From positions 1 through 64,000 of IMG/VR virus record IMGVR_UViG_3300049914_000251: a stretch of 64,000 nucleotides of DNA; one strand, given 5' to 3'. The position numbers were made by a program, and so were the translations under genes. Source of the stretch: a virus. Every line of letters begins with the position of its first letter. Position 1 is the first letter of the stretch. Of the stretch, positions 1 to 64,000 are shown piece after piece. The notes beneath the pieces are model-generated. The model saw nothing but the letters and a program-made list of their open reading frames with translations, was not told the DNA's origin and made no database searches.

Positions 1-64
1 GGATTATGTACTGGATCGAAATCAGGAGTTCTCTTTATATTTATTACTGTAGTCTCCATCTTCT

Positions 65-445
65 TTACATTCCCACGGACTTATGCTTCTCACAGTTAAA
101 CGAAGCGTTGCCAGCTTCCCGGCAACCGCACTTTGGACAGCCCCCGGGATATTTTATCATATTCGGAAGACCATAACAGCAATCCTCTTCTTCTTTATAT
201 TCCCACGGAGGAACTATTCGAGGATCATTACCAGTTACCTTAGAATAATCTACTGCTAACAGAACAAGCATCAACCGCTCATCTCCAACTTCCACAGCTA
301 TAGAGGGAGGAGATGAAATCACCTCAACCGAAATCCCATTCCTTATAAGCAAACGCTGAAGCTTCATCATAGAACGAATCAGCTTCTGCTTTTCCCACTC
401 TTTATGCTCTGCTTCATGCTCATCCATTATAACACCCCTGAACAT
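65..445 (-). CDS. hypothetical protein with Cys-rich C-terminus
   Basis: ORF in the minus-strand operon; CPKCGC motif. Confidence 0.55.
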   Translation of the reverse strand: MFRGVIMDEHEAEHKEWEKQKLIRSMMKLQRLLIRNGISVEVISSPPSIAVEVGDERLMLVLLAVDYSKVTGNDPRIVPPWEYKEEEDCCYGLPNMIKYPGGCPKCGCREAGNASFNCEKHKSVGM

Positions 446-463
446 CCATGTTTTTCATAAAGT

Positions 464-1102
464 TTATTCCACCCGGTCCACAAGACCATACTCCATAGCC
501 TCTTCTGATGTAAAGTACACCGGAGTGTTGCTCAGTAATATATCTGCCCATGTAACCGGATCTCTGTACTTAGATTCGATGTCTTTAGCCGTACAGCGGG
601 TAGACAGCAAAGAAGCAAACAGTTCTTGAAAGAAATCCATTTGTTTCTTTTCGGCCTCCATATCACGAATATCACCATGAATACCCAAAGATACGCCGTG
701 GCACATTAAAATGTCCCCGACCCCCATGACACGCTCATCACAATACTGAAGAATAAAAAATGCCATAGACTGTGCTTGACCGTACACATGACCGATAACT
801 CTCACCCCCCGAGACTGCGCGAGTCTCACAGCACGCACGACACCCATGCCGTTGTACAGACTACCACCTTCACTTGAAATGTTAAATCGAATCTCTTTAG
901 CGCCAAACTCCACCAGACAAAGAATGTCCTGAATAACATCCTCAGCCTCTTCGCTAGTAATTTCATTATATAAGCCTACAATACCTTTTTGCCTCAGCTG
1001 CCTGCGAGATGTAACTACCATCGCAGCCTTAACCATCTCAGCAGCCGTCAGCTCGTCATGAGAATCAGTCTCAGATTGAATACCGCCATCAAATTTCTTC
1101 AT
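464..1102 (-). CDS. clpP: ClpP-family protease (paralog 1)
   Basis: ISSEGGS, GQAQSMA (catalytic Ser), MCHG (His), FTSEEAMEYGLVD; start moved to ATG 1102 behind a GGAGGAG SD. Confidence 0.85.
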   Translation of the reverse strand: MKKFDGGIQSETDSHDELTAAEMVKAAMVVTSRRQLRQKGIVGLYNEITSEEAEDVIQDILCLVEFGAKEIRFNISSEGGSLYNGMGVVRAVRLAQSRGVRVIGHVYGQAQSMAFFILQYCDERVMGVGDILMCHGVSLGIHGDIRDMEAEKKQMDFFQELFASLLSTRCTAKDIESKYRDPVTWADILLSNTPVYFTSEEAMEYGLVDRVE

Positions 1103-1317
1103 ATCAATCTCCTCACTCCATCTACTTTCTTGGAAAAATAAGTATTCCCACCCCCCGACCGAAAATACCTGCCGCCACACCCAGCCTAAACGATGCCGGA
1201 CTCCACACATCAAACTTCGGCCACAAATCGTCGATTTTCAGGAACATAAAAGTACCGAAACTTGTCACCCTATCTTTCCAGAAAAAACTTAAATGCCTCA
1301 TTACTTTATCCTTTCTA

Positions 1318-1602
1318 CTACCCCTTGACAACAGGTAATTCCCCTATCTCAATGTTGCGTTTAGCCAGTTCTTCTATCCAGAGTTTTTGCATTCCCTCAG
1401 AGCAATGAGCCATAGCATCTTTCCATGTTGGGAATCGATTATGGTCAGCATAAAAATGATACTGGTAATAGAAGCTCTGTTGATTATGCGGATAGGTAGG
1501 GTCGTGCTTGGTAGCACACTCCTCGCAAGTCCCAGGCTGCGCAGGCAAAAGATGAAACCCTGGTTTTGATAGGTCTAGGTCATTCGTTATTTCATTTGCC
1601 AT
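1318..1602 (-). CDS. hypothetical protein
   Basis: ORF with SD; CEECATKH motif. Confidence 0.6.
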   Translation of the reverse strand: MANEITNDLDLSKPGFHLLPAQPGTCEECATKHDPTYPHNQQSFYYQYHFYADHNRFPTWKDAMAHCSEGMQKLWIEELAKRNIEIGELPVVKG

Positions 1603-1652
1603 TTTAATCCCCCTTATTCTAGCCTCATCCCTGCTTTCAAGGAATAGTTACC

Positions 1653-2297
1653 TTACTTTATCCTTTCTGCTATCGTGGCTCCCTTCGGAGCCGTTAATTT
1701 ATATGTTATGTCCGCAAACTCCATAAATTCCGGCTGATGCGTCACCATAATCACCTGAATACCCAAACGCTTAGACAACATCTTCAGCAGCATACCCATC
1801 CTCGTAGTGTATTCATCGGACAGATGTGCTAGTGCCTCATCCAGAAATAGCACCTGATCAACCCTGCTACGCATGAATGACAGCATCACTATCTGAAGCA
1901 ATACACCCACCACAGCAGAGATACCGCCTCCACGAGAGTTCAATACATCGGCCTCTACCCCATGTCCGTCCAATAATATGAACTGAGCCGTTATCTGATC
2001 TGCCTTAGGAACCATCTTAATATAAAATACGAAAGGCTCCTGAAACACGGCCTTCAATCCCAGGCTCACTAAACGCTCTATTCTCTCCCGCAGAACGTCC
2101 TGCCTTTCCTCAGACATACTACGAAACAAAGCAGACACCTTGCGCAGTGTGATGTCAAGACTTTCAAGACCCATAAACTGAGTTTGCAATTCCTTACCGC
2201 GCTCAGCGATCTGCTTCGCTCGACCTAAATCCTGCTGGTACTTCGTGTACTCACGCTCCAGCTCGATATCCAAATCTTTAATCTTTAACTTATCCAT
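1653..2297 (-). CDS. SbcC/Rad50-like ATPase, C-terminal half
   Basis: Coiled coil, signature-like SRGGG, Walker B LFLDEA, H-loop VTHQ; no Walker A. Confidence 0.85.
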   Translation of the reverse strand: MDKLKIKDLDIELEREYTKYQQDLGRAKQIAERGKELQTQFMGLESLDITLRKVSALFRSMSEERQDVLRERIERLVSLGLKAVFQEPFVFYIKMVPKADQITAQFILLDGHGVEADVLNSRGGGISAVVGVLLQIVMLSFMRSRVDQVLFLDEALAHLSDEYTTRMGMLLKMLSKRLGIQVIMVTHQPEFMEFADITYKLTAPKGATIAERIK

Positions 2298-2606
2298 CTA
2301 ATGCTCCGACGGAGTAAAATGCTCATCACATGCTTGGCTAGGAAGCGCAAAAGGAGAAATTTTTATAGCATCCTCAGCAAACTGCTTATGCTCTTCTGCC
2401 GTTGCCACATAACCTTCTCTCAACAGCTCCTCCCCGCTCCTAATCCTCTCAGCGACAACATACCTTAAGGCACATGCAAATCTCTTAGATTGCAAGGACA
2501 GCGCCTCAAATTCTTCAGCATACACCGCAAGTTCACTTGCCGCACAGCTCTCAACATCCTGATCATCGAAGTCCAAAGGCCCCAGACCTGGAATATTTAT
2601 TCTCAT
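2298..2606 (-). CDS. hypothetical protein
   Basis: ORF with SD, abuts next gene (TAG-ATG). Confidence 0.55.
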   Translation of the reverse strand: MRINIPGLGPLDFDDQDVESCAASELAVYAEEFEALSLQSKRFACALRYVVAERIRSGEELLREGYVATAEEHKQFAEDAIKISPFALPSQACDEHFTPSEH

Positions 2607-2618
2607 AACGCTACCTCT

Positions 2619-3020
2619 TTATTTCATAAATTTTTCAGGGAATAATCTCTTAACGGATTCGAACACGCCGCTGACTGTTTCCTTAGGAACCACCTCTCCC
2701 AGAGTAATAGTACCTACGAGTGTCTGCCAATCAATCTCCTCGCCCTTCTTCGGATCTCTTCCAAGAAGTGCCTTCGCCCAGATGTACAGCTTGCACTTCG
2801 GTATCAAAGGCTCATACTGCGTACACATTCCCTTAACAATGCGTCCGGCGTTCTCGCCCTCACAAATCTTGAACGCAAATATGAGAACGTTACCATAATC
2901 CTTTTTATCAGGGATCACCCCGGTCAATTCAACTTTAAATAGACCTTGCACAGTCGGTTGCTTAGTTCCTACAGTGCTTTTAGGATTGCTACTTTCCTTT
3001 TTGTCCATCTTTGCCTCCAT
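2619..3020 (-). CDS. hypothetical protein, possible OB-fold ssDNA-binding protein
   Basis: Beta-rich pattern (FKICEGENAGR...EIDWQTLVG) resembling phage DUF669/SSB-like proteins. Confidence 0.4.
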   Translation of the reverse strand: MEAKMDKKESSNPKSTVGTKQPTVQGLFKVELTGVIPDKKDYGNVLIFAFKICEGENAGRIVKGMCTQYEPLIPKCKLYIWAKALLGRDPKKGEEIDWQTLVGTITLGEVVPKETVSGVFESVKRLFPEKFMK

Positions 3021-4161
3021 CTTTCCCTTCAGTAATTCTTAACTGATTTAAAATAGCTATGAATCCAGGCTCCGTGAACAGAAGAGGCGTCTTGCGATTC
3101 TTCGTATCAGGACCCAGACTTATTTCCACTGTCGGTCCTGCTATCTGTTGCAGCGTCAACAGCATAAAATTCCAGTTCACACCAATCACCCGCTCGCCGT
3201 CATTCCACGTAAGATCCAGGTCCTGCGTAGCTTTATTGCCATACCTGTCCTTAGCAGCAAGAATCATTTTATTGTCACCTAATGTCATCACTACCAGATT
3301 GGTGTCCACATCAGCGGTCAGCCTTACCCGTTTAATACCGTCAATCAGCTGCTGCCGATCTACCGTGAACTTCTGATTAATCGCCGCGAGAGTCGGCGCT
3401 GTAAATACCTTCTCTATATCTGGAAACTCAGCCGTAGCTTTAGTAGCGATGAAAACATCCACGCCAAACTTGAACACGATATGATTATCCGTCTGAGCTA
3501 TGTAGACCTTCTCATCCTCTGTTATCTTCAAAAACCTTACCAGATCCTCAGTAGCCTGTATAGGTATCTGTATCTTACCGGCGAATGGCACCACCATCTG
3601 ATGCATCCTTATACCATCAGCTGCCTGCATCTTCCCATTAGCTATGCTAATCATAGACAATCCTGGCCTGTACGTGCCCATCGGAGCCGCTACCCGGGTG
3701 CGCTGAACCGCCTCTAGGAATACCTTCCTATCAATATTGGCATATTCCAACTTCTCAGCATCAGGAATATCCGGATAATCACTAGGATCCATGAGTTTCA
3801 GGTTCCACTTAGACCGAGCACAAGTAACCTCGACGTCTGTCGGAATAGCTCCCTTATCCCCAGCACGCCCGCCGGTAACCGTAAATGTCATCACATCGTC
3901 CTCTGCCGACCGGACTATTTCCAGTAAACGCTCTCCAGGAAACACTATCTTGGAATAAGCATCTCCCTTCATCTCTACCAGCGTAGTCTTAGCCACGATG
4001 CTTAACGCCAAATCAGTTGCGATGACCAGTACCGTATCCGGAGGAGTCAACTTGAAATAATAATTCTTTAAGATTGGCTTGCCATCCGTAGACGCCAGTG
4101 CCAACGCTGCCTTTTCTAATAAGCTCTGCGCTACATATTTTTTGATCTTGAATTCCATCAT
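2989..4161 (-). CDS. dnaN: DNA polymerase III beta sliding clamp
   Basis: KPILKNY, ATDLALSI, DYPDIP, AADGIRM, FPDIEKV; three-domain length of 390 aa. Confidence 0.92.
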   Translation of the reverse strand: MMEFKIKKYVAQSLLEKAALALASTDGKPILKNYYFKLTPPDTVLVIATDLALSIVAKTTLVEMKGDAYSKIVFPGERLLEIVRSAEDDVMTFTVTGGRAGDKGAIPTDVEVTCARSKWNLKLMDPSDYPDIPDAEKLEYANIDRKVFLEAVQRTRVAAPMGTYRPGLSMISIANGKMQAADGIRMHQMVVPFAGKIQIPIQATEDLVRFLKITEDEKVYIAQTDNHIVFKFGVDVFIATKATAEFPDIEKVFTAPTLAAINQKFTVDRQQLIDGIKRVRLTADVDTNLVVMTLGDNKMILAAKDRYGNKATQDLDLTWNDGERVIGVNWNFMLLTLQQIAGPTVEISLGPDTKNRKTPLLFTEPGFIAILNQLRITEGKDGGKDGQKGK

Positions 4162-4168
4162 TGCCTCC

Positions 4169-4423
4169 TTAACCTAACTGCTTCACCTGCTCCAGTATAC
4201 CCCTGACCTCAATCAGCTCTGCATCGAGCTGACTTTCAGTAGATGATACCAAAGCAGCAAGCTCCTCGACTGTTTTTACTCCAAATTCCTTTTCGACTTT
4301 CTGCATCTTCTCGGTCAACGCAGACTGACCGGCCGACTTTTCCGCCCCTGCTTTAACGAAAGCAGACTTGTATTTCTCCACTTCCTTTTTTAATGCTACA
4401 AACTCCTGAACTTTATCGCCCAT
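4169..4423 (-). CDS. hypothetical coiled-coil protein
   Basis: ORF with SD; helical composition. Confidence 0.6.
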   Translation of the reverse strand: MGDKVQEFVALKKEVEKYKSAFVKAGAEKSAGQSALTEKMQKVEKEFGVKTVEELAALVSSTESQLDAELIEVRGILEQVKQLG

Positions 4424-4444
4424 GCCAAACCTCCGTACTATATC

Positions 4445-5614
4445 TTATACCTTCGCAATATAATTCCACCCAGCACCTTTACCCGTCGTGGACAGAAACA
4501 CCTGGTACAAATCGTCGAACCACTTCTGATACTCCCATTTCACGTTGTCCATCAAAAATCTCTCACCATACTTACGTATAAGGTAAGGATCTAATTTCCC
4601 CACATCTCTGGCTGCTCTGACGAAATCATCTAGAACATCGCACCTAAACCCATTCCTACCATTCACGACGGTCTCCGGAAACACTCCGAAATTAGTTGTA
4701 ATAACTGGAGTACCACAAATCATGGCCTCTATGTGAGTCCCAGCAAAAGGCTCAAGATAAAAAGTGGGCACAAAAACCGCCTTTGCTTTCTTCATAATAT
4801 CAGTACGTTCCTTAGGCTCCACATACCCTATAAACTCACAGTGCTTAGGTAACTTATGCACATCTATTTCTGGATCCACCTGTCCGGCTAAAATTAACTT
4901 AGACCCCACAGCCGCTGTGGCCTTCACAGCCGTCCACACACCTTTCCGAATTATCATCCGCCCTATGTAGAAATAATAATCTTCCTTCTTATCGCAGAAT
5001 TCAAAATCTTTCGGATCGAAATAATTCGGTATCACCCGATCATAATAATTGCCGTTTGGCCCTGTGCCCTCTCTGGGATGTTCACTACCATAGGTATAGT
5101 TCATTATATAAGACGACTCGAAAGCCCTGAAATGTTTCTTATCAGGTTTAGCTGGATACGATCCCCTGTAGCCTATCCCAGGCTCACATGACAAATATAT
5201 CCCCACGGCGTCGTCGATTGGCTTATGATAAAACCCCTGCGCTAACAGAAGGAAATCTCCCGGCCTCTTACGTCTTGCTATCTCCTCTATGCAGGCACCA
5301 TAAAATTTCATGGTGGTCTCGGTACGCTTTGCGTTGAAATCATGCTTAAACTGCCTCTGCTTCCAGTCATACCCCAGTTCGAATCTATTATCTCCTTCTC
5401 CCCACTCCCGACGAACATCAGCCAGCGTATGCGTCTGAATAAACTCAGTACAGGAAACATCGCTGCCCTCACACCCGTAAATGAATACCTCATGCCCCAG
5501 AGACATCAGCATTTTGGTAAGTTTTACAATCTTCTGCGTAAAGGCGCATCCCATATACCGCTCTGTCACCGGAAGATGTACCAGTCCCGGATAGTGAAAT
5601 CTATACTTTTCCAT
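4445..5614 (-). CDS. GT-B glycosyltransferase (GT4-like)
   Basis: YIGRMIIRKG, EPFAGTHIEAMICGTPVI, ETVVNGRNGF. Confidence 0.92.
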   Translation of the reverse strand: MEKYRFHYPGLVHLPVTERYMGCAFTQKIVKLTKMLMSLGHEVFIYGCEGSDVSCTEFIQTHTLADVRREWGEGDNRFELGYDWKQRQFKHDFNAKRTETTMKFYGACIEEIARRKRPGDFLLLAQGFYHKPIDDAVGIYLSCEPGIGYRGSYPAKPDKKHFRAFESSYIMNYTYGSEHPREGTGPNGNYYDRVIPNYFDPKDFEFCDKKEDYYFYIGRMIIRKGVWTAVKATAAVGSKLILAGQVDPEIDVHKLPKHCEFIGYVEPKERTDIMKKAKAVFVPTFYLEPFAGTHIEAMICGTPVITTNFGVFPETVVNGRNGFRCDVLDDFVRAARDVGKLDPYLIRKYGERFLMDNVKWEYQKWFDDLYQVFLSTTGKGAGWNYIAKV

Positions 5615-8564
5615 AACCATCTCCTTTAAAGATTCCAAAATAAGCCTTGCCTGAACAGGCCCCTGCTACTACTTCGACTTTACCCTCTCCCTTAAGCCAC
5701 TCATTCAGATTAACCTCCGTCAACATCCACGGATGCCCCGGACACGGTAGCAAATCTACCCACTCAAACAGCCTTACCAGCCTACCAGCCGCCTTTGCCT
5801 TCCTTATAACTTCTTTTGGATCCCTCACATGCTGAAGCACATTATAAATCCAAACCTCATCCCATTCGGATTCGTTCATAACCTCAGCTGCAACACATTC
5901 ATACTCTACCCCAGCAGCCTTATACCTTTCACAAACCCATAAAGGAAACTTAATTGGATCTATCGCCTTGGCCTTCTTGTAATTAGCGCACTTCAGAAGT
6001 ATGGAAACAGGACCGGAACCTACATCAAGAACACTCTTACCATGCACGTCGTACCTGTACGGGGTCTTTTCGTTAGGAACCTTATCCAGCCCCATCTTGC
6101 CAGCATATACCAGCTGCTTCAGCTCCTCATTAAGACTGTTAATACACATCTCCTCCCACCACTTACTTTCCCACGCCTGAGCATCTTTCCACGCCCTGAA
6201 GGATCCATCCTTTGAACGTACCGACTCCCCAGCCTCGTTAAATGGATCATACTCATCTTTGGTCAGCACGCCTCTTACAGCCTTAGCTATACTAGATTGG
6301 GACGAGTCCACAAACTGCGGAGTTACCCTAGCAAAATAATTCTCCTTATGACCAAACCTGCCAGATGCCGCATACAAATGTACCACCCTCAGCTTCAACG
6401 AATTTGCTACATCCTCAGTCTCAAACAAATCGTTATAAGACTCCTTCTGAGTTCCACTACCACCTATAGGAACAGGAAGAGCCTCAACCTTATCTGGATA
6501 TCCTTCCACTAAACTGGTAGCAACTCCCGGTCCAGTCGCTCCCCACGGCATGTCCGAATTTTTTAACTCATTACTTGCATTTAAATATGCTGCATTGGCT
6601 ACGTAAGAATTCTGAACCGCGCCCACAAAGGCAGAATTCCACGGATTAGTATTTGGAAGATACTGCCCGCATATTAAAGCTTCCTTGTCACCCAAGTATC
6701 CGGTTATGTCCGCAAACGACAAAGTATCGCAATCAAAACAGAAACCTCCGTACCCCAGAAGGAGATTCCATGTATAATAATCTTTAGTATGACTCCTGAT
6801 GTAATGTGCATCTTTACCAACAAAGGCCGGTACGTCCAACCTCTTCAATTCACCCTTCTCCACATTCAACAAATCATAGTACCTACTATCCTTAAACGTC
6901 ACGCGTTCCATTTGCCATACCTTCACCTTATCGACCTTCTGTGTTTTTTGAGCCGTCCTCACAGCTAAATAATACTGATATGGAAACTCATCCCCTGTCA
7001 CGATAAAGTGCAAAATCTTAGGTTCACTGTCATGCACAAGAACATAATTGCACTTATTAACCCAACCAGTCTCAACTGTTTTATAGCCCGCTGATAGAAG
7101 ACGTGTCTTAGTAGGACCTGTGAAATCCTCCAAGAAAATTATAGGTACTCTTCCAACGAAGCTGCCAAGCCCTTCTACAACTTCAGCCTCAGCGCCCTCG
7201 ACATCTATCTTGAGCATATCAGGCTTTATACCGTTGCTAGATAAATACGCATCCAGCCTCATTGTCTTAATTGTCTCTGAAGAGCCGTCTGGATCTATCT
7301 TACCCTCATGCTCATGATGCCATGACACCATCCTATCGGGAAACATACTAGCCAAGCCCCGGTATTTACTGCCATAACCATACAGTACAGAAGCTCCATC
7401 TTTATCAGACGCTGCTGCGTTAATAGCCACTACATTGGTCAACTTATTCAGTTCTATGTTTTTCATCATGACAGGAAAGTTAATAGCGGATGGTTCAAAA
7501 GCATATACCTTACCAGTAGAACCGACTAACTTGGACGCTAGAACCGTAAAATACCCCACATGCGCGCCCACATCCACAAACACCTGACCCGTCTTCAAAT
7601 TCTTCTTCAAATACTCTGTAGTTCCCGGCTCATATACCTGATGACTCCGGATCTCAGGAGTTATCCAATGACCAGCTCTGAAAAAATACATCTTAGACCC
7701 ACCGGTCACATCGAGCAGCTCCAACTCAGACATCCTTCTCGCATCTGCTCTCGCATCTGCCGCATCCAAATCAATTACGCCAGTATGCAATCCACATACC
7801 TTACGTGCTAAACGAGCATACAGAGAATTTGATTTTGCTACCCATTCAGGAGTAATAGCCCTAAACTTATCCTTCCATGCAAAAGAGAACATATGAAGAA
7901 TATAGCAATCACGCGGAAGCTCAAAAGGAGACTCTTCATAAATACTGGCTGCTTCATAGCCAGTCAGTCCCCCAAGAAATCCGAAATTGACTCCCCTTAC
8001 CGTACCCGGCCACTCATGAGCAACCGTAGTAACTAGCACAGGGCCTGCTGCCGCAAAACGTATCTCCCACGGCTGCTTAAAAATATGCTCTGTAGTAGTC
8101 AGCAACTCTTTAATTGGAGGAGTTCCTTTCTTCCCCAAGAACATGCTGCTGCCGTGATCAAATTCTATCGTGCCCGGAGGAGCATCCATTGGAGTAACTA
8201 AATCATAATCTCCCAGAAGACCGGTCGCATCTTTCAACGAAAGAGTGTCGAGGTCACAAACAAAACCACCTTCCTCATAAAGAATCTTATAGGCGAAATA
8301 ATCCTTAAGATTAGAGGCCTTTGACCAGGCCGTATCCTTCTCAGTACCCGGCTTTGCAACCGTCCTATCCATCGACAAGAACCTGGGAACCTCAAGCATC
8401 TTGACCCGAACTAACTGCTTTACCAGATCAAAATGCAAACCGTCTGGTTTCTCAGAACACCAAAGATCAATTCCCTGCACCTTCTGAGTATTAGCTGCAC
8501 TTAAAACAGCAAGAGCATATGCGTAATTAAAACCGCCTCCCAGATAAATAAAGTGCATTCTCAT
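5601..8564 (-). CDS. multidomain enzyme: GT32-like DXD glycosyltransferase + FkbM methyltransferase + second GT32-like domain + class I SAM methyltransferase
   Basis: Two GT32-type repeats (KDY..Y.IL...GG...DLD/DCD; AAGP/ATGP); FkbM motifs VDVGAHVGY, FEP, LKIDVEGAE; C-terminal LDVGSG..NVLQHV. Confidence 0.85.
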   Translation of the reverse strand: MRMHFIYLGGGFNYAYALAVLSAANTQKVQGIDLWCSEKPDGLHFDLVKQLVRVKMLEVPRFLSMDRTVAKPGTEKDTAWSKASNLKDYFAYKILYEEGGFVCDLDTLSLKDATGLLGDYDLVTPMDAPPGTIEFDHGSSMFLGKKGTPPIKELLTTTEHIFKQPWEIRFAAAGPVLVTTVAHEWPGTVRGVNFGFLGGLTGYEAASIYEESPFELPRDCYILHMFSFAWKDKFRAITPEWVAKSNSLYARLARKVCGLHTGVIDLDAADARADARRMSELELLDVTGGSKMYFFRAGHWITPEIRSHQVYEPGTTEYLKKNLKTGQVFVDVGAHVGYFTVLASKLVGSTGKVYAFEPSAINFPVMMKNIELNKLTNVVAINAAASDKDGASVLYGYGSKYRGLASMFPDRMVSWHHEHEGKIDPDGSSETIKTMRLDAYLSSNGIKPDMLKIDVEGAEAEVVEGLGSFVGRVPIIFLEDFTGPTKTRLLSAGYKTVETGWVNKCNYVLVHDSEPKILHFIVTGDEFPYQYYLAVRTAQKTQKVDKVKVWQMERVTFKDSRYYDLLNVEKGELKRLDVPAFVGKDAHYIRSHTKDYYTWNLLLGYGGFCFDCDTLSFADITGYLGDKEALICGQYLPNTNPWNSAFVGAVQNSYVANAAYLNASNELKNSDMPWGATGPGVATSLVEGYPDKVEALPVPIGGSGTQKESYNDLFETEDVANSLKLRVVHLYAASGRFGHKENYFARVTPQFVDSSQSSIAKAVRGVLTKDEYDPFNEAGESVRSKDGSFRAWKDAQAWESKWWEEMCINSLNEELKQLVYAGKMGLDKVPNEKTPYRYDVHGKSVLDVGSGPVSILLKCANYKKAKAIDPIKFPLWVCERYKAAGVEYECVAAEVMNESEWDEVWIYNVLQHVRDPKEVIRKAKAAGRLVRLFEWVDLLPCPGHPWMLTEVNLNEWLKGEGKVEVVAGACSGKAYFGIFKGDGYGKV

Positions 8565-8574
8565 AACTACCTCC

Positions 8575-9615
8575 TCAGCTCTCTAAGAGAAAAATAGGTC
8601 TGAATCCATACCTGTCAACTGTAGGATGCCACGTATCCACTAATTTCATTCCCGTCTCTTCGGCTACTCTGGCTGCAAACTCGGCCTCCGTAAAATTAAA
8701 CAGCTTCGCCCTGTTAAATGTTCTCCAGCACTCTGCAGAAGTCAAAGGAGACTCGACAAACAACCTGCCGACCTTTCCTCTTACAAGTTTCAAAGAATCA
8801 AACGTCTGCTCTACACCTTTATGAGCCATATCCACATGAAGAACAGACAGCATTAAAACCACATCATAATAGCTATGTAAAAAATATTGCCATTCAGAAA
8901 CACCGCATTTTACCTTAAGATTCTTAATGGTTGCTAAATACCTTGTTATCGCAACCCTGTTCATATCCATATCGATAGCCGTAACATTATAACCCTTACC
9001 CGCTAATGCAAGAGAGAAATAACCCTCGCTACACCCCACATCCAAAACATCACACTGAGGACTTAAACGACTGAGAATATAATCTAAACGGTGCTGACTG
9101 TCCTTCCGCCAGACGCGAAAGTTCTTTACCCTTTCATCATCTACCGGATCATACACGATTGCATCAATGCCGAACACATGATTTATATTCCGAAGTGTCT
9201 GTGCTAATGGAAAATCCTTTGGCATTGGCGGCTTCCCAAAACGCACCAGTTTAACCTCAAGAATAGGATCGATCCCAAGATACCTCATAATAGCTATCCT
9301 GTGATTACCGTCATAAACGTGCACAAAACCAGCCGAGTCAAACCACACCGATACCGGACGACCTTGCTGGCTATAACCCTCACATTTAATTTTCTCATAC
9401 AAATCAAAAATATCCTTCTGATATTTCCTGACCTCCTCGATACTTTTACAATTATGCCACCACAGCCCTCGTTTAATAAATCCCATAGCTATGGCTACAT
9501 ACGGAGAGTTGCTGACATCCTGACCAGCATCATACATGCGCAACGTCGGATATATCCGACTAATTTGTACAGCCTCCGACAACAAACTCCTTCTAATGTG
9601 ATACGTCACTTCCAT
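8575..9615 (-). CDS. ParB/Srx-like domain fused to class I SAM methyltransferase
   Basis: LYEKIKCEGY...VYDGNHRIA (ParB-like); LDVGCSEGYFS, YDVVLMLSVLH; start moved to ATG 9615 behind SD. Confidence 0.8.
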   Translation of the reverse strand: MEVTYHIRRSLLSEAVQISRIYPTLRMYDAGQDVSNSPYVAIAMGFIKRGLWWHNCKSIEEVRKYQKDIFDLYEKIKCEGYSQQGRPVSVWFDSAGFVHVYDGNHRIAIMRYLGIDPILEVKLVRFGKPPMPKDFPLAQTLRNINHVFGIDAIVYDPVDDERVKNFRVWRKDSQHRLDYILSRLSPQCDVLDVGCSEGYFSLALAGKGYNVTAIDMDMNRVAITRYLATIKNLKVKCGVSEWQYFLHSYYDVVLMLSVLHVDMAHKGVEQTFDSLKLVRGKVGRLFVESPLTSAECWRTFNRAKLFNFTEAEFAARVAEETGMKLVDTWHPTVDRYGFRPIFLLES

Positions 9616-9781
9616 TATTGCTCCCTCCTGACTTCCATGTGCCCAGAACATCGTTATCGACGCACCATTCGAAAGCTCCACACGTCTTGCAAATCACAAC
9701 CTCAGCTCCATTAAAAACAGCTTTGACCGTGTTCTTACTGTCGCACTCACCGCACTTCATTTTGAAGGGCCTCCTCATCAT
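9593..9781 (-). CDS. small zinc-ribbon protein
   Basis: CGEC...CKTC. Confidence 0.55.
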   Translation of the reverse strand: MMRRPFKMKCGECDSKNTVKAVFNGAEVVICKTCGAFEWCVDNDVLGTWKSGGSNNGSDVSH

Positions 9782-10241
9782 GACGCAGCATTCTCTTCAA
9801 ATCATAATCCTGAAAAGTCTTGGTTCCAATTCCCTCTTCCTGCATGTGAACTGCCTTTAGACCGGCGTTAATTATCATTTTAACGCACATCATACACGGC
9901 TTATCATAAGTAGTACCTGTAGCATGTCGTACGCTGTAAATGTACATCTCACCGCCCACTACGCTCACGCCCGTCCGTGCTGCATTGATTATAGCGTTCT
10001 GCTCAGCGTGCACGCTCCGGCACAACTCGTACCGCTGCCCCGAGGGTATTCCCAACTTCTCCCTTAGACACGTGCCTCTTTCGGTACAATGCTCAGACCC
10101 TCTGGAAGACCCTACATATCCGGAGCTAACTTCCACACCATCCTTGATTATAACAGCTCCAATACTCCTGCGCAGACAGGTGCTCATCTCAGAGGAAACC
10201 TTCGCCCGATTCAAAAAATGTTCAAACTTACTTGGCCTCAT
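9747..10241 (-). CDS. dCMP deaminase family protein
   Basis: STCLRRSIGAVI, HAEQNAI, PCMMC zinc motifs. Confidence 0.92.
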   Translation of the reverse strand: MRPSKFEHFLNRAKVSSEMSTCLRRSIGAVIIKDGVEVSSGYVGSSRGSEHCTERGTCLREKLGIPSGQRYELCRSVHAEQNAIINAARTGVSVVGGEMYIYSVRHATGTTYDKPCMMCVKMIINAGLKAVHMQEEGIGTKTFQDYDLKRMLRHDEEALQNEVR

Positions 10242-10824
10242 TATACCCTCCCTCAAAAAGAAAAGTTGAAGTGTTAGACCCGTATCCTGTAGGATGCCAA
10301 ATGTGCGCCAACTTCATTCCCGTCTCACTGGAAACCCTTGCTGCAAAGTCCTCCTCTGAAAAATGAAATATGTGCATAAGTGGCCCTTTCCAAACATCAG
10401 ACGAATTCAAAGGCACCTCAATAAATAACTTACCCACCCGACCCTCAAAAAGCCTCAGCGACCGAAACGTCTGCTCAACACTTTTACGATACATGTCAAG
10501 ATGAAGTACTGAGAACATCAAAACCACATCATAATACCCCATCCCAAAACATTGCCACTCAGAAATGTGGCACTTAATCGGAAGATTATTTATCAAAGCC
10601 AAATACCTGGATACCGCCACACTATCGTAATTGATATCGATAGCCGTAACATCAAAGCCCCGCTCTGCCAGGGCACGACTAAAATATCCTTCGTGACATC
10701 CTATGTCTAACACCCTTCTTCCCTCACCCAACCATCTAAGCACATACTCCAAACGATGCTCACTATCATGTCTGTGCAAAGTAAAAGATTTCACTCTTTC
10801 ATCATCAACAGGCAAGATAATCAA
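10228..10824 (-). CDS. class I SAM methyltransferase (C-terminal part of split ParB-MTase paralog)
   Basis: LDIGCHEGYFS; colinear with the C-terminal part of 8575..9615. Confidence 0.75.
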   Translation of the reverse strand: MIILPVDDERVKSFTLHRHDSEHRLEYVLRWLGEGRRVLDIGCHEGYFSRALAERGFDVTAIDINYDSVAVSRYLALINNLPIKCHISEWQCFGMGYYDVVLMFSVLHLDMYRKSVEQTFRSLRLFEGRVGKLFIEVPLNSSDVWKGPLMHIFHFSEEDFAARVSSETGMKLAHIWHPTGYGSNTSTFLFEGGYNEAK

Positions 10825-11143
10825 GTATAGAAAGTCTATGATTACCCTCTAAAATATGCACGGCCCCTGAATTATCAAACCAGACAATTATTTCCCCGCT
10901 ATGTACCCCATCACGTTTAATACTCTCGTACATACCGATAAGCTTATTTTGATACCCCAGCACATCCTCAACAGTTTTACACGTAGTGTGCCACGGATGA
11001 CCTGCTTTTATACGTTCCAAAGCAGCCAGCACATAAGGAGAACGACTAACATCCTCCCCCGCATCATGCATACGCAACGTCGGATGAAGCAGCACACTAT
11101 AACGTAATAAACTTCGTCTGATATCATAATACACAGGCACCAT
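10805..11143 (-). CDS. ParB/Srx-like domain (N-terminal part of split ParB-MTase paralog)
   Basis: MYESIKRDG...ILEGNHRLS; colinear with the N-terminus of 8575..9615. Confidence 0.75.
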   Translation of the reverse strand: MVPVYYDIRRSLLRYSVLLHPTLRMHDAGEDVSRSPYVLAALERIKAGHPWHTTCKTVEDVLGYQNKLIGMYESIKRDGVHSGEIIVWFDNSGAVHILEGNHRLSILDYLAC

Positions 11144-11151
11144 TTTAACTC

Positions 11152-11967
11152 CTAAAACTTCACAGCTCTCATTCCAAAATGCTGCTTTGAAGTATCAATC
11201 GCTCTAACAGCCCACGCCGGACACTCAGCTCCACGGAACTTACACCCATAGCACATCCGACTCTTGCCCGCAGGCGTAAACTTTCCAGCCTCTATAAGTT
11301 GGATCGCGTCCAGGCACCTTCTCAACACACCCCTCACATCGTAATACTCGAACGGAACTTCTATTATCGGATGCTGCATAAGTGGAGCTATAAAAGCTAT
11401 CCTGCTCACCTTAGCCTTATCCAACGCCGTGAACAGCGCCACGTAAAATAACAACTGGTCCTTATTCAGCCATTCCTTATTGGTCGTAACCTTCATCTCA
11501 AATACTGTTCTCTTCTCGTGGTCAAAGAAATCAGCCGTGCCCGCCAGTTCATGCTCTGTATGACCCGGAAATGGTGCTAGCCCGTATCTCTGAGTTTGCA
11601 GATTCTTATTTCCCGTCAATTCATATCTCAGAAACACCTGCTCTATCCTCGGCACGTACTTTAATACCCTATGCCTGAGCAACTCCCTGTCTGTACTAAC
11701 CCCTTCCTTTGAAAGAGTAGCTTTAGAAAGAACGAGCCACGTTACTCGGTTCTTCTCCAAATACCACTCAAAACACTTCTCAGCATGTTTCTGCATCCAT
11801 CCCCGCTCGCAACCATGTTTGAACCAGGACACTACTAACTTATCACAAACCGCCCCAACCACAAAATTACGATTATTTGGCTGACCCTCTACCCGATCAA
11901 TCCAATCAAGCTTATACTGCCAGGAACATCCCTCAATCTGAGACAGTATGTGCGGACCGATTCTCAT
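11152..11967 (-). CDS. PD-(D/E)XK exonuclease, Cas4/RecB-like with Fe-S cysteines
   Basis: N-terminal Cys, GTAD..FEMK, QLLFY, C-terminal CYGC..C. Confidence 0.85.
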   Translation of the reverse strand: MRIGPHILSQIEGCSWQYKLDWIDRVEGQPNNRNFVVGAVCDKLVVSWFKHGCERGWMQKHAEKCFEWYLEKNRVTWLVLSKATLSKEGVSTDRELLRHRVLKYVPRIEQVFLRYELTGNKNLQTQRYGLAPFPGHTEHELAGTADFFDHEKRTVFEMKVTTNKEWLNKDQLLFYVALFTALDKAKVSRIAFIAPLMQHPIIEVPFEYYDVRGVLRRCLDAIQLIEAGKFTPAGKSRMCYGCKFRGAECPAWAVRAIDTSKQHFGMRAVKF

Positions 11968-12119
11968 CCCATCTCTCCTCTAACGTCGGTCCACCCACGC
12001 TTCCACGGCAAGTCATAAGTATCTAATCTGTCCGAACCTCTCCACCACTTCAAATCCTCTAATTTAATCCAATAATAAAACCCATCCGGTATCTGCATAT
12101 TAAACAACAAACCATCCAT
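11964..12119 (-). CDS. small hypothetical protein (51 aa, not in ORF track)
   Basis: MDGLLFNMQ...GEMG*; fills the gap with an ATGA overlap. Confidence 0.5.
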   Translation of the reverse strand: MDGLLFNMQIPDGFYYWIKLEDLKWWRGSDRLDTYDLPWKRGWTDVRGEMG

Positions 12120-12125
12120 TTGAAA

Positions 12126-13100
12126 TTATACCTCCTGCAGCATCTTATGAGCCATCTCTGCCACGTCCGGATCCAAATCTTTCATAGCATCTATCTCTGC
12201 AAGCAACCCTTCCAGCGTAACGTAATCGAATGTTGTATCAGTCAGGCTCTCCAGAAATGTATCTATCTCCTCTTCCTTCTGCTGCTCAGCCTGATACTCA
12301 TCCATTAAATAAACTTCTTCGATAGGCTTAACGTTCTTTAGCTTTATATAATCCACGCTTATCTTCCGTGTACTCTGATCGATCTCGATATAAGCCACTT
12401 GTGGCTGCCTTCGCAAATCATCCCCTGCTATTGAACAGCGAGCGATTCCACCCGGATTAACAAAAACAGTTTTACCTTCCCCGTTCCAATCAGGACTGTA
12501 AAACACATCGTCCGCCACATGCTTATGTCCCCACAGTACCATATCAGCCTTGCCCACCACCTCATGCCAACTTATCGTATCAAAAGGATACGGCTTATCA
12601 TCAAGTACGATGGGCTGATGCGCTATGATAACAGACATATACCTGCCTCTTAGCTCTTTAGAAATACTTGCCCAAACCCCATCAGGTAACTTAGATACCC
12701 CGGGCACGATCAACCATATAATATCCTTCCACTTAGTAACACTGTACGGATGAAGCTTGACCACGCTCGGCATAGAGTCCAAAGCCCCGAACGGTTGCCT
12801 GACCAGCGTTTCAAGATTATCGTCTTTAATATCATGATTGCCTGGAACCGCTATCAACCTGCTAGGAAGCAAATCCGCTACCCACGACAGTACCCTGTTG
12901 GTCAGATCATGAGATACCCGGTACGCCGACTTCTGATGAAATATATCTCCAGCATGTAGCACAACATCCACCTTATACCTGTGTGCTATCTCGGAAACCT
13001 CATTCATCTTAGCTATAACGTCTTCAGCATAAGTTCCGGTACGCCTTGACGGAGGCCTATCTGCTAAATGAGAATCTTGAACCTGCAACAGCTTTAACAA
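12126..13100 (-). CDS. SbcD/Mre11-like metallophosphoesterase nuclease
   Basis: DSH, GDIFH, GNHD, AHQ, GHKH, NPG motifs; acidic helical C-terminus. Confidence 0.9.
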   Translation of the reverse strand: MLKLLQVQDSHLADRPPSRRTGTYAEDVIAKMNEVSEIAHRYKVDVVLHAGDIFHQKSAYRVSHDLTNRVLSWVADLLPSRLIAVPGNHDIKDDNLETLVRQPFGALDSMPSVVKLHPYSVTKWKDIIWLIVPGVSKLPDGVWASISKELRGRYMSVIIAHQPIVLDDKPYPFDTISWHEVVGKADMVLWGHKHVADDVFYSPDWNGEGKTVFVNPGGIARCSIAGDDLRRQPQVAYIEIDQSTRKISVDYIKLKNVKPIEEVYLMDEYQAEQQKEEEIDTFLESLTDTTFDYVTLEGLLAEIDAMKDLDPDVAEMAHKMLQEV

Positions 13101-13420
13101 TTCTCGACCCTCTTCCTGGCCAAAAAAACCTTAAATCTCTCCAGTTGCCTCTCCCGTGCCGCTTTACTCTGCCAAAGCCAACTCACGCTAAGGCCTAACA
13201 CTCTGAATAAAATAAACATCCCATCTCGATTAATGTTCGTTCGCCAATCTAAAAACCATCTCCGTCCTAATTGAGAACGAGAATTGTACCCAAGATAAAA
13301 ACATCCCGGCAGTCGTTCGGTATCAAAAGAAAACCCCTCGTCATCATTCCACACATACACAAACACGCCTAAAACGCTAAAACCGATCAATTCACCATCC
13401 ACTTCCACACGTTTTTTCAT
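13094..13420 (-). CDS. hypothetical protein
   Basis: ORF; start moved to MKKRVE. Confidence 0.5.
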   Translation of the reverse strand: MKKRVEVDGELIGFSVLGVFVYVWNDDEGFSFDTERLPGCFYLGYNSRSQLGRRWFLDWRTNINRDGMFILFRVLGLSVSWLWQSKAARERQLERFKVFLARKRVENC

Positions 13421-13457
13421 AATAATACCACCCTTCTTAATTTCTTGCGAATCTTTC

Positions 13458-14432
13458 TTAACTTCCATTCTTATCACCCATTGGCCTCTCGCACAGCGGA
13501 CAAACTCCCAACTTCTCCTCAAACTCATGAAGCTCTTTATGCTTCGCCTCCATAAGTTCCTCCGCTGCCGCCACCATCTGGCCCAGCTCTAATACCCTCT
13601 TAATTTGCCTACGTAGGTCGTTCAAGGCCTCAACCATACGATTCAGCATAGCTGCTTTGTCAGAAGCAGCCTCGAGGTCTACTTTAGCTATCGGTGCTAT
13701 CTTCACTTCAACCTTATTCAGAGCTGCGACCCTATCAGTCAACTGACGTAGATCAGTCAAATATTCTTGACATCGAAGAAGATTTGTCATGCTCTTATAA
13801 TAGGATTCTCGCTTTACTTTAGCCTGCTCCAGCAACTCACCACGCCTCTTCAGACTAACAAATTCCTGTACCTGTTTCAACCTATCAGCCAGCTCAGCTC
13901 CCACTGTCTCCTTATCCCGGCTCGTTCTCTTAGCTAGTGTATTAGCGCTCTGCGTTGCCATGTAAAGAATGTTTACCCCGGAAAGCTCTCCCAATATCTT
14001 TGCTACCCGGGGAGAAGTCTCATCAGCCAGAAAAGGTAACGAGAACTGGTTGTGGAAATTAGGAGTAAACTTTATACCAGAACCCAGCGAAATCTCTCCC
14101 ATTCGCATGGCCTTAACAACATCTTCTGGAACTGCTCCACCTGTCTTACCGTATGACCTTACATCATTCCCCACAATAATATCATACTCAGCTATCTTAG
14201 CTGTCTTCTGCCATCTCACGGACACATTATCCTTCTCGATCAAAACAATAGCACTCCTCTTACCCTTAGTAATAAAAGAAGTGCCTGTTTCGTTTTCCAA
14301 TAAAGCGCGCACGGCTCTGATAACAGCCGTCTTACCCACATTAGATTCGCCCACTATCACAGTAAATGGAGCCAGATCAAGCTTCACATCTTGAAGGGAT
14401 TGATACCCCTCTATTTTTAAAGATTTTAACAA
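13458..14432 (-). CDS. SbcC/Rad50-like ATPase, N-terminal half
   Basis: IEGYQS, Walker A GESNVGKT, Q-loop HNQF, coiled coil ending in CPLC zinc hook. Confidence 0.9.
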   Translation of the reverse strand: MLKSLKIEGYQSLQDVKLDLAPFTVIVGESNVGKTAVIRAVRALLENETGTSFITKGKRSAIVLIEKDNVSVRWQKTAKIAEYDIIVGNDVRSYGKTGGAVPEDVVKAMRMGEISLGSGIKFTPNFHNQFSLPFLADETSPRVAKILGELSGVNILYMATQSANTLAKRTSRDKETVGAELADRLKQVQEFVSLKRRGELLEQAKVKRESYYKSMTNLLRCQEYLTDLRQLTDRVAALNKVEVKIAPIAKVDLEAASDKAAMLNRMVEALNDLRRQIKRVLELGQMVAAAEELMEAKHKELHEFEEKLGVCPLCERPMGDKNGS

Positions 14433-14440
14433 TGCAACTC

Positions 14441-14866
14441 CTAAGTGATACGTTCAGATTCAGAAAGGTAAAAGGCACCTGCGTCGATCACCCTAATTTT
14501 ATATCCCTCGAACTCCTGTACATTCTTCCATCTGTATAATGAGTACCATCTTCTTTGAAACAAATACCATAAACCCCTGAACCCTACCTTATAAGTTTTA
14601 ATTCCCACTCCCTTCCCACCGGCATCTTTGACATACTTGTTAAAATCCCACCTACCATCATCTGTATTTGTAATATTAAGTCCTTTAATCTCCCTACCAT
14701 AATAACAATCAAAAGCTCTCCCACACCTATAACAAAATGTAGCTTCACCACCACCCAACCCACTATGATGATGGTGATATTTTTTGTGAAAAATAGAGCA
14801 AAACAAAAACGGTAACCACCTTCGTTCCCAAAAATTTCTAGGAGTTATATCCATAATTACCTCCAC
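14441..14866 (-). CDS. hypothetical protein
   Basis: ORF with SD; His/Cys motif. Confidence 0.5.
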   Translation of the reverse strand: MEVIMDITPRNFWERRWLPFLFCSIFHKKYHHHHSGLGGGEATFCYRCGRAFDCYYGREIKGLNITNTDDGRWDFNKYVKDAGGKGVGIKTYKVGFRGLWYLFQRRWYSLYRWKNVQEFEGYKIRVIDAGAFYLSESERIT

Positions 14867-14875
14867 AATTCTCCC

Positions 14876-15070
14876 TCAGCCAGAGCCATCTTTACCTCCA
14901 TTAAAGGCCTCTGCGAACTCCGCCACTTTTTTATCCTGACACTCTGTAGAACATAAAAAAGTACCGAAGTCCACATCTACAAAAACAGTGGATTCGCAAC
15001 AGTTCCAACAAGGCCCCGATACCTTGAGTTCAATTATACCCCTGTCCGGAACTTTCTCCGTGAACTTCAA
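14876..15070 (-). CDS. small Cys-motif hypothetical protein
   Basis: CWNC...CSTEC. Confidence 0.5.
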   Translation of the reverse strand: MKFTEKVPDRGIIELKVSGPCWNCCESTVFVDVDFGTFLCSTECQDKKVAEFAEAFNGGKDGSG

Positions 15071-15079
15071 ACTACCTCT

Positions 15080-16111
15080 TTATTTATGTGCGCCGTTTGG
15101 CATCACCCTGTGACAACTCGGGCACACATCAGGATGTGCAGCTACCCTACCGGCCGCTGTCATCAGCCTAACCTGCAATTGTGCATTATCCACCACTTCC
15201 GGATCATGTGAAATCACATATGTCATAGCGTCTATCACATCGTAGACTGTAGTAGCTCCAGTGTTCAACACCCTGTCCGTGATCAAATCTCTAATATCAG
15301 CGGGAACTTTATACGTAGAGAATATAGAGTTCATAACTTCTCCCACGTGCTCGGTCAGCCCTACTTCCTTAGTTCTCATGAGCCTTTCATGCTCATTCTT
15401 CAAAGCATCGTAAGCTGCCCCGGCTGCCATCTCGATCCACTCGTAAATACCCTCTTCTCCACCCTGCCCGGCCCTGCGTTGCCATTTAACGAGAGTAACC
15501 GGTGCTACCATACCATTAGTACAAACCAGCTTCAACAGATAAGACCCCAGCACCAGCGGACACTTTCCGCTCGGAGAATATTGTATTGTCACTCCACCAT
15601 TCATAGTATCATCTCCGACACCAAAAGGCTTGCCCATCTGTACTATTGCCATATGACAGTAATCGATATCGAAAGATGCCTTATCATACCCTATGGCCTC
15701 CGCCCCGGGTTTAACTCCCATGGCTCTTTCCACCGTGCTCAGCACCATAGAAGGCGGTATGAACTCCACGTTGGGTTTAACAAAAGCTTCCACCACGGTC
15801 TCGTTAGATACCAGCATCTTAAGATCCTTAAGCGAACGACTCGCCCAATAGTTAATATGCGGTATGATTAGCTGCACCGGACACTTAGCTGCATACGGAC
15901 CTGGAATACCGCACATCTGCGCTATGTCAATAAAGGCCCTCTGCGTAACCTTATACTCCGTGTTACCTGACCGCATCAAAACCTCGGACTTTTCTTCCTC
16001 AATCTGCCTTGCCGTGAGCTGCGTCGCTGGCGGCGCCCAATTCAGGATCTTCTCCCTCAGCACCTCCACCGGCATCATCTCCGTCAACAACGACTCTCGA
16101 TTCGTACTCAA
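15080..16111 (-). CDS. DUF932-like phage protein
   Basis: LVCTNG motif and TVYDVIDAMT helix. Confidence 0.65.
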   Translation of the reverse strand: MSTNRESLLTEMMPVEVLREKILNWAPPATQLTARQIEEEKSEVLMRSGNTEYKVTQRAFIDIAQMCGIPGPYAAKCPVQLIIPHINYWASRSLKDLKMLVSNETVVEAFVKPNVEFIPPSMVLSTVERAMGVKPGAEAIGYDKASFDIDYCHMAIVQMGKPFGVGDDTMNGGVTIQYSPSGKCPLVLGSYLLKLVCTNGMVAPVTLVKWQRRAGQGGEEGIYEWIEMAAGAAYDALKNEHERLMRTKEVGLTEHVGEVMNSIFSTYKVPADIRDLITDRVLNTGATTVYDVIDAMTYVISHDPEVVDNAQLQVRLMTAAGRVAAHPDVCPSCHRVMPNGAHK

Positions 16112-17177
16112 CCTTTCCTCCTTCTGCTAATCCCTTAGCCATTTCTATTGCTTTATTCCTTTTCGTTGCCCCTTCCCCAAGATATGAAAGCAGCTTGGAA
16201 AATCCGGCGGCGGAATAAGGTTCACCACCAGTTATCTCAGAGGGTACAATAAATCTTGTACCATGTTGCCCTATAACATTCCTGGCTATCAGCACATCCA
16301 CAGCCATCCGCATCTCTGAAATTCCCTCTCCAAAATGGATGTAAAAGTACCCGATTCTAAACGGAGATGCCATTTTATTTTTCGTGATCACAGCCTTAAC
16401 CTTTAATGTAGTAAATCCATCTATAAAGGCTCCTGAAATCGGGTCCTGAATTTTACCTTTTATAGCGTCTGCCTTAGCCATCTCAATACGCATCGAACTG
16501 TAGAACTTAAGAGCCTTCCCGCCAGGAGTAGTTTTTCTCTTAATACCCAGCTTTGCAGTGAACCCTGTCTCTATCACATCATGAACATGATTGATAAATA
16601 CCACACAAACCTGCGACTTATGAATAGCAGCTGTTAATCTCCTAAGTTCCTGAGACATAGCCCTGGCTAAAACTGCAACATGAACATCGCCAGGTTCTCC
16701 AGCTAATTCCTTCTCAGTAGCCATCGCTGCCAGGGAATCAAACACTACCATGCTGACTAAGTTATTTGTAATATACAGCTCAGCTATCTTCATACCAGAC
16801 TCAAAAGAATCCGGCTGACTAAGAATAAACTTCTCCTTTGACAAATCGACGCCTAACAACCTGCAATACTTTGGATCAATAGCATGCTCATAATCCAAAC
16901 AAAGCACCGGTTTACCATACTTCTTCTGTGCCTCGGCCATCGCAGACAACGTCGCAGTAGTCTTTCCAGATGAAGGCTCCCCATATATCTCCACCAACCT
17001 ACCAATAGGAAGACCGCCTATCCCCGTTGCTATGTCCAACATAAAAGCTCCGGTAGAAATCGCGTCCACGTTTTCAGCATGCTCATCATCGAGATTAACT
17101 ACTCCGCCCTTCTCGATGCTCTTATTGACGAATGCCTTCGCCTCAGCAAGCGTCAATTTTTTCTCTTCTTTAACCAT
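15999..17177 (-). CDS. recA: RecA recombinase
   Basis: ISTG..LDIATGIGGLPIGRLVEIYGEPSSGKTT, DSLAA, TTPGGKALKFYSSMR, KNK. Confidence 0.97.
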   Translation of the reverse strand: MVKEEKKLTLAEAKAFVNKSIEKGGVVNLDDEHAENVDAISTGAFMLDIATGIGGLPIGRLVEIYGEPSSGKTTATLSAMAEAQKKYGKPVLCLDYEHAIDPKYCRLLGVDLSKEKFILSQPDSFESGMKIAELYITNNLVSMVVFDSLAAMATEKELAGEPGDVHVAVLARAMSQELRRLTAAIHKSQVCVVFINHVHDVIETGFTAKLGIKRKTTPGGKALKFYSSMRIEMAKADAIKGKIQDPISGAFIDGFTTLKVKAVITKNKMASPFRIGYFYIHFGEGISEMRMAVDVLIARNVIGQHGTRFIVPSEITGGEPYSAAGFSKLLSYLGEGATKRNKAIEMAKGLAEGGKVEYESRVVVDGDDAGGGAEGEDPELGAASDAAHGKAD

Positions 17178-17179
17178 AA

Positions 17180-17929
17180 TTACCTCTTGTTCTGCATGTC
17201 AGCTCTCCCGGCCAAAACATGCTTTGGAGACATCAGACCATCTATATCTCCGTGCCCGTAATACAACCCGTTCAGTACCTGATTACCCCGGACCTCTTTT
17301 TCAGTTTCAATATCCTCTGCTTCATGCAGCAGATAAATACCGCCTATCATAGCCAGCACAAAAGCATCCGTAGCATCGGTCCTCTCTTTAGCATGCGCGA
17401 GTCTGGATTTAAACCCGAAATAATGTTCCGTCAACACAGCTACTTGCTGCTTAGTCTTTGGATATGAACATTCTGGATCTGCGCATAAAAACTTCTTCAG
17501 CCACACTGGAGAACACCACAGCTGACGAATTCCCTCAAAAAACAACAACATTCTGAGCATACCACTCAGTTCCCCGGTAGTGTATGAATTAAACGACATC
17601 CTTTGCCTGGTATAATCCTCTATAACCACCAGATCTACCTTCACAGATTTAACCATGTCTACCATAGACTTTGCAGCGCTTATACGTTCTGCCGTAGAAT
17701 TCCCAGCCTCTACCTGGGACTCGAACAAAAGAGTATACCTCTTATCCCTTTGCCATAAAGGGAAAGCTAACATATCAACTCCGACCACTCCCGAATATTT
17801 CACGGCCAGATCAATTCCGACTACTGTCCGAGACAAATACCCTGACGTACCTACTTCCTCACCCAGATCGCCACACAACCCATGTGGCTGACTACAATAA
17901 CAAGTAGGATCCGAACACTCTCTCACCAT
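17180..17929 (-). CDS. ruvC: RuvC-like Holliday junction resolvase
   Basis: VVGIDLA, VVIED, LKKF, DATDA catalytic motifs. Confidence 0.85.
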   Translation of the reverse strand: MVRECSDPTCYCSQPHGLCGDLGEEVGTSGYLSRTVVGIDLAVKYSGVVGVDMLAFPLWQRDKRYTLLFESQVEAGNSTAERISAAKSMVDMVKSVKVDLVVIEDYTRQRMSFNSYTTGELSGMLRMLLFFEGIRQLWCSPVWLKKFLCADPECSYPKTKQQVAVLTEHYFGFKSRLAHAKERTDATDAFVLAMIGGIYLLHEAEDIETEKEVRGNQVLNGLYYGHGDIDGLMSPKHVLAGRADMQNKR

Positions 17930-17958
17930 ACCTAACCCCCTCTATGACAATAATCAGA

Positions 17959-18576
17959 TCATCCTCGTTCCGGCTCATTTTTAACTTCTCTATTTAACCA
18001 CTCCTCATTCGGTATAGCGTATACCGCCTCTACGTGAAACGCGCTCCAACAATCTGCAAAATGCAACATCAGAGTAAGCGGAGTTTCCTTCCCAGACATG
18101 TCCTTATTAGCACTTATATATTGACCGTCATGGCCTGCTATGGCTTGCGCCTCCCACGTCTTAAGCTTCACAAAATGGGACACCGTGACAACAGAACGTA
18201 TCGCGTGGTCCAAATACACCGGCCTATTATTGTTCTCATTAATGGTGTACCCTTGGTTCCACTTAGGAACATAATAAGGCCTTCCCTCTGTTCCAAGCTT
18301 ACCAATATCATGAAATAACCCCACCAGGATACACGACTCTCCCGACACTTGCTTCATATCTTTAAGCAACACCTTACGCAATCTCAGCAAGATCTCAGTT
18401 ACCATGACACTGTGACACAACAAACCACCGTTAAAAGAGCCATGATAATTGCGACTTGCCGGAGCCGTCTTATACCCTAATTTCTCCACGTAATCAAAAA
18501 GCTCCGGCACTCCCTTGCGTCCACATATAGCGTCCTTAAGTTGCTTATACTTAGGCTCTATCTCTTGCAAACTCAC
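17959..18576 (-). CDS. HD-domain phosphohydrolase
   Basis: APAS..YH...GGL..HS, HDIGK, HDG, HFAD. Confidence 0.9.
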   Translation of the reverse strand: MSLQEIEPKYKQLKDAICGRKGVPELFDYVEKLGYKTAPASRNYHGSFNGGLLCHSVMVTEILLRLRKVLLKDMKQVSGESCILVGLFHDIGKLGTEGRPYYVPKWNQGYTINENNNRPVYLDHAIRSVVTVSHFVKLKTWEAQAIAGHDGQYISANKDMSGKETPLTLMLHFADCWSAFHVEAVYAIPNEEWLNREVKNEPERG

Positions 18577-18590
18577 GCATTTCCCACTTT

Positions 18591-19496
18591 CTATTTATCG
18601 AGGTTAGTCAACAGCTCCTCAAAATCCGTTGATGGAACATCCGGGTCAGCAGTTTTAACTGCCTCTACTTTGGCTCCTGCCGAAGCTCCCGCATGTGCCG
18701 GTCCAGTTGGTCCTACTGGAGTATCAACTGTTTTACCCAACTTATTCTCCCCGGCATCTATATCCAGCAAAGACTCCACGCTCTCAGAAGAAGCAGTTAC
18801 ACCTGTGGCCTCATCAGCAAACACCTCGTCGCCAATGTCTTCAACATTGACCTTACCGCCCTTTCTAACAGCCTTAGAAACTGCCACTGTTAGCTCCTGC
18901 TTATTAAGAGTCTTACCCAACAATCGCCCTATGTCCTGACGATGTTCCGCCTTGAAAAGAAACTTAGCTCGCTCTTTTAGCTCCGGAGATGCCATCCAAA
19001 AACATCCTTTGGTGGACACATCTATATCATATTTCTGATAATCCTTGCCCTGGCACGTTATGATCAGATCCTTCTGCCGGAGATCTCCGTGTTCACTTGT
19101 TCTATCACTCAGCACACCAAACTTATCGTTACCATATACCCATGCCTTCACCCTGAAATTGGTAGGCGGAATCACCGTCCCCTTATTATTAGTGATGTAC
19201 TCAAAGATGTGAGTAACGAATCTTCGAGTAGGCATGCTTACAGCAGATTCCCTTCCCTGAGTTGCATGCTTACAAGCGGGACAATTCTCATCGACCTCGC
19301 CTTTGCTCACAATCTCGTAATCACCCAGGCACTCACAGTATCCGGTATCCGTGACCCAGTGCACCACGGCGCAAATAGGTTCCTTATCAAGCATACAGAT
19401 GCGCCTTTTCTCGCCCTTCTCCAACCCCTTGAACTGCTCCATGTCGAATACAGTGGAGACCTTGTTCGACTGATCATAACTCATCGGTTTAGCCAT
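18591..19496 (-). CDS. gp32-like single-stranded DNA-binding protein
   Basis: HW..C..CPAC zinc module, VKAWVYG, KDLIIT..YQKY, acidic C-tail; start moved to MAKPM. Confidence 0.7.
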   Translation of the reverse strand: MAKPMSYDQSNKVSTVFDMEQFKGLEKGEKRRICMLDKEPICAVVHWVTDTGYCECLGDYEIVSKGEVDENCPACKHATQGRESAVSMPTRRFVTHIFEYITNNKGTVIPPTNFRVKAWVYGNDKFGVLSDRTSEHGDLRQKDLIITCQGKDYQKYDIDVSTKGCFWMASPELKERAKFLFKAEHRQDIGRLLGKTLNKQELTVAVSKAVRKGGKVNVEDIGDEVFADEATGVTASSESVESLLDIDAGENKLGKTVDTPVGPTGPAHAGASAGAKVEAVKTADPDVPSTDFEELLTNLDK

Positions 19497-19501
19497 GCTT
19501 C

Positions 19502-20659
19502 TTACCTCCTCTTCCTTAAATACAAGATTAAAATGAAAACCGTCAAAACACCAAGCCACAGCCACACCAAACCCCACAGCCACCGATAATTTGAAGCTGC
19601 TTTTATGACCGGAGTTACTGTAGGCGAAGGTGTTATCGTTACCACAGGAGTCTGACTCGGTGTTATATTTCCACCCGGCGTCGGAGTCACTACAGGAGCC
19701 TCTGTTGGTATTATCGTTACCACAGGAGACTCTGTAGGCGTTATATTTCCACCATTAATCGGAGTCACTACTGGAGGCGGCACATAACCGCCACCACCAG
19801 ACACTGGCGTCGATATAGGAATAGTTTCATTTCCACCGGATGGACTCGGTGTTACCTCAGGAGTAACTTCTGGCGTCACCGTAGGAGTAACTTCTGGCGT
19901 CACCGTAGGAGTAACTTCTGGCGTCACCGTAGGAGTAACTTCTGGAATCGGACTCGGAGTTATCTCAGGAATCGGACTCGGAGTTATCTCAGGAATCGGA
20001 CTCGGAGTTATCTCAGGAATCGGACTCGGAGTAACTAATACCGATGTCGGACAAACGATCGTTCTGAAATTAGCGATGACCGTATAACCGGTAGACACCG
20101 TGAACTCAAACGGATTAAGATAATACGTACCGCCATTTATTGTCCAGCTTACGAACTCACAGCAACTACCAGGCACCGCCTTGATCTCTAATTGAGAACC
20201 TCTGTGTATAGGCCAGTAGAACGGAGTTTCTACCCCCATACCATATACTTCGACGGCACCACAACCACCAGATTTAAGAACAGTCAAATTAAAACAATCA
20301 GGACACCCCGGAGTAATAACTGGAGTAGACGTCGGTGTCGGCGTCGGTGTAGGTGTAGGTGTCGGTGTAGGTGTCGGTGTCGGAATAGGCGTAGGTGTCG
20401 GTGTCGGAGTAGGCGTACACGTCGGTGTCGGCGTCGGTGTAGGCGTAGGCGTAGACGTAGGCGTAGGCGTAGGCGTACGCGTAGGCGTACACGTCGGTGT
20501 AGGCGTACACGTCGGTGTAGGCGTCGGTGTCGGCGTAGGCGTACACGTCGGTGTCGGCGTCGGTGTCGGCGGCGGACACGCTGAAACTGGAGCTGCCGCG
20601 AACATCAACCCCATTGCTAAAACCAATACCATCACACACAGCAATATTTTATTCTTCAT
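19502..20659 (-). CDS. membrane-anchored surface protein with Pro/Thr repeats and a central InlB-B-repeat-like domain
   Basis: Signal peptide, (TP)n linker, LTV...LEIKAVP...EFVSW...TVIANF, PE(I/V)TP repeats, C-terminal TM helix + RKRR. Confidence 0.8.
19860..20032. repeat. two adjacent 24-bp tandem repeat arrays (coding)
   Basis: GGAGTAACTTCTGGCGTCACCGTA x3, then GGAATCGGACTCGGAGTTATCTCA x3, plus partial units. Confidence 0.9.
20327..20575. repeat. 6-bp-period low-complexity repeat encoding (Thr-Pro)n
   Basis: GTCGGT/GTAGGC/GTCGGC hexamers. Confidence 0.9.
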
Positions 20660-20896
20660 AATACCCCCTATCTATTTTCTACTTCCTTATTTTGGAGTAA
20701 ATACAGCCACTATCGGCTTCTTACCAGCTTTTATCTGAGCACTCACCTCAAAAAGCAACGAATTCATTGCCTCAGGTCCATTAACAAACCCGTCCCAGCT
20801 TACTGTATATTCTACCTCAACCGCACTCGCCAAACATACGTTATAATCCTTAACCCTTGAATAGTCCATGCTCCCTCCTTTAATCCTTTAATTTAT

Positions 20897-21385
20897 CTAT
20901 TCTATCTCCCCAAGAATATTTCCTGTCCTCAGTAACGATGCCATTGCGTTAGCATCACCTTTAGCCTGCAAGAACAACATATATCTGCGCTCTACCGCCT
21001 TATGGTACACATCAACCACATCAATAGCATTTTGAACTTCGTTCAGCTTTAACCGCATATCCACAGTCATAGTGCGCCTGACTGATGCCCGCTCTTCCCA
21101 GTTTATACCTTTGCCCAGCAACTCCGGAACTGTTTGTGCCACAGCCTCATCCTGCTTCTTCTCAATATTAAACTCCAGCGATCTCTTAGCAGCTACCATT
21201 TTAACCTTAATACGTGCAAATTCCAGAAGTATCTCTTCCAACCTAGCACAAATGCCCCTCACCTTTGGAATAAACTGATACAACTCCCGGGCACCTTCCT
21301 GACTCCATGTAGGATTCATACCTATCTCATACGACAGTGCTTCCTGCACAAGCTTATTAAAATGATCAATGTTAATACCTTCCAC
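20897..21385 (-). CDS. helical protein, possibly a UvsY-like recombination mediator
   Basis: All-helical, about 160 aa, near SSB/RecA; weak resemblance only. Confidence 0.4.
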   Translation of the reverse strand: MEGINIDHFNKLVQEALSYEIGMNPTWSQEGARELYQFIPKVRGICARLEEILLEFARIKVKMVAAKRSLEFNIEKKQDEAVAQTVPELLGKGINWEERASVRRTMTVDMRLKLNEVQNAIDVVDVYHKAVERRYMLFLQAKGDANAMASLLRTGNILGEIE

Positions 21386-21732
21386 TATGCCTTCCTCACC
21401 AGATGCAACTCAGTCACCCCAACGACCCTTTTCCCTCTCAGCACTGTGCACCTGCGAGCATTTGGTTCACCCTCAAACTTTGCCTCTGTCATCCTTATAC
21501 GATAAACTATTACGCACAGGGAACATAAGCGTCTGGTAAACTTATTCTCGCCCATCAAGGATACCAACGCCATGCACCACACCGGCATGGCCTTCCTCGA
21601 AAGCTCTTCCTGCTCCATAAGATACTTACGTATGCTTTTCGTGGCCTCTTCCTGAATAAAAGTTACCGCCTGCTCCCACGTAGCCATAGCGCCATCACTA
21701 GGAGTAACTGCTGATTTCAAAGCCTCTTCCAC
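21385..21732 (-). CDS. hypothetical protein
   Basis: ORF coupled in operon. Confidence 0.5.
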   Translation of the reverse strand: MEEALKSAVTPSDGAMATWEQAVTFIQEEATKSIRKYLMEQEELSRKAMPVWCMALVSLMGENKFTRRLCSLCVIVYRIRMTEAKFEGEPNARRCTVLRGKRVVGVTELHLVRKA

Positions 21733-21742
21733 TTTCGCTCCT

Positions 21743-22030
21743 CTAGTCTATCTTGGGCTTAATATCGGAAGATACTTTAGCCCTCCCATGTACAAAAACC
21801 TGCGTAACTAACGCAGCTTTGTTCTTAGCCTGTTCTATTGTCAACGCCTCATGAACCAAACCGAAAGCTATGCACTTCTTACTCCCAATAGCAATAGCCT
21901 TATCTATACGGTCCTGTAAAGTGATTAGCTCCGGATAATTTTCCAGATCCTCATCATTCAACTTTATTTCTAACCCGTGCATCTCATAAGGCATCTCACC
22001 ACGAAATTTAGCTGTTACCATCACTTCCAT
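21743..22030 (-). CDS. hypothetical protein
   Basis: ORF coupled in operon. Confidence 0.55.
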   Translation of the reverse strand: MEVMVTAKFRGEMPYEMHGLEIKLNDEDLENYPELITLQDRIDKAIAIGSKKCIAFGLVHEALTIEQAKNKAALVTQVFVHGRAKVSSDIKPKID

Positions 22031-22032
22031 TT

Positions 22033-22257
22033 TTAACCCTCTTTTCTAACTTTTTGATGAAACCCATAACCACAAGATTTGCACGTCCGCTCCAGATATT
22101 CATCTGAAACGTAACAGTTGTCGCCACAATGCTGTGTATAGCAATAAAGCTTAGAGTAAACCTCAAACCCGTCACCCATCAAAGAGCCAAACCCACATTT
22201 GGGACATGGCTTATCCAACAGTGTAAACTCGACCAGCTCAACCCCATAAATTTTCAT
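22033..22257 (-). CDS. small zinc-finger protein
   Basis: CPKC...CKSCG. Confidence 0.55.
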   Translation of the reverse strand: MKIYGVELVEFTLLDKPCPKCGFGSLMGDGFEVYSKLYCYTQHCGDNCYVSDEYLERTCKSCGYGFHQKVRKEG

Positions 22258-22259
22258 AT

Positions 22260-22586
22260 TTACCTCCTTTTATGTTCAGGATTTAACCCTATTCTGTGTA
22301 ATAAAATAGCCAGAGGCCATCCTACCGGAATTACAAAAAACGTGACTGCCATAAGAGATAAATTCTCCGTCCTCCGAAGAACCTGCTTCTTAACTGTTCT
22401 GGTTAATCTTATCCTCAACCTGCAATACGGAGCTTTAAAATTCATGAACCAGTTGCCGTGTTCGGCGTCGTAATCATCAAACGTCCGCTTCATGCCACTT
22501 ACCTTTGACCAAGGCTCATGACAATGAACGCACGTCATCTCCGGATACTGTAACTTATGCCCCATCAATTTACAAATTATCTTCAT
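22260..22586 (-). CDS. hypothetical membrane protein
   Basis: CKLMGH..CVHC motif and C-terminal hydrophobic segment. Confidence 0.5.
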   Translation of the reverse strand: MKIICKLMGHKLQYPEMTCVHCHEPWSKVSGMKRTFDDYDAEHGNWFMNFKAPYCRLRIRLTRTVKKQVLRRTENLSLMAVTFFVIPVGWPLAILLHRIGLNPEHKRR

Positions 22587-22741
22587 TTTCTAACCCTCAG
22601 CATCTTACCATGATCCAGCAACACCACGCCGTCAAACAAAAACCACATGCTATACTTTAAATCCAAAACCAATTCTTGATTCCCGCAAACTGATATATCC
22701 TTATCAAATCTCCAGAAACCAAAGCCGCTCATCAGTGCCAT
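22583..22741 (-). CDS. small hypothetical protein (52 aa, not in ORF track)
   Basis: MALMSGFG...VRK*, coupled at both ends. Confidence 0.45.
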   Translation of the reverse strand: MALMSGFGFWRFDKDISVCGNQELVLDLKYSMWFLFDGVVLLDHGKMLRVRK

Positions 22742-22857
22742 CAATCCTTATTACCTCTCCTGTTGTAAGGGTCATCTTCTGGAAAGACATAAGGCAGTGC
22801 GAAGCAAAATAGCAGTGCTACAATCACTACTACAAGAATGACCGTATTCAAGCTCAT
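22741..22857 (-). CDS. small single-pass membrane protein (38 aa, not in ORF track)
   Basis: MSLNTVILVVVIVALLFCFALP...; ATGA overlap with polA stop. Confidence 0.5.
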   Translation of the reverse strand: MSLNTVILVVVIVALLFCFALPYVFPEDDPYNRRGNKD

Positions 22858-25451
22858 GCTAACAAGCTCTCTACTTTCACGCTCTTCCTATCTAGGAATA
22901 CCTCGCACTTCACTACCGCCTTAAAATCCATAACATCATTCTCAGTTAATGACGTTGGATACTTATCCAGCCGCTTCTGAAAATTACTTCCCTCTATTAG
23001 TATTATATTACTTCCCTTGTACTTTGTCAACAACTTCACTAGTTCCTGCGCCTGAGAATTGGTAATACCGTCCTGTAGTTTAAGCACTATCTCTTTAGAA
23101 GGACCTGCTGGCGCGACATTAGCTGGAACAGCCTCTAATACCTCTGTAGTCTTGACAGGCTCTTGCTTTTCCTCAACTACTACCTTTTCCACCACCTTCT
23201 CTTTGACCCTGTCTGTTCCACTCAGACCCATAATAACCTTCCATTGCTCCGCCCCGAAAACTTCTTTCATCTTTCCCCAATTATCACCCTTCTTAATCGT
23301 AATCGTGATCTTGGGAAAGTCCTTAATAGGAAATACCATTGCATCGATAACAGCGTTAATAACCTCTTGATCCGGAACATCCTCCCTTGCCATAAATAGC
23401 AGTGAGTCATGATTGGTATGTATCATTATCACCTTTTGCGACAGCCCAATCACCGTATTCAACTGCACCTGGCATTTCTCAAAAAACCTTTTAATCAATA
23501 TCCTGGCAGCTCGTACCATAGCTATCTTTAATATATCACCACCGGTCCCCTGGATTATCCTGTTCACCGAGGCCCTTTCAGCCTTAGCCTGCGCCTGCCT
23601 GCCTTCCATGAAAAACTCAGGCACCACTTGGATCCTGCCGAAATACGTCACTACTTTCTTAGAAATCCTGGCTCTATCTCTCACACGCTCTATGTACAAA
23701 GCCACAGCAGGACGCACCTCAAAATACTTTGCCAGAAGCTGTCTCGCAGCTTCTCTGGTCTTACCTTGTCTCTGAGCCAGTCCAACTTCAGTTAGTCCAT
23801 ACGGAATAGCATGATTCAAAGGCTTACCAATATTCTGCCTCTGTTCCTTCGTAACCTGTGACACTGGAATTCCCAGCACATCCGCAGCCACCATAGAATG
23901 AATATCATCCATGCGCTCGAACTGCGCCAGCAACGTAGGCTCCGGTGCTAAAGCAGCCAATATTTTTGACTCTATCTGGTCGTAATCAGCCTCCCACAAC
24001 TTCCATCCCTTAAAAGGTATAATAGAACACCTGGGCACAGTATCAACCTCATAGGCTACTTCACCGCTCCTGAGAATTACCCACCTCCTACCCTTCCACT
24101 CAGACCGCCTCTCAAACTTACCGTCAGGCCCGAACACCTCACCCAGCTTCTTATTCCCCAACTCTGGCAGCAGCTTCCTCAGGTCCTCACCCGGCTTATA
24201 CTCGATGCCAAACTCCTTCAGCATAGCCTGCTTGAACTCTGCATTGGTAGGATATCCGGCATAAGCCGACATGATAATAACATGCCACTCTTTAGATCTG
24301 GCAATATTCTGACAATTTGGTCCTGAAGATGTGAACCTGCCTGATGAAGCTCCTATTGTCCCGAACAAAGTATGTATCATATCGTTTTCGTCGGCATGCT
24401 TCAAATATCCCTTCTCCGGACTGTAGAATTCCTCAGCGCTTTTACAAAGCTCCCTATATGTCAATACCAAATGCACTATGGGCCAGTCATCCTGTATCTT
24501 CTCCAGGAACTGAGCATTAGTTGATGGATTTCCGGTCTTCTCAGACTTCTTAGTTATAGGCACTCCCAGCTTATCAAATAATATGTCACACAGCTGCTTC
24601 ACAGAATCGATGTTAAAATCTACTCTGTAGCCCAATCGCTCCGAACAGTAATCCATAATCTGCTGCCTGACCTCAACTGCCTCCTTAGACAACCTCTCAG
24701 ACTCAGCCCTCATATACTCCCGATCGAACAACAATCCCAGCATCTCCATGTCCACTACGTTAGGAATAAGTTCCATCTCTACCTTATACAGGAACTCGCC
24801 CGTAATCCTATGCCTCATCATATTGTGCAGCCTTAAAGAAAAATCGGCATCCGCCGATGAATACTCAGCCGCTGCCTCTACTCCAACGGTAGCAAACTTT
24901 ATATCCTTTTTCTTGGCTGTAGGAAACAGGTCAACTATCTTTTTCATCTTATAACTGAAATACTTCTCCACCAGATCCTTCAGTGCCAACTGCTCAGAAT
25001 TTCCTGCAGAACTCATGTCGCCCAGGTCAGCCGCTGCCCGCCTAAAGGCAATCAGTCCCTCACCAGCCAGATGAGTTTCTATCATGCTATCCCACGCGGG
25101 CTTAAAATCAATCCCCTCGTTCTTACATACCGTCAAATCATACTTGATATTATGCCCGCCCACCTGCTTGGCCGGGTTCTCCAATATAGGTTTGATGGCC
25201 TCGAGCACCACCTTAACCGGTAACTGAACTCCGTAATCGTGCCTTATAGGCACGTAATACCCCTCGCCCTCAGCAACGGCGAAGCTCACGCCGACTATTG
25301 GCTCACACGGCTTTAAAAGCATGTTGGGCTTATACAAGTCTTTGGTCTCTGTATCAAACGATATGACCGTAGCCTTATTCAGCTTATCCAACAGCTCGTT
25401 AAACTGTTCCGGAGTGTTTACCAGATGCCATCTTGTCGGACTTCTTAACAC
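22854..25451 (-). CDS. polA: family A DNA polymerase (3'-5' exonuclease + polymerase, no 5'-3' exonuclease)
   Basis: FDTET, HNIKYD, YSSADA; SGRFTSSGPNCQNI; motif A DYDQIE; motif B KPLNHAIPYG; motif C HDS. Confidence 0.95.
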   Translation of the reverse strand: MLRSPTRWHLVNTPEQFNELLDKLNKATVISFDTETKDLYKPNMLLKPCEPIVGVSFAVAEGEGYYVPIRHDYGVQLPVKVVLEAIKPILENPAKQVGGHNIKYDLTVCKNEGIDFKPAWDSMIETHLAGEGLIAFRRAAADLGDMSSAGNSEQLALKDLVEKYFSYKMKKIVDLFPTAKKKDIKFATVGVEAAAEYSSADADFSLRLHNMMRHRITGEFLYKVEMELIPNVVDMEMLGLLFDREYMRAESERLSKEAVEVRQQIMDYCSERLGYRVDFNIDSVKQLCDILFDKLGVPITKKSEKTGNPSTNAQFLEKIQDDWPIVHLVLTYRELCKSAEEFYSPEKGYLKHADENDMIHTLFGTIGASSGRFTSSGPNCQNIARSKEWHVIIMSAYAGYPTNAEFKQAMLKEFGIEYKPGEDLRKLLPELGNKKLGEVFGPDGKFERRSEWKGRRWVILRSGEVAYEVDTVPRCSIIPFKGWKLWEADYDQIESKILAALAPEPTLLAQFERMDDIHSMVAADVLGIPVSQVTKEQRQNIGKPLNHAIPYGLTEVGLAQRQGKTREAARQLLAKYFEVRPAVALYIERVRDRARISKKVVTYFGRIQVVPEFFMEGRQAQAKAERASVNRIIQGTGGDILKIAMVRAARILIKRFFEKCQVQLNTVIGLSQKVIMIHTNHDSLLFMAREDVPDQEVINAVIDAMVFPIKDFPKITITIKKGDNWGKMKEVFGAEQWKVIMGLSGTDRVKEKVVEKVVVEEKQEPVKTTEVLEAVPANVAPAGPSKEIVLKLQDGITNSQAQELVKLLTKYKGSNIILIEGSNFQKRLDKYPTSLTENDVMDFKAVVKCEVFLDRKSVKVESLLA

Positions 25452-25479
25452 TAACTACCTCTGCTTCCACAAAACAAGA

Positions 25480-25701
25480 TTACAACAAACCTGCACTCTT
25501 TAACCTGGCTTCTGCAATACTCAGCCACGTCTTAGACTCTTTAGGAGACTTCCAATGCCCGCACTGAACGCACCGCTTGCCCAGCTCCCGATGATCCATC
25601 CACGCATGCCTGCCCACCAAACATAATACCGCCATCCGCAACACACGAAAATCGAAACGCACATAAAAAGTGAACCAGTCCTTGTCCATGAACCATTTCA
25701 T
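25480..25701 (-). CDS. hypothetical protein
   Basis: CLVGRH..CVQC motif. Confidence 0.5.
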   Translation of the reverse strand: MKWFMDKDWFTFYVRFDFRVLRMAVLCLVGRHAWMDHRELGKRCVQCGHWKSPKESKTWLSIAEARLKSAGLL

Positions 25702-26252
25702 TATCTTGCCTCGTTCAACCCCAGTTTGGACACACGTGACCTAATAGCCCCAACGCTTCGGCCGTGCTTCTTAGCCAACTCAGCACAATTCTGACTAGCT
25801 AAAAAGAACTCCCCCTCCAACTGCTTATCCTCTTCTTCGGTCCATTTCCGCCCTTCCCGGGCTGGTCCTATGTTAGCCATAGCAGTAGGCTCATTCTTTC
25901 CTATGTTAGCAGTAGGCTCAGGTTCTGCACAGATCACCTTCTCCTTATTTACCACACCCGCTCCGATTATCCTCATCACATCGTAAAACATAGCGTCCTG
26001 CCCGGAATGATAACCTGCAGCATGACCCTGCTTAAAGCCCTCATGCAGGCCATCGACATATGCTCGCATAATAGCGGAATCTCCTTTATTTATACCAAGA
26101 GGATACGTGACAATCATATAAACTTTTCGCAGCCATGCCACTAATATGTTCAGCGGTATAGGATAACACACCGCCGCGTAAAAATTGAGGTCCCAGTAAC
26201 TGAAACCATACCCGAACGGAATCCCCTCTGCTTCACCCACTCTTTTCTTCAT
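25701..26252 (-). CDS. protein with C-terminal Myb/SANT-like HTH
   Basis: KWTEEEDKQL...LAKKHGRSVGAIRSR. Confidence 0.65.
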   Translation of the reverse strand: MKKRVGEAEGIPFGYGFSYWDLNFYAAVCYPIPLNILVAWLRKVYMIVTYPLGINKGDSAIMRAYVDGLHEGFKQGHAAGYHSGQDAMFYDVMRIIGAGVVNKEKVICAEPEPTANIGKNEPTAMANIGPAREGRKWTEEEDKQLEGEFFLASQNCAELAKKHGRSVGAIRSRVSKLGLNEAR

Positions 26253-26634
26253 CGCCTTTAACCTCCTCGCTATTTAAACTCTTCCAGCACTCAGGACATT
26301 CTCTCTTCGTAAGAACGCCTCCACCTTTGCTATGTTCAAAACAAGATGCTATTCCCCAGAGATATAGCTGTTTCTTATCATTAGCTAATTGAGCCTCTGC
26401 AACTTTCTCCATAGCATCTTGTATTACTCCACAGGTCCTGGGAAATTTAAAACGAACTCCATCATTCGTACCAAATACCGCCAGGGCAACTCCCTTGACT
26501 ATTTCTTCATCCACAAAAAGGATGACCTCTTTTGTTACCTTTACTGTATTCACTTGTTCCCCTTCCCGACCCCGCCCAACGTAGTTTATACCTTGCCTTA
26601 TATATAAGGGATACCCGTACATTCCTGCATCCAC
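26233..26634 (-). CDS. hypothetical protein
   Basis: ORF in operon; true start probably internal. Confidence 0.45.
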   Translation of the reverse strand: MDAGMYGYPLYIRQGINYVGRGREGEQVNTVKVTKEVILFVDEEIVKGVALAVFGTNDGVRFKFPRTCGVIQDAMEKVAEAQLANDKKQLYLWGIASCFEHSKGGGVLTKRECPECWKSLNSEEVKGDEEKSG

Positions 26635-27227
26635 CGCTCGGCCCTGTTCTGTAACTTCATCTTAAATGACTGCAACCGCTCCCCTGCTTTAATATCGGTA
26701 GCCCTTACAATATCGTCGGGATCCCCTGCAGCTAATCCTATGGTTAATACGTTGAACTGCAGCCTCAGTTCCGGATCTAACAGAAGTTCCTGAGTCTTAG
26801 CAGAACCTTCCCGACCGCCGTCATCACCATCGAACAGCAAAAGCAACTTATCAGTCCACCGCCTCAACAGCAGGCCCTGCCACCGCGTAAGATTATTAGA
26901 CATCGCTCCGATCGTATTAGTAAACCCGACATAATGCATCGCTATCACATCCAACGGTCCCTCAACCACGATAGCATATCCCCGCTGAAGAATAGGCACT
27001 AATGCCCTATCAAGACCGAACACATTAAATGCGGTAGGAGCATCACTAGGATAATCCCACCTCATACCACCATCCGAGAAAAGTTTCTTGATCGTAAAAA
27101 TATACTTACCGGTAAAATCCAACACAGGTATCTGTATCGAATCTTCAGAGGTAAGTATATGCCAGTCTGAGATTTCCTCTTCTGTAATATGTCTTTTATC
27201 GAGAAGATAAACTAATCCTTTATCCAT
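26598..27227 (-). CDS. dnaG: DnaG-type primase catalytic core (TOPRIM), no zinc-binding domain
   Basis: VVEGPLDVIAM, LFDGDDGG, DPDD. Confidence 0.9.
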   Translation of the reverse strand: MDKGLVYLLDKRHITEEEISDWHILTSEDSIQIPVLDFTGKYIFTIKKLFSDGGMRWDYPSDAPTAFNVFGLDRALVPILQRGYAIVVEGPLDVIAMHYVGFTNTIGAMSNNLTRWQGLLLRRWTDKLLLLFDGDDGGREGSAKTQELLLDPELRLQFNVLTIGLAAGDPDDIVRATDIKAGERLQSFKMKLQNRAERWMQECTGIPYI

Positions 27228-27231
27228 CTCT

Positions 27232-27621
27232 TTACCACGGCGCAGGAATACCCGCTAATGCTAATTTTATCTCATACCACCAAGTACTGAGCCTTTCCCT
27301 GATACGCTTAAAAGATATAATAGACGTAAACTCAAATAAATTCACCCACGGATCTCTCTTAACCTCGCACTTACTCACTACCTTTTCCAGCAGAGCATCG
27401 GCTGTTTGAGAATAACACTTCTTCCAATGCCTCTGAAAATTAGCCGCTCCGCTTACCCACCGGCCGCTTTTCTTACTGTAATAATAAGAAGGTAAATAGC
27501 CACCGCACGATCCACACCGGAATACTCCTTTATACTTTTCCGGAGCGTCTTCCGGTAAAATTTCTGGTAAATAACCAATAGCCTTCATTTTGACAAACCC
27601 CCTCTTTTTCTTTAATAGCAA
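27232..27621 (-). CDS. hypothetical zinc-binding protein
   Basis: CGSC...HWKKC. Confidence 0.5.
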   Translation of the reverse strand: MLLKKKRGFVKMKAIGYLPEILPEDAPEKYKGVFRCGSCGGYLPSYYYSKKSGRWVSGAANFQRHWKKCYSQTADALLEKVVSKCEVKRDPWVNLFEFTSIISFKRIRERLSTWWYEIKLALAGIPAPW

Positions 27622-27734
27622 CTACCCTCATCGCACATACAAAACCGTACGGACTTCCTTCTATCATTATAGCATTAACCCGGTTGACCCTGTGTCCGCA
27701 CTTGGAGCATTTAACCACGCTCCAATCCAATGCC

Positions 27735-29039
27735 TTATTTATTATTGTTCTCATTTTTCATAGTGTCAGCCCAAACATCTGGCAGCGCATCCTGAAACTG
27801 AAGCTTAGGTTTACTGTCAGCCTCAGCCAGATAAATAGGCCCTCCACCCAACGGACCATTCTTGCTGTGGAAATACAGCAAATTCTGAGATGGTGCGCTG
27901 GTAGTCTGCATTGCTCCCATTGCAAACTCATCTCCACCCTTAACCGAACCATTGATAAATATTGGTCCCGTAGCCATAGGGATCTCTGCCTTCCGATGAA
28001 AGTGATACAACAATGCTACATCGAAATAATCCCCCTGCGCTTGCAACATCTCCCGGAGCCTCATTAATGCTCTCTCTATACCGTAATATGGCAAACCCAT
28101 CCAGCTCCTTACCCAGTCACCATGCAGCATAATGATCCTGGTCTTCTCCGCATTGAACAGCATGAACGGAGCCTTAGGAACATCGAACCTCACGTTAAGC
28201 AGATCCTTGCAAAACACCGCCTGCCACTGATAGCAAAGATAATCCCAGTTATAATACCTCTCTTTAAACGCTGGCTTTTTCGACAGCCTGGGATGATTAC
28301 CAACTATACAAGGAACATAAATGTTTTCAAAATGCGGGGACAAGAACCCTATCCCCTGTGCCATAATATACGCTACCCGGGCAGCCAACATCATCATATT
28401 AGACACGTTAGTCCTGACCAACTCCTCATGAATATCGCCGCTCAACATATCACCGCCCTGTGCGATAATAAGATTTGGAATATTCAGAGAAGAACGCCGC
28501 AGCTCCACCAGCTCCAACGTTTTCCGGAACATCATACCTAAGCGCCTGTTCATAATGGTCATATCATAAGCGTTAATGCCCATAGTCTCCTCATACTTTA
28601 CAACCTCTCCACCATGAAGATCGGAGACCTGAACCACATCTGTCTCAGTACCCTTATCCTGCGGTATCACCCTTTCGTACCTGGGAGCTGTCTTCACCAC
28701 CACCGCAGGAATAATATGAGCCACTTCCTGAATAGCATCCGAAAACAATTCATGCTTCGCCAGCTCATCAGCTGCTTGCCGGTACAACCCCTTAAAATAC
28801 TTCAGTTCCGCAGTTAACTTCTGAGCCTTCACATCCTCTTTAACCGTACCTTTAAGTCCAGAACCATGCTGAGGTCTCGAATATCCCAGCCTGCGCATGC
28901 TAGTCATAAAGGACTCCGCATTACTGAACCCCAAAGACTTTGCAAACACTGTCAGCTCCTCATAAGAAAAAAAGTTGATAGCATCTATGCACTTTTGAAA
29001 TTCTGGAGTGTCCTTCTCAGGCATTTTCCGTTCGAACAT
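27735..29039 (-). CDS. calcineurin-like metallophosphoesterase with N-terminal HTH/coiled coil
   Basis: SDLH, GDMLSG, GNH, HGD, HFH motifs. Confidence 0.85.
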   Translation of the reverse strand: MFERKMPEKDTPEFQKCIDAINFFSYEELTVFAKSLGFSNAESFMTSMRRLGYSRPQHGSGLKGTVKEDVKAQKLTAELKYFKGLYRQAADELAKHELFSDAIQEVAHIIPAVVVKTAPRYERVIPQDKGTETDVVQVSDLHGGEVVKYEETMGINAYDMTIMNRRLGMMFRKTLELVELRRSSLNIPNLIIAQGGDMLSGDIHEELVRTNVSNMMMLAARVAYIMAQGIGFLSPHFENIYVPCIVGNHPRLSKKPAFKERYYNWDYLCYQWQAVFCKDLLNVRFDVPKAPFMLFNAEKTRIIMLHGDWVRSWMGLPYYGIERALMRLREMLQAQGDYFDVALLYHFHRKAEIPMATGPIFINGSVKGGDEFAMGAMQTTSAPSQNLLYFHSKNGPLGGGPIYLAEADSKPKLQFQDALPDVWADTMKNENNNK

Positions 29040-29497
29040 TATGCGCCTCCTGCATCCATGTCATCTAATTGCTTCTTTATATTAAACAGCCGCGCCTCGA
29101 GATCTTCACGGCTCGGCTTTTTAGCCAGATCCTGGGAAATGAGAATTGCTAATTTGGCATACACTGACACGTCCCCGAGCCTGCCTTTCAACCCCTCGAT
29201 CTTTCCCTCGTACCCCTGACACAACTGCCACAAAGCACTGTCAAGTTGCTTCATAGCATATGCCAAAGCTACCACCACCGGATTACTCAGGTCCAGCTCA
29301 GGATAATTCTTAAAAATAGCCGCTACCCTGTAAAAATTGCCCAGAGAATCCCCACCGTGAGCGTAATCATAGTTCTTAGCCGAATGCAGTGCCATCTCCT
29401 GAACCGTCATAGGAATAAAATCAGCGTGTCCATAAGGAAACGCCTTTTGTAGCGCCTCTACAATTACCCTCAACTCTTCTTCTGGTATCTCGTTCAT
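29039..29497 (-). CDS. DUF1599-like (nucleotide-modification-associated, all-alpha) protein
   Basis: KNYDYA...GNF, K..D, R..D...YA pattern. Confidence 0.65.
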   Translation of the reverse strand: MNEIPEEELRVIVEALQKAFPYGHADFIPMTVQEMALHSAKNYDYAHGGDSLGNFYRVAAIFKNYPELDLSNPVVVALAYAMKQLDSALWQLCQGYEGKIEGLKGRLGDVSVYAKLAILISQDLAKKPSREDLEARLFNIKKQLDDMDAGGA

Positions 29498-29536
29498 CTA
29501 AACCTCCTCTATTATAGTTTATACCTACACAATTAA

Positions 29537-30175
29537 CTAACTACCTAAACCATCGACAGTCTCTTCAGGCTCCGACAACACACCCTTTGGATCGTACTTA
29601 TACAAAGCTTCCTGAATCAAAGCTGTGATTGTCCTTTTATCCTCTATGGACATATCCTCAGGAAAATTAGTAGCCACTGTAAACCCCGCAGCCCTGCCCC
29701 AACCCGAAAACTCCCCGTCCATAACGTCATTAAGCTCTCTAATAACCAGCTCCACCTGTTTATCTGTCATGTTCACAGGCTCACGATATAACGGCATCCT
29801 TCCCAAATTCTTAACATATTTCCAGCACTCAGAAATGACCTCTATCACTCTCTGCACCGGCGCCGGAGTGGGCAGTAACCACAAATTCCTGGATTGTATC
29901 TTCATAACACAATCTGGAATAATCACATACTCGAATTCGAGATCCTTGCAATTTACTATGTTAGAAAATTTATACCCGATGACCGACTTATCATAATGAC
30001 TAATGCGCTGTTCAACCGTGGGCTGCAAACCACAAAGCATGTCCAGCTCAATCTCATCCCAGCAGCCGCCAAAAGGCACCAGCTCCATTTCCTCCACACC
30101 TAAAACCTCATCCATACGTGCCTCCTCATCGATGATAATGACAGGCTCTAAAAAACCGGCTGTAAACTCCTCCAT
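29537..30175 (-). CDS. hypothetical protein
   Basis: 212-aa ORF with SD. Confidence 0.6.
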   Translation of the reverse strand: MEEFTAGFLEPVIIIDEEARMDEVLGVEEMELVPFGGCWDEIELDMLCGLQPTVEQRISHYDKSVIGYKFSNIVNCKDLEFEYVIIPDCVMKIQSRNLWLLPTPAPVQRVIEVISECWKYVKNLGRMPLYREPVNMTDKQVELVIRELNDVMDGEFSGWGRAAGFTVATNFPEDMSIEDKRTITALIQEALYKYDPKGVLSEPEETVDGLGS

Positions 30176-30180
30176 TACCC

Positions 30181-30874
30181 CTACACCACTACGCCATTCA
30201 CCTCGACGATTTTATAATATCGTCGCGCTATGGTGACAAGCTCATTCATATAGCCTCGGCTAACATACCAGCAGGATTTGATACTTCCATCTCCGGTCGT
30301 GCTGCGGAAGCTCATTCTTGATGTCGCGCACAAAGTCTGACTTGTAAGGCGTGATGACGCATACACTACCAATACTATCACCATCGAAGATGACCGCTCT
30401 ATCGTCGAATCCTTCATCAAGCCATGCTACGTCCTGATTTTTCTCCATGAGATCCTGTACATGAGACGTTCCATATTTTTTTAGCTCTCCACTTCTCACG
30501 GTCTTCAGCGTATACATCCGCTGCTCTATACTCTGTCTGGTACGGTCATGTGCCTCCGCGATTTCCCCATTGCTGAGACCACGCGCGACCTCAGCCAATA
30601 ACTGCCTATCTTCCTCTTTAGACCATATAGATCCGCCTCTTTTCGAATACGGTGAAGACCTTCTACGCCTATTCTTAGATCTCGTTGGCTCCGGGCCTGT
30701 CGGTCCGATCTCCCTTCTTAATCCTTCGGAGATAACCTCGCTTGTTAAGGTAGTAGGGATACTATCCTTTAATTCAGCCTGACGTATACCCCTGATCAGC
30801 CCGCTCTGAAAGCGCCCCTCCACACAGCCTTCCCTGTAGTACTTGTCCTTTACCTTCTTTAACCACTCCCACAT
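30181..30874 (-). CDS. Myb-like HTH + HARP-like domain protein, apparently frameshifted near 30286
   Basis: WSKEEDRQL..IAEAHDRT; ITPYKSDFVRDIK..RRW continues as SIKSCWYV..LVTIARRYY in another frame. Confidence 0.55.
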
Positions 30875-30952
30875 GATGTACCTCCTTCTCTATATTTTAT
30901 GTTTTTAATCCCCGCAGTTTACTCCCAGCCCCGTAACTTTAGTCTTGACAAT

Positions 30953-31276
30953 TTATCCTCCGAAATACTTGTAATAAATCACCAGGATAAGCAATACCGT
31001 CATCAAAAAGAGAGAAGCGAAACAGTTTAACTTCCAAACCCAGAAAGTTGACGACAAGCTCCTGGGTATATGAAAAGCTTCGCCTACCGTTAGCATGATT
31101 AGCCATGCGATAGCGAAGCTCGTCACATTATGCGTAGTCGCAGTCTTATATATTTGATTAATGCTAGATGTTGAAATCATAACCATGCCTAGAAAATAGA
31201 GCGCATCCAAGAAGCGCTGCTTAAAAACGGCATCCGCCTTATTTTTAGACTTCTTTAGATAATCAGAATATTTCAT
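30953..31276 (-). CDS. PQ-loop/SemiSWEET-like 3-TM membrane protein
   Basis: INQIYKTATTHNVTSFA resembles PQIYKTxxxKxVxxLS; three hydrophobic helices. Confidence 0.55.
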   Translation of the reverse strand: MKYSDYLKKSKNKADAVFKQRFLDALYFLGMVMISTSSINQIYKTATTHNVTSFAIAWLIMLTVGEAFHIPRSLSSTFWVWKLNCFASLFLMTVLLILVIYYKYFGG

Positions 31277-31437
31277 TCAGATCCTTTCATAGAAAAGGGC
31301 TGCGGAGTATACACTCTCTCGCTAATCTCTCCACACTGAGGACATCTTTGAACCTGCAAAACCTCAGAAAAAGCCGTAGGCTTTAATTTGATTTCAAACT
31401 CACCATGTTCAGGACATTTAAATACATACCACGGCAT
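31273..31437 (-). CDS. FmdB-family zinc-ribbon protein (54 aa, not in ORF track)
   Basis: MPWYVFKCPEHGEFE...CPQCG...RVY. Confidence 0.75.
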   Translation of the reverse strand: MPWYVFKCPEHGEFEIKLKPTAFSEVLQVQRCPQCGEISERVYTPQPFSMKGSE

Positions 31438-31449
31438 ACCTACCCCTTT

Positions 31450-32133
31450 CTATTGCTCTATAACGAAAGAATTCCCACTTACAACATGAAACGTGCCGTC
31501 TGTTTTAACATCCCCGCAATCGCCGAACCAAATCTCCTTCATTCCGGCAATCGTGGTAGAAACCTTCCACTTGTGAGTATGTCCTATCACGACATTAATA
31601 CCACGAGCTTCCCCGTACGCTTCCCATGCTGTTTGAATAGTTCTCGTTATCATAGTATATTTCTGAGACTCTCCACCAAACTTCAGCTTTGCCGTGCTCG
31701 GCAACCAGCCGAAGGCCCTGCAGATCCTGTACCAAAGCATCGGCTCATGTGCGACCATCCACTCTACCAGCCCCGGAGCGAACAGCTTCCAAACAGCCCA
31801 ATCCGACCTCTGATACCCGTGAATAAATAACCAATCGTCCTTTTCGTAATATGACAGCACTGGAATATCAACACCAGCAAATAATGGAACCATATACTTC
31901 TGAGGATCATGATTACCTTCCACGATAACATCGCCAGGTCTCAAGACCATCTTTATATCATCCACTATGGGAGTACGCGAACTCCACTTAGAAGGTCCCC
32001 ACGGCAATATATTAAACCAATCCCCTACAAGCACATGCTGTCCTCTAATATCAAAAAACCTTTGCACATTAGGATAATCAGCCAGCCTGTCCGTAGGATC
32101 GAAATGAGCATCTGAACCAGCTACTAACATCAC
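31450..32133 (-). CDS. metallophosphoesterase (LpxH-like)
   Basis: SDAH, VGDWF, GNHD, IHG, GHTH. Confidence 0.8.
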   Translation of the reverse strand: MMLVAGSDAHFDPTDRLADYPNVQRFFDIRGQHVLVGDWFNILPWGPSKWSSRTPIVDDIKMVLRPGDVIVEGNHDPQKYMVPLFAGVDIPVLSYYEKDDWLFIHGYQRSDWAVWKLFAPGLVEWMVAHEPMLWYRICRAFGWLPSTAKLKFGGESQKYTMITRTIQTAWEAYGEARGINVVIGHTHKWKVSTTIAGMKEIWFGDCGDVKTDGTFHVVSGNSFVIEQ

Positions 32134-32143
32134 GCCTTCCTTC

Positions 32144-32329
32144 TTACATCGGTGGTATAAGCGGCCCTATTCTCCGAACTATTTTAGTCTTTTGCACCGG
32201 ACAATACGTATCTGGAGATGGTTCAGGACCTCTTTCCGGTTCTGGATGCGGTGCCACTTTAGGCTTTGTTTTTTCTGGATCCTTAGTCTTTTCCGGACTC
32301 TTCTCCGGACTCTTCGTTGGTTCCGCCAT
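32144..32329 (-). CDS. small Pro/Lys/Glu-rich protein
   Basis: ORF with GAGG SD. Confidence 0.5.
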   Translation of the reverse strand: MAEPTKSPEKSPEKTKDPEKTKPKVAPHPEPERGPEPSPDTYCPVQKTKIVRRIGPLIPPM

Positions 32330-32678
32330 TTTTCGCCTCCTCGACCTTCATACTTTTGTCCATATCTTGAAATATGCCATCAAGCATTGCCTGCTCTTCC
32401 CTCGACCTGGGAGCAGACTTAGAACCGAACTCCTGCATCAAAATATCATAGGCTACGCGCGCCCTCAATTCCCGGTATATCTTAGCCATAGTCTGAGACT
32501 CTAAGGGAATACGTCTTAACAACCCGCGCAGAAATTCAACGGAGAACTTCAAATCCTCAGCAGGAGCCTTCATATCGTTCATATAGAAAATAGACAGCAT
32601 TTTAGCTTCATTCTCCAGCTTAACATCCTCTGGAAGAAAATAAAAAATTATTTCTGCGTCTACAGGATTTACTAACAT
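32283..32678 (-). CDS. hypothetical protein
   Basis: ORF with SD. Confidence 0.55.
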   Translation of the reverse strand: MLVNPVDAEIIFYFLPEDVKLENEAKMLSIFYMNDMKAPAEDLKFSVEFLRGLLRRIPLESQTMAKIYRELRARVAYDILMQEFGSKSAPRSREEQAMLDGIFQDMDKSMKVEEAKNGGTNEESGEESGKD

Positions 32679-32687
32679 AGATTCCCC

Positions 32688-33041
32688 CTAAGCAATAACT
32701 CCCTGCCCCTTGCATGTGCTACACTTTAAATAACCAGCTCCCTTGCACCGAGGACAGCTTCCTACTGCCACTACACTTCTTATTCCCTGTAATGCCTCTT
32801 CCCGAGTACCGGCAAGCCAGCTTAAACTAGGAAATTCCGCGCATAAACCTACGTATTCCTTATCTTCATCGGACCAGGCAACCCCATAAGTATAGTGATC
32901 ATCGGCCTCCTCCTGCCTAATAACATTATAATCGGCCCCAGTACCAGATATCAAAAATAACGAACTTCCCTTTCCTATAGGAGTGACCTGCTCTACCTCA
33001 CTTTCATTACCTGCCTGCAAAGCCAACACCGCCACATCCAC
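32688..33041 (-). CDS. HicB-like antitoxin domain fused to CxxCxGxG zinc finger
   Basis: HYTY..WSDEDKEYVGLCAEFPSLSWLA.T.EEALQGI; CPRCKGAG..CSTCKGQG. Confidence 0.7.
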   Translation of the reverse strand: MDVAVLALQAGNESEVEQVTPIGKGSSLFLISGTGADYNVIRQEEADDHYTYGVAWSDEDKEYVGLCAEFPSLSWLAGTREEALQGIRSVVAVGSCPRCKGAGYLKCSTCKGQGVIA

Positions 33042-33097
33042 GTGTCCAGTACATTCTTTACTTTATTTAATATGCTCATCTTTATTGCCCTTCTACC

Positions 33098-34024
33098 TTA
33101 CCACATTGACAGTAAATATTCAATAGTTCCTGTCTCACTACCGCTGCGTATCAGCTTATCCACCTTATACAATACCACAAAACGCTTCAGAACTGTCTCC
33201 AACGTTACCACCTTAGCCTGGTCCAACCTCTGCCCTATTTGATATGGTGGTATCCCGGTCCTGTCCATCAACTCTCTAGCCGTTAACCTCTTACCTCTTA
33301 ACAGCACTATCAAAACTATCTGAATCAACCGATAAGTAACACCACCAATGAACTGCCTCAAATCTACGCTCTTGCTTACAGCCAACAGATCTCCGATTCT
33401 ACCATCCAGCAAAGCCTCCACAGCGTCGGACTCAGAATTTATCATCACTACAGATCTCACCAACGCCTCATCCAACTCAGGGAACATCTTCAGTTTATTA
33501 CATTCGTTCATCACCACGCTTGGAACTTCCCCGCATCGATTAAGAATCAGATGTGCCAACGACGTAGTAATCTTTGGAAACTCCCCCCTAATATAATCAA
33601 ATAAAGAGTCCTGAGATAGCTCAGTGCAATCTATGTAACATACTTCCGGATGCTTAGGAATCCAACGATCTTCTCCCCTCGCCGATCGCACCTTATCTGC
33701 AGTAGCCACTAATACCACAGACCGATCGCCCTTTTGTAAACCATCGAGCCATTCAGTAATAAACGATACGTCTTTTATCTTCTGCACATCCTCAAGCACC
33801 ACTACCCTAGAATATTGACTGTACTGCTTAAGAGCGGCATCCAATTCGCTTGCTTTAGAGTTACCGTGCAACCTTACAACTTCAGTAGTGCTATACCTCA
33901 CTACCCCGGACAAAACCTCAGCTACAACACGATTAGCTAATATAACATCCGAACCAGACACCATGAAACAACGCCTGGAACGAACTTCTTTGTCCTTGTG
34001 ATCAAGCCATTGTAAATAGTTCAT
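33098..34024 (-). CDS. holA: DNA polymerase III delta-like clamp-loader subunit
   Basis: Degenerate AAA+ (FMVSGSD, RVVVLED), NECNKL, D..I.SG..LLS C-terminus. Confidence 0.75.
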   Translation of the reverse strand: MNYLQWLDHKDKEVRSRRCFMVSGSDVILANRVVAEVLSGVVRYSTTEVVRLHGNSKASELDAALKQYSQYSRVVVLEDVQKIKDVSFITEWLDGLQKGDRSVVLVATADKVRSARGEDRWIPKHPEVCYIDCTELSQDSLFDYIRGEFPKITTSLAHLILNRCGEVPSVVMNECNKLKMFPELDEALVRSVVMINSESDAVEALLDGRIGDLLAVSKSVDLRQFIGGVTYRLIQIVLIVLLRGKRLTARELMDRTGIPPYQIGQRLDQAKVVTLETVLKRFVVLYKVDKLIRSGSETGTIEYLLSMW

Positions 34025-34032
34025 ACTTCACT

Positions 34033-34106
34033 TGGCAGGAGCTGAGAGATTCGAACTCCCGCCTCCACTTTTGGAGAGTGGCGTTCTACCCCTGAACTAA
34101 GCTCCT
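34033..34106 (-). tRNA. tRNA-Trp(CCA)
   Basis: Cloverleaf; arm CCACT-CTCCAAA-AGTGG; encoded CCA. Confidence 0.92.
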
Positions 34107-34291
34107 GTCTCCGTTTCCATCGTTACCAATGTCTCGCTTCCTACCTGCTCCCTAGTAACTTTGATACGCCTACCTGTCAAATCCTGTACAAAGTCAACAT
34201 AAGCGTCGAACTCCTCATCAGTTAACCGCTTATTCGGCACCACAGGAGGTTCAACATCAGCTGGTACGAACACCTTCTTAATCCTAATCAT
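34097..34291 (-). CDS. hypothetical protein
   Basis: ATGA-coupled ORF; stop codon lies inside tRNA-Trp. Confidence 0.5.
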   Translation of the reverse strand: MIRIKKVFVPADVEPPVVPNKRLTDEEFDAYVDFVQDLTGRRIKVTREQVGSETLVTMETETGA

Positions 34292-34554
34292 TTCAAGAAC
34301 CTCTGAATAAAGTCCCCCACCGAATCTTTAGCTATCCTCGTACCGTCATGAAAAGTATCCATATGCCGGAACAACTTATCCACAGGCGCAGCATCCACCA
34401 AAACCAAAGCTTCCTCTTTTACGGCCTCTAATACCCTATCTGAAAAATCTGATTTGGACTTAATTTCCCCTCTCTCCAGGTCACTCAAATAGTCCTGGAT
34501 TCTGATTCGTAAACTCGGCACTGACACCCCCAAAAAAAACAAATTCTTACTCAT
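34288..34554 (-). CDS. hypothetical protein
   Basis: coupled ORF. Confidence 0.55.
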   Translation of the reverse strand: MSKNLFFLGVSVPSLRIRIQDYLSDLERGEIKSKSDFSDRVLEAVKEEALVLVDAAPVDKLFRHMDTFHDGTRIAKDSVGDFIQRFLK

Positions 34555-34633
34555 ACTCTAAGTCTTCACCGCACACCGGACAAACCTCTTCACCACCCTC
34601 CAATTTAGTTCCACAGTAAGGACACTCTTCCAT
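34547..34633 (-). CDS. 28-aa zinc-ribbon microprotein (not in ORF track)
   Basis: MEECPYCGTKLEGGEEVCPVCGEDLEYE*. Confidence 0.6.
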   Translation of the reverse strand: MEECPYCGTKLEGGEEVCPVCGEDLEYE

Positions 34634-34639
34634 ATTAAA

Positions 34640-34906
34640 TTATTCCTTTTTCCCGCTATCCTCTCCAAACGCCTTTAATATCTCATCCGGAATTGCTATG
34701 TGCTTACAGTAAGTGTCCCTGAAATTATCCATTATCTGCGTAAAGATGTTGAACGTGTCTAGATCTAGAAAATCTACTCCTACAGCATTCCTTTCTAACG
34801 ACATGCCAGGCGCTCTAGCTACACGCAGATGTATATGACCGTGCTCACACCGCCAGATTTTAAACTGGCTGGTTTGCATCATAGGACCTTCACCACACTC
34901 AGCCAT
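34640..34906 (-). CDS. hypothetical protein
   Basis: coupled ORF. Confidence 0.5.
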   Translation of the reverse strand: MAECGEGPMMQTSQFKIWRCEHGHIHLRVARAPGMSLERNAVGVDFLDLDTFNIFTQIMDNFRDTYCKHIAIPDEILKAFGEDSGKKE

Positions 34907-35667
34907 TAAACCTCCTTACCGGATAACTTCTTATTTCTTGTCAGTGACTTTAACAAAACACAGCGTAATCTCCAGTTGGCATGATGTAATGTCTTAGCCG
35001 ACCCCACAAACCCGCCATCAAACCAAACCATATAGGATGAACCGTCAAACTCCACGCCTGTCTTGCCTTTATGAACTATTGCCCATTCCAGTATAGCCCT
35101 CTTCTCAGACAATTCACGTATCCAAAAAGATATTTTTCTCTTGGAAACTCCAAACTGATCTGCAAGTTCCGCCTTATCGATGTTATCTCTTATAGAAAGC
35201 TGCTTTGTAATAGCCATGAACAGCTCTGCCAACTTTCTATCACCAGCCGCCGAGGACAACTTATCATAAATATCCTTAACGTCCTGACTGCACTCCCAAG
35301 TCTCTACCTCATTGTTAGGATCCGGATAATCCAGCTCTACCTCACCATCTGCGGAATCGATAGTCATAGGCAGCTCTCGAAATGCTATCTTACGTCTCCT
35401 CTTTGTTATATTCCATAAACGAGTCCTTACAAAACGCCATACATATGTAGAAGGTGCTCCTTTTGCCGGATCATAGGCTTTCAAATAACCACCATCCACG
35501 TTAAGCAATCCGTCCCGGCCTTTTCCACTTATAAACTCAAGCATCATGTCCTGCACTATATCATCAACATCGCACTCTTTAAAACAGCCCGCTCCCCTGA
35601 CAGCCGTACGAAACTTAGGCGCCCACTCAGTATAAAAATCCTCATAATTAGATGGCATTTCCTTCAT
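34906..35667 (-). CDS. sigma70-like RNA polymerase sigma factor
   Basis: DDIVQD...YDPAKG.PSTYVW..VR (region 2); ELADQFGVS HTH (region 4). Confidence 0.75.
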   Translation of the reverse strand: MKEMPSNYEDFYTEWAPKFRTAVRGAGCFKECDVDDIVQDMMLEFISGKGRDGLLNVDGGYLKAYDPAKGAPSTYVWRFVRTRLWNITKRRRKIAFRELPMTIDSADGEVELDYPDPNNEVETWECSQDVKDIYDKLSSAAGDRKLAELFMAITKQLSIRDNIDKAELADQFGVSKRKISFWIRELSEKRAILEWAIVHKGKTGVEFDGSSYMVWFDGGFVGSAKTLHHANWRLRCVLLKSLTRNKKLSGKEV

Positions 35668-35712
35668 TTACATTAACCTCACCAAAATCTTTTTCATCAT
35701 CCCCTAAATAAA

Positions 35713-35991
35713 TTAAACTCGTTCAAATACGTGAAATATCAAAGACCCGCCCATTAACATAACAGTTCCTATAAAGCGAGCGCCGTCTAAATCCCCATCC
35801 TCTATAGAATGGCCGGTCCCTTTGATTACGAATATGCGCTTCTCTGTGTTACAATGACTACCCGTATTAACCAATGCCCACATAAAAACAAACTCTCGCT
35901 GATTTCCTACCGATAAAACCTTAGCGCCAATAGGTAATTCTATGGTTTGCTCATCGGTAACTTCTAATTGATATTTAAAGATGCTTTCCAC
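35713..35991 (-). CDS. conserved phage hypothetical protein
   Basis: IFKY.L..LP.GA.VLSV..Q..WALV..GTGH..IGTV..FHVFE pattern. Confidence 0.65.
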   Translation of the reverse strand: MESIFKYQLEVTDEQTIELPIGAKVLSVGNQREFVFMWALVNTGSHCNTEKRIFVIKGTGHSIEDGDLDGARFIGTVMLMGGSLIFHVFERV

Positions 35992-36044
35992 TTGCTCTCC
36001 TTTCTATACTCCCCGCAGTGGCAAAGTAGATAATCCTGTCAAAC

Positions 36045-36317
36045 TCATTTCACGCTCCCACCCCAAGAACTGAGAAAATCCTGGCTATACTTTACTCTAC
36101 GTCCTTTAGGCCGCTTCGGAATAGTACCAGGAGGTAAATGTCTTAATGCACAGCGCTCCCCGAGAATGACCCGCTCTCCGGTAACAATATCCTCAAACAA
36201 CAAACCTTTCATACTTTCTCCACCACACAGGCAAGTAAAACTGCCTTTATAATTATCTATGTATTTCAATGTCCTGCCTTCGAGAGCCTTCTTGATATTT
36301 TCCGCCCGATGATTCAA
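36045..36317 (-). CDS. hypothetical protein
   Basis: CLCG...GERC motif. Confidence 0.5.
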   Translation of the reverse strand: MNHRAENIKKALEGRTLKYIDNYKGSFTCLCGGESMKGLLFEDIVTGERVILGERCALRHLPPGTIPKRPKGRRVKYSQDFLSSWGGSVK

Positions 36318-36649
36318 CCTTCCTCCTCCGGCAAAGGCGTTCCTGTTAATTTCATCGCCTCGACAGTCGCTTCATTAGCTTCCAATACACAGATCAGCTT
36401 TTTATTCAGGTCATCTATGTCCGCCCTGATCTTAATAGACCTCTCTCTTATCATCCGGGATTCATTAATAAAACTCATTAACTGATTAAGATGCTCGGAA
36501 CTAATATCCTCAGGCGGAGTTTTTAAAAGAACCTCACCATATTTTATAACCCTGTCCAACTCCCTCACCGTTACGAACCACGCAGACGATAACAGCTCCA
36601 TCTTGCTTACCATTTCAGCTACTTGAGATTTATATTCCGGAAGTATCAT
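36314..36649 (-). CDS. hypothetical coiled-coil protein
   Basis: coupled ORF. Confidence 0.55.
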   Translation of the reverse strand: MILPEYKSQVAEMVSKMELLSSAWFVTVRELDRVIKYGEVLLKTPPEDISSEHLNQLMSFINESRMIRERSIKIRADIDDLNKKLICVLEANEATVEAMKLTGTPLPEEEG

Positions 36650-36657
36650 TCTCTTCC

Positions 36658-37008
36658 TTACAGCTCGACATTAAATAAACGTAACTGACCTTTATATGGA
36701 ATGGGCTTATCGTACAGCTTCGCATTAGCAAGCACGAAACCATACTTACCAAAGAACCACTTACTATCGGAGGAAGTGACACAATCCACTATGTCCACTT
36801 CGCCGATCAGATAGCCGTGAATGAAATTTCCCGGAGCCGGTACATCAATACCATGCTGAACTAGCCACCTGTAATGTTCGATATTGAAACCTTGGGACGC
36901 ATGGATGATAATTCTTCCCCTGAACTTCGCAGGCCAGTTCCTATTCTCTATATCCTTACCATTAAAGATCGCCCACGCCATCGGTTGAGTAAGACTAAGC
37001 GCCTTCAT
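36658..37008 (-). CDS. ASCH domain protein
   Basis: ALSLTQPMAWAIFNGKDIENRNW..RG.I.IHAS; KGQLRLF. Confidence 0.9.
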   Translation of the reverse strand: MKALSLTQPMAWAIFNGKDIENRNWPAKFRGRIIIHASQGFNIEHYRWLVQHGIDVPAPGNFIHGYLIGEVDIVDCVTSSDSKWFFGKYGFVLANAKLYDKPIPYKGQLRLFNVEL

Positions 37009-37933
37009 GACCTGCCCTCTCTCTTAAATCCTGGGCCACCCTCTGTTTGACCAGATCAGCCGTCTTTGCCCCTACAAACTTCTGTACTTCCGGACTCCAT
37101 TCAAAACCCACGCCCTCTTTCTTCACATCATCGAACATACCGTTTATAATCTCCCGCATATTAACAAGATCGGCCTTCACGTTCAACTTATCCAGTACAT
37201 GTGTCAGCCTCATAGGAGAGACCCATTGCTCTGCAATAGCCTTAGCAGAAGCATACGCTTCCCTCTTTGCCGGATCTACACTAACCTCTTTATTAGTCTC
37301 CCGGAACTCAGCTCTCTTATGCTTAACAATAATCCGAGCACCATTATTCTTTCGCAGTTCGATCATTGGATGCAGCACCACGCCTTCACGCATCTTACAA
37401 GGGCCCATACCATTGCGCACAGCCTGAACCGAATCCAACAAACACTCTGTTTCGATTGCTTCTAACGTTGCCGGAATCTTTCTGTAATGAACGAACTCAA
37501 ATCCCATCTTCAAGGCCACAGCTTCAGCCGCGGGCACCGCGAGCCAACACTCTCCTACCTTGACCTCGAACACTATGAATCGAAGCTTCGACCCATAAGT
37601 ATTTCCCATCTTCTGACATTTACCTCCGTAAGCCTCACCATACAGCGTAACTTCGGTGTCGCCGAACTCTGCCATGAACTTGTCAAAAAGCTCTTCTTCA
37701 TTAAACAAAGCCAGAAAATCTTCACGACTAACACCGCCTTCAAAGAACTGTACGCCATGCATAGGCGGCAGCGTAACAAAACTCATAGTATTAGGCACCA
37801 TCGGAATCACAGGACGCACCTTCCACGATATATGGGCAGACGTACCATGTATCTTCTCGGTTGCCCAGACCTCTTTGAACAGGTCTATAATGGTAGTATC
37901 CTTATAAAGATTAACAATATCCATGTACGACAT
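36995..37933 (-). CDS. RNA ligase, Rnl2 family
   Basis: Motif I EKIHGT, YGEAYG, FIVFEV, EGVV, KHK. Confidence 0.88.
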   Translation of the reverse strand: MSYMDIVNLYKDTTIIDLFKEVWATEKIHGTSAHISWKVRPVIPMVPNTMSFVTLPPMHGVQFFEGGVSREDFLALFNEEELFDKFMAEFGDTEVTLYGEAYGGKCQKMGNTYGSKLRFIVFEVKVGECWLAVPAAEAVALKMGFEFVHYRKIPATLEAIETECLLDSVQAVRNGMGPCKMREGVVLHPMIELRKNNGARIIVKHKRAEFRETNKEVSVDPAKREAYASAKAIAEQWVSPMRLTHVLDKLNVKADLVNMREIINGMFDDVKKEGVGFEWSPEVQKFVGAKTADLVKQRVAQDLRERAGHEGA

Positions 37934-38160
37934 TTTAATTATCCTTCTTGAAGACCTTAAAGAACGAAAGACTGTCCCTAAAATTGGGATCGAACAGGTA
38001 CTCGATGCTGTAACCGGGCCACATATACCACCCTGTTGACTTCAATACACCTATGACTTCATCACGATACCCCATCACCAACTGCAAACCGCCTGCTGGC
38101 ATCTCTTGTGTCCATTTGCGAAAAATAATCTTACCTGTTATCTCGATCATGCCTTCCCCC

Positions 38161-38916
38161 TTACTTTTTCATTAACGTAGAAGCCACTACGATTGCCGTC
38201 AGCCTTTGATTTCCCCCGGTTGCAAGTATCTCCAACGCAGCTACAAGCTTACGATTATACCCGCCACCCACCAAAATTTGCTTCAACTCGGTCTCTAATA
38301 TCTCGTTATCGACGTCCTGCCACTTAGAAATCACCCTAAACACCAGCTCCCAGTCCCTGTCCTCTACAGCCTTAATAAATGATTGTACGGCTGCGTTAGA
38401 TTGCTCTTTTGCATACAACCTCAACGCTTCACCCGGAGAACCTACATGACAATACCTTTCAGCCACTGGCCTGGACATCCCCCGCAGCATCAGCACTTCG
38501 GTAACTTCTTCCTGTGACAATGACAAAAACCTTACCCGCTTACATCGAGATACTATTGTTTCGGGTAAGGCTACAGACGACACCAGGATAATAATCACGT
38601 TATTTGGCGGTTCCTCTAACAGCTTCAACATAGCGTTAGGTGCCTCTGGAGTATGCCTGTCCATGTCCACTATCAAAACCTTAGAACCGCTGCCAAACGG
38701 TCTTATACTTGCTACGTCTATCAGATGCCTCGCTGCCTCTACGCTTAATACGTCCTTGAACACAAAAACATCTACAGGATCCGCCACCATCAAAGCCGCT
38801 TTCTCAGCAGCCACAGACTTACCGACTCCTGCAGGCCCGTCTAATAAAATCACGCGAGCCGTAGAAACCATGTTGTCCAATGTCTCGCACGCTGAACAGT
38901 TACCTATAACTTTCAC
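38161..38916 (-). CDS. holB: DNA polymerase III delta'/gamma-tau-like clamp-loader AAA+ subunit
   Basis: GPAGVGKS, NAMLKLLEEPP, TIVSRC. Confidence 0.85.
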   Translation of the reverse strand: MKVIGNCSACETLDNMVSTARVILLDGPAGVGKSVAAEKAALMVADPVDVFVFKDVLSVEAARHLIDVASIRPFGSGSKVLIVDMDRHTPEAPNAMLKLLEEPPNNVIIILVSSVALPETIVSRCKRVRFLSLSQEEVTEVLMLRGMSRPVAERYCHVGSPGEALRLYAKEQSNAAVQSFIKAVEDRDWELVFRVISKWQDVDNEILETELKQILVGGGYNRKLVAALEILATGGNQRLTAIVVASTLMKK

Positions 38917-38924
38917 TACCTATT

Positions 38925-38954
38925 ATCCTACCATACTTCCTTGTTTCTTGTCAA
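38925..38954 (-). promoter_or_regulatory. sigma70-type promoter
   Basis: TTGACA-N18-TAGGAT with TG extension, upstream of holB. Confidence 0.6.
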
Positions 38955-38985
38955 GAATAGAAGTTTACGAAGACCTATACCAAAT

Positions 38986-39420
38986 TTATTTCGGTCCCTT
39001 GTCTATGATTAATATGCCGTCCAGGTGGTCAACTTCATGCTGCACTATCCGGGCTTCCAAACCCTCCAATGAATATTCCGCCGGACCTCCCGGATTTAAT
39101 ACCTTCACAATAACGCACCAGCTACGAACTACCTTAACCTTGACACCAGGCAAACTCTCACAACCTTCCTGAAATTCCACTATTATATCCGAACGATACG
39201 TGATCTCTGGATTGATCAATACCCTAAGAACATGATTCACAGGTACACAAATCACCCGGATATTGAACCCGAGCTGATTGGCTGCTAAACCGGCACATTT
39301 CTTATCCGCACACATATAATTCAGCAACGCCCTGGCTACCGGGTTCACATCAACTTCCGCCGTTACTGGCTTGCACGCCTTCCGAAGCTTGGCTATGTTC
39401 GTCACTACCTTGATTTGCAT
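38986..39420 (-). CDS. def: peptide deformylase
   Basis: GLAANQ, EGCES, QHEVDHLDG. Confidence 0.93.
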   Translation of the reverse strand: MQIKVVTNIAKLRKACKPVTAEVDVNPVARALLNYMCADKKCAGLAANQLGFNIRVICVPVNHVLRVLINPEITYRSDIIVEFQEGCESLPGVKVKVVRSWCVIVKVLNPGGPAEYSLEGLEARIVQHEVDHLDGILIIDKGPK

Positions 39421-39452
39421 CTAATACCTTCCTTTGTTCCTTGAACTCTGAC

Positions 39453-39743
39453 TTAGACCTGCGCTTGGCATTCTTGACCCGTGTCCTGCGCATTACCTGA
39501 TTCTTCAACTTGCTGCCCGTTACTGCTCCCGGGCTGTTTTTCCTCTTCTTTTCTTCCTTCTCGGCCATCAGCTTCTCCCCCCTTCACTAATTGCGGTATT
39601 GGAAACTTGGTCCCATCCAAAAAACAAACCCAGCATCCCTCACCACCAGAATAATATGTTTTGCTTTGATGACATTCAGGACATTCCAACGCCGGACCTA
39701 TGGTTTTAGCTTTCTTATCTATCAAACGCTCGACCTTCTCCAT
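39453..39743 (-). CDS. hypothetical zinc-binding protein
   Basis: CPEC..CWVC; SD present. Confidence 0.5.
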   Translation of the reverse strand: MEKVERLIDKKAKTIGPALECPECHQSKTYYSGGEGCWVCFLDGTKFPIPQLVKGGEADGREGRKEEEKQPGSSNGQQVEESGNAQDTGQECQAQV

Positions 39744-39751
39744 TTTTCTCC

Positions 39752-39840
39752 TGGTGGGCAGGATAGGATTTGAACCTATTCAGGCCTTTCGACCGCCAGA
39801 TTTACAGTCTGGTGCGACTCCCCGTCTTCGCCGCCTACCC
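39752..39840 (-). tRNA. tRNA-Tyr(GTA)
   Basis: CCAGA-CTGTAAA-TCTGG arm, long variable arm, encoded CCA. Confidence 0.88.
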
Positions 39841-40229
39841 ATAAATCAAATACTCCCAGCACTTCATTGGTCATATCATCAAGCTTAACAATTTTTCCAA
39901 TGTAAAGATTTGCCAGCTCTATCTCTTTATCGTTGTACGTTATTGACATACGATCTCTAATCCAGCCCCTTCCACCAGACCGTACCCCCAAACACCTTTT
40001 TGCATCTTATCCCTCTTCGACAGACTTTACTTTTCCAATTTTAGCCCCTCGCGCAAACCCATCAAAAATGTGCCCATTCCATATGTGAACAGCCACTCTC
40101 CGAACTCTTTACCGGCCTGTTCATACGTCTCCAAAGGAGACGACACTACGGCTTTGATGCTAACCCCTGACCCTTTCAAACCACGCTCAACCCATACGGG
40201 TATCACGAACTGCTTCTTCATTTTGCCTC

Positions 40230-40493
40230 CTAGCACACCCTAAAATCTTTATTAGGAATGAACCCGACCTCGATCAACCCCGCTGCTATATCAGCGATGT
40301 ACCGGTGCTCCACCACAACGCCATCTCCCTGCTTCTGATATGACTCATAATGAACACTCTCTTTTATCCAGACCTTAGCCCCATCACTGATTGGAGTCAA
40401 CACGAACACTGTCTGCAATCTTGCAGCTTTGAGAGCCATTCTCTGATGATTGCTACTCATTTCACCCTCCCGTATTGTAATTACTCCTGTCAT
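40230..40493 (-). CDS. hypothetical protein
   Basis: ORF with SD. Confidence 0.55.
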   Translation of the reverse strand: MTGVITIREGEMSSNHQRMALKAARLQTVFVLTPISDGAKVWIKESVHYESYQKQGDGVVVEHRYIADIAAGLIEVGFIPNKDFRVC

Positions 40494-41210
40494 TTCGTAT
40501 CCTCCCTAACAATTTCGCCAGAACCCCTCTTACTTTCTTAGCCTTGTCCCGCAGTTCCTGCAGCTGCGCTAACCCAGATTTACACCCCAAACTGTTTCCG
40601 GTTATCTGTTCAAACCGCACCAGAAGATTTAACCTTGCATCAAGCCAGCTCTGCTTATAAGCGGTGAACCCCAGACCGTCCTCTAGCTCCTGTACTGTAA
40701 TATTTCTCTTTTTGGCTGTGTTCTGGATCCAAATCCCCAAATTACTGTCACCAGCAAATGCCCCGGCCTCGATGGGGGCAGCCCGTAATACATACAGATG
40801 GCCTCAAAGATACTGCCAGGGGTTTGATAGACCTCTAATAAGCTGTTAATGCCTCCAAGAGCCTTATCACCAGAAGCACCTGTATCTCTCAGCAGCTTAT
40901 CAAGATCCACTTGCTGTAAAGCCTTGCCATCATTACCTGTTATTGTCTGCTCCTCACTATCATAAATTGCGTTATAATTATCTTCCGCCTGCACGTTCAC
41001 CCCACCACAAATAGGACAGCGCAACTCAAAGGACTGCATCTCAACAGGCGCATCATTAACATCATAACCAGTAGTTAAAGTCACCGGTTGATGCCTAACC
41101 TGGTCCTCAGGTCCGTACCACAAACAATCCTGACAACTCATTTTCATTTTCATTTCCATCACTTTACCTTCTTCCATTAACAGGTTACCATAAAACTTGT
41201 ATCCAGTCAA
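40462..41210 (-). CDS. hypothetical protein, probably one gene frameshifted at a C5 run (40774-40778)
   Basis: Two overlapping ORFs; the downstream one lacks an SD and its frame is open back through the homopolymer. Confidence 0.4.
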
Positions 41211-42559
41211 TCATGTAAAAAATCAAACTCCTCCCTAAGAATTCTCTCTGCAGTTTCCTTATCTTCCGGATCCAGCTTACCGTCCAGCACCAGGCCTAAA
41301 AGATAATCCTTCAACTCACCTATCCGCTTACCCGGCACCAGACCAAATCGTTCCATTATCTCATCCCCGGTCAGTGGAGATACTATCATTTCGGGATGCT
41401 CTGTTAAACACCCCTCCACCACCTTCTCCAATCTGGATACAAACTCCTGTCTTGGAGATGCACTAGAGTACAAATCGCAGCGTACCAGTGACAGCAACAT
41501 CCTGACGTAATCCGGACCTATCTTCCGAATCATCCTGCGAATTACGGCCCTCTTCAGGCTCTTTTCCTTCTCTAACAGAATAGGATACATGTGAAACTTT
41601 ATCAGCGTATAGACAGCTTCTATAGTATCTGTATCAAACCTAAGAGCCTGGAGCCGGTCCTTAGCCATCTCAGCCCCAACATCCTGATGCCCGTAAAAAT
41701 GAACGTCATTATCATCTTCCGTTCGAGTAACGGGCTTCGCTATATCATGAAGAAGACACGCTAACCTGAACTTAAGATTACTCTCCCCGAAATCAATCGC
41801 TACAGACCTCTCCAGCACATCCATAGTGTGTTGAAAAGCGTCCTTAATATGATGCCTCCCCTGATTTATGAGAAGCAATTGCTCTATTTCTGGGATAATA
41901 TACTGCATCAAACCAAATGCACAGAGATTCCGTACCCCGAAAGACGGATTGGGAGACTCCAGAATCTTTACCAGCTCATCATGTATTCTCTCCGATGAAA
42001 TGATCTCCAGCCTTTCCGGATGCTCCATCTTTATATCTTGAAAACCGAACCCCAGCTGAGAAGCAAACCTTATAGCTCGCATCATCCTAAGTGGATCCTC
42101 TTCGAACCTCTGTGTTCCGCCTACTAACCTGATGAGCCTTTCCTGAATATCCTGAATCCCACCGAAATAATCATAAATAGCTCCATTAATAGGCCTTCTA
42201 GCTATGGAGTTAATGGTAAAATCGCGCCTCCTCAAATCCTCCATAAGACTGTAACCGAACTCCACCTTGGGCTTTCTGGAGTCCTGTGGGTATATCTCAG
42301 CCCTGAAAGTGGTTATCTCCAACTTCAACCCTTCATGCATCAGACCTATGGTGCCGAACTCTTCCCCCACCGTATAGATATCCCCAAGATCATGAAGCAA
42401 CAGCTTTATCACTCCCGGGGTAGCGTCAGTACAGAAATCATAATCGCTAGGCTCCCGTCCCATAATGGAATCGCGCACAGAACCGCCTACCTCCAGGAAC
42501 TGATATCCGGAGCCTTCAAACCTCTCTGCTATTGTCCTGAACAGCTCTGTCTTAATCAT
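41207..42559 (-). CDS. cca: CCA tRNA nucleotidyltransferase (class II, with HD domain)
   Basis: VGGSVRD, DYD, EITTFR, DLRRRDFTIN, EDPLRMMRAIRF, LLHDIAK. Confidence 0.93.
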   Translation of the reverse strand: MIKTELFRTIAERFEGSGYQFLEVGGSVRDSIMGREPSDYDFCTDATPGVIKLLLHDLGDIYTVGEEFGTIGLMHEGLKLEITTFRAEIYPQDSRKPKVEFGYSLMEDLRRRDFTINSIARRPINGAIYDYFGGIQDIQERLIRLVGGTQRFEEDPLRMMRAIRFASQLGFGFQDIKMEHPERLEIISSERIHDELVKILESPNPSFGVRNLCAFGLMQYIIPEIEQLLLINQGRHHIKDAFQHTMDVLERSVAIDFGESNLKFRLACLLHDIAKPVTRTEDDNDVHFYGHQDVGAEMAKDRLQALRFDTDTIEAVYTLIKFHMYPILLEKEKSLKRAVIRRMIRKIGPDYVRMLLSLVRCDLYSSASPRQEFVSRLEKVVEGCLTEHPEMIVSPLTGDEIMERFGLVPGKRIGELKDYLLGLVLDGKLDPEDKETAERILREEFDFLHD

Positions 42560-42574
42560 CTTACCTTAAAAACC

Positions 42575-43513
42575 CTATATCTCTTTCTTAAACGACGGAT
42601 TCACTAAATACCCATCGTTAGAATACTCCAAATACTGAACCTCGACACTGATCCCCGAATCTACCCACACCGTGCCCTTAGGAACATTTACCTTACCTTT
42701 AAAAGGACACCCCATCGTTGGCATAGCCTTGAGCCTAATCGTCAAATCTCTAAGCTCTCCATCATCCGGCCCAGAGCCAGCTCTTCCCACATGCACAAGT
42801 TTGCCATCCCGCAGCTCACCCAACACCAAAGCCCCGAAATATTCCTCTCTTGCATTCTTGCCCGGGGTATAACCTATGACCTTAAAAATGCCTTTCTGCC
42901 ATGTCTTGATCTTCAACCAAGCCTTCGGATGCCTATATCCTGGGTAGTAAAAGGAATTTAGCTCCTTTGCCACGATCCCCTCAACACCCAAGGACTTCAC
43001 CCAGCCGAACAACTCCACTCCCTTACCTATCACAAAAGGAGCCTGAAGCGCTAAGCCGCTCGAAATTAAGCACTCACTTATCAGTTGCTTCCTGCAACCT
43101 AATGGTGCCTTCTGCCCCCGGCTAGTAAAATCCACCTCGTTAGCTTCCAAAATATCCCATACCACAAACGTTGCGGGAAACTGCCTTGCAAGTCTTGCCA
43201 CTATCAAAGGATCGGTGTTCTTAATCCTACGTTGAATCCTGTTAAAATTAGGAAGACCATTCTCATCAAAACAGACCATCTCGCCATCCAGCACCACTTT
43301 ATTCCACTTAATTTGCCTCCAAATTCCTTGTAGCTCCGGAAAGCTAGCCGTCATGTTTGTACCCTTCCTACCTATAAAGGACACCTTAGCGCCTTCCTTA
43401 TAACACAAAGCTCGACAGCCGTTATACTTGATCTCATACAGATGTTGATCATCGTCAAACGGCTGCCGAACTAGGGTACACAACATTGGTTGAAACTTCT
43501 CATTCATCTTCAT
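42575..43513 (-). CDS. ATP-dependent DNA ligase (LigD/LigC-type ligase + OB domain only)
   Basis: YEIKYNGCR, LDGEMV, WDIL, EGIVAK, WLKIK, FGALVLG. Confidence 0.92.
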   Translation of the reverse strand: MKMNEKFQPMLCTLVRQPFDDDQHLYEIKYNGCRALCYKEGAKVSFIGRKGTNMTASFPELQGIWRQIKWNKVVLDGEMVCFDENGLPNFNRIQRRIKNTDPLIVARLARQFPATFVVWDILEANEVDFTSRGQKAPLGCRKQLISECLISSGLALQAPFVIGKGVELFGWVKSLGVEGIVAKELNSFYYPGYRHPKAWLKIKTWQKGIFKVIGYTPGKNAREEYFGALVLGELRDGKLVHVGRAGSGPDDGELRDLTIRLKAMPTMGCPFKGKVNVPKGTVWVDSGISVEVQYLEYSNDGYLVNPSFKKEI

Positions 43514-43526
43514 TTCTCTTTCAAGT

Positions 43527-43608
43527 GGGGCCGGTTCTACCTAGATCTACCGCTGTTCCCAGTCGGTTTACTTCCTCATTTCGGAGGTTCTCGATTAGAC
43601 CCGGCCCC
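43527..43608 (-). ncRNA. putative structured RNA, unknown family
   Basis: Closing stem GGGGCCGG.TCTA/TAGA.CCGGCCCC enclosing two internal hairpins. Confidence 0.45.
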
Positions 43609-43621
43609 TCTTCTACGTAAA

Positions 43622-44026
43622 TTATTTGCATTTGCTGTCATACCAGCAGATTGGATGAGGTATTATACGTATCGAAGGAGGAGGCACCACCACAAATTTC
43701 TGCATGCGCTCCGGAATTTCGCCACTTTCCCCTCTGGCCCGAAGCTCTATCCGCAGCTGATGCAGATCAAAAAACTTCAATATCACACCACCTCCAACGT
43801 GGTGCTTTTTCTCCATGTGTATAAAATAAAGTCCGAAATCCTTAACAGCACTCCCGCAAATCCCGCACCTAACCTTACAAGTTGATGTCGGACTTTCGTA
43901 ATAATACCAAGAAAGCTCCCCATGCCTCAAAAGCATGTGCTCACCCTTAGTATACAAACGACCGTCATGATACCCTACATGCTTGCCGCAACCCTGACAA
44001 ATACTTACAGGCCATCTCGCTGTCAT
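43622..44026 (-). CDS. hypothetical zinc-finger protein
   Basis: CQGC..H, CGIC..H...H. Confidence 0.5.
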   Translation of the reverse strand: MTARWPVSICQGCGKHVGYHDGRLYTKGEHMLLRHGELSWYYYESPTSTCKVRCGICGSAVKDFGLYFIHMEKKHHVGGGVILKFFDLHQLRIELRARGESGEIPERMQKFVVVPPPSIRIIPHPICWYDSKCK

Positions 44027-44320
44027 TTACCTGTTTCCACCTTCCTCTTGAAATAAAAACCCGGGGTCAATCCCTCTATCGTCGAGATATCGAGCCAGTT
44101 GTATGTCCAAAGCCCTCTTAAGAGATATGGCAATAAGCCCGCGCTGGCACAGCTCCCGCTGCAACGCGAATTGATATATCCGTCCTCTTGTAAGCAAACT
44201 CTCTGGCACCTTAAACATGGGAAGCTCTCCCACCCGGAACATCGCCTCTTGCCCACGTACTTCAAAATCGGGCAGCTCCTTTATCTGTTGCCTCAGCTCA
44301 TTTAAATCTTCCATCTTCAA
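44027..44320 (-). CDS. hypothetical protein
   Basis: ORF with SD, abuts next gene. Confidence 0.5.
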   Translation of the reverse strand: MKMEDLNELRQQIKELPDFEVRGQEAMFRVGELPMFKVPESLLTRGRIYQFALQRELCQRGLIAISLKRALDIQLARYLDDRGIDPGFLFQEEGGNR

Positions 44321-44328
44321 CCTCTTCC

Positions 44329-45114
44329 TTAAGCTGCCACCGGCTCCGCAGCCTTCACTGATGCTACCAAAGCGTCCAGCAAACCAACTTCCTTAATTGC
44401 CGCGGCCTGTGGTTGAATCTTGACCACCCCACCCGCTAACTTAGCTTCGATTCTCTCTTTCAAAGCCTCGGTGTACTCATCGTGGAAATTTTTCAACTCC
44501 GCCTTCTTCGTTAGCTTAGAGATTAACTGCTTGGCTATCTTCAGCTCATCTTCCTTAGTATCCGCCAGGCCCTCGCTGTACTCTGTTGCATCCCGCAACT
44601 CTGTGGAGTACTTCAGGGGCTGTACAAGCAAGATGTCATTCAACGGCCGAATCAGTACCAGGTGCTGCTTATCCCGTAAGGTATACTTTGCTATGGCTGC
44701 CTTGCCCTCTGAAACGATGCCCGTGAACAGCAGTGCAAACGCCTTCGCGCCACCTTTATCCGGAGTAGCGTAGTAGAAATCGTTCTTAATATACCGCGGG
44801 TCTACTTCCTTTGGGTCTACGAACTCCACTATCTGAATGGTATCTTTATCACCTATTGGCAGATTTTCAAAATCTGCATCGGTCATCTGCAACCACTCAT
44901 CCTTATCCAGTGGATACCCCTTGATAATATCTTCCTGTACCAGATCAATCTTACCGCATTTGGAACAGCGTTTCGGCAGCTCTATCTTACCACCGCATTC
45001 CTTATGCAGCTGATTGAACTTCACCGTGGGATCCTCGTTCCCCTTATATAACTTCACCGGTATCGAAACGAGGCCGAACCCTAAGGTTCCTGCCCAAGTT
45101 GCTCTCTTACCCAT
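44329..45114 (-). CDS. ku: Ku DNA end-binding protein (prokaryotic NHEJ type, short C-terminus)
   Basis: WAGTLGFGLVSIPVKLY, FNQLH, IIKGY, FHDEY...I.AK, LLDALVASV. Confidence 0.95.
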   Translation of the reverse strand: MGKRATWAGTLGFGLVSIPVKLYKGNEDPTVKFNQLHKECGGKIELPKRCSKCGKIDLVQEDIIKGYPLDKDEWLQMTDADFENLPIGDKDTIQIVEFVDPKEVDPRYIKNDFYYATPDKGGAKAFALLFTGIVSEGKAAIAKYTLRDKQHLVLIRPLNDILLVQPLKYSTELRDATEYSEGLADTKEDELKIAKQLISKLTKKAELKNFHDEYTEALKERIEAKLAGGVVKIQPQAAAIKEVGLLDALVASVKAAEPVAA

Positions 45115-45150
45115 CTTTAAACCCCCTTTAGCTTCATTCCTTCTACTATC

Positions 45151-45179
45151 ATACTACCACTAACCTTATAGAATGTCAA
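45151..45179 (-). promoter_or_regulatory. sigma70-type promoter for the ku operon
   Basis: TTGACA-N17-TAGTAT with TG extension. Confidence 0.7.
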
Positions 45180-45251
45180 GCTGTATACCTATCAAAACTT
45201 ACCTGTTTTACTCTCTGAACTACACCCAACCTCCAACATTAGAGGAAATCT

Positions 45252-45319
45252 GACGTTGGGGGAACTTCTGGGAAAATGCTGCCTTATTCACTCGATATTT
45301 AGGCAATTCCCCCAACGTC
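45252..45319. other. intergenic stem-loop with a perfect 13-bp inverted repeat
   Basis: GACGTTGGGGGAA / TTCCCCCAACGTC plus inner TGCCT/AGGCA. Confidence 0.7.
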
Positions 45320-45329
45320 TTACAAATTA

Positions 45330-46304
45330 CTAGTTTTTAGCTGTGAGCAAGTGACTCCAAGCCCGCTGCTTGATCTCGTCACCGCTGCCGAACCAAGCCC
45401 CATACAACCTCTGGTCGTCTCCCTTGTTAATACCCCTGCCGAACTCCCGGTAATAATCCACATACTCCACCAGAGCGTTATAAGCCTTCCACGCCGAATC
45501 CTTAATAGCCGGATTATCCATGCCCCGACCCTTCTCCATGACAGCCAGCACTTTGGCCTTCTCCCGCTCAAATATTGGTCCTGGTTTGTCAGGATGTGCC
45601 ACATCGAAAGCATGCATCAGCAGCTCATCCAGAGCCTCACCCGTAAGCTTATAATCCACCAGGTACTTAGCCTGCTCTTCCCACTTCGCGTAGAACTGCC
45701 CAGCCAACCCCAGCACCTGTCGAGCCATATCCAACTTTGCGGCAATATTAGGTAAATGCCGTGCATAAAATCGCTCACCGCCTCCGCCCAACGCCATCTT
45801 CAAAGTGTTCATGCACACCACGTTAATAGGTGTCCAGAACATTTGAAACGCCAGCTGCCCGTTGTGACTGTTTGCCAATAAGATGTACTTCTCAACGTGA
45901 ACATCCTTAGCTATCACTATCGGCAGCCCCTCGACCTGTGCCAATATCCAGACTATCCCACCGCCCCTCAGACTTCCAGCCGTATGATACTTTGCCTCTC
46001 CGGTGCCTACTACGGAATCAAAGAAGTCAAAGGCCTCCCGGTTCTGTACAGGAGTATACTGCTTCGACACTATGTTGTAGCATGAATCATCTGTCTTACG
46101 CACCACAACATGCTTCCCGGGAACCGGAATATAGATACCACCTTCCCTAGTGGTAAAGGCCGATCGAAGTTCAACTTCCCAATCCAGACCGGCTGCTATG
46201 ATGGCTTCCTGGGCAGTGGCAACCTTATCCAGTTTAGTTCCCAGGCCATGCCAGGGCACACCATCAGCTCCTAAATAGAACATGTTTTCCAACTCTGCTG
46301 ACAT
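45330..46304 (-). CDS. DUF932/DUF945 phage-plasmid protein
   Basis: PWHGLG..A...AGLDWEV, YTPVQN.EAF.FFD, NSHNG, VVCMNTL, W.AYNA.VEY.D. Confidence 0.9.
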   Translation of the reverse strand: MSAELENMFYLGADGVPWHGLGTKLDKVATAQEAIIAAGLDWEVELRSAFTTREGGIYIPVPGKHVVVRKTDDSCYNIVSKQYTPVQNREAFDFFDSVVGTGEAKYHTAGSLRGGGIVWILAQVEGLPIVIAKDVHVEKYILLANSHNGQLAFQMFWTPINVVCMNTLKMALGGGGERFYARHLPNIAAKLDMARQVLGLAGQFYAKWEEQAKYLVDYKLTGEALDELLMHAFDVAHPDKPGPIFEREKAKVLAVMEKGRGMDNPAIKDSAWKAYNALVEYVDYYREFGRGINKGDDQRLYGAWFGSGDEIKQRAWSHLLTAKN

Positions 46305-46326
46305 ACTAGACCTCCTCTTTAATTTT

Positions 46327-46578
46327 TTAATTACAGAAGGGGATTTTGTCTGCCTCTTCTTTCATCCTATCCACTTCAGCATGTATCTGAATCTTACACC
46401 CGGCCTCTGATAATAACCACTCGACCTCGCTATGCGGAATCTTCAACCACCCAATATCCCGCATTGCCTCTTCCCACTCCCAAAACTCGTCCCATTTACC
46501 GGTTCTAAACATCGAACCCGCTGCTTGTTTAATAATTTCAACCCTGGAAACCCTGTGCTCTTTTACAGACCTCTTCAT
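46327..46578 (-). CDS. hypothetical protein
   Basis: ORF in operon. Confidence 0.5.
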   Translation of the reverse strand: MKRSVKEHRVSRVEIIKQAAGSMFRTGKWDEFWEWEEAMRDIGWLKIPHSEVEWLLSEAGCKIQIHAEVDRMKEEADKIPFCN

Positions 46579-46582
46579 AAAT

Positions 46583-46834
46583 CTAATCTTCTTCGGGATC
46601 TTTTCCTACTGGAATAACTTTACCAAAGACTATCTCATCCAGTTTATCCCTTAAAACCCTGTCTTTTACCTGCTTACCTTCCGGTTCGTAGGCCCAACCA
46701 TAGCGGTCGTCAACACCTATCTTCTTATTATCTAAATAATAGAAATGTAGAGATAATACCTCATTCAATCCTACGTTGAATGTATGTAAGTTACCCTTTC
46801 CATCCACCACCTGATACTCTTCCACTCTTCCCAC
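46583..46834 (-). CDS. hypothetical protein
   Basis: ORF directly downstream of a promoter. Confidence 0.5.
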   Translation of the reverse strand: MGRVEEYQVVDGKGNLHTFNVGLNEVLSLHFYYLDNKKIGVDDRYGWAYEPEGKQVKDRVLRDKLDEIVFGKVIPVGKDPEED

Positions 46835-46843
46835 CTCACATCT

Positions 46844-46872
46844 AATATATCATACTACTTATACCATGTCAA
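46844..46872 (-). promoter_or_regulatory. sigma70-type promoter
   Basis: TTGACA-N17-TATATT with TG extension. Confidence 0.7.
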
Positions 46873-46875
46873 CCT

Positions 46876-46949
46876 TGGAGCGGGAAGCGGGAATCGAACC
46901 CGCGTAACCTGCTTGGAAGGCAGACACTCTACCATTGAGTTACTCCCGC
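46876..46949 (-). tRNA. tRNA-Gly(TCC)
   Basis: Cloverleaf, loop CTTCCAA, CCA. Confidence 0.93.
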
Positions 46950-46950
46950 A

Positions 46951-47041
46951 TGGCGGAAGGGGAGGGATTCGAACCCCCGACTCATTTCTGAGTGGTCGGT
47001 TTCAAGCCGACTGCATTTAAACCGGACTCTGCCACCCTTCC
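46951..47041 (-). tRNA. tRNA-Ser(TGA)
   Basis: Loop CTTGAAA, long variable arm, CCA. Confidence 0.93.
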
Positions 47042-47045
47042 ATCT

Positions 47046-47121
47046 TGGTAGCGGGGGAGGGAGTCAAACCCTCTTCTGTGGTTTATGAGACCACCGCCTT
47101 AATCGCTTTGGCTTCCCCGCA
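47046..47121 (-). tRNA. tRNA-Met(CAT), initiator-like acceptor stem
   Basis: Loop CTCATAA; 1:72 mismatch, G2-C71, C3-G70; CCA. Confidence 0.8.
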
Positions 47122-47134
47122 TCGTATTAGATAT

Positions 47135-47209
47135 TGGAGTGAGGAACGGGAGTTGAACCCGTAACTTGGGAGCCACAATCCCGTGCTTTACCACTTAAGC
47201 TATCCCCAC
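47135..47209 (-). tRNA. tRNA-His(GTG)
   Basis: Loop TTGTGGC, CCA. Confidence 0.85.
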
Positions 47210-47213
47210 ATAC

Positions 47214-47243
47214 AAAGCAGCCCCGCTGATATCGGAGCTGCTA
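47214..47243 (-). terminator. possible intrinsic terminator or processing hairpin after clpP paralog 2
   Basis: AGCAGCTCCG...CGGGGCTGCT followed by TTGT (short U tract). Confidence 0.4.
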
Positions 47244-47267
47244 AAACCATACGAAAAGCCAAGTCAC

Positions 47268-47933
47268 TCAGCTTTTCTTCGCTCTAAAACTGGCCTTAAC
47301 ATCTGACTTAAATAATCCCATGCTATAAGGTTCATGCAACACCAGATCGCTAGGTGTTGCAACCGCATCCGCCAGCCCATATTCCACAGCTTCCTCACCG
47401 GTTAAATAAAACTCCCTGTCGATGTCACGAAGTATCTGCTTCCTGCTTTTCTTAACTCCGCATTCGCAAAGGATCCTGACCAGAGTCTCCTTCATTTTCT
47501 CCATCTGAATAGCCTCTATCTTAGCCTGCTTAACATCACCCTCGATATTTCCCGACGGCAGATGCAACATAATTGTGCTATTCGGAAACACATACCGATG
47601 CCCTTTAGTACCGGCAGCCAGTATAATAGCTCCCATACTGACAGCCGTCCGGCCTATGGTATAAACAGGAGCCTTGCAAAGCTTTATTGTATCATACAAC
47701 ATGAGTCCAGTATGTACTGCTCCACCCGGGCTATCTATCACCAGATAAATAGGATCACCGTTACGTTGGTCCAGCTCCCACATACAGTCTGCCACATACA
47801 CCGGAGAAACAGCATCGGCCCTCGGAGGAGTACCTATAATCGGACCATACAGGAACAGCACTCTCCGCATCTGCAACGCCTCCTGCGGCGTCATCATTTG
47901 ATCCATTCTCAATCCATTAGGTCTTTCGAACAT
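47268..47933 (-). CDS. clpP: ClpP-family protease (paralog 2)
   Basis: IDSPGG.V..GL..YD, AVSMGA, MLHLPSG, DREFYLT.EEAVEYGL. Confidence 0.93.
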   Translation of the reverse strand: MFERPNGLRMDQMMTPQEALQMRRVLFLYGPIIGTPPRADAVSPVYVADCMWELDQRNGDPIYLVIDSPGGAVHTGLMLYDTIKLCKAPVYTIGRTAVSMGAIILAAGTKGHRYVFPNSTIMLHLPSGNIEGDVKQAKIEAIQMEKMKETLVRILCECGVKKSRKQILRDIDREFYLTGEEAVEYGLADAVATPSDLVLHEPYSMGLFKSDVKASFRAKKS

Positions 47934-48480
47934 CTTCTCCTCCTACCATATAAGTTCCTAAATCGTATAAACGCCACATACCTGAATACGCATAATGTCC
48001 TACAGCTGCCCACACATCAAACGTTTTATTGCCGCTGTCAACATTTTCCTTCAACACTTCCAGCTTAAATCCAATGCCCTTAGAATCAGAAGCATCTTCC
48101 AATACCTTAACTTCAGCAACGTAAAAATCCTCTTTATACGTATACTGCTGCCCCACCGAGACTACTCCATCTTTGGTACATATCTGGTTATGCTCGTACT
48201 TCATGCCTTCTATTTTTGCCAGCTCTAACACCAGATGAGTACCGTTTCCCAGCCTCATCTTATCCTCCACCACTTCCCTAATTTCATATTTATCCTCCTC
48301 AAACTCCAAAACATCCCCCGGCTTAATGCCTTTTTTGTCGTAAACAGCAGCTAACCACCGTACGCCGTACCCACTAATATTGCACGCCTGCCACGGATAC
48401 TTGGCTATGACCCATAAAGTATAACGAGTTAATAAAGACTCTTTAGCCCGGTCCCCAAAAAACAACTTCCAGAGTTTCAT
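47917..48480 (-). CDS. hypothetical protein
   Basis: coupled ORF. Confidence 0.55.
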   Translation of the reverse strand: MKLWKLFFGDRAKESLLTRYTLWVIAKYPWQACNISGYGVRWLAAVYDKKGIKPGDVLEFEEDKYEIREVVEDKMRLGNGTHLVLELAKIEGMKYEHNQICTKDGVVSVGQQYTYKEDFYVAEVKVLEDASDSKGIGFKLEVLKENVDSGNKTFDVWAAVGHYAYSGMWRLYDLGTYMVGGEDVRKT

Positions 48481-48809
48481 ACTATCGTTCTCCAGTCCTT
48501 CTCAGTAAACTTAGCTGCCTCAGCTCGAAACACCTTCCTGACTCTCTGCAGTTCATCTGCATTTCGCCTCGGCCTCTTAATGACCATCATCTCCTCTTCT
48601 GCATCCATACCGGCCTGCTGATCTTCTATCTTTCGCTTCATCTTCTGTTCTTGATGATGCCTCCGTAAACTCGGTTTCTCAAAATACTGCCTCTGAGAAA
48701 GCTCACTTAATACCCCGGCTTCCTGAACGGATCTATTGAAACGCCTCAGCAAATGTTCAAACGACTCATCATTATATCCGTCCACATACACTATTGCTTT
48801 TTTACCCAC
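48477..48809 (-). CDS. rpsU: ribosomal protein bS21 homolog with C-terminal extension
   Basis: ESFEHLLRRFNRSVQEAGVLSEL..RQYFEKPS. Confidence 0.88.
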   Translation of the reverse strand: MGKKAIVYVDGYNDESFEHLLRRFNRSVQEAGVLSELSQRQYFEKPSLRRHHQEQKMKRKIEDQQAGMDAEEEMMVIKRPRRNADELQRVRKVFRAEAAKFTEKDWRTIV

Positions 48810-48828
48810 TATAACCCTCCATTATAGC

Positions 48829-49080
48829 TTATACCGCCGCCGGAACTTTCTTTTCGCATTCAGCCTTCAACTTCTCAGCCGCCAGCTGATTAGCCAGCCT
48901 CTGTTCAGGAGTCATCTTAGCCAGGAATTCCATAATATGCTTTCTCTGCTCTTCCTGTGCCCTTACAGGATACATAGACCTGCACTGAGGACACACGCCT
49001 GTGATCTCAACTAGCTCCTGCTTATTAGCATCCAAACCTTCACAAGAACAAACCCGACATTTCTTATTTTTGATTGTCAT
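48829..49080 (-). CDS. hypothetical zinc-binding protein
   Basis: CRVC..CPQC. Confidence 0.5.
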   Translation of the reverse strand: MTIKNKKCRVCSCEGLDANKQELVEITGVCPQCRSMYPVRAQEEQRKHIMEFLAKMTPEQRLANQLAAEKLKAECEKKVPAAV

Positions 49081-49402
49081 CTTTTACCTCGCCACGATAA
49101 TATGATGTGAACGCTCCTACTACACCAGCCATCTCATCGATCCAGTACAATACCTCATGCAATCCGCTGGCATGACCTTCGGACCATGCATATGCAAACA
49201 ACTTATTAAACCCATCGGGACAATCGACTCCGACCTTAGTAACCACAAGTTGCCTGCAATCGGCCTTGAACAGTTCTACCAGTCTACCCTCTTCCGCATG
49301 ATACGCAAGATACTTGTCCCGACTTTCCTTCATCGTACTGAAGGGTTTTGTATTAAGATACCTACCGCCCTCTATGAACGCTATCACGTCATCATATGTC
49401 AT
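49064..49402 (-). CDS. conserved phage hypothetical protein
   Basis: FKAD...LF.YAW.EGHA.G..EV pattern. Confidence 0.55.
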   Translation of the reverse strand: MTYDDVIAFIEGGRYLNTKPFSTMKESRDKYLAYHAEEGRLVELFKADCRQLVVTKVGVDCPDGFNKLFAYAWSEGHASGLHEVLYWIDEMAGVVGAFTSYYRGEVKDDNQK

Positions 49403-49448
49403 TTCAAACCCTCCAAAATGTCCGCTACTTCGCAATTTAAGATATAGA

Positions 49449-50207
49449 CTAAACCCAGGCGGGCTTTTTGTCCGCATCTGGAAGCCCCGCTATAAAATCC
49501 ACCACGCTTTGTGGCAGCGCCTTTTTCTTCCATCCGGTCCCGTACCCGTAACCGCACACCGGACATTTCTTACCCAGAACTCCCTCAGGATGTTCCTCTT
49601 CCCTTATCCAGCCACACGTCTCCGTCTTTTTCCGGTCATACACATAATTATCTTCAACTGCTTCCCTCAGCAGAGCATACTCATCTTCCCCCGGCAGTGC
49701 AACAGTATAAGGCAGCTTCAACAACACCCGTGTTTCAACTGGAATAAGAATAGGCTCTCCCGCAATCGCAGCGTCCAAAATTTCCTTTTTAGCATCTTCC
49801 TGCTTTTTCAGCACATTGGCCTGCAGCCTATAAAAGATGACCGTTATTCTTTTCTTACCCCACCGTTCGGCCTGTTGATGCTCGCAACCGGCCTGCATGT
49901 CATTCATATGCCACGCTTTCCAAATCCCAAGCAGATCAAACCACTTCTCTTTATCCCACCCCGGAGCGAAAGAAATGTCTTCTGCTTTTGTCGGAGCGGT
50001 ATATCGATAATCATTATCCTCAGGATTACGATGCTCAAACTCCATATCAATCTGCCCACAACCGCCCAAAGCGTTACCACTTTTCAAAGGTCCTATTACT
50101 CCGCTTAAGGACAGGACACCGTCTTTGATTTCAGCTGTCACGAACACGTCAGCATGCCGCCCATGTATGTTATGATTGATGATGCCTATTCTCATTACCT
50201 TCTTCAA
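49449..50207 (-). CDS. conserved phage hypothetical protein
   Basis: GCGQI, W..WH.NDM.AGC.HQ, CPVCGYGYG.GW. Confidence 0.65.
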   Translation of the reverse strand: MKKVMRIGIINHNIHGRHADVFVTAEIKDGVLSLSGVIGPLKSGNALGGCGQIDMEFEHRNPEDNDYRYTAPTKAEDISFAPGWDKEKWFDLLGIWKAWHMNDMQAGCEHQQAERWGKKRITVIFYRLQANVLKKQEDAKKEILDAAIAGEPILIPVETRVLLKLPYTVALPGEDEYALLREAVEDNYVYDRKKTETCGWIREEEHPEGVLGKKCPVCGYGYGTGWKKKALPQSVVDFIAGLPDADKKPAWV

Positions 50208-50209
50208 TC

Positions 50210-50337
50210 TTACCCCTTCCTTTTATCTGCATCTGCGTACCAGTTCAAAGCTCCGCACGTCTTGCAGTCACACAATTACCATCAGTAGTCTTAACTGTGT
50301 TGATACCACCGCATTGCCCACACACATTCTTATTCAT
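50210..50337 (-). pseudogene. frameshifted zinc-ribbon microprotein, paralog of 9593..9781
   Basis: CGQCGGINTVK in one frame, CKTCGALNW in the adjacent frame. Confidence 0.5.
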
Positions 50338-50911
50338 CGAATAAACCTTTCTCCACCCTTTCGGTAGCGAATAGTGTCACGTATCCCTCACCGCCACCTA
50401 TTGCCAGCCGCTCATAATCCACGGCTACCCTACACCCGGAATCTATCAGCTCGAGCGCCTTATCGCAAAACTGCTTCGCCGTTTCCTTACTGGTCACCTT
50501 GAAATCTATAAACCCACGTACCTTTTCGTAACCGCGCTCTTCCAGGTTCCCCCTATTGAAAAACATGCCCGGAATCCTGCATTGCTCAAACTCAGCTCTT
50601 GACAGTCCATTCTTAAAAATGTCCGCCTCGTAGCACTTCAGACAAATCTCCTCACCATCTTCCATCATATGAACGTAACTATGCCAACCGTTATGTGGAC
50701 ATTGCCTAATCACTACCCGGTCGCAATTCTCACAGATAAAATACCGGAAATCTCCCCACCCAGTATCAAAAAGTAAATCCTGACAACTCTCACCCCTATG
50801 ATTTGGATATTCCTTAACAAACGCCCTTGGCACGTTCTGATGAAGATACACTACCTTAGGTTCTTCCTGCCAAGGATCGTCATAAACCTCAAGTTTATAC
50901 ATCCTGCGCAC
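50330..50911 (-). CDS. hypothetical protein
   Basis: CENC..CLKC. Confidence 0.6.
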   Translation of the reverse strand: MRRMYKLEVYDDPWQEEPKVVYLHQNVPRAFVKEYPNHRGESCQDLLFDTGWGDFRYFICENCDRVVIRQCPHNGWHSYVHMMEDGEEICLKCYEADIFKNGLSRAEFEQCRIPGMFFNRGNLEERGYEKVRGFIDFKVTSKETAKQFCDKALELIDSGCRVAVDYERLAIGGGEGYVTLFATERVEKGLFDE

Positions 50912-51055
50912 ACTACCAGACCTTATGGAAAGCCTCTTTCAAAACCTCTAACCGTTCCAGCTCCGCAACCTCGTCCGGAGTCAGCTTCCTTGTTTTCCGC
51001 GTCTCCCGAAGCCACGCCAGCCTCTTACCTTTATCCTGCATCAAAAACCTCCTGT

Positions 51056-51403
51056 CTATCTCTCCGGTGGCGTCTCGTTATTTCTCCCGTGGCTCCTTAC
51101 AAACAATCCTCTTACTGCCTCAACCTGGGCAGGGTCATTAATCTTCTTTAATAAAGTCGCAGACACGTTCCAACGCGTACCATCATCGACCGCAACCTTA
51201 ATACATGTCTTACCTAACCGGTTCACCGTTCCCCTGATAAGCGTACCTCTGCCCTTGAACTCCACCCGGTCTCCTACGCTGAACGCAAACTTGGCTAACT
51301 GTTGCTTATTTCTCCAAGCCTCTTTCAGAATAGAGCCAGCCTCATGCAGCTCATCAGAAGTCGCACCTACCAACATCTCGAACAATTTAGCCTTATCTAA
51401 CAT
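51056..51403 (-). CDS. small SH3-like beta-barrel protein
   Basis: FSVGDRVEF..G.V..LG...KV.....WNV. Confidence 0.55.
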   Translation of the reverse strand: MLDKAKLFEMLVGATSDELHEAGSILKEAWRNKQQLAKFAFSVGDRVEFKGRGTLIRGTVNRLGKTCIKVAVDDGTRWNVSATLLKKINDPAQVEAVRGLFVRSHGRNNETPPER

Positions 51404-51434
51404 CTCGCACTTCCTTCTAGATCTCCCTACTAAT

Positions 51435-51463
51435 ATACTACCATAAAGCTTATACGATGTCAA
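51435..51463 (-). promoter_or_regulatory. sigma70-type promoter
   Basis: TTGACA-N17-TAGTAT with TG extension. Confidence 0.7.
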
Positions 51464-51470
51464 ATGAAGC

Positions 51471-51547
51471 TGGTCGGAGTGGAAGGAATCAAACCTCCGA
51501 CAATATGGCCCCGAACCATACGCTCTATCAAACTGAGCTACACTCCG
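51471..51547 (-). tRNA. tRNA-Pro(CGG)
   Basis: Loop TTCGGGG, CCA. Confidence 0.88.
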
Positions 51548-51551
51548 ATTG

Positions 51552-51623
51552 TGGGTCTGGTAGGATTTGAACCTACGACAGTCTGCTTAAGAGGCAGCTG
51601 CTCTACCCCTGAGCTACAAACCC
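51552..51623 (-). tRNA. tRNA-Lys(CTT)
   Basis: Loop CTCTTAA; no encoded CCA. Confidence 0.9.
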
Positions 51624-51625
51624 AA

Positions 51626-51699
51626 TGGTGGAGGTAACAGGAATCGAACCCGCGTCTACTCGGTGCAAACGAGTCGTTCTCCCTCTGAACTATACCCCC
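51626..51699 (-). tRNA. tRNA-Ala(TGC)
   Basis: Loop TTTGCAC, G3:U70, CCA. Confidence 0.92.
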
Positions 51700-51701
51700 G
51701 G

Positions 51702-51773
51702 TTGGCACGGAAGGAGTTAAACCTTCTTCCCCGATTTATAAGATCGGAGCACTGTTCGTTGTGCTACATGCCA
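51702..51773 (-). tRNA. tRNA-Ile(TAT)
   Basis: Arm CCGAT-CTTATAA-ATCGG; no complete CCA. Confidence 0.82.
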
Positions 51774-51775
51774 TT

Positions 51776-51849
51776 AGATGGTGAGTGGAATCGGACCACC
51801 TTATAATAGTTTTGCAGACTACCGCCTATACCATTCGAGCCACACCATC
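51776..51849 (-). tRNA. tRNA-Cys(GCA)
   Basis: Loop CTGCAAA, U73; no CCA. Confidence 0.85.
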
Positions 51850-51852
51850 ATG

Positions 51853-51924
51853 AGTGAGAGGAGGGATTCAAACCCTCGATATCCTACATGGCAAGCAGGT
51901 GTTCTATCGCTGAACTACTCCCAC
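51853..51924 (-). tRNA. tRNA-Gly(GCC)
   Basis: Loop TTGCCAT; no complete CCA. Confidence 0.85.
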
Positions 51925-51927
51925 ATG

Positions 51928-51999
51928 TTGGCCTGGTAAGACTCGAACTTACGACCCCTGCTTTATCAGAGCAGTGCTTTACCCCTAAGCTACAAGCCA
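51928..51999 (-). tRNA. tRNA-Ile(GAT)
   Basis: Loop CTGATAA; no complete CCA. Confidence 0.9.
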
Positions 52000-52008
52000 G
52001 TCTATAAG

Positions 52009-52079
52009 TAGGCACTATACGACTTGAACGTATACCCTACAGGTTCAAAGCCTGTTGCTCTGCATTGAGCTAAGTGCCT
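52009..52079 (-). tRNA. tRNA-Gln(TTG)
   Basis: Loop CTTTGAA; A1-U72; no CCA. Confidence 0.85.
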
Positions 52080-52083
52080 TATG

Positions 52084-52156
52084 TAGTCCCTGTAGGACTC
52101 GAACCTACAACCTCTTCCTTGTAAGGGAAAAGCTCTGTCCATTGAGCTAAGGGACT
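52084..52156 (-). tRNA. tRNA-Val(TAC)
   Basis: Loop CTTACAA; no complete CCA. Confidence 0.9.
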
Positions 52157-52158
52157 AT

Positions 52159-52233
52159 TGGCAGCAGAGGCAGGGGTCGAACCTGCAACCATCTCGTTAA
52201 CAGCGAGCCGCTCAACCATTGAGCTACTCTGCT
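52159..52233 (-). tRNA. tRNA-Asn(GTT)
   Basis: Loop CTGTTAA, CCA. Confidence 0.9.
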
Positions 52234-52235
52234 AT

Positions 52236-52310
52236 TGGTGCTCCCAACAGGATTTGAACCTGTGTCCTTAGATTGAGAATCTAACGTCCTAACCACTAGA
52301 CTATGAGAGC
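52236..52310 (-). tRNA. tRNA-Glu(CTC)
   Basis: Loop TTCTCAA, CCA. Confidence 0.92.
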
Positions 52311-52311
52311 A

Positions 52312-52387
52312 TGGCGCACCCAGAGGGAGTCGGACCCTCCACCACTCGGTTGACAGCCGAGCATTCTAACCGCTGAACTATGAGTGC
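52312..52387 (-). tRNA. tRNA-Asp(GTC)
   Basis: Loop CTGTCAA, CCA. Confidence 0.9.
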
Positions 52388-52388
52388 A

Positions 52389-52476
52389 TGGCGGGAAGTA
52401 CAGGATTTGAACCTGTGAGACTGTTACATCTAAAGATTTAGCAAACCTTCTCAATAAGCCACTCTGACAACCAATA
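52389..52476 (-). pseudogene. tRNA-Ser(GCT) with destroyed 5' acceptor strand
   Basis: D, anticodon (TTGCTAA), variable and T arms intact, 3' end ACTTCCC-G-CCA; 5' strand is TATTGGT instead of GGGAAGT. Confidence 0.75.
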
Positions 52477-52477
52477 T

Positions 52478-52495
52478 ATTCAGTTGTTAATGTTC
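52478..52495 (-). promoter_or_regulatory. boxA-like antitermination element inside the tRNA array
   Basis: GAACATTAACAACTGAAT resembles rrn spacer boxA sequences (recalled consensus). Confidence 0.4.
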
Positions 52496-52569
52496 TGGTA
52501 CAGGCAGGAGGAATCAGACCTCCGTTAATCGGTTAAAAGCCGACTGCTTTATCACTAAGCTATACCTGC
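52496..52569 (-). tRNA. tRNA-Lys(TTT)
   Basis: Loop CTTTTAA, CCA. Confidence 0.88.
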
Positions 52570-52572
52570 ACA

Positions 52573-52648
52573 TGGCTGGCTCTATACGACTTGAACGTAT
52601 AACCCCTAGCTTCAGAGGCTAGTGCTCTGCCAATTGAGCTAAGAGCCA
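52573..52648 (-). tRNA. tRNA-Gln(CTG)
   Basis: Loop CTCTGAA, U1-A72, CCA. Confidence 0.9.
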
Positions 52649-52650
52649 AT

Positions 52651-52723
52651 AGCCCTCGACAGGACTTGAACCTGCGACCGTATGTTTAGGAAACATCCTC
52701 TCTTCCAACTGAGATACGAGGGC
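52651..52723 (-). tRNA. tRNA-Arg(CCT)
   Basis: Loop TTCCTAA; no CCA. Confidence 0.9.
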
Positions 52724-52724
52724 A

Positions 52725-52801
52725 TGGCATCCTCGGTGGGAGTCGGACCCACGACCCACGGTTTAGAAAACCGCTGCTCTAATCCTCTGAGCTACGAGGA
52801 C
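52725..52801 (-). tRNA. tRNA-Arg(TCT)
   Basis: Loop TTTCTAA, CCA. Confidence 0.9.
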
Positions 52802-52808
52802 AGAAATA

Positions 52809-52884
52809 TGGTGCTGGAGAGTGGAATTGGACCACCTACCCTCCCGTCTTCGGCGGGATGCTACTACCGATGAGCTACCCCAGC
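52809..52884 (-). tRNA. tRNA-Phe(GAA)
   Basis: Arm TCCCG-CCGAAGA-CGGGA (C33), CCA. Confidence 0.8.
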
Positions 52885-52887
52885 ACA

Positions 52888-52964
52888 TGGAAGGGATAGA
52901 GGGACTTGAACCCTCAACTTTCAGTTTCGAAGACTGCTGCTCTTATCCATTGAGCTATATCCCC
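52888..52964 (-). tRNA. tRNA-Arg(TCG)
   Basis: Loop CTTCGAA, CCA. Confidence 0.9.
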
Positions 52965-52972
52965 AAAATAAG

Positions 52973-53044
52973 TGCCACCAGCGAGATTCGAACTCACCTT
53001 TTCACGTTGAAAGCGTGATATACTAACCACTATGTGATGATGGC
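52973..53044 (-). tRNA. tRNA-Glu(TTC)
   Basis: Loop CTTTCAA; no CCA. Confidence 0.85.
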
Positions 53045-53047
53045 ATG

Positions 53048-53123
53048 TGGAGCTGGAGAGAGGACTTGAACCCCCAACCCGATCATTACAGGTGATCCGC
53101 TCTTCCACTTGAGCTACTCCAGC
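53048..53123 (-). tRNA. tRNA-Thr(TGT)
   Basis: Arm GATCA-CCTGTAA-TGATC (C33), CCA. Confidence 0.88.
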
Positions 53124-53139
53124 CAACAGAAAAGAGATA

Positions 53140-53278
53140 ATAAAGGGCAGGCACGTCAATATCGACCGCTTAACGTCGTGCCTGCCCCTCCGCGAAATAC
53201 TTGGTACGCACTACACTTACTTCTACCATCTCGCACATCCCTCCGTTGCGTACCAAACGGAGCCGTGCCCCCAACTCA
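53140..53278 (-). ncRNA. structured leader or small RNA in front of the tRNA array, ending in a terminator-like hairpin
   Basis: 11-bp GGGCAGGCACG/CGTGCCTGCCC + TTTATT; 10-bp TTGGTACGCA/TGCGTACCAA; alternative CTCCGTT/AACGGAG. Confidence 0.6.
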
Positions 53279-53284
53279 GTCTTT

Positions 53285-53313
53285 AATATACCACATTACT
53301 TATTTCTTGTCAA
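53285..53313 (-). promoter_or_regulatory. sigma70-type promoter of the leader and tRNA array
   Basis: TTGACA-N17-TATATT with TG extension. Confidence 0.75.
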
Positions 53314-53584
53314 GACCCGGAAAAACTTCCCCATTTTCTGCACACTTCTTATCCTCCCACCTGGCAGCCACTTTACGATAGAACTCCAACTTAGCCATCT
53401 CGAGCGCCTTTATAGCATCTCCTATCATATCATAACCCCGCACTCCATAAACAGCTATGAGAAGTTTCGTAATAACATAGTTTACCTTACCATCGATATC
53501 AGGAGAATCAGGAACTAACCTGTAAACCAACTTATCAATAACCTCGTCTAAATAACCCCGCTTCACGTCTTCAATATAAGGCAT
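53300..53584 (-). CDS. conserved phage hypothetical protein
   Basis: MPYI...G..NY.IT.L....E.AKLEFYR.V...ED.K..ENG pattern. Confidence 0.7.
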   Translation of the reverse strand: MPYIEDVKRGYLDEVIDKLVYRLVPDSPDIDGKVNYVITKLLIAVYGVRGYDMIGDAIKALEMAKLEFYRKVAARWEDKKCAENGEVFPGLDKK

Positions 53585-53592
53585 CTCCCCTC

Positions 53593-54288
53593 CTAGCGTG
53601 CCCGGACTTCGACCGGATCCCAATGCTCTGCCCATAAAACTAAAACTTCCACAGCTTCATCTTCGCTGTACACCACTTTTGTAGCATAATGATCCCGCCA
53701 TCCGGAAGGAACACGCTCGCCGTTCGGACCCTGTTTACAAAGAACGCACGTAGGCTTATCCTCCATGAACGTCATGTACCAGAACTCTCCCTGAGTTCCC
53801 CACGATAAATCAGATCCTGTAAGGGTTAGAACCGCGTCGCTCATCCGCATATCATGTAAGTCCCTAGACGTAATTTCCCGCATAGAAAACTTTTCGCTTA
53901 CCTCGGGAATGTCACAGCGTATCTCTTTAAGGTTTCGCAAAAAGCTCTTTCCTCGCATCGGATCCCGCACGGCTATTCCACGCTTTTCAAGCATCTTAGT
54001 AACACGAAGCCGTTGAGCTGACGCTTCCTCAAAAGACAATCCATCTATCCTTCCGGAAAGGTACACAGTAAATGGTCTGCCTGCCTCTATTCTCTTGGCA
54101 TACCGTCTGATTAAATTTACAGCGGACTCTACCGTGTCAGCTACTGCATTCGAATAGACCTGACTAATTAGAGCATATACCGCAGGATCCTCTCCCCCAA
54201 CCTTTCCGGTTAAATCCTTTGGGATCTCTTTCTTAACCAGCTCCTGAATCTTAAATATCAACTCCGTCAATCTTGTTGGATCGGCCAT
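53593..54288 (-). CDS. nucleoside 2-deoxyribosyltransferase-like protein
   Basis: VYLSGRI, DPMRGK, RDL......SDAVL, S.GT..E. Confidence 0.75.
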   Translation of the reverse strand: MADPTRLTELIFKIQELVKKEIPKDLTGKVGGEDPAVYALISQVYSNAVADTVESAVNLIRRYAKRIEAGRPFTVYLSGRIDGLSFEEASAQRLRVTKMLEKRGIAVRDPMRGKSFLRNLKEIRCDIPEVSEKFSMREITSRDLHDMRMSDAVLTLTGSDLSWGTQGEFWYMTFMEDKPTCVLCKQGPNGERVPSGWRDHYATKVVYSEDEAVEVLVLWAEHWDPVEVRAR

Positions 54289-54311
54289 TTAACCTTCCTT
54301 ATTCTAATACA

Positions 54312-54848
54312 CTACCTTCTTACAGGAGGTACTCTCATCCCGGGCTTCACGCCACGAAGAAGTTCGCTTTGTATCCCAGATTTAACCTTCAACTCCTCCT
54401 CTTGCATTTCGAACTGCTTGTTAAGAATATAATTAACGCGAACCTTCAGAAACTCAGCTACCGCCATCATCTGCAAATTCATAACCCCCGGATGAAATCC
54501 AGCTGCCTCTATAGAGAATTGAATAGACTCGGCAGATTTGAACTGGATTATCAACGTAGGCTGCTTCACTTCAGGCTCTACACACGCCGGACAGCTTATT
54601 TCTTTAGTTCCGTTACATGCCGGACACTTGGGATTTGGTTTACTCTTACACACAGGACATTCAAGCTTCTGCTTGCCCTTGCACAGATCGCAAATAGGAG
54701 GGGTCTCTGCCTTAATCTCCCCAGCAACTAACTCTCCCGGCGCTCCCAATTCACCAGGCTCTCCTACCTTTTCCCCAACAGGACCTACCTCAGGCTCCCC
54801 GGCCACAGCTCCCGCACCATCATTGACTTGCACTTTAATCTCTTCCAA
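54312..54848 (-). CDS. protein with DnaJ-type Cys-rich zinc finger
   Basis: CDLCKG, CPVC, CPACNG, CPAC. Confidence 0.6.
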   Translation of the reverse strand: MEEIKVQVNDGAGAVAGEPEVGPVGEKVGEPGELGAPGELVAGEIKAETPPICDLCKGKQKLECPVCKSKPNPKCPACNGTKEISCPACVEPEVKQPTLIIQFKSAESIQFSIEAAGFHPGVMNLQMMAVAEFLKVRVNYILNKQFEMQEEELKVKSGIQSELLRGVKPGMRVPPVRR

Positions 54849-55653
54849 CTTGACCTCCTAATCTACTTAATTTCCTAACCTCATGATAAGCCACAGGAGG
54901 ATATTCACTATTCCTGAGACCATCAATGTCCTCTACTTTAATTTTAACGCCATCGGCACTTATTAAAATGTCCTTAAAAAAACTACCTGCCCACATCACA
55001 AACGGAAATGCCTTCACAGCCCCATACATCTCCACCTGCCTGTCCACTTCCTCAGGAGTAACATCGCCCGCCTCAAGATCGCGCTTCTCCCAATCCGAAG
55101 CATATCTTCCTGTAGTACAGTACTTCTGCAGCCACTCCGTATTTGTTATCACCGCAAGATACACCACGTGTTCCCACGGCACAGGATTAGTTGTAGACAC
55201 ACAACGAGCCTTCTCCAAACTGGATCTCCACGATATTTTAAGCATCATATCTAATACCTGCTCAGGATAAGCTAAATCCGTCCCCAGCTTCTTACACCGC
55301 AGCAACTCCTTAGTGAGCCTTTTCTTGGCTTCCCTAGAATACATCACAAATCCAATATCAGGAGCCAAATACTTCCGCAATAATGCCACGCTGAGAAAAC
55401 ATGGCAACCCCTCAGACTCAGGGTCCTGCCGCCATCTGTGATATGCCCTCATAAGATGCCACTTAGTAGTGAAATGAAATGCCCTGACCCCACTTACGTT
55501 ATATATCACTTCAGCCACAGAAGGCTTAGTCGAATTCACTATGCACAAAGGAGGATCCGGCTTTGCAAACCCCTCTGCCCTTATCCTTTGCATAACATCA
55601 GCTGTAGTAGTACCATACATTAATCTAATCATCTTTCTCCTTGTTAAAACCAT
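54835..55653 (-). CDS. hypothetical protein (N-terminus faintly ADP-ribosyltransferase-like)
   Basis: LMYGTT...RIRAEGF resembles LYHGT...I...G. Confidence 0.5.
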   Translation of the reverse strand: MVLTRRKMIRLMYGTTTADVMQRIRAEGFAKPDPPLCIVNSTKPSVAEVIYNVSGVRAFHFTTKWHLMRAYHRWRQDPESEGLPCFLSVALLRKYLAPDIGFVMYSREAKKRLTKELLRCKKLGTDLAYPEQVLDMMLKISWRSSLEKARCVSTTNPVPWEHVVYLAVITNTEWLQKYCTTGRYASDWEKRDLEAGDVTPEEVDRQVEMYGAVKAFPFVMWAGSFFKDILISADGVKIKVEDIDGLRNSEYPPVAYHEVRKLSRLGGQVGRD

Positions 55654-55933
55654 TTGCTATCTGCTCTATCTCATCCAGAGGATTCACATCCGGCACCAGC
55701 TCTACCAAACCCTTGGCCATAGCCCGCTCCCTAAGAAATCGCTGAACCGCCTCTTCCTTAATCACGATTGCAGCGGATCCGATACGAAATATATCTTCAC
55801 CGGCTACAAACCTATTCTTATGAACTAACTGATTGACACGATTCGCCGTAATTCCCAGCCTATCAGCCACTTCAGGCACTGTAAGTAGCCCAGGATACTT
55901 GGGCAAATTTCCATTATTCAAACCGGACTTCAT
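55625..55933 (-). CDS. excisionase-like HTH DNA-binding protein
   Basis: LLTVPEVADRLGIT..RV.QL....RIG..I.I...V.RFL. Confidence 0.8.
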   Translation of the reverse strand: MKSGLNNGNLPKYPGLLTVPEVADRLGITANRVNQLVHKNRFVAGEDIFRIGSAAIVIKEEAVQRFLRERAMAKGLVELVPDVNPLDEIEQIANGFNKEKDD

Positions 55934-55951
55934 CTTTACTCCTATTATATT

Positions 55952-56512
55952 TTATACCTTTGCTTGTGGGGTCTTGTAGTTTACCCAGCCCGCTACTGCC
56001 TTATCGTACCACTCCCGCAGCTTTTGAGTATCCTGAACCGCCCCGGTACGCAAACCTTCCACGATTTCATCGTACTCTATAAATAGTGGAGCCAACAACT
56101 TAACCCGCACATCCGGCCAATACTTTAATATAAATTCTCGCATCATCACCCATGCCAGTTCCATCCTATCCCGCTTCTCATTATGCTTCTTCACACTCTC
56201 CATAGACTGCCAGAACTTTGTAACATAACTAGAACGAAGTTCCTGAATCCCGAACCACTCCTGAATCTTATTTACCGCATTTGGCAGATCACAGTTCTCC
56301 ATCGCCATAACAACGTCAATACAATCATAAGATCTGCTGCATGCCCCGAAACAGTGCAATTTATTCGCATCAGGATATATCCTCAACGACGGCTTAGTAT
56401 CCGCATGAAGAAAACAGTTTATAGAATGCTCGAAATTACCCTGATGCCTTATCCCATAATGATCAAGAATGTCAAAAATATTTACCGACGTCTTTATCTG
56501 ATTAATGTCCAT
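55952..56512 (-). CDS. stand-alone CHC2 primase zinc-binding domain protein
   Basis: IK..VNI...CFLHADTKPS...HCFGAC...D.ID. Confidence 0.88.
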   Translation of the reverse strand: MDINQIKTSVNIFDILDHYGIRHQGNFEHSINCFLHADTKPSLRIYPDANKLHCFGACSRSYDCIDVVMAMENCDLPNAVNKIQEWFGIQELRSSYVTKFWQSMESVKKHNEKRDRMELAWVMMREFILKYWPDVRVKLLAPLFIEYDEIVEGLRTGAVQDTQKLREWYDKAVAGWVNYKTPQAKV

Positions 56513-56827
56513 TTACTTCTTCCTTTTCTTTGCGTCTGCCAGCTGCTCATATAAACACTTGCAACTCAACATTCCCACCAGATGCATTTTAGCTTTCTTA
56601 GTTTTTGCTTCCTTAATAAGTTTAATTGTTCCAAGCATTTTAAGATATTCAGATATGTAAAAAGCTGCACTGACGTGAACATTGGCCCAATGAGAGTTCC
56701 AATCAAACTCATCATCAACAGCACAGTACATGATATGAATACCAGCAGCGCGTTCACTTTGTTGTACTGTTTCGTTAGGAGATAAAAGACTACCAGGCTT
56801 TTCCCCATATTCTCCCTGTTCCATCAC
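56513..56827 (-). CDS. hypothetical protein
   Basis: coupled ORF. Confidence 0.45.
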   Translation of the reverse strand: MMEQGEYGEKPGSLLSPNETVQQSERAAGIHIMYCAVDDEFDWNSHWANVHVSAAFYISEYLKMLGTIKLIKEAKTKKAKMHLVGMLSCKCLYEQLADAKKRKK

Positions 56828-59304
56828 TCCTCCACATTTAACAGATCATCAGCCTGACGCTTGGAGCCAATATAGCAACACCCGAAATCCTCCTCCAATT
56901 CGAAAGGCTCCAGAATCTTCTCACCGTCCCGGTTCTTTAATATCTGAGCACGCAGCTTACCCGGCTCATCGGCCATTTGTAGCAGGGTTAATATGACATC
57001 TGCACTTCTCTCAGACTCAGAAGTATTTGCCAACACAGCCAAAGTATATCTCCCAAGTTTGGCTGCCTCAACCCACTGGGCCTGTTTTGCCTGCCACGGA
57101 GAAAGCACAGGAATTCCGGAACCGTTAAAAGATACTGCTATCTGCTTCATCTCGATAATAACTTCGTCGATTTCCTCTCGCTTCTCGACTCTTTTTCGAT
57201 CAGAATGCACCAGATTCAGATAATCCAGAGCAAACAAGTCTATATTGAACATTGTCTGATAAGCTATTAACCGGTCATAAATATATCTAGGAGTACATCG
57301 ATAAGGCATTTGAAATATTTGAATCCGTCCATACCCGCCAGCCTTCAAATCATCGAGAACCTCATCATACAGCGCTTCGTCCGGAAGAGAAAGACCACCG
57401 CCCTTAATGTCCTTATACCTTAACACACGGCCTTCAAACTTCGGACTCTTACGACAATGCAAACAGGCCAAACGCCTTCTCACCTGCGCTCTTGTAGACT
57501 CTGCAGTGCCCAGCACCACATTCTTCCCCTGCACAAAAGCAGCATTATAAATAACATTCTCCACAAGAGTAGTTTTTCCTTGCGATGTGTTGTGTACCTT
57601 AAAAGGAGTTAGGTAATAACCAGACGTTGTTTTTAGGCCTATGACAGATCGCGGCTCTTCCCTGATTACACTTTTAACACGCGTCAAAACATATCCAGGA
57701 GTGCTTACCTTGAAATTATGATACCCCCTACCCGGAGGCCTTTCTTTTTCGCCCGCTGTATTCTGTACTGTAAATCTGTAATGTTTCCCAGATGAGTTAG
57801 GAAATGCCGTAATCCCATCTTTAATTTCCTGTAAACATCCAAACTTGCCTCTTTTGGCAACAAGAACTACTATGCCCTCCATGACCTCACGATTATAAGA
57901 TGTCCAGCTGCGCCGTTTACCCTGTATGTTTCTCATACCATCAAGATAATTGTCCAAAAATGCGTTTGTTAAATTCAAAGGAAGTTTGAATAACCATCCC
58001 GGTAGTCTCTTAGTCAAAGCGCCTCTACCAAATTCACGAACTATCCACTCAACAAAAGGCCGCCCCGTAAAAGTTATTCTTCTATACACTGTCCTGTGAT
58101 TATATTCCTTTAACGCAAACGAAATACCCATTTTCCGCAAAATGGCCTCTGCCTTATCTGCATCCTCATATAGTCTCTTACCATATGAGATACTTATAGA
58201 ATATAACCTATCCTCTTGTCCGCTTTTATTTGCCGATGGATTACCGTTTGAAACGTAATGTGCTAAAAGCAACATCAGATCCTCGTTGAACTCTACGCTA
58301 ACCCCACGTTTCAAATGCTCATGCTTAGACCCCAGCCTGAAACATAACTTTTCTGGGATCACCGCATCCTGTAACACCGGGATAGCTAAATAATCCCCAG
58401 CACTAACATCAGCAGCTTTTACTAATGTCAATGTACGAGGACCAGTCCTTCTCCTTACACAAATAGGATGTTGTAACGTAAACAACTTCGCTGGTAAAGA
58501 ATCCGTACGAATAGACACCAACGACTCAGGATCAAATTTCCACTTGCCAGCAACCCTACCGCACAACGGTACGCCATCCCCGATTTCAACATCTTCTATC
58601 TTTTTAAACCCCCCGTCCGTAAAAACAAATTCCCCTTCAGGCTGACAATAGGCACCGACCAACCACAAATCCCCTGCCGTCATACCAAAAGTCACTTCGT
58701 CAATTTCCCGAATCCCTGTCTTAATATAAACAGCCGCCTTATTAGCTTTAATGGACTTATACTCATCCCGCATCAATCCTATCTCATCCCGCATGTTTCC
58801 TTCAGGGAACACCCCGGACAACCTATCCAAATCAGTGCTCCTGGTCGCTATCATTTTTACAGCCGCATCATAGCCCTTAATTGCAGCTCCACCCACCATT
58901 TTACCCTCTGTAAGCACCTGCATCGCATCGGTCAACGTCTCAGCCAGCTTCTCAGACTTAATAATATCAACTAAACCATCCACAGCAAACTTAAACTTAG
59001 CTGTAGACACCTTAGCCTGCACAGCTACCAGCTTCTTATACAGCTCCATAACTTCGAATACCTGTGCCTCTGTCTTGCCCGCACCTTTAAGTGCAGATTC
59101 CAAATCTTCAGCGTCGATAATTTGCCCCGTCAGCTTATGATACCTTACCAGCGCCTGAAACAACGGCAAAAACCGCTCTTCAATCATCTCCTCGCGAAGC
59201 CTGCAGGACACGTGCCAGAACCTGTCCTTTATATCCTCACCAGAGCTTTGAATAAGAGCAGCAATTACGACTAACTGAAAACGCTCTTTGTCCTTTTCGT
59301 CCAT
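56824..59304 (-). CDS. dnaB: DnaB-like replicative helicase, intein-containing
   Basis: IKTG..ID...G...G, spliced Walker A GAY|TSQGKTT, AES, LDYL, PWQ, ERSAD, LKNRDG. Confidence 0.93.
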   Translation of the reverse strand: MDEKDKERFQLVVIAALIQSSGEDIKDRFWHVSCRLREEMIEERFLPLFQALVRYHKLTGQIIDAEDLESALKGAGKTEAQVFEVMELYKKLVAVQAKVSTAKFKFAVDGLVDIIKSEKLAETLTDAMQVLTEGKMVGGAAIKGYDAAVKMIATRSTDLDRLSGVFPEGNMRDEIGLMRDEYKSIKANKAAVYIKTGIREIDEVTFGMTAGDLWLVGAYCQPEGEFVFTDGGFKKIEDVEIGDGVPLCGRVAGKWKFDPESLVSIRTDSLPAKLFTLQHPICVRRRTGPRTLTLVKAADVSAGDYLAIPVLQDAVIPEKLCFRLGSKHEHLKRGVSVEFNEDLMLLLAHYVSNGNPSANKSGQEDRLYSISISYGKRLYEDADKAEAILRKMGISFALKEYNHRTVYRRITFTGRPFVEWIVREFGRGALTKRLPGWLFKLPLNLTNAFLDNYLDGMRNIQGKRRSWTSYNREVMEGIVVLVAKRGKFGCLQEIKDGITAFPNSSGKHYRFTVQNTAGEKERPPGRGYHNFKVSTPGYVLTRVKSVIREEPRSVIGLKTTSGYYLTPFKVHNTSQGKTTLVENVIYNAAFVQGKNVVLGTAESTRAQVRRRLACLHCRKSPKFEGRVLRYKDIKGGGLSLPDEALYDEVLDDLKAGGYGRIQIFQMPYRCTPRYIYDRLIAYQTMFNIDLFALDYLNLVHSDRKRVEKREEIDEVIIEMKQIAVSFNGSGIPVLSPWQAKQAQWVEAAKLGRYTLAVLANTSESERSADVILTLLQMADEPGKLRAQILKNRDGEKILEPFELEEDFGCCYIGSKRQADDLLNVEE
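57589..58647 (-). mobile_element. intein (353 aa) with degenerate LAGLIDADG endonuclease, inserted in the DnaB P-loop
   Basis: Starts CQPEG, block B FTLQHP, ends VHN followed by Thr; LLAHYVSNG and FLDNYLDGM motifs. Confidence 0.92.
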
Positions 59305-59322
59305 ATCAGCCCCTACTATAAT

Positions 59323-59628
59323 TTATACCTTATTGGCGTGATAAGTACCGTGATCTATCCGATCCATCACTTTAAGATCATCAAGATCAACATCGCTGTA
59401 ATTAACCGTCTTACCCTGCTCTATATCAACACACGTCCATATAGGAATCATGAACTTCTCTCGCCTGTCAATATCATTTACATAATATAAATCGTCTCCC
59501 GAAAACGTAGCTACTACCTTCCGCTGTGTTCCAGCCTTGCCCGTAAGAATCAGCACATCTTCCACCAGAACCAGCTGATATCCAGCTCCACGCTGCCACC
59601 TCAACAAATACCCGGTTAAATCATCCAT
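59323..59628 (-). CDS. hypothetical protein
   Basis: ORF with SD. Confidence 0.55.
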   Translation of the reverse strand: MDDLTGYLLRWQRGAGYQLVLVEDVLILTGKAGTQRKVVATFSGDDLYYVNDIDRREKFMIPIWTCVDIEQGKTVNYSDVDLDDLKVMDRIDHGTYHANKV

Positions 59629-59636
59629 ATTTCCTC

Positions 59637-61100
59637 CTACCCGAGCAGACTCAACAATTCTGCCCTTGTTAATGCCGGAAAGATATCGGATTTCTCCCCA
59701 AAAACCACATTTGAAATAGCTTCCTTTCGCTTCAGTAACTCAGGAATTTTATCCTCTAAAGTATCTCGCGCCATAATATTTATGAATACCACCTTAGCAT
59801 GCGGAGACCCGAACCTGCGCATCCGTCCTATCAGTTGCTCGGTGCGCTTGGGGTTAAAAAATTGGTTCAACGCTATAATATAGGCCGAAACCTGCAGATT
59901 CAGTGACTGTCCCAAAGCCTCTGTCCCCAAGCATACCGATACTCCGGGATCTTCCCAGAACCTTTTACGATTAACCTCCTTCTGCGTATTATTTTGCAGC
60001 CCTGTCATCAGCACATACCCCATCTTTTCCTTATCGAATCGCTTGGAAATAGCCTCTATCACCTTCAGATACCGTGCGAACACTATCACTTTCTGATCCG
60101 CCAAATCCCCGGTCAACATCTCCATCATCAGGTCCAGCTTAGACGAAACGTCGGCCTCTCCGATAGTATACAGTGTGTCAGCTATCATCTGCAACCTGTG
60201 CAACGAAGCCATTATATTAGCATTGCTCATCCCGCCCGCAGTATCTCGATACCCCTTCCTATCGGTAACATACCGAGCCTTCTGAGCCGCATGTAGCTCC
60301 ACCCACTTATCAACCACCGTAACCGGCGGTAGGAACTGCTCTATGTCCTTTAAGGTTCTTCTAATATAATATGGAGCTATCCGCTGCATGAAGTCGGCAA
60401 CATTCTTATACCCCAGCATTTTAGGATATTGAAACCTTCTGCCATACTTACTAACACCATCTATCATAAGCTCACGTTGATAACGCTTCCGAAATTGCTC
60501 GCGATCACCCAGCACATGCTCTAGCCCAAGCACACAGAACAATGTGTGCATATCCACCAACGTGTTCTGAATAGGAGTAGCAGTAATGTTTACACGCCTG
60601 GGAACGTGCCTGACTAACCGCATAACAGCCCTTTTAGTTTTAGTGACATAATTACGAAAATATGCCGCTTCATCGAACACAACAATATCAAACCTAATAT
60701 CCTTTAAATAGTCCTCATCCCTGAGCATCAAAGGATAAGAAATAATCAGCACGTCATACCAAGAGCCATACGTTGAAACCCTCTGCGTCTTTCCCCCGAT
60801 AGCTACTGCCGCCTCGAGGCCTGTGAACTTCTTGACCTCGCCCTCCCACTGTAATACCGCCTTCGGCTCCGCTAATATCAAAGCCTTGCCCAGCTCCCCT
60901 CTGCTCTTCAATAACTGCAACAAAGCGAGCGCCTGTATCGTTTTTCCACTTCCGCAGATATCGAACAGGTTCGCTCGCTCAGCGACATACAAATAAGCCA
61001 CACCCGTCTGTTGAAACGGATACAGCTCGCCCTTAAACCCGGGCACTTTTACGCTTATACGAGATGCCTTGACTTCAAGCAGCTTCTCTGGAGAAATCAC
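59637..61100 (-). CDS. SNF2-family helicase/translocase
   Basis: LYPFQ, D.CGSGKT, DEAA, TATPIQN, SLNLQ, Q..GRMRRFG. Confidence 0.92.
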   Translation of the reverse strand: MISPEKLLEVKASRISVKVPGFKGELYPFQQTGVAYLYVAERANLFDICGSGKTIQALALLQLLKSRGELGKALILAEPKAVLQWEGEVKKFTGLEAAVAIGGKTQRVSTYGSWYDVLIISYPLMLRDEDYLKDIRFDIVVFDEAAYFRNYVTKTKRAVMRLVRHVPRRVNITATPIQNTLVDMHTLFCVLGLEHVLGDREQFRKRYQRELMIDGVSKYGRRFQYPKMLGYKNVADFMQRIAPYYIRRTLKDIEQFLPPVTVVDKWVELHAAQKARYVTDRKGYRDTAGGMSNANIMASLHRLQMIADTLYTIGEADVSSKLDLMMEMLTGDLADQKVIVFARYLKVIEAISKRFDKEKMGYVLMTGLQNNTQKEVNRKRFWEDPGVSVCLGTEALGQSLNLQVSAYIIALNQFFNPKRTEQLIGRMRRFGSPHAKVVFINIMARDTLEDKIPELLKRKEAISNVVFGEKSDIFPALTRAELLSLLG

Positions 61101-61270
61101 GTCTGCTTCGCCTTTCTTTTTAATGTAGCGTTCTTAAAAGCGTTTACAAAACTCCTTCCATGCTTCGCCATACGAGAACCCTTGGCCTTGAGTTTTCTTT
61201 CCCGCTTTTCCTGCCTCGTTTCTACTTCTTCCACACTATATGTTATACCTTCGCTTGTAGTTACACAATA

Positions 61271-61828
61271 CTACTCATCAGTATAATACACATCCAAAGT
61301 AGCTAATTTATCAAACCACACCTCACGATCCTCATTCCGCCTATCATCAGACCACATTAACCAACTAAACTTCTTTCCCCTGTTTTCGACAGCATCCCGA
61401 ACCAATGCAGTAACATCAACATCAATGGATGCAGGTGCGGGAACTACAGGCACGTAGACCCGAACAGGATCTGTATACGTATAATCACCACCAGTAGCAG
61501 CCCAATGACGCTGTGGAGGATCATAACAATTCCACGTAGCATCCCACGCCCAATCCGTTCGGGTACAACGATAAAGATACACCTCATCAGGCTCCCCGGC
61601 AAACGGAGGAATTGGCTGATGCCCTCCTGTCACTATCTCATTAAGATTCAATGTCGCACCACACACTATTTTGTGCGCCGGAAATGCCGCAAGATCAAAA
61701 ATTCCCAGGCCGTGCGTATCAGCAATACCGTATGTATCATAAGAAGGCCATATCCTAACTTCAATATAACTCAGACTTCCATAAGAATAATCCGGCATTC
61801 CCCAATAAAGAAACGTGCCGTTACCCAT
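61271..61828 (-). CDS. DNRLRE/CBM96-like beta-sandwich protein (probable virion-associated)
   Basis: PDYSYG, FDL.....I..ATLNL, W..ATWN....W...GGD, DVT.LV. Confidence 0.65.
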   Translation of the reverse strand: MGNGTFLYWGMPDYSYGSLSYIEVRIWPSYDTYGIADTHGLGIFDLAAFPAHKIVCGATLNLNEIVTGGHQPIPPFAGEPDEVYLYRCTRTDWAWDATWNCYDPPQRHWAATGGDYTYTDPVRVYVPVVPAPASIDVDVTALVRDAVENRGKKFSWLMWSDDRRNEDREVWFDKLATLDVYYTDE

Positions 61829-64000
61829 CTAAAATGTAATGTGTGGCAACGGTATAGCATTATAATAAACACCTGAAACATAATCGACAGAATACCCGCT
61901 TAAATACTCCCAAGAAATGTAAGACCAGGCACGAAAATAATAATGTATCGTTGTGTTCAAATACAACGTGACTGTCTCAAGAGGCCCAAAATACGCTAAA
62001 ATTCCATCCGTAGGAGATGTAGGATACCCCGTAGTTTTATATCGTATCATCGTCCACGGCGTAAACTCAGTCAATATTGTATTTTTCCAGTCCATTTTCA
62101 CTTTACCGGGCACTACCTCTGTCACCGCAAAACCTGTCGGCGGTCCCGGAGCCGTTAAAAAGTGCCTCGGATTTCCCCAATACGTTCCCGTACCAAAAGA
62201 AGCATCTTTAGCAAACGCCACACAATTATATAACGTACCTGGAGCTAATCCGTGTAAAGTAGCACTAAAAGGCTCGCCCTCCTGACAAATAGCGCCCCAC
62301 GCATTAACTATGCTGTGAAACCCCGCCGCAGACGGATCAAGCCTGTGCTCTCTTGGCCTTTGAACAGGCCAGCTGAATTCACCTGAACTGTATGCAAAAC
62401 CAGCACTGTCAAATAAATTATGACCCAGGCTAATTTTTGTATAATTTGTAGGCGCTCCCCACACCTCTACCTGATGTGCTGTTATATCAGATGGTGACAA
62501 CGTCACCACCATATCAGCTTCAGATTCCCAAGCATTAAAACCAATAGATGGCAAACCGGACACCCAGTCCGTACCTTTAAACACGAAAGCCCTATCCGGT
62601 AAAGTGTTCTGACTAAAAGCACACTTCAGCGGCCAGTATTGATGCATAAGACTAGGAGTAAAAGTGTCGTCAGAATCAATATTTCCGCCTACCCAATAAC
62701 GCTCTATCTCACTCCACCCCGTAATAGCATTACCGCTGCCCACCTTAAACAAGGTATCTTTCGTATCATCAGCCGTCCACGGTAACATAGGATCGCCATC
62801 CCAGTATACAAGATGCCCCGGATTTGTTGAGTCTACTGCATAATACACACGTATTGCATTACCAGCACCTACGCCAGTCCCTCGAATAGTAAAAGCGTAA
62901 ACAGTGTCTCCATCTAACAAAGGAGAAGGCGTAACTGGAAACCACACGCCTATCCACTGTGGCCCTGAAACAGCGAACGCCAAATCTGGAATAACATAAG
63001 AGAAAATCGGACTGCTGCCTGTCGGAATTCCACCACTACTAACATCCCACATCTCAAAAACCGCCGTTCCTGTTCCAGTACTAGCAGCGTAAATATCTAT
63101 ACACGTTACACTCAACCATCCAGGTTGCAACGTTTGCCCTACAGCCTTGTTATCATGCAGACTATAGTAAGCTGATGGAGTACCTGTTGCCATATCAGTA
63201 GACCACTCCCAAATCTCATCTACCTTTTGAGTACAACTTTGAAGCAAAACCCTCTTAGTCGTCCCATCATCCCACTCCCAAGCTATATGGGTCACTCCAT
63301 TCTTATCCACGGCAATAGAAGGACTGTAATGATCTCCAGCATAAGGCCAATCTACACCCCAGAAAGTATCCTCATACAGATTAATTATAGGCTCCCACCC
63401 TGACGGACCTTTGCGCCTGTACATAACTCGCGACTTAAGAGGTAAAAGGCCCCATCCTTTGCCCTGCCAAACAACCGCAGGATATCCCGACGGATCTACT
63501 GCAACACACGGATTTGTTTGCTTATCAACATACACCCCTTTCATAGATACATTATCATCGCCGCAATAAATATCCTGAGTATAAGGATCAGGCGGATGAT
63601 AACGCTGACTATCATAAGCTATGTGAATCGAGTTACTCAAACCTACAACTACACTTCCTTTAGTAGCATCTCCAACACCTCCCCAACGATACGCATCAAT
63701 CCAGCCACCAGAACCACCGTACAACACCCACAACTGTTGATAAATCGGCGGCACAGGAAGAACACGCGGTGCCGACGCTACCATCACCATCTGACTTAGA
63801 GAGTTTACAGAAATACTTACATCCCACACTCCTGCCTGCTCAATCCACCACGCATATTGTCCGACTGGAAGTGAAATCGACGTAGGTAATCCATGCCAAG
63901 AGTTCCATACGCCTAACTCGCTCCTGTATCTATACTCGACATATGTCTCATCATTATTCCACGCTACATACAAACCCCCATACGAATCACAAGCACAGCA
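61829..64000 (-). CDS. large beta-rich probable virion/tail protein, 5'-truncated by the window edge
   Basis: Frame is open to 64000; PSIAVD...HIAW propeller-like repeats, FN3-like C-terminus (PTGF..W..IRY..GYPTSPTDG..YYFRAWS). Confidence 0.65.
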   Translation of the reverse strand, partial: CCACDSYGGLYVAWNNDETYVEYRYRSELGVWNSWHGLPTSISLPVGQYAWWIEQAGVWDVSISVNSLSQMVMVASAPRVLPVPPIYQQLWVLYGGSGGWIDAYRWGGVGDATKGSVVVGLSNSIHIAYDSQRYHPPDPYTQDIYCGDDNVSMKGVYVDKQTNPCVAVDPSGYPAVVWQGKGWGLLPLKSRVMYRRKGPSGWEPIINLYEDTFWGVDWPYAGDHYSPSIAVDKNGVTHIAWEWDDGTTKRVLLQSCTQKVDEIWEWSTDMATGTPSAYYSLHDNKAVGQTLQPGWLSVTCIDIYAASTGTGTAVFEMWDVSSGGIPTGSSPIFSYVIPDLAFAVSGPQWIGVWFPVTPSPLLDGDTVYAFTIRGTGVGAGNAIRVYYAVDSTNPGHLVYWDGDPMLPWTADDTKDTLFKVGSGNAITGWSEIERYWVGGNIDSDDTFTPSLMHQYWPLKCAFSQNTLPDRAFVFKGTDWVSGLPSIGFNAWESEADMVVTLSPSDITAHQVEVWGAPTNYTKISLGHNLFDSAGFAYSSGEFSWPVQRPREHRLDPSAAGFHSIVNAWGAICQEGEPFSATLHGLAPGTLYNCVAFAKDASFGTGTYWGNPRHFLTAPGPPTGFAVTEVVPGKVKMDWKNTILTEFTPWTMIRYKTTGYPTSPTDGILAYFGPLETVTLYLNTTIHYYFRAWSYISWEYLSGYSVDYVSGVYYNAIPLPHITF

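What the first reader, a model, noticed from the sequence alone, without database searches (positions are those of the whole stretch)
53140..53278. Attenuator/riboswitch-like leader controlling the tRNA array
Seen (minus strand): promoter, then a leader of about 140 nt with mutually exclusive pairings. CTCCGTT/AACGGAG competes with TTGGTACGCA/TGCGTACCAA, which is extended by CTCCG/CGGAG. The 5' GGCACG can pair with the same CGTGCC used by the 11-bp terminator-like hairpin before TTTATT. No other promoter is visible before tRNA-Thr. Inference: a switch deciding between a short sRNA and read-through into 21 tRNAs, perhaps working with the internal boxA-like site. I recognise no known family.
Basis: partly seen in the sequence, partly recalled or inferred. 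Interest (0 to 1): 0.7.

Follow-up and report, generated by a model that had tools for sequence, protein, structure and literature searches.

The report
Structured leader before phage tRNA array
A strong promoter in an uncultured phage makes a folded RNA of about 140 bases that ends in a stop-signal hairpin just before 21 tRNA genes; the parts are real, but nothing shows that they form a switch.

Summary
On the minus strand there is a near-consensus sigma-70 promoter (53313-53285). About 140 nt of leader follow. The leader holds a perfect 10-bp helix, a 7-bp hairpin around that helix's 5' strand, and an 11-bp GC hairpin followed by UUUAUUAU. tRNA-Thr, the first of 21 tRNAs, starts 21 nt later. 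The two long helices are far beyond chance.

The "switch" reading is only partly supported. The competing pairings lie inside the 5' domain and do not touch the terminator. Neither terminator arm has an upstream partner better than shuffled sequence gives. Rfam gives no match (T-box, 6S, riboswitches). No homologue of the leader was found anywhere, so covariation cannot be tested. The one relative recovered loses synteny exactly at the promoter and lacks both leader and tRNAs.

A 19/22-codon mini-ORF follows it and stops inside the terminator loop.

Best reading (0.4): an unregulated, leaky promoter-proximal terminator. It gives a stable short RNA, and read-through feeds the tRNA array.

The main rival is read-through gated by translation of the mini-ORF. 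This scan noted "leader-peptide attenuators" before tRNA arrays in other phages. Tested here, that reading gets only weak support.

The parts
53285..53313 (-). Sigma-70 promoter TTGACA-17-(TG)-TATATT. The -35 overlaps the end of the upstream DUF6899 gene (stop at 53302-53300). The inferred start of transcription is about 53278.
   Evidence: Shares the motif CTTGACAAGAAA.AAG with the promoter at 38954.
53264..53272 (-). G-rich 5' end containing GGCACG. It can pair with UGUGC 53237-53233, extending the hairpin, or with CGUGCC of the terminator's 3' arm.
   Evidence: The pairing to the terminator arm is at chance level.
53241..53262 (-). Hairpin hp1: 7-bp stem CUCCGUU/AACGGAG with an 8-nt loop UGGUACGC. 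The 3' strand is the Shine-Dalgarno-like GGAG(G), so the stem is an anti-SD:SD pairing.
   Evidence: It forms first in growing-chain folding.
53201..53256 (-). Long-range helix P2: 10 perfect bp, 53256-53247 with 53210-53201. It encloses the SD and both AUGs in its loop. It can be extended by CUCCG/CGGAG (53262-53258 with 53192-53188).
   Evidence: 0 of 3000 shuffles. Probability 0.99 at equilibrium in the 5' domain alone.
53170..53238 (-). Mini-ORF of 22 codons from AUG 53238, or 19 codons from AUG 53229. It runs through the terminator's 5' arm and stops at UAA 53172-53170 in the terminator loop.
   Evidence: The GGAGG-to-AUG spacing of 10 nt is rare among real genes. The 10-mer GTGCGAGATG is shared only with the start of the gene at 51403.
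53145..53187 (-). Terminator-like hairpin: 11-bp GC-rich stem and a 21-nt loop that can form two mini-hairpins (Y shape). Energy -23.2 kcal/mol.
   Evidence: pair probability about 1.0.
53124..53144 (-). U-rich tail UUUAUUAU followed by CUCUUUUCUGUUG. It would serve as terminator tail and as the single-stranded 5' leader of tRNA-Thr, the RNase P substrate.
53137..53165 (-). Weak promoter-like match TCGATA-17-TATTAT (9 of 12, no TG) inside the hairpin. If real, it is a second promoter for the array.
   Evidence: About 4 such matches are expected per 4 kb.
51471..53123 (-). Array of 21 tRNA genes, Thr(UGU) to Pro(CGG). No terminator follows it. The next promoter starts at 51463.

Best explanation
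This is a promoter-proximal leader with a fixed, leaky intrinsic terminator. It is not a ligand-sensing or tRNA-sensing switch.

Proposed course of events:
1. Host sigma-70 RNA polymerase starts at about 53278 from a strong early promoter of the phage.
2. The first 90 nt fold into the hp1/P2 domain, either as a long hairpin or as a pseudoknot.
3. The 11-bp GC hairpin plus UUUAUUAU stops a fraction of polymerases and releases an RNA of about 140 nt.
4. The rest read on through the 21 tRNAs and, with no terminator behind the array, into the next genes.
5. In read-through transcripts, RNase P cutting at tRNA-Thr, and probably RNase E in the U-rich spacer, releases the same leader. The hairpin protects its 3' end. 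A stable short RNA therefore accumulates either way.
6. The hairpin also sets how much of the strong promoter's output, and of read-in from upstream genes, reaches the array.

Shown here: the promoter, the helices and their non-randomness, the absence of a family match, and the absence of an antiterminator. Inferred: the start site, partial termination, the processing steps, and the lack of regulation.
For: - The promoter scores 11 of 12, has an extended -10, and belongs to a phage promoter family.
- The hairpin has a pair probability of about 1.0. It ranks fifth by folding energy among the hairpins followed by a T tail in the genome scan.
- The 21-nt loop and the interrupted U tract are atypical of strong terminators. 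The consensus scan, which allows loops of 3-8 nt, does not call it. This fits leakiness.
- No upstream segment competes for either terminator arm beyond chance.
- The second tRNA group (His and the three tRNAs after it) is also preceded by a GC hairpin plus UUUGUAUGU, 7 nt before the tRNA, with no promoter in between. Such hairpins in this phage must therefore be read through.
- No terminator follows the array.
- Precedent: virulent Pseudomonas phages have 42 terminators within 5'UTRs. Most of them give either a short RNA under 250 nt or a long transcript, for example a 141-nt RNA in phiKZ (PMC10914365).
Against: - The nested hp1/P2 arrangement is too improbable to be chance. The 10-bp helix appeared in 0 of 3000 shuffles, and its 5' strand is flanked by a perfect 6-7 bp inverted repeat. 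A plain leader does not explain it.
- hp1 masks an SD-like sequence in front of an AUG, which hints at control of translation.
- Nothing here measures termination efficiency. No RNA data exist.
- The element is an orphan, so purifying selection cannot be shown.
Confidence: 0.4

Rival explanations
1. Translation-gated read-through, a leader-peptide type of attenuation. The mini-ORF (AUG 53229 or 53238 to UAA 53172) is translated. A ribosome on its last eight or so codons, or on the stop codon, covers the terminator's 5' arm (53187-53177). The hairpin then cannot form and polymerase runs into the tRNA array. hp1 (anti-SD:SD) versus P2 (SD exposed in the loop) would set ribosome loading. Stalling at late codons read by the array's tRNAs (UUC, GCG, GAG, CAG, GCA, CGA) would prolong read-through.
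For: - The ORF has GGAGG upstream. Its stop codon lies in the terminator loop.
- AACGGAGGG also precedes the start of the gene at 74239.
- GTGCGAGATG occurs only here and at the start of the gene at 51403.
- Twelve of 20 non-Met codons are exact cognates of array anticodons, against 37% in phage genes.
- A terminator a few bp after a translated stop codon is almost fully repressed in E. coli (PMC4824070).
- Earlier notes of this scan report similar mini-genes before tRNA arrays in other phages. These are leads only.
Against: - The GGAGG-to-AUG spacing is 10 nt. Only 1 of 53 SD-led genes in this genome has that spacing, and most have 4-6 nt. The first AUG has a spacing of 1 nt.
- The codon match is weak: P = 0.03 for 22 codons and 0.08 for 19 codons, uncorrected. 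Of ORFs of the same size in this genome, 6.6% do as well.
- The number of distinct amino acids is as expected.
- No stall-dependent antiterminator exists.
- The sign is wrong for sensing a shortage at codons 2-10: an early stall leaves the terminator free.
- An open frame of 19 codons is unremarkable on this G-rich strand (own estimate, about 40% from any AUG).
- There is no conservation data.
Confidence: 0.17
2. An independent small-RNA gene. The roughly 140-nt RNA (5' domain plus terminator hairpin) acts in trans on host or phage RNAs or proteins. The tRNA array merely lies downstream and uses leakage.
For: - Classical sRNA anatomy: own strong promoter, structured body with highly non-random helices, and a hairpin plus U tail.
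- Short RNAs produced by early termination can be regulators. StxS from the Shiga-phage PR' promoter is one example (PMC7547250). Candidate ncRNAs derived from 5'UTRs are reported in virulent phages (PMC10914365).
Against: - No homologue was found in any collection searched.
- No complementary match of 11 nt or more to the rest of the phage genome was found within the terminated RNA. The only one lies in the post-terminator tail.
- The host is unknown, so host targets cannot be tested.
- The closest relative lacks the element.
Confidence: 0.15
3. A true RNA switch or factor-dependent antitermination. Either a ligand, a tRNA or a protein stabilises a closing helix (5' GGGCACG with CGUGCCU of the terminator's 3' arm) around the P2 domain. 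Or the 5' domain acts like HK022 put RNA or a nut site and makes polymerase resistant to the terminator.
For: - Growing-chain folding passes through a state in which the 5' end pairs with the emerging 3' arm (n = 130).
- That conformer is only 4-7 kcal/mol above the terminator state.
- The loop of hp1 reads UGGUAC, as does the core of the T-box motif (from memory).
- The promoter, short terminated RNA and long operon copy the lambda PR'-tR' layout.
Against: - The GGCACG pairing is at chance level.
- There is no Rfam match at E up to 10, T-box and all riboswitches included.
- Only about 20 nt lie upstream of hp1, so there is no room for a T-box Stem I.
- Two Q-family antiterminator models, whose control genomes gave matches, found nothing in the 85%-complete genome. 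The third model matched no control genome and is uninformative.
- There is no covariation data.
Confidence: 0.1
4. The hairpin does not terminate at all. It is a processing and stability element: 3' protection of upstream RNA after RNase P or RNase E cleavage, and a folding insulator for the first tRNA. Read-through is constitutive.
For: - The same hairpin, U-rich spacer and tRNA layout occurs before the tRNA-His group, with no promoter in between.
- The 21-nt loop is unusual for a terminator.
- Both loops contain CGATAT.
Against: - An 11-bp GC stem directly followed by UUU is a competent terminator signal by established rules.
- The hp1/P2 domain remains unexplained.
Confidence: 0.13

Closest known systems
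Promoter-proximal (5'UTR) terminators that give short RNAs in virulent phages, such as phiKZ T102 and T131 (PMC10914365)
   Same: A strong promoter, a terminator within 250 nt, and two products: an abundant short RNA or a long transcript. Function is unknown there too.
   Different: Here the downstream unit is a 21-tRNA array, not protein genes. There is no sequence relationship. Nothing here is measured.
Lambdoid PR'-tR' unit (6S RNA of lambda; StxS of Shiga phages, PMC7547250)
   Same: A constitutive promoter makes a short terminated RNA in front of a long operon. The by-product RNA can itself be functional.
   Different: Read-through there needs the Q protein. Two Q-family models with working controls found nothing, and the third search was uninformative. 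This phage looks virulent and large, not lambdoid.
Leader-peptide attenuators (trpL, hisL, pyrBI leader; whiB7 uORF)
   Same: A short ORF upstream of a terminator. Ribosome position could decide whether the hairpin forms. The closest parallel is pyrBI, where tight coupling suppresses termination.
   Different: There is no 2:3 antiterminator. The SD spacing is poor. Codon enrichment is weak. The regulated genes would be tRNAs.
T-box riboswitch (RF00230)
   Same: A leader that ends in a terminator, with UGGUAC in a loop as in the T-box core.
   Different: No match to the covariance model. There is no Stem I or specifier. No antiterminator overlaps the terminator. It is not upstream of an aminoacyl-tRNA synthetase or amino-acid gene.
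Stable small RNAs in the phage T4 tRNA cluster (species 1 and 2, rnaC/rnaD; from memory)
   Same: Small structured RNAs of 120-140 nt, co-transcribed with phage tRNAs and released by processing.
   Different: The T4 RNAs lie at the distal end of the cluster and are not promoter-proximal.

Membership tests
Intrinsic (Rho-independent) terminator | GC-rich stem directly followed by a U tract | tested here: met
   An 11-bp stem with 9 GC pairs, -23.5 kcal/mol as a duplex, followed at once by UUUAUUAU.
Intrinsic (Rho-independent) terminator | Short loop (3-8 nt) and an uninterrupted U tract, as in strong terminators | tested here: not met
   The loop is 21 nt. The tail has 6 U in 8 nt, broken by A. 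The consensus scan does not list it. This suggests a weaker, leaky terminator.
T-box riboswitch | Match to the covariance model (Stem I with specifier, T-box sequence, antiterminator bulge) | tested here: not met
   No T-box match at E up to 10 on 53050-53400 or at gathering score on the window.
T-box or any transcriptional riboswitch | An alternative helix that shares bases with the terminator stem | tested here: not met
   The best upstream partners of both arms are no better than shuffled sequence gives. hp1 and P2 lie wholly upstream of the stem.
Any riboswitch | A conserved aptamer with covariation across homologues | not testable with these tools
6S RNA | Match to the Rfam 6S models (long helix with a central bubble) | tested here: not met
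   no match.
Leader-peptide attenuator | A translatable short ORF with a ribosome-binding site | tested here: inconclusive
   The ORF of 19/22 codons has GGAGG upstream, but at a spacing of 10 nt (1 of 53 real genes) or 1 nt.
Leader-peptide attenuator | Enrichment of the regulatory codons | tested here: inconclusive
   Twelve of 20 codons are exact cognates of array tRNAs against a 37% background. P = 0.03 or 0.08. Of same-size ORFs, 6.6% do as well.
Leader-peptide attenuator | An antiterminator that forms depending on where the ribosome stalls | tested here: not met
   No such helix exists. Only direct occlusion of the 5' arm by the ribosome is possible.
Lambda-type Q antitermination unit | A Q-family antiterminator protein encoded by the phage | tested here: not met
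   PF06530 and PF03589 gave no hit while their controls matched. PF06323 matched no control genome, so that search is uninformative. The genome is 85% complete, so absence is not proven.

The most novel reading that the evidence does not exclude
The leader is a translation-gated terminator for a tRNA operon. An anti-SD hairpin (hp1), which can be replaced by the 10-bp helix P2, controls ribosome loading on a 19-22-codon mini-gene that ends inside the terminator loop. Ribosomes on its last codons, most of which the array's own tRNAs read, then hold the terminator open. Transcription of 21 phage tRNAs would thus be tied to ribosome traffic. This would be a form of leader-peptide control not described for tRNA genes in the published literature I could search. 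AI notes of this scan report look-alikes in other phages.
Probability: 0.15. Interest if true: 0.75.

Novelty: new member of a known kind. Interest (0 to 1): 0.38.

Why it matters
Large phages carry tRNA arrays to sustain their own translation or to replace tRNAs that host defences destroy. How these arrays are switched on is almost unknown. A strong promoter with a built-in stop signal directly before 21 tRNAs is a natural place for dosage control. If the stop proved conditional, it would be a new way of regulating tRNA supply. As it stands, the element is an orphan with real structure and no evidence of switching. Its main value is as a well-defined candidate for a simple transcription assay.

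Tried and rejected
- Known RNA families: Rfam at gathering score on the whole window and at E up to 10 on 53050-53400 gave only tRNAs and noise (miRNA and snoRNA models).
- Homologues of the leader:
  - blastn against 50,697 phage records gave only a tRNA-Arg fragment.
  - Three pattern scans of IMG/VR were run. The 120 loci from the palindromic pattern showed no further likeness.
  - An 18-mer scan of 596 Gb of prokaryote genomes gave 5 single hits with no extension. That is at or below the roughly 17 I estimate by chance, so it also speaks against a CRISPR-repeat mimic or a host-derived leader.
- Relatives of the phage:
  - The DUF6899 neighbour has only two relatives at 32-38% identity, and they are not syntenic.
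  - The helicase has none.
  - The DNA polymerase has five metagenomic relatives at 41-51% identity. It has nothing closer than 28% in IMG/VR or 32% in GenBank phages.
  - The 231-aa neighbour led to L004 at 79% identity. L004 lacks the leader and the tRNAs.
The contigs of P0002, P0004, P0006 and P0008-P0012 could not be read.
- Expression: no RNA holder was listed. One DNA run, probably the source sample, holds the stretch. Only one contig in it covers the leader, without variants.
- tRNA mimicry: no tRNA of the phage ends in GCGUACCA.
- Paralogues: no second copy of the leader exists in the genome.
- boxA link: the core TTAACAA occurs 10 times on this strand. It was not pursued.
- DNA-level reading of the 11-bp inverted repeat as a protein-binding site or origin: not excluded. 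I give it a low prior because a T tract follows only on the transcribed strand.

Full report
**Context.** The window is the first 64 kb of a 113.8-kb IMG/VR virus record, estimated 85% complete. Essentially all long ORFs lie on the minus strand, and the GC skew is strong. The only public run that holds the stretch is a freshwater-sediment metagenome, probably the source sample. The phage encodes a family-A DNA polymerase, a DnaB-like helicase, a UvsX-like recombinase, a CCA-adding enzyme and 27 tRNAs. Its polymerase has only five metagenomic relatives at 41-51% identity. Nothing closer than about 30% exists among IMG/VR contigs or GenBank phages. It therefore represents a very sparsely sampled lineage.

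- The promoter TTGACA-17-TATATT has a TG extension at 53313-53285 and scores 11 of 12.
- In a genome-wide scan it is one of the three best matches on the coding strand.
- Its -35 and spacer resemble those of the promoter at 38954. It therefore belongs to a family of likely early promoters of the phage.
- The -35 overlaps the last codons of the upstream DUF6899 gene.
- Transcription should start near 53278.

The leader then holds these pairings:

- hp1: CUCCGUU (53262-53256) with AACGGAG (53247-53241).
- P2: UUGGUACGCA (53256-53247) with UGCGUACCAA (53210-53201).
- A possible extension of P2: CUCCG with CGGAG (53192-53188).
- An 11-bp stem, 53187-53177 with 53155-53145, around a 21-nt loop, followed by UUUAUUAU (53144-53137).

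Thirteen more U-rich bases lead to tRNA-Thr at 53123, the first of 21 tRNAs that end at 51471.

**Is it more than chance?**

- The 10-bp helix was matched in 0 of 3000 dinucleotide shuffles of the 5' 92 nt. The 11-bp stem was matched in 0.07% of shuffles of the whole leader.
- The 5' strand of P2 is flanked on both sides by the two arms of hp1. By base composition I estimate that this has a chance of about 1 in 10,000 once P2 is given. The hp1/P2 arrangement is thus a real feature.
- In contrast, the folding energy of the 5' domain is ordinary (z = -1.0). The whole leader gives z = -2.9.
- The pairing of the 5' GGCACG with the terminator's 3' arm is no better than chance: -14.9 kcal/mol, and 23% of shuffles do as well.
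- hp1 and P2 share only the U53256-A53247 pair. P2's 5' strand is essentially the loop of hp1. The two could therefore coexist as an H-type pseudoknot with a 1-2-nt first loop and a 30-nt last loop, or they could be alternatives.
- In nested-structure folding, hp1 forms first, extended by GCACG with UGUGC (-15.8 kcal/mol at 50 nt). P2 takes over once its 3' strand is made.
- In the finished 5' domain P2 has probability 0.99. The best hp1 conformer lies 3.8 kcal/mol higher, behind a direct-path barrier of about 22 kcal/mol. A kinetic trap is therefore conceivable.

- The competing helices lie entirely upstream of the stem.
- The best upstream partner of the 5' arm is -9.9 kcal/mol, and 53% of shuffles do as well. 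The stem itself is worth -23.5 kcal/mol.
- When the transcript is cut at the point of decision, the terminator conformer beats the conformer with the 5' end paired to the 3' arm by 4-7 kcal/mol.
- The stem has a pair probability of about 1.0.
- Rfam gives nothing at the curated thresholds. At E up to 10 on the leader it gives only noise, with no T-box, 6S or riboswitch model.
- The T-box resemblance is limited to UGGUAC in the hp1 loop. Only about 20 nt lie upstream of hp1, which is too few for a Stem I.

**Comparative evidence.** None could be obtained for the leader itself.

- No similar DNA exists in GenBank phages.
- Exact-pattern scans of IMG/VR and of one genome per prokaryote species gave only chance hits.
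- The source run holds a single contig over the leader, without variants.
- The one related contig that could be read, L004, is 79% identical in the 231-aa neighbour protein. It keeps gene order from 55933 to the end of the DUF6899 gene. It then diverges exactly where the promoter begins, and it has no leader and no tRNA.
- The promoter, leader and tRNA block therefore behaves as a module present in one lineage and absent at this site in the other.

- The 3' arm of hp1 is AACGGAGGG. The same nine bases precede the start of the gene at 74239. hp1 is thus an anti-SD:SD hairpin.
- Two in-frame AUGs follow, at 53238 and 53229. They open a frame of 22 or 19 codons that runs through the terminator's 5' arm and stops at UAA 53172-53170 in the terminator loop.
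- The 10-mer GTGCGAGATG around the second AUG occurs only once more in the genome. That copy is at the start codon of the first gene behind the tRNA array.
- If this mini-ORF is translated, a ribosome on its last codons or on the stop codon would cover the 5' arm. In E. coli a terminator placed a few bp behind a translated stop codon is almost completely repressed (PMC4824070).

**Test of the leader-peptide reading.** Earlier AI notes of this scan describe "leader-peptide attenuators" before tRNA arrays in other phages. I treated this as a lead and tested it here.

- The SD-to-AUG spacing is 10 nt. Among 53 GGAGG-led long ORFs of this genome only one has that spacing, and 42 have 4-6 nt. The first AUG has a spacing of 1 nt.
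- Twelve of the 20 non-Met codons are exact cognates of array anticodons, against 37% in phage genes. That gives P = 0.03, or 0.08 for the 19-codon form. Of ORFs of the same size in this genome, 6.6% do as well.
- The number of different amino acids (13) is the expected one.
- There is no stall-dependent antiterminator.
- A stall at codons 2-10 would leave the terminator free, which is the wrong sign for a shortage sensor.
- The reading remains possible but weakly supported.

**A second hairpin before tRNAs.** The other tRNA group (His, an Rfam-only tRNA, Ser, Gly) is also preceded by a GC hairpin plus UUUGUAUGU. It sits 7 nt before the first tRNA and directly after the stop codon of the upstream gene, with no promoter in between. 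Those tRNAs can only be expressed by reading through that hairpin. This argues that such hairpins in this phage are leaky or serve processing and stability. The single tRNAs (Trp, Tyr) sit between ORFs without hairpins. No terminator follows the 21-tRNA array, and the next promoter starts 8 nt after tRNA-Pro.

**Most likely mechanism.** I take the leader as a promoter-proximal unit with a fixed, partial terminator.

- Some polymerases stop at about 53137 and release an RNA of about 140 nt. The rest transcribe the array.
- RNase P, and probably RNase E in the U-rich spacer, release the same leader from read-through transcripts. The hairpin protects its 3' end.
- This is the layout mapped experimentally in virulent Pseudomonas phages. 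There, 42 terminators lie in 5'UTRs, and most give either a short RNA under 250 nt or a long transcript (PMC10914365).
- It also recalls lambdoid PR'-tR', whose short RNA can itself be regulatory (PMC7547250). However, two Q-family models with working controls found nothing here. The third matched no control genome either, so it says nothing.
- I give this reading 0.4, because it leaves the clearly non-random hp1/P2 domain without a role.
- The rivals and their weights are:
  - read-through gated by translation: 0.17
  - an independent trans-acting small RNA: 0.15
  - a hairpin that only serves processing: 0.13
  - a true RNA switch or factor-dependent antitermination: 0.10

**Verdict.** The two-product architecture and the orphan status hold, but the proposed switch does not. 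The element is a new, unrelated member of a known kind, promoter-proximal terminators and leader RNAs in phages. Its placement before a large tRNA array is interesting. A simple transcription assay would settle the main question.

Noticed in passing
window 47216-47262 (-): Two hairpins follow the stop codon of the gene at 47268-47933. The second (GCAGCUCC...GGGGCUGC plus UUUGUAUGU) ends 7 nt before tRNA-His. Its loop shares CGATAT with the loop of the leader's terminator hairpin. There is no promoter between the gene and the tRNAs.
   Followed up: partly
window 53236, 51410, 38890 (-): The 8-mer GTGCGAGA lies 30-50 nt downstream of three sigma-70 promoters (53313, 51463, 38954). These are 3 of its 5 copies on the coding strand of the 114-kb genome. 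In two of them it continues as GTGCGAGATG at a start codon. It may be a shared 5'UTR motif or a regulator site.
   Followed up: partly
L004:3165-4123 versus window 53318 downward: The closest relative recovered keeps four to five genes in order, then diverges exactly at the end of the DUF6899 gene. It has no promoter, leader or tRNA there, and its next two ORFs have no homologue in this phage. The tRNA block behaves as an inserted or lost module.
   Followed up: yes
window 47049-47121 (-): Rfam calls a tRNA (52 bits) between tRNA-His and tRNA-Ser that ARAGORN did not report. The window therefore has 27 tRNAs.
   Followed up: no
window 52474-52495 (-): The 22-nt spacer between tRNA-Lys(UUU) and tRNA-Ser(GCU) holds CAUUAACAACUG, which another reader called boxA-like. 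Its core TTAACAA occurs 10 times on this strand, so the match alone is not significant.
   Followed up: partly
window 53593-54288 (-): This 231-aa protein has no Pfam or PHROG match. It has four metagenomic relatives and a strongly conserved core (RPFTVYLSG.IDG, SWGTQGEFW, CVLC). Its function is unknown.
   Followed up: no
window 53124-53141 with 53225-53232 (-): In read-through transcripts only, AUUAUCUC behind the terminator can pair with GAGAUGGU, which holds the second AUG. This encloses the terminator and gives the lowest-energy fold of the 155-nt RNA (-55.5 kcal/mol).
   Followed up: no
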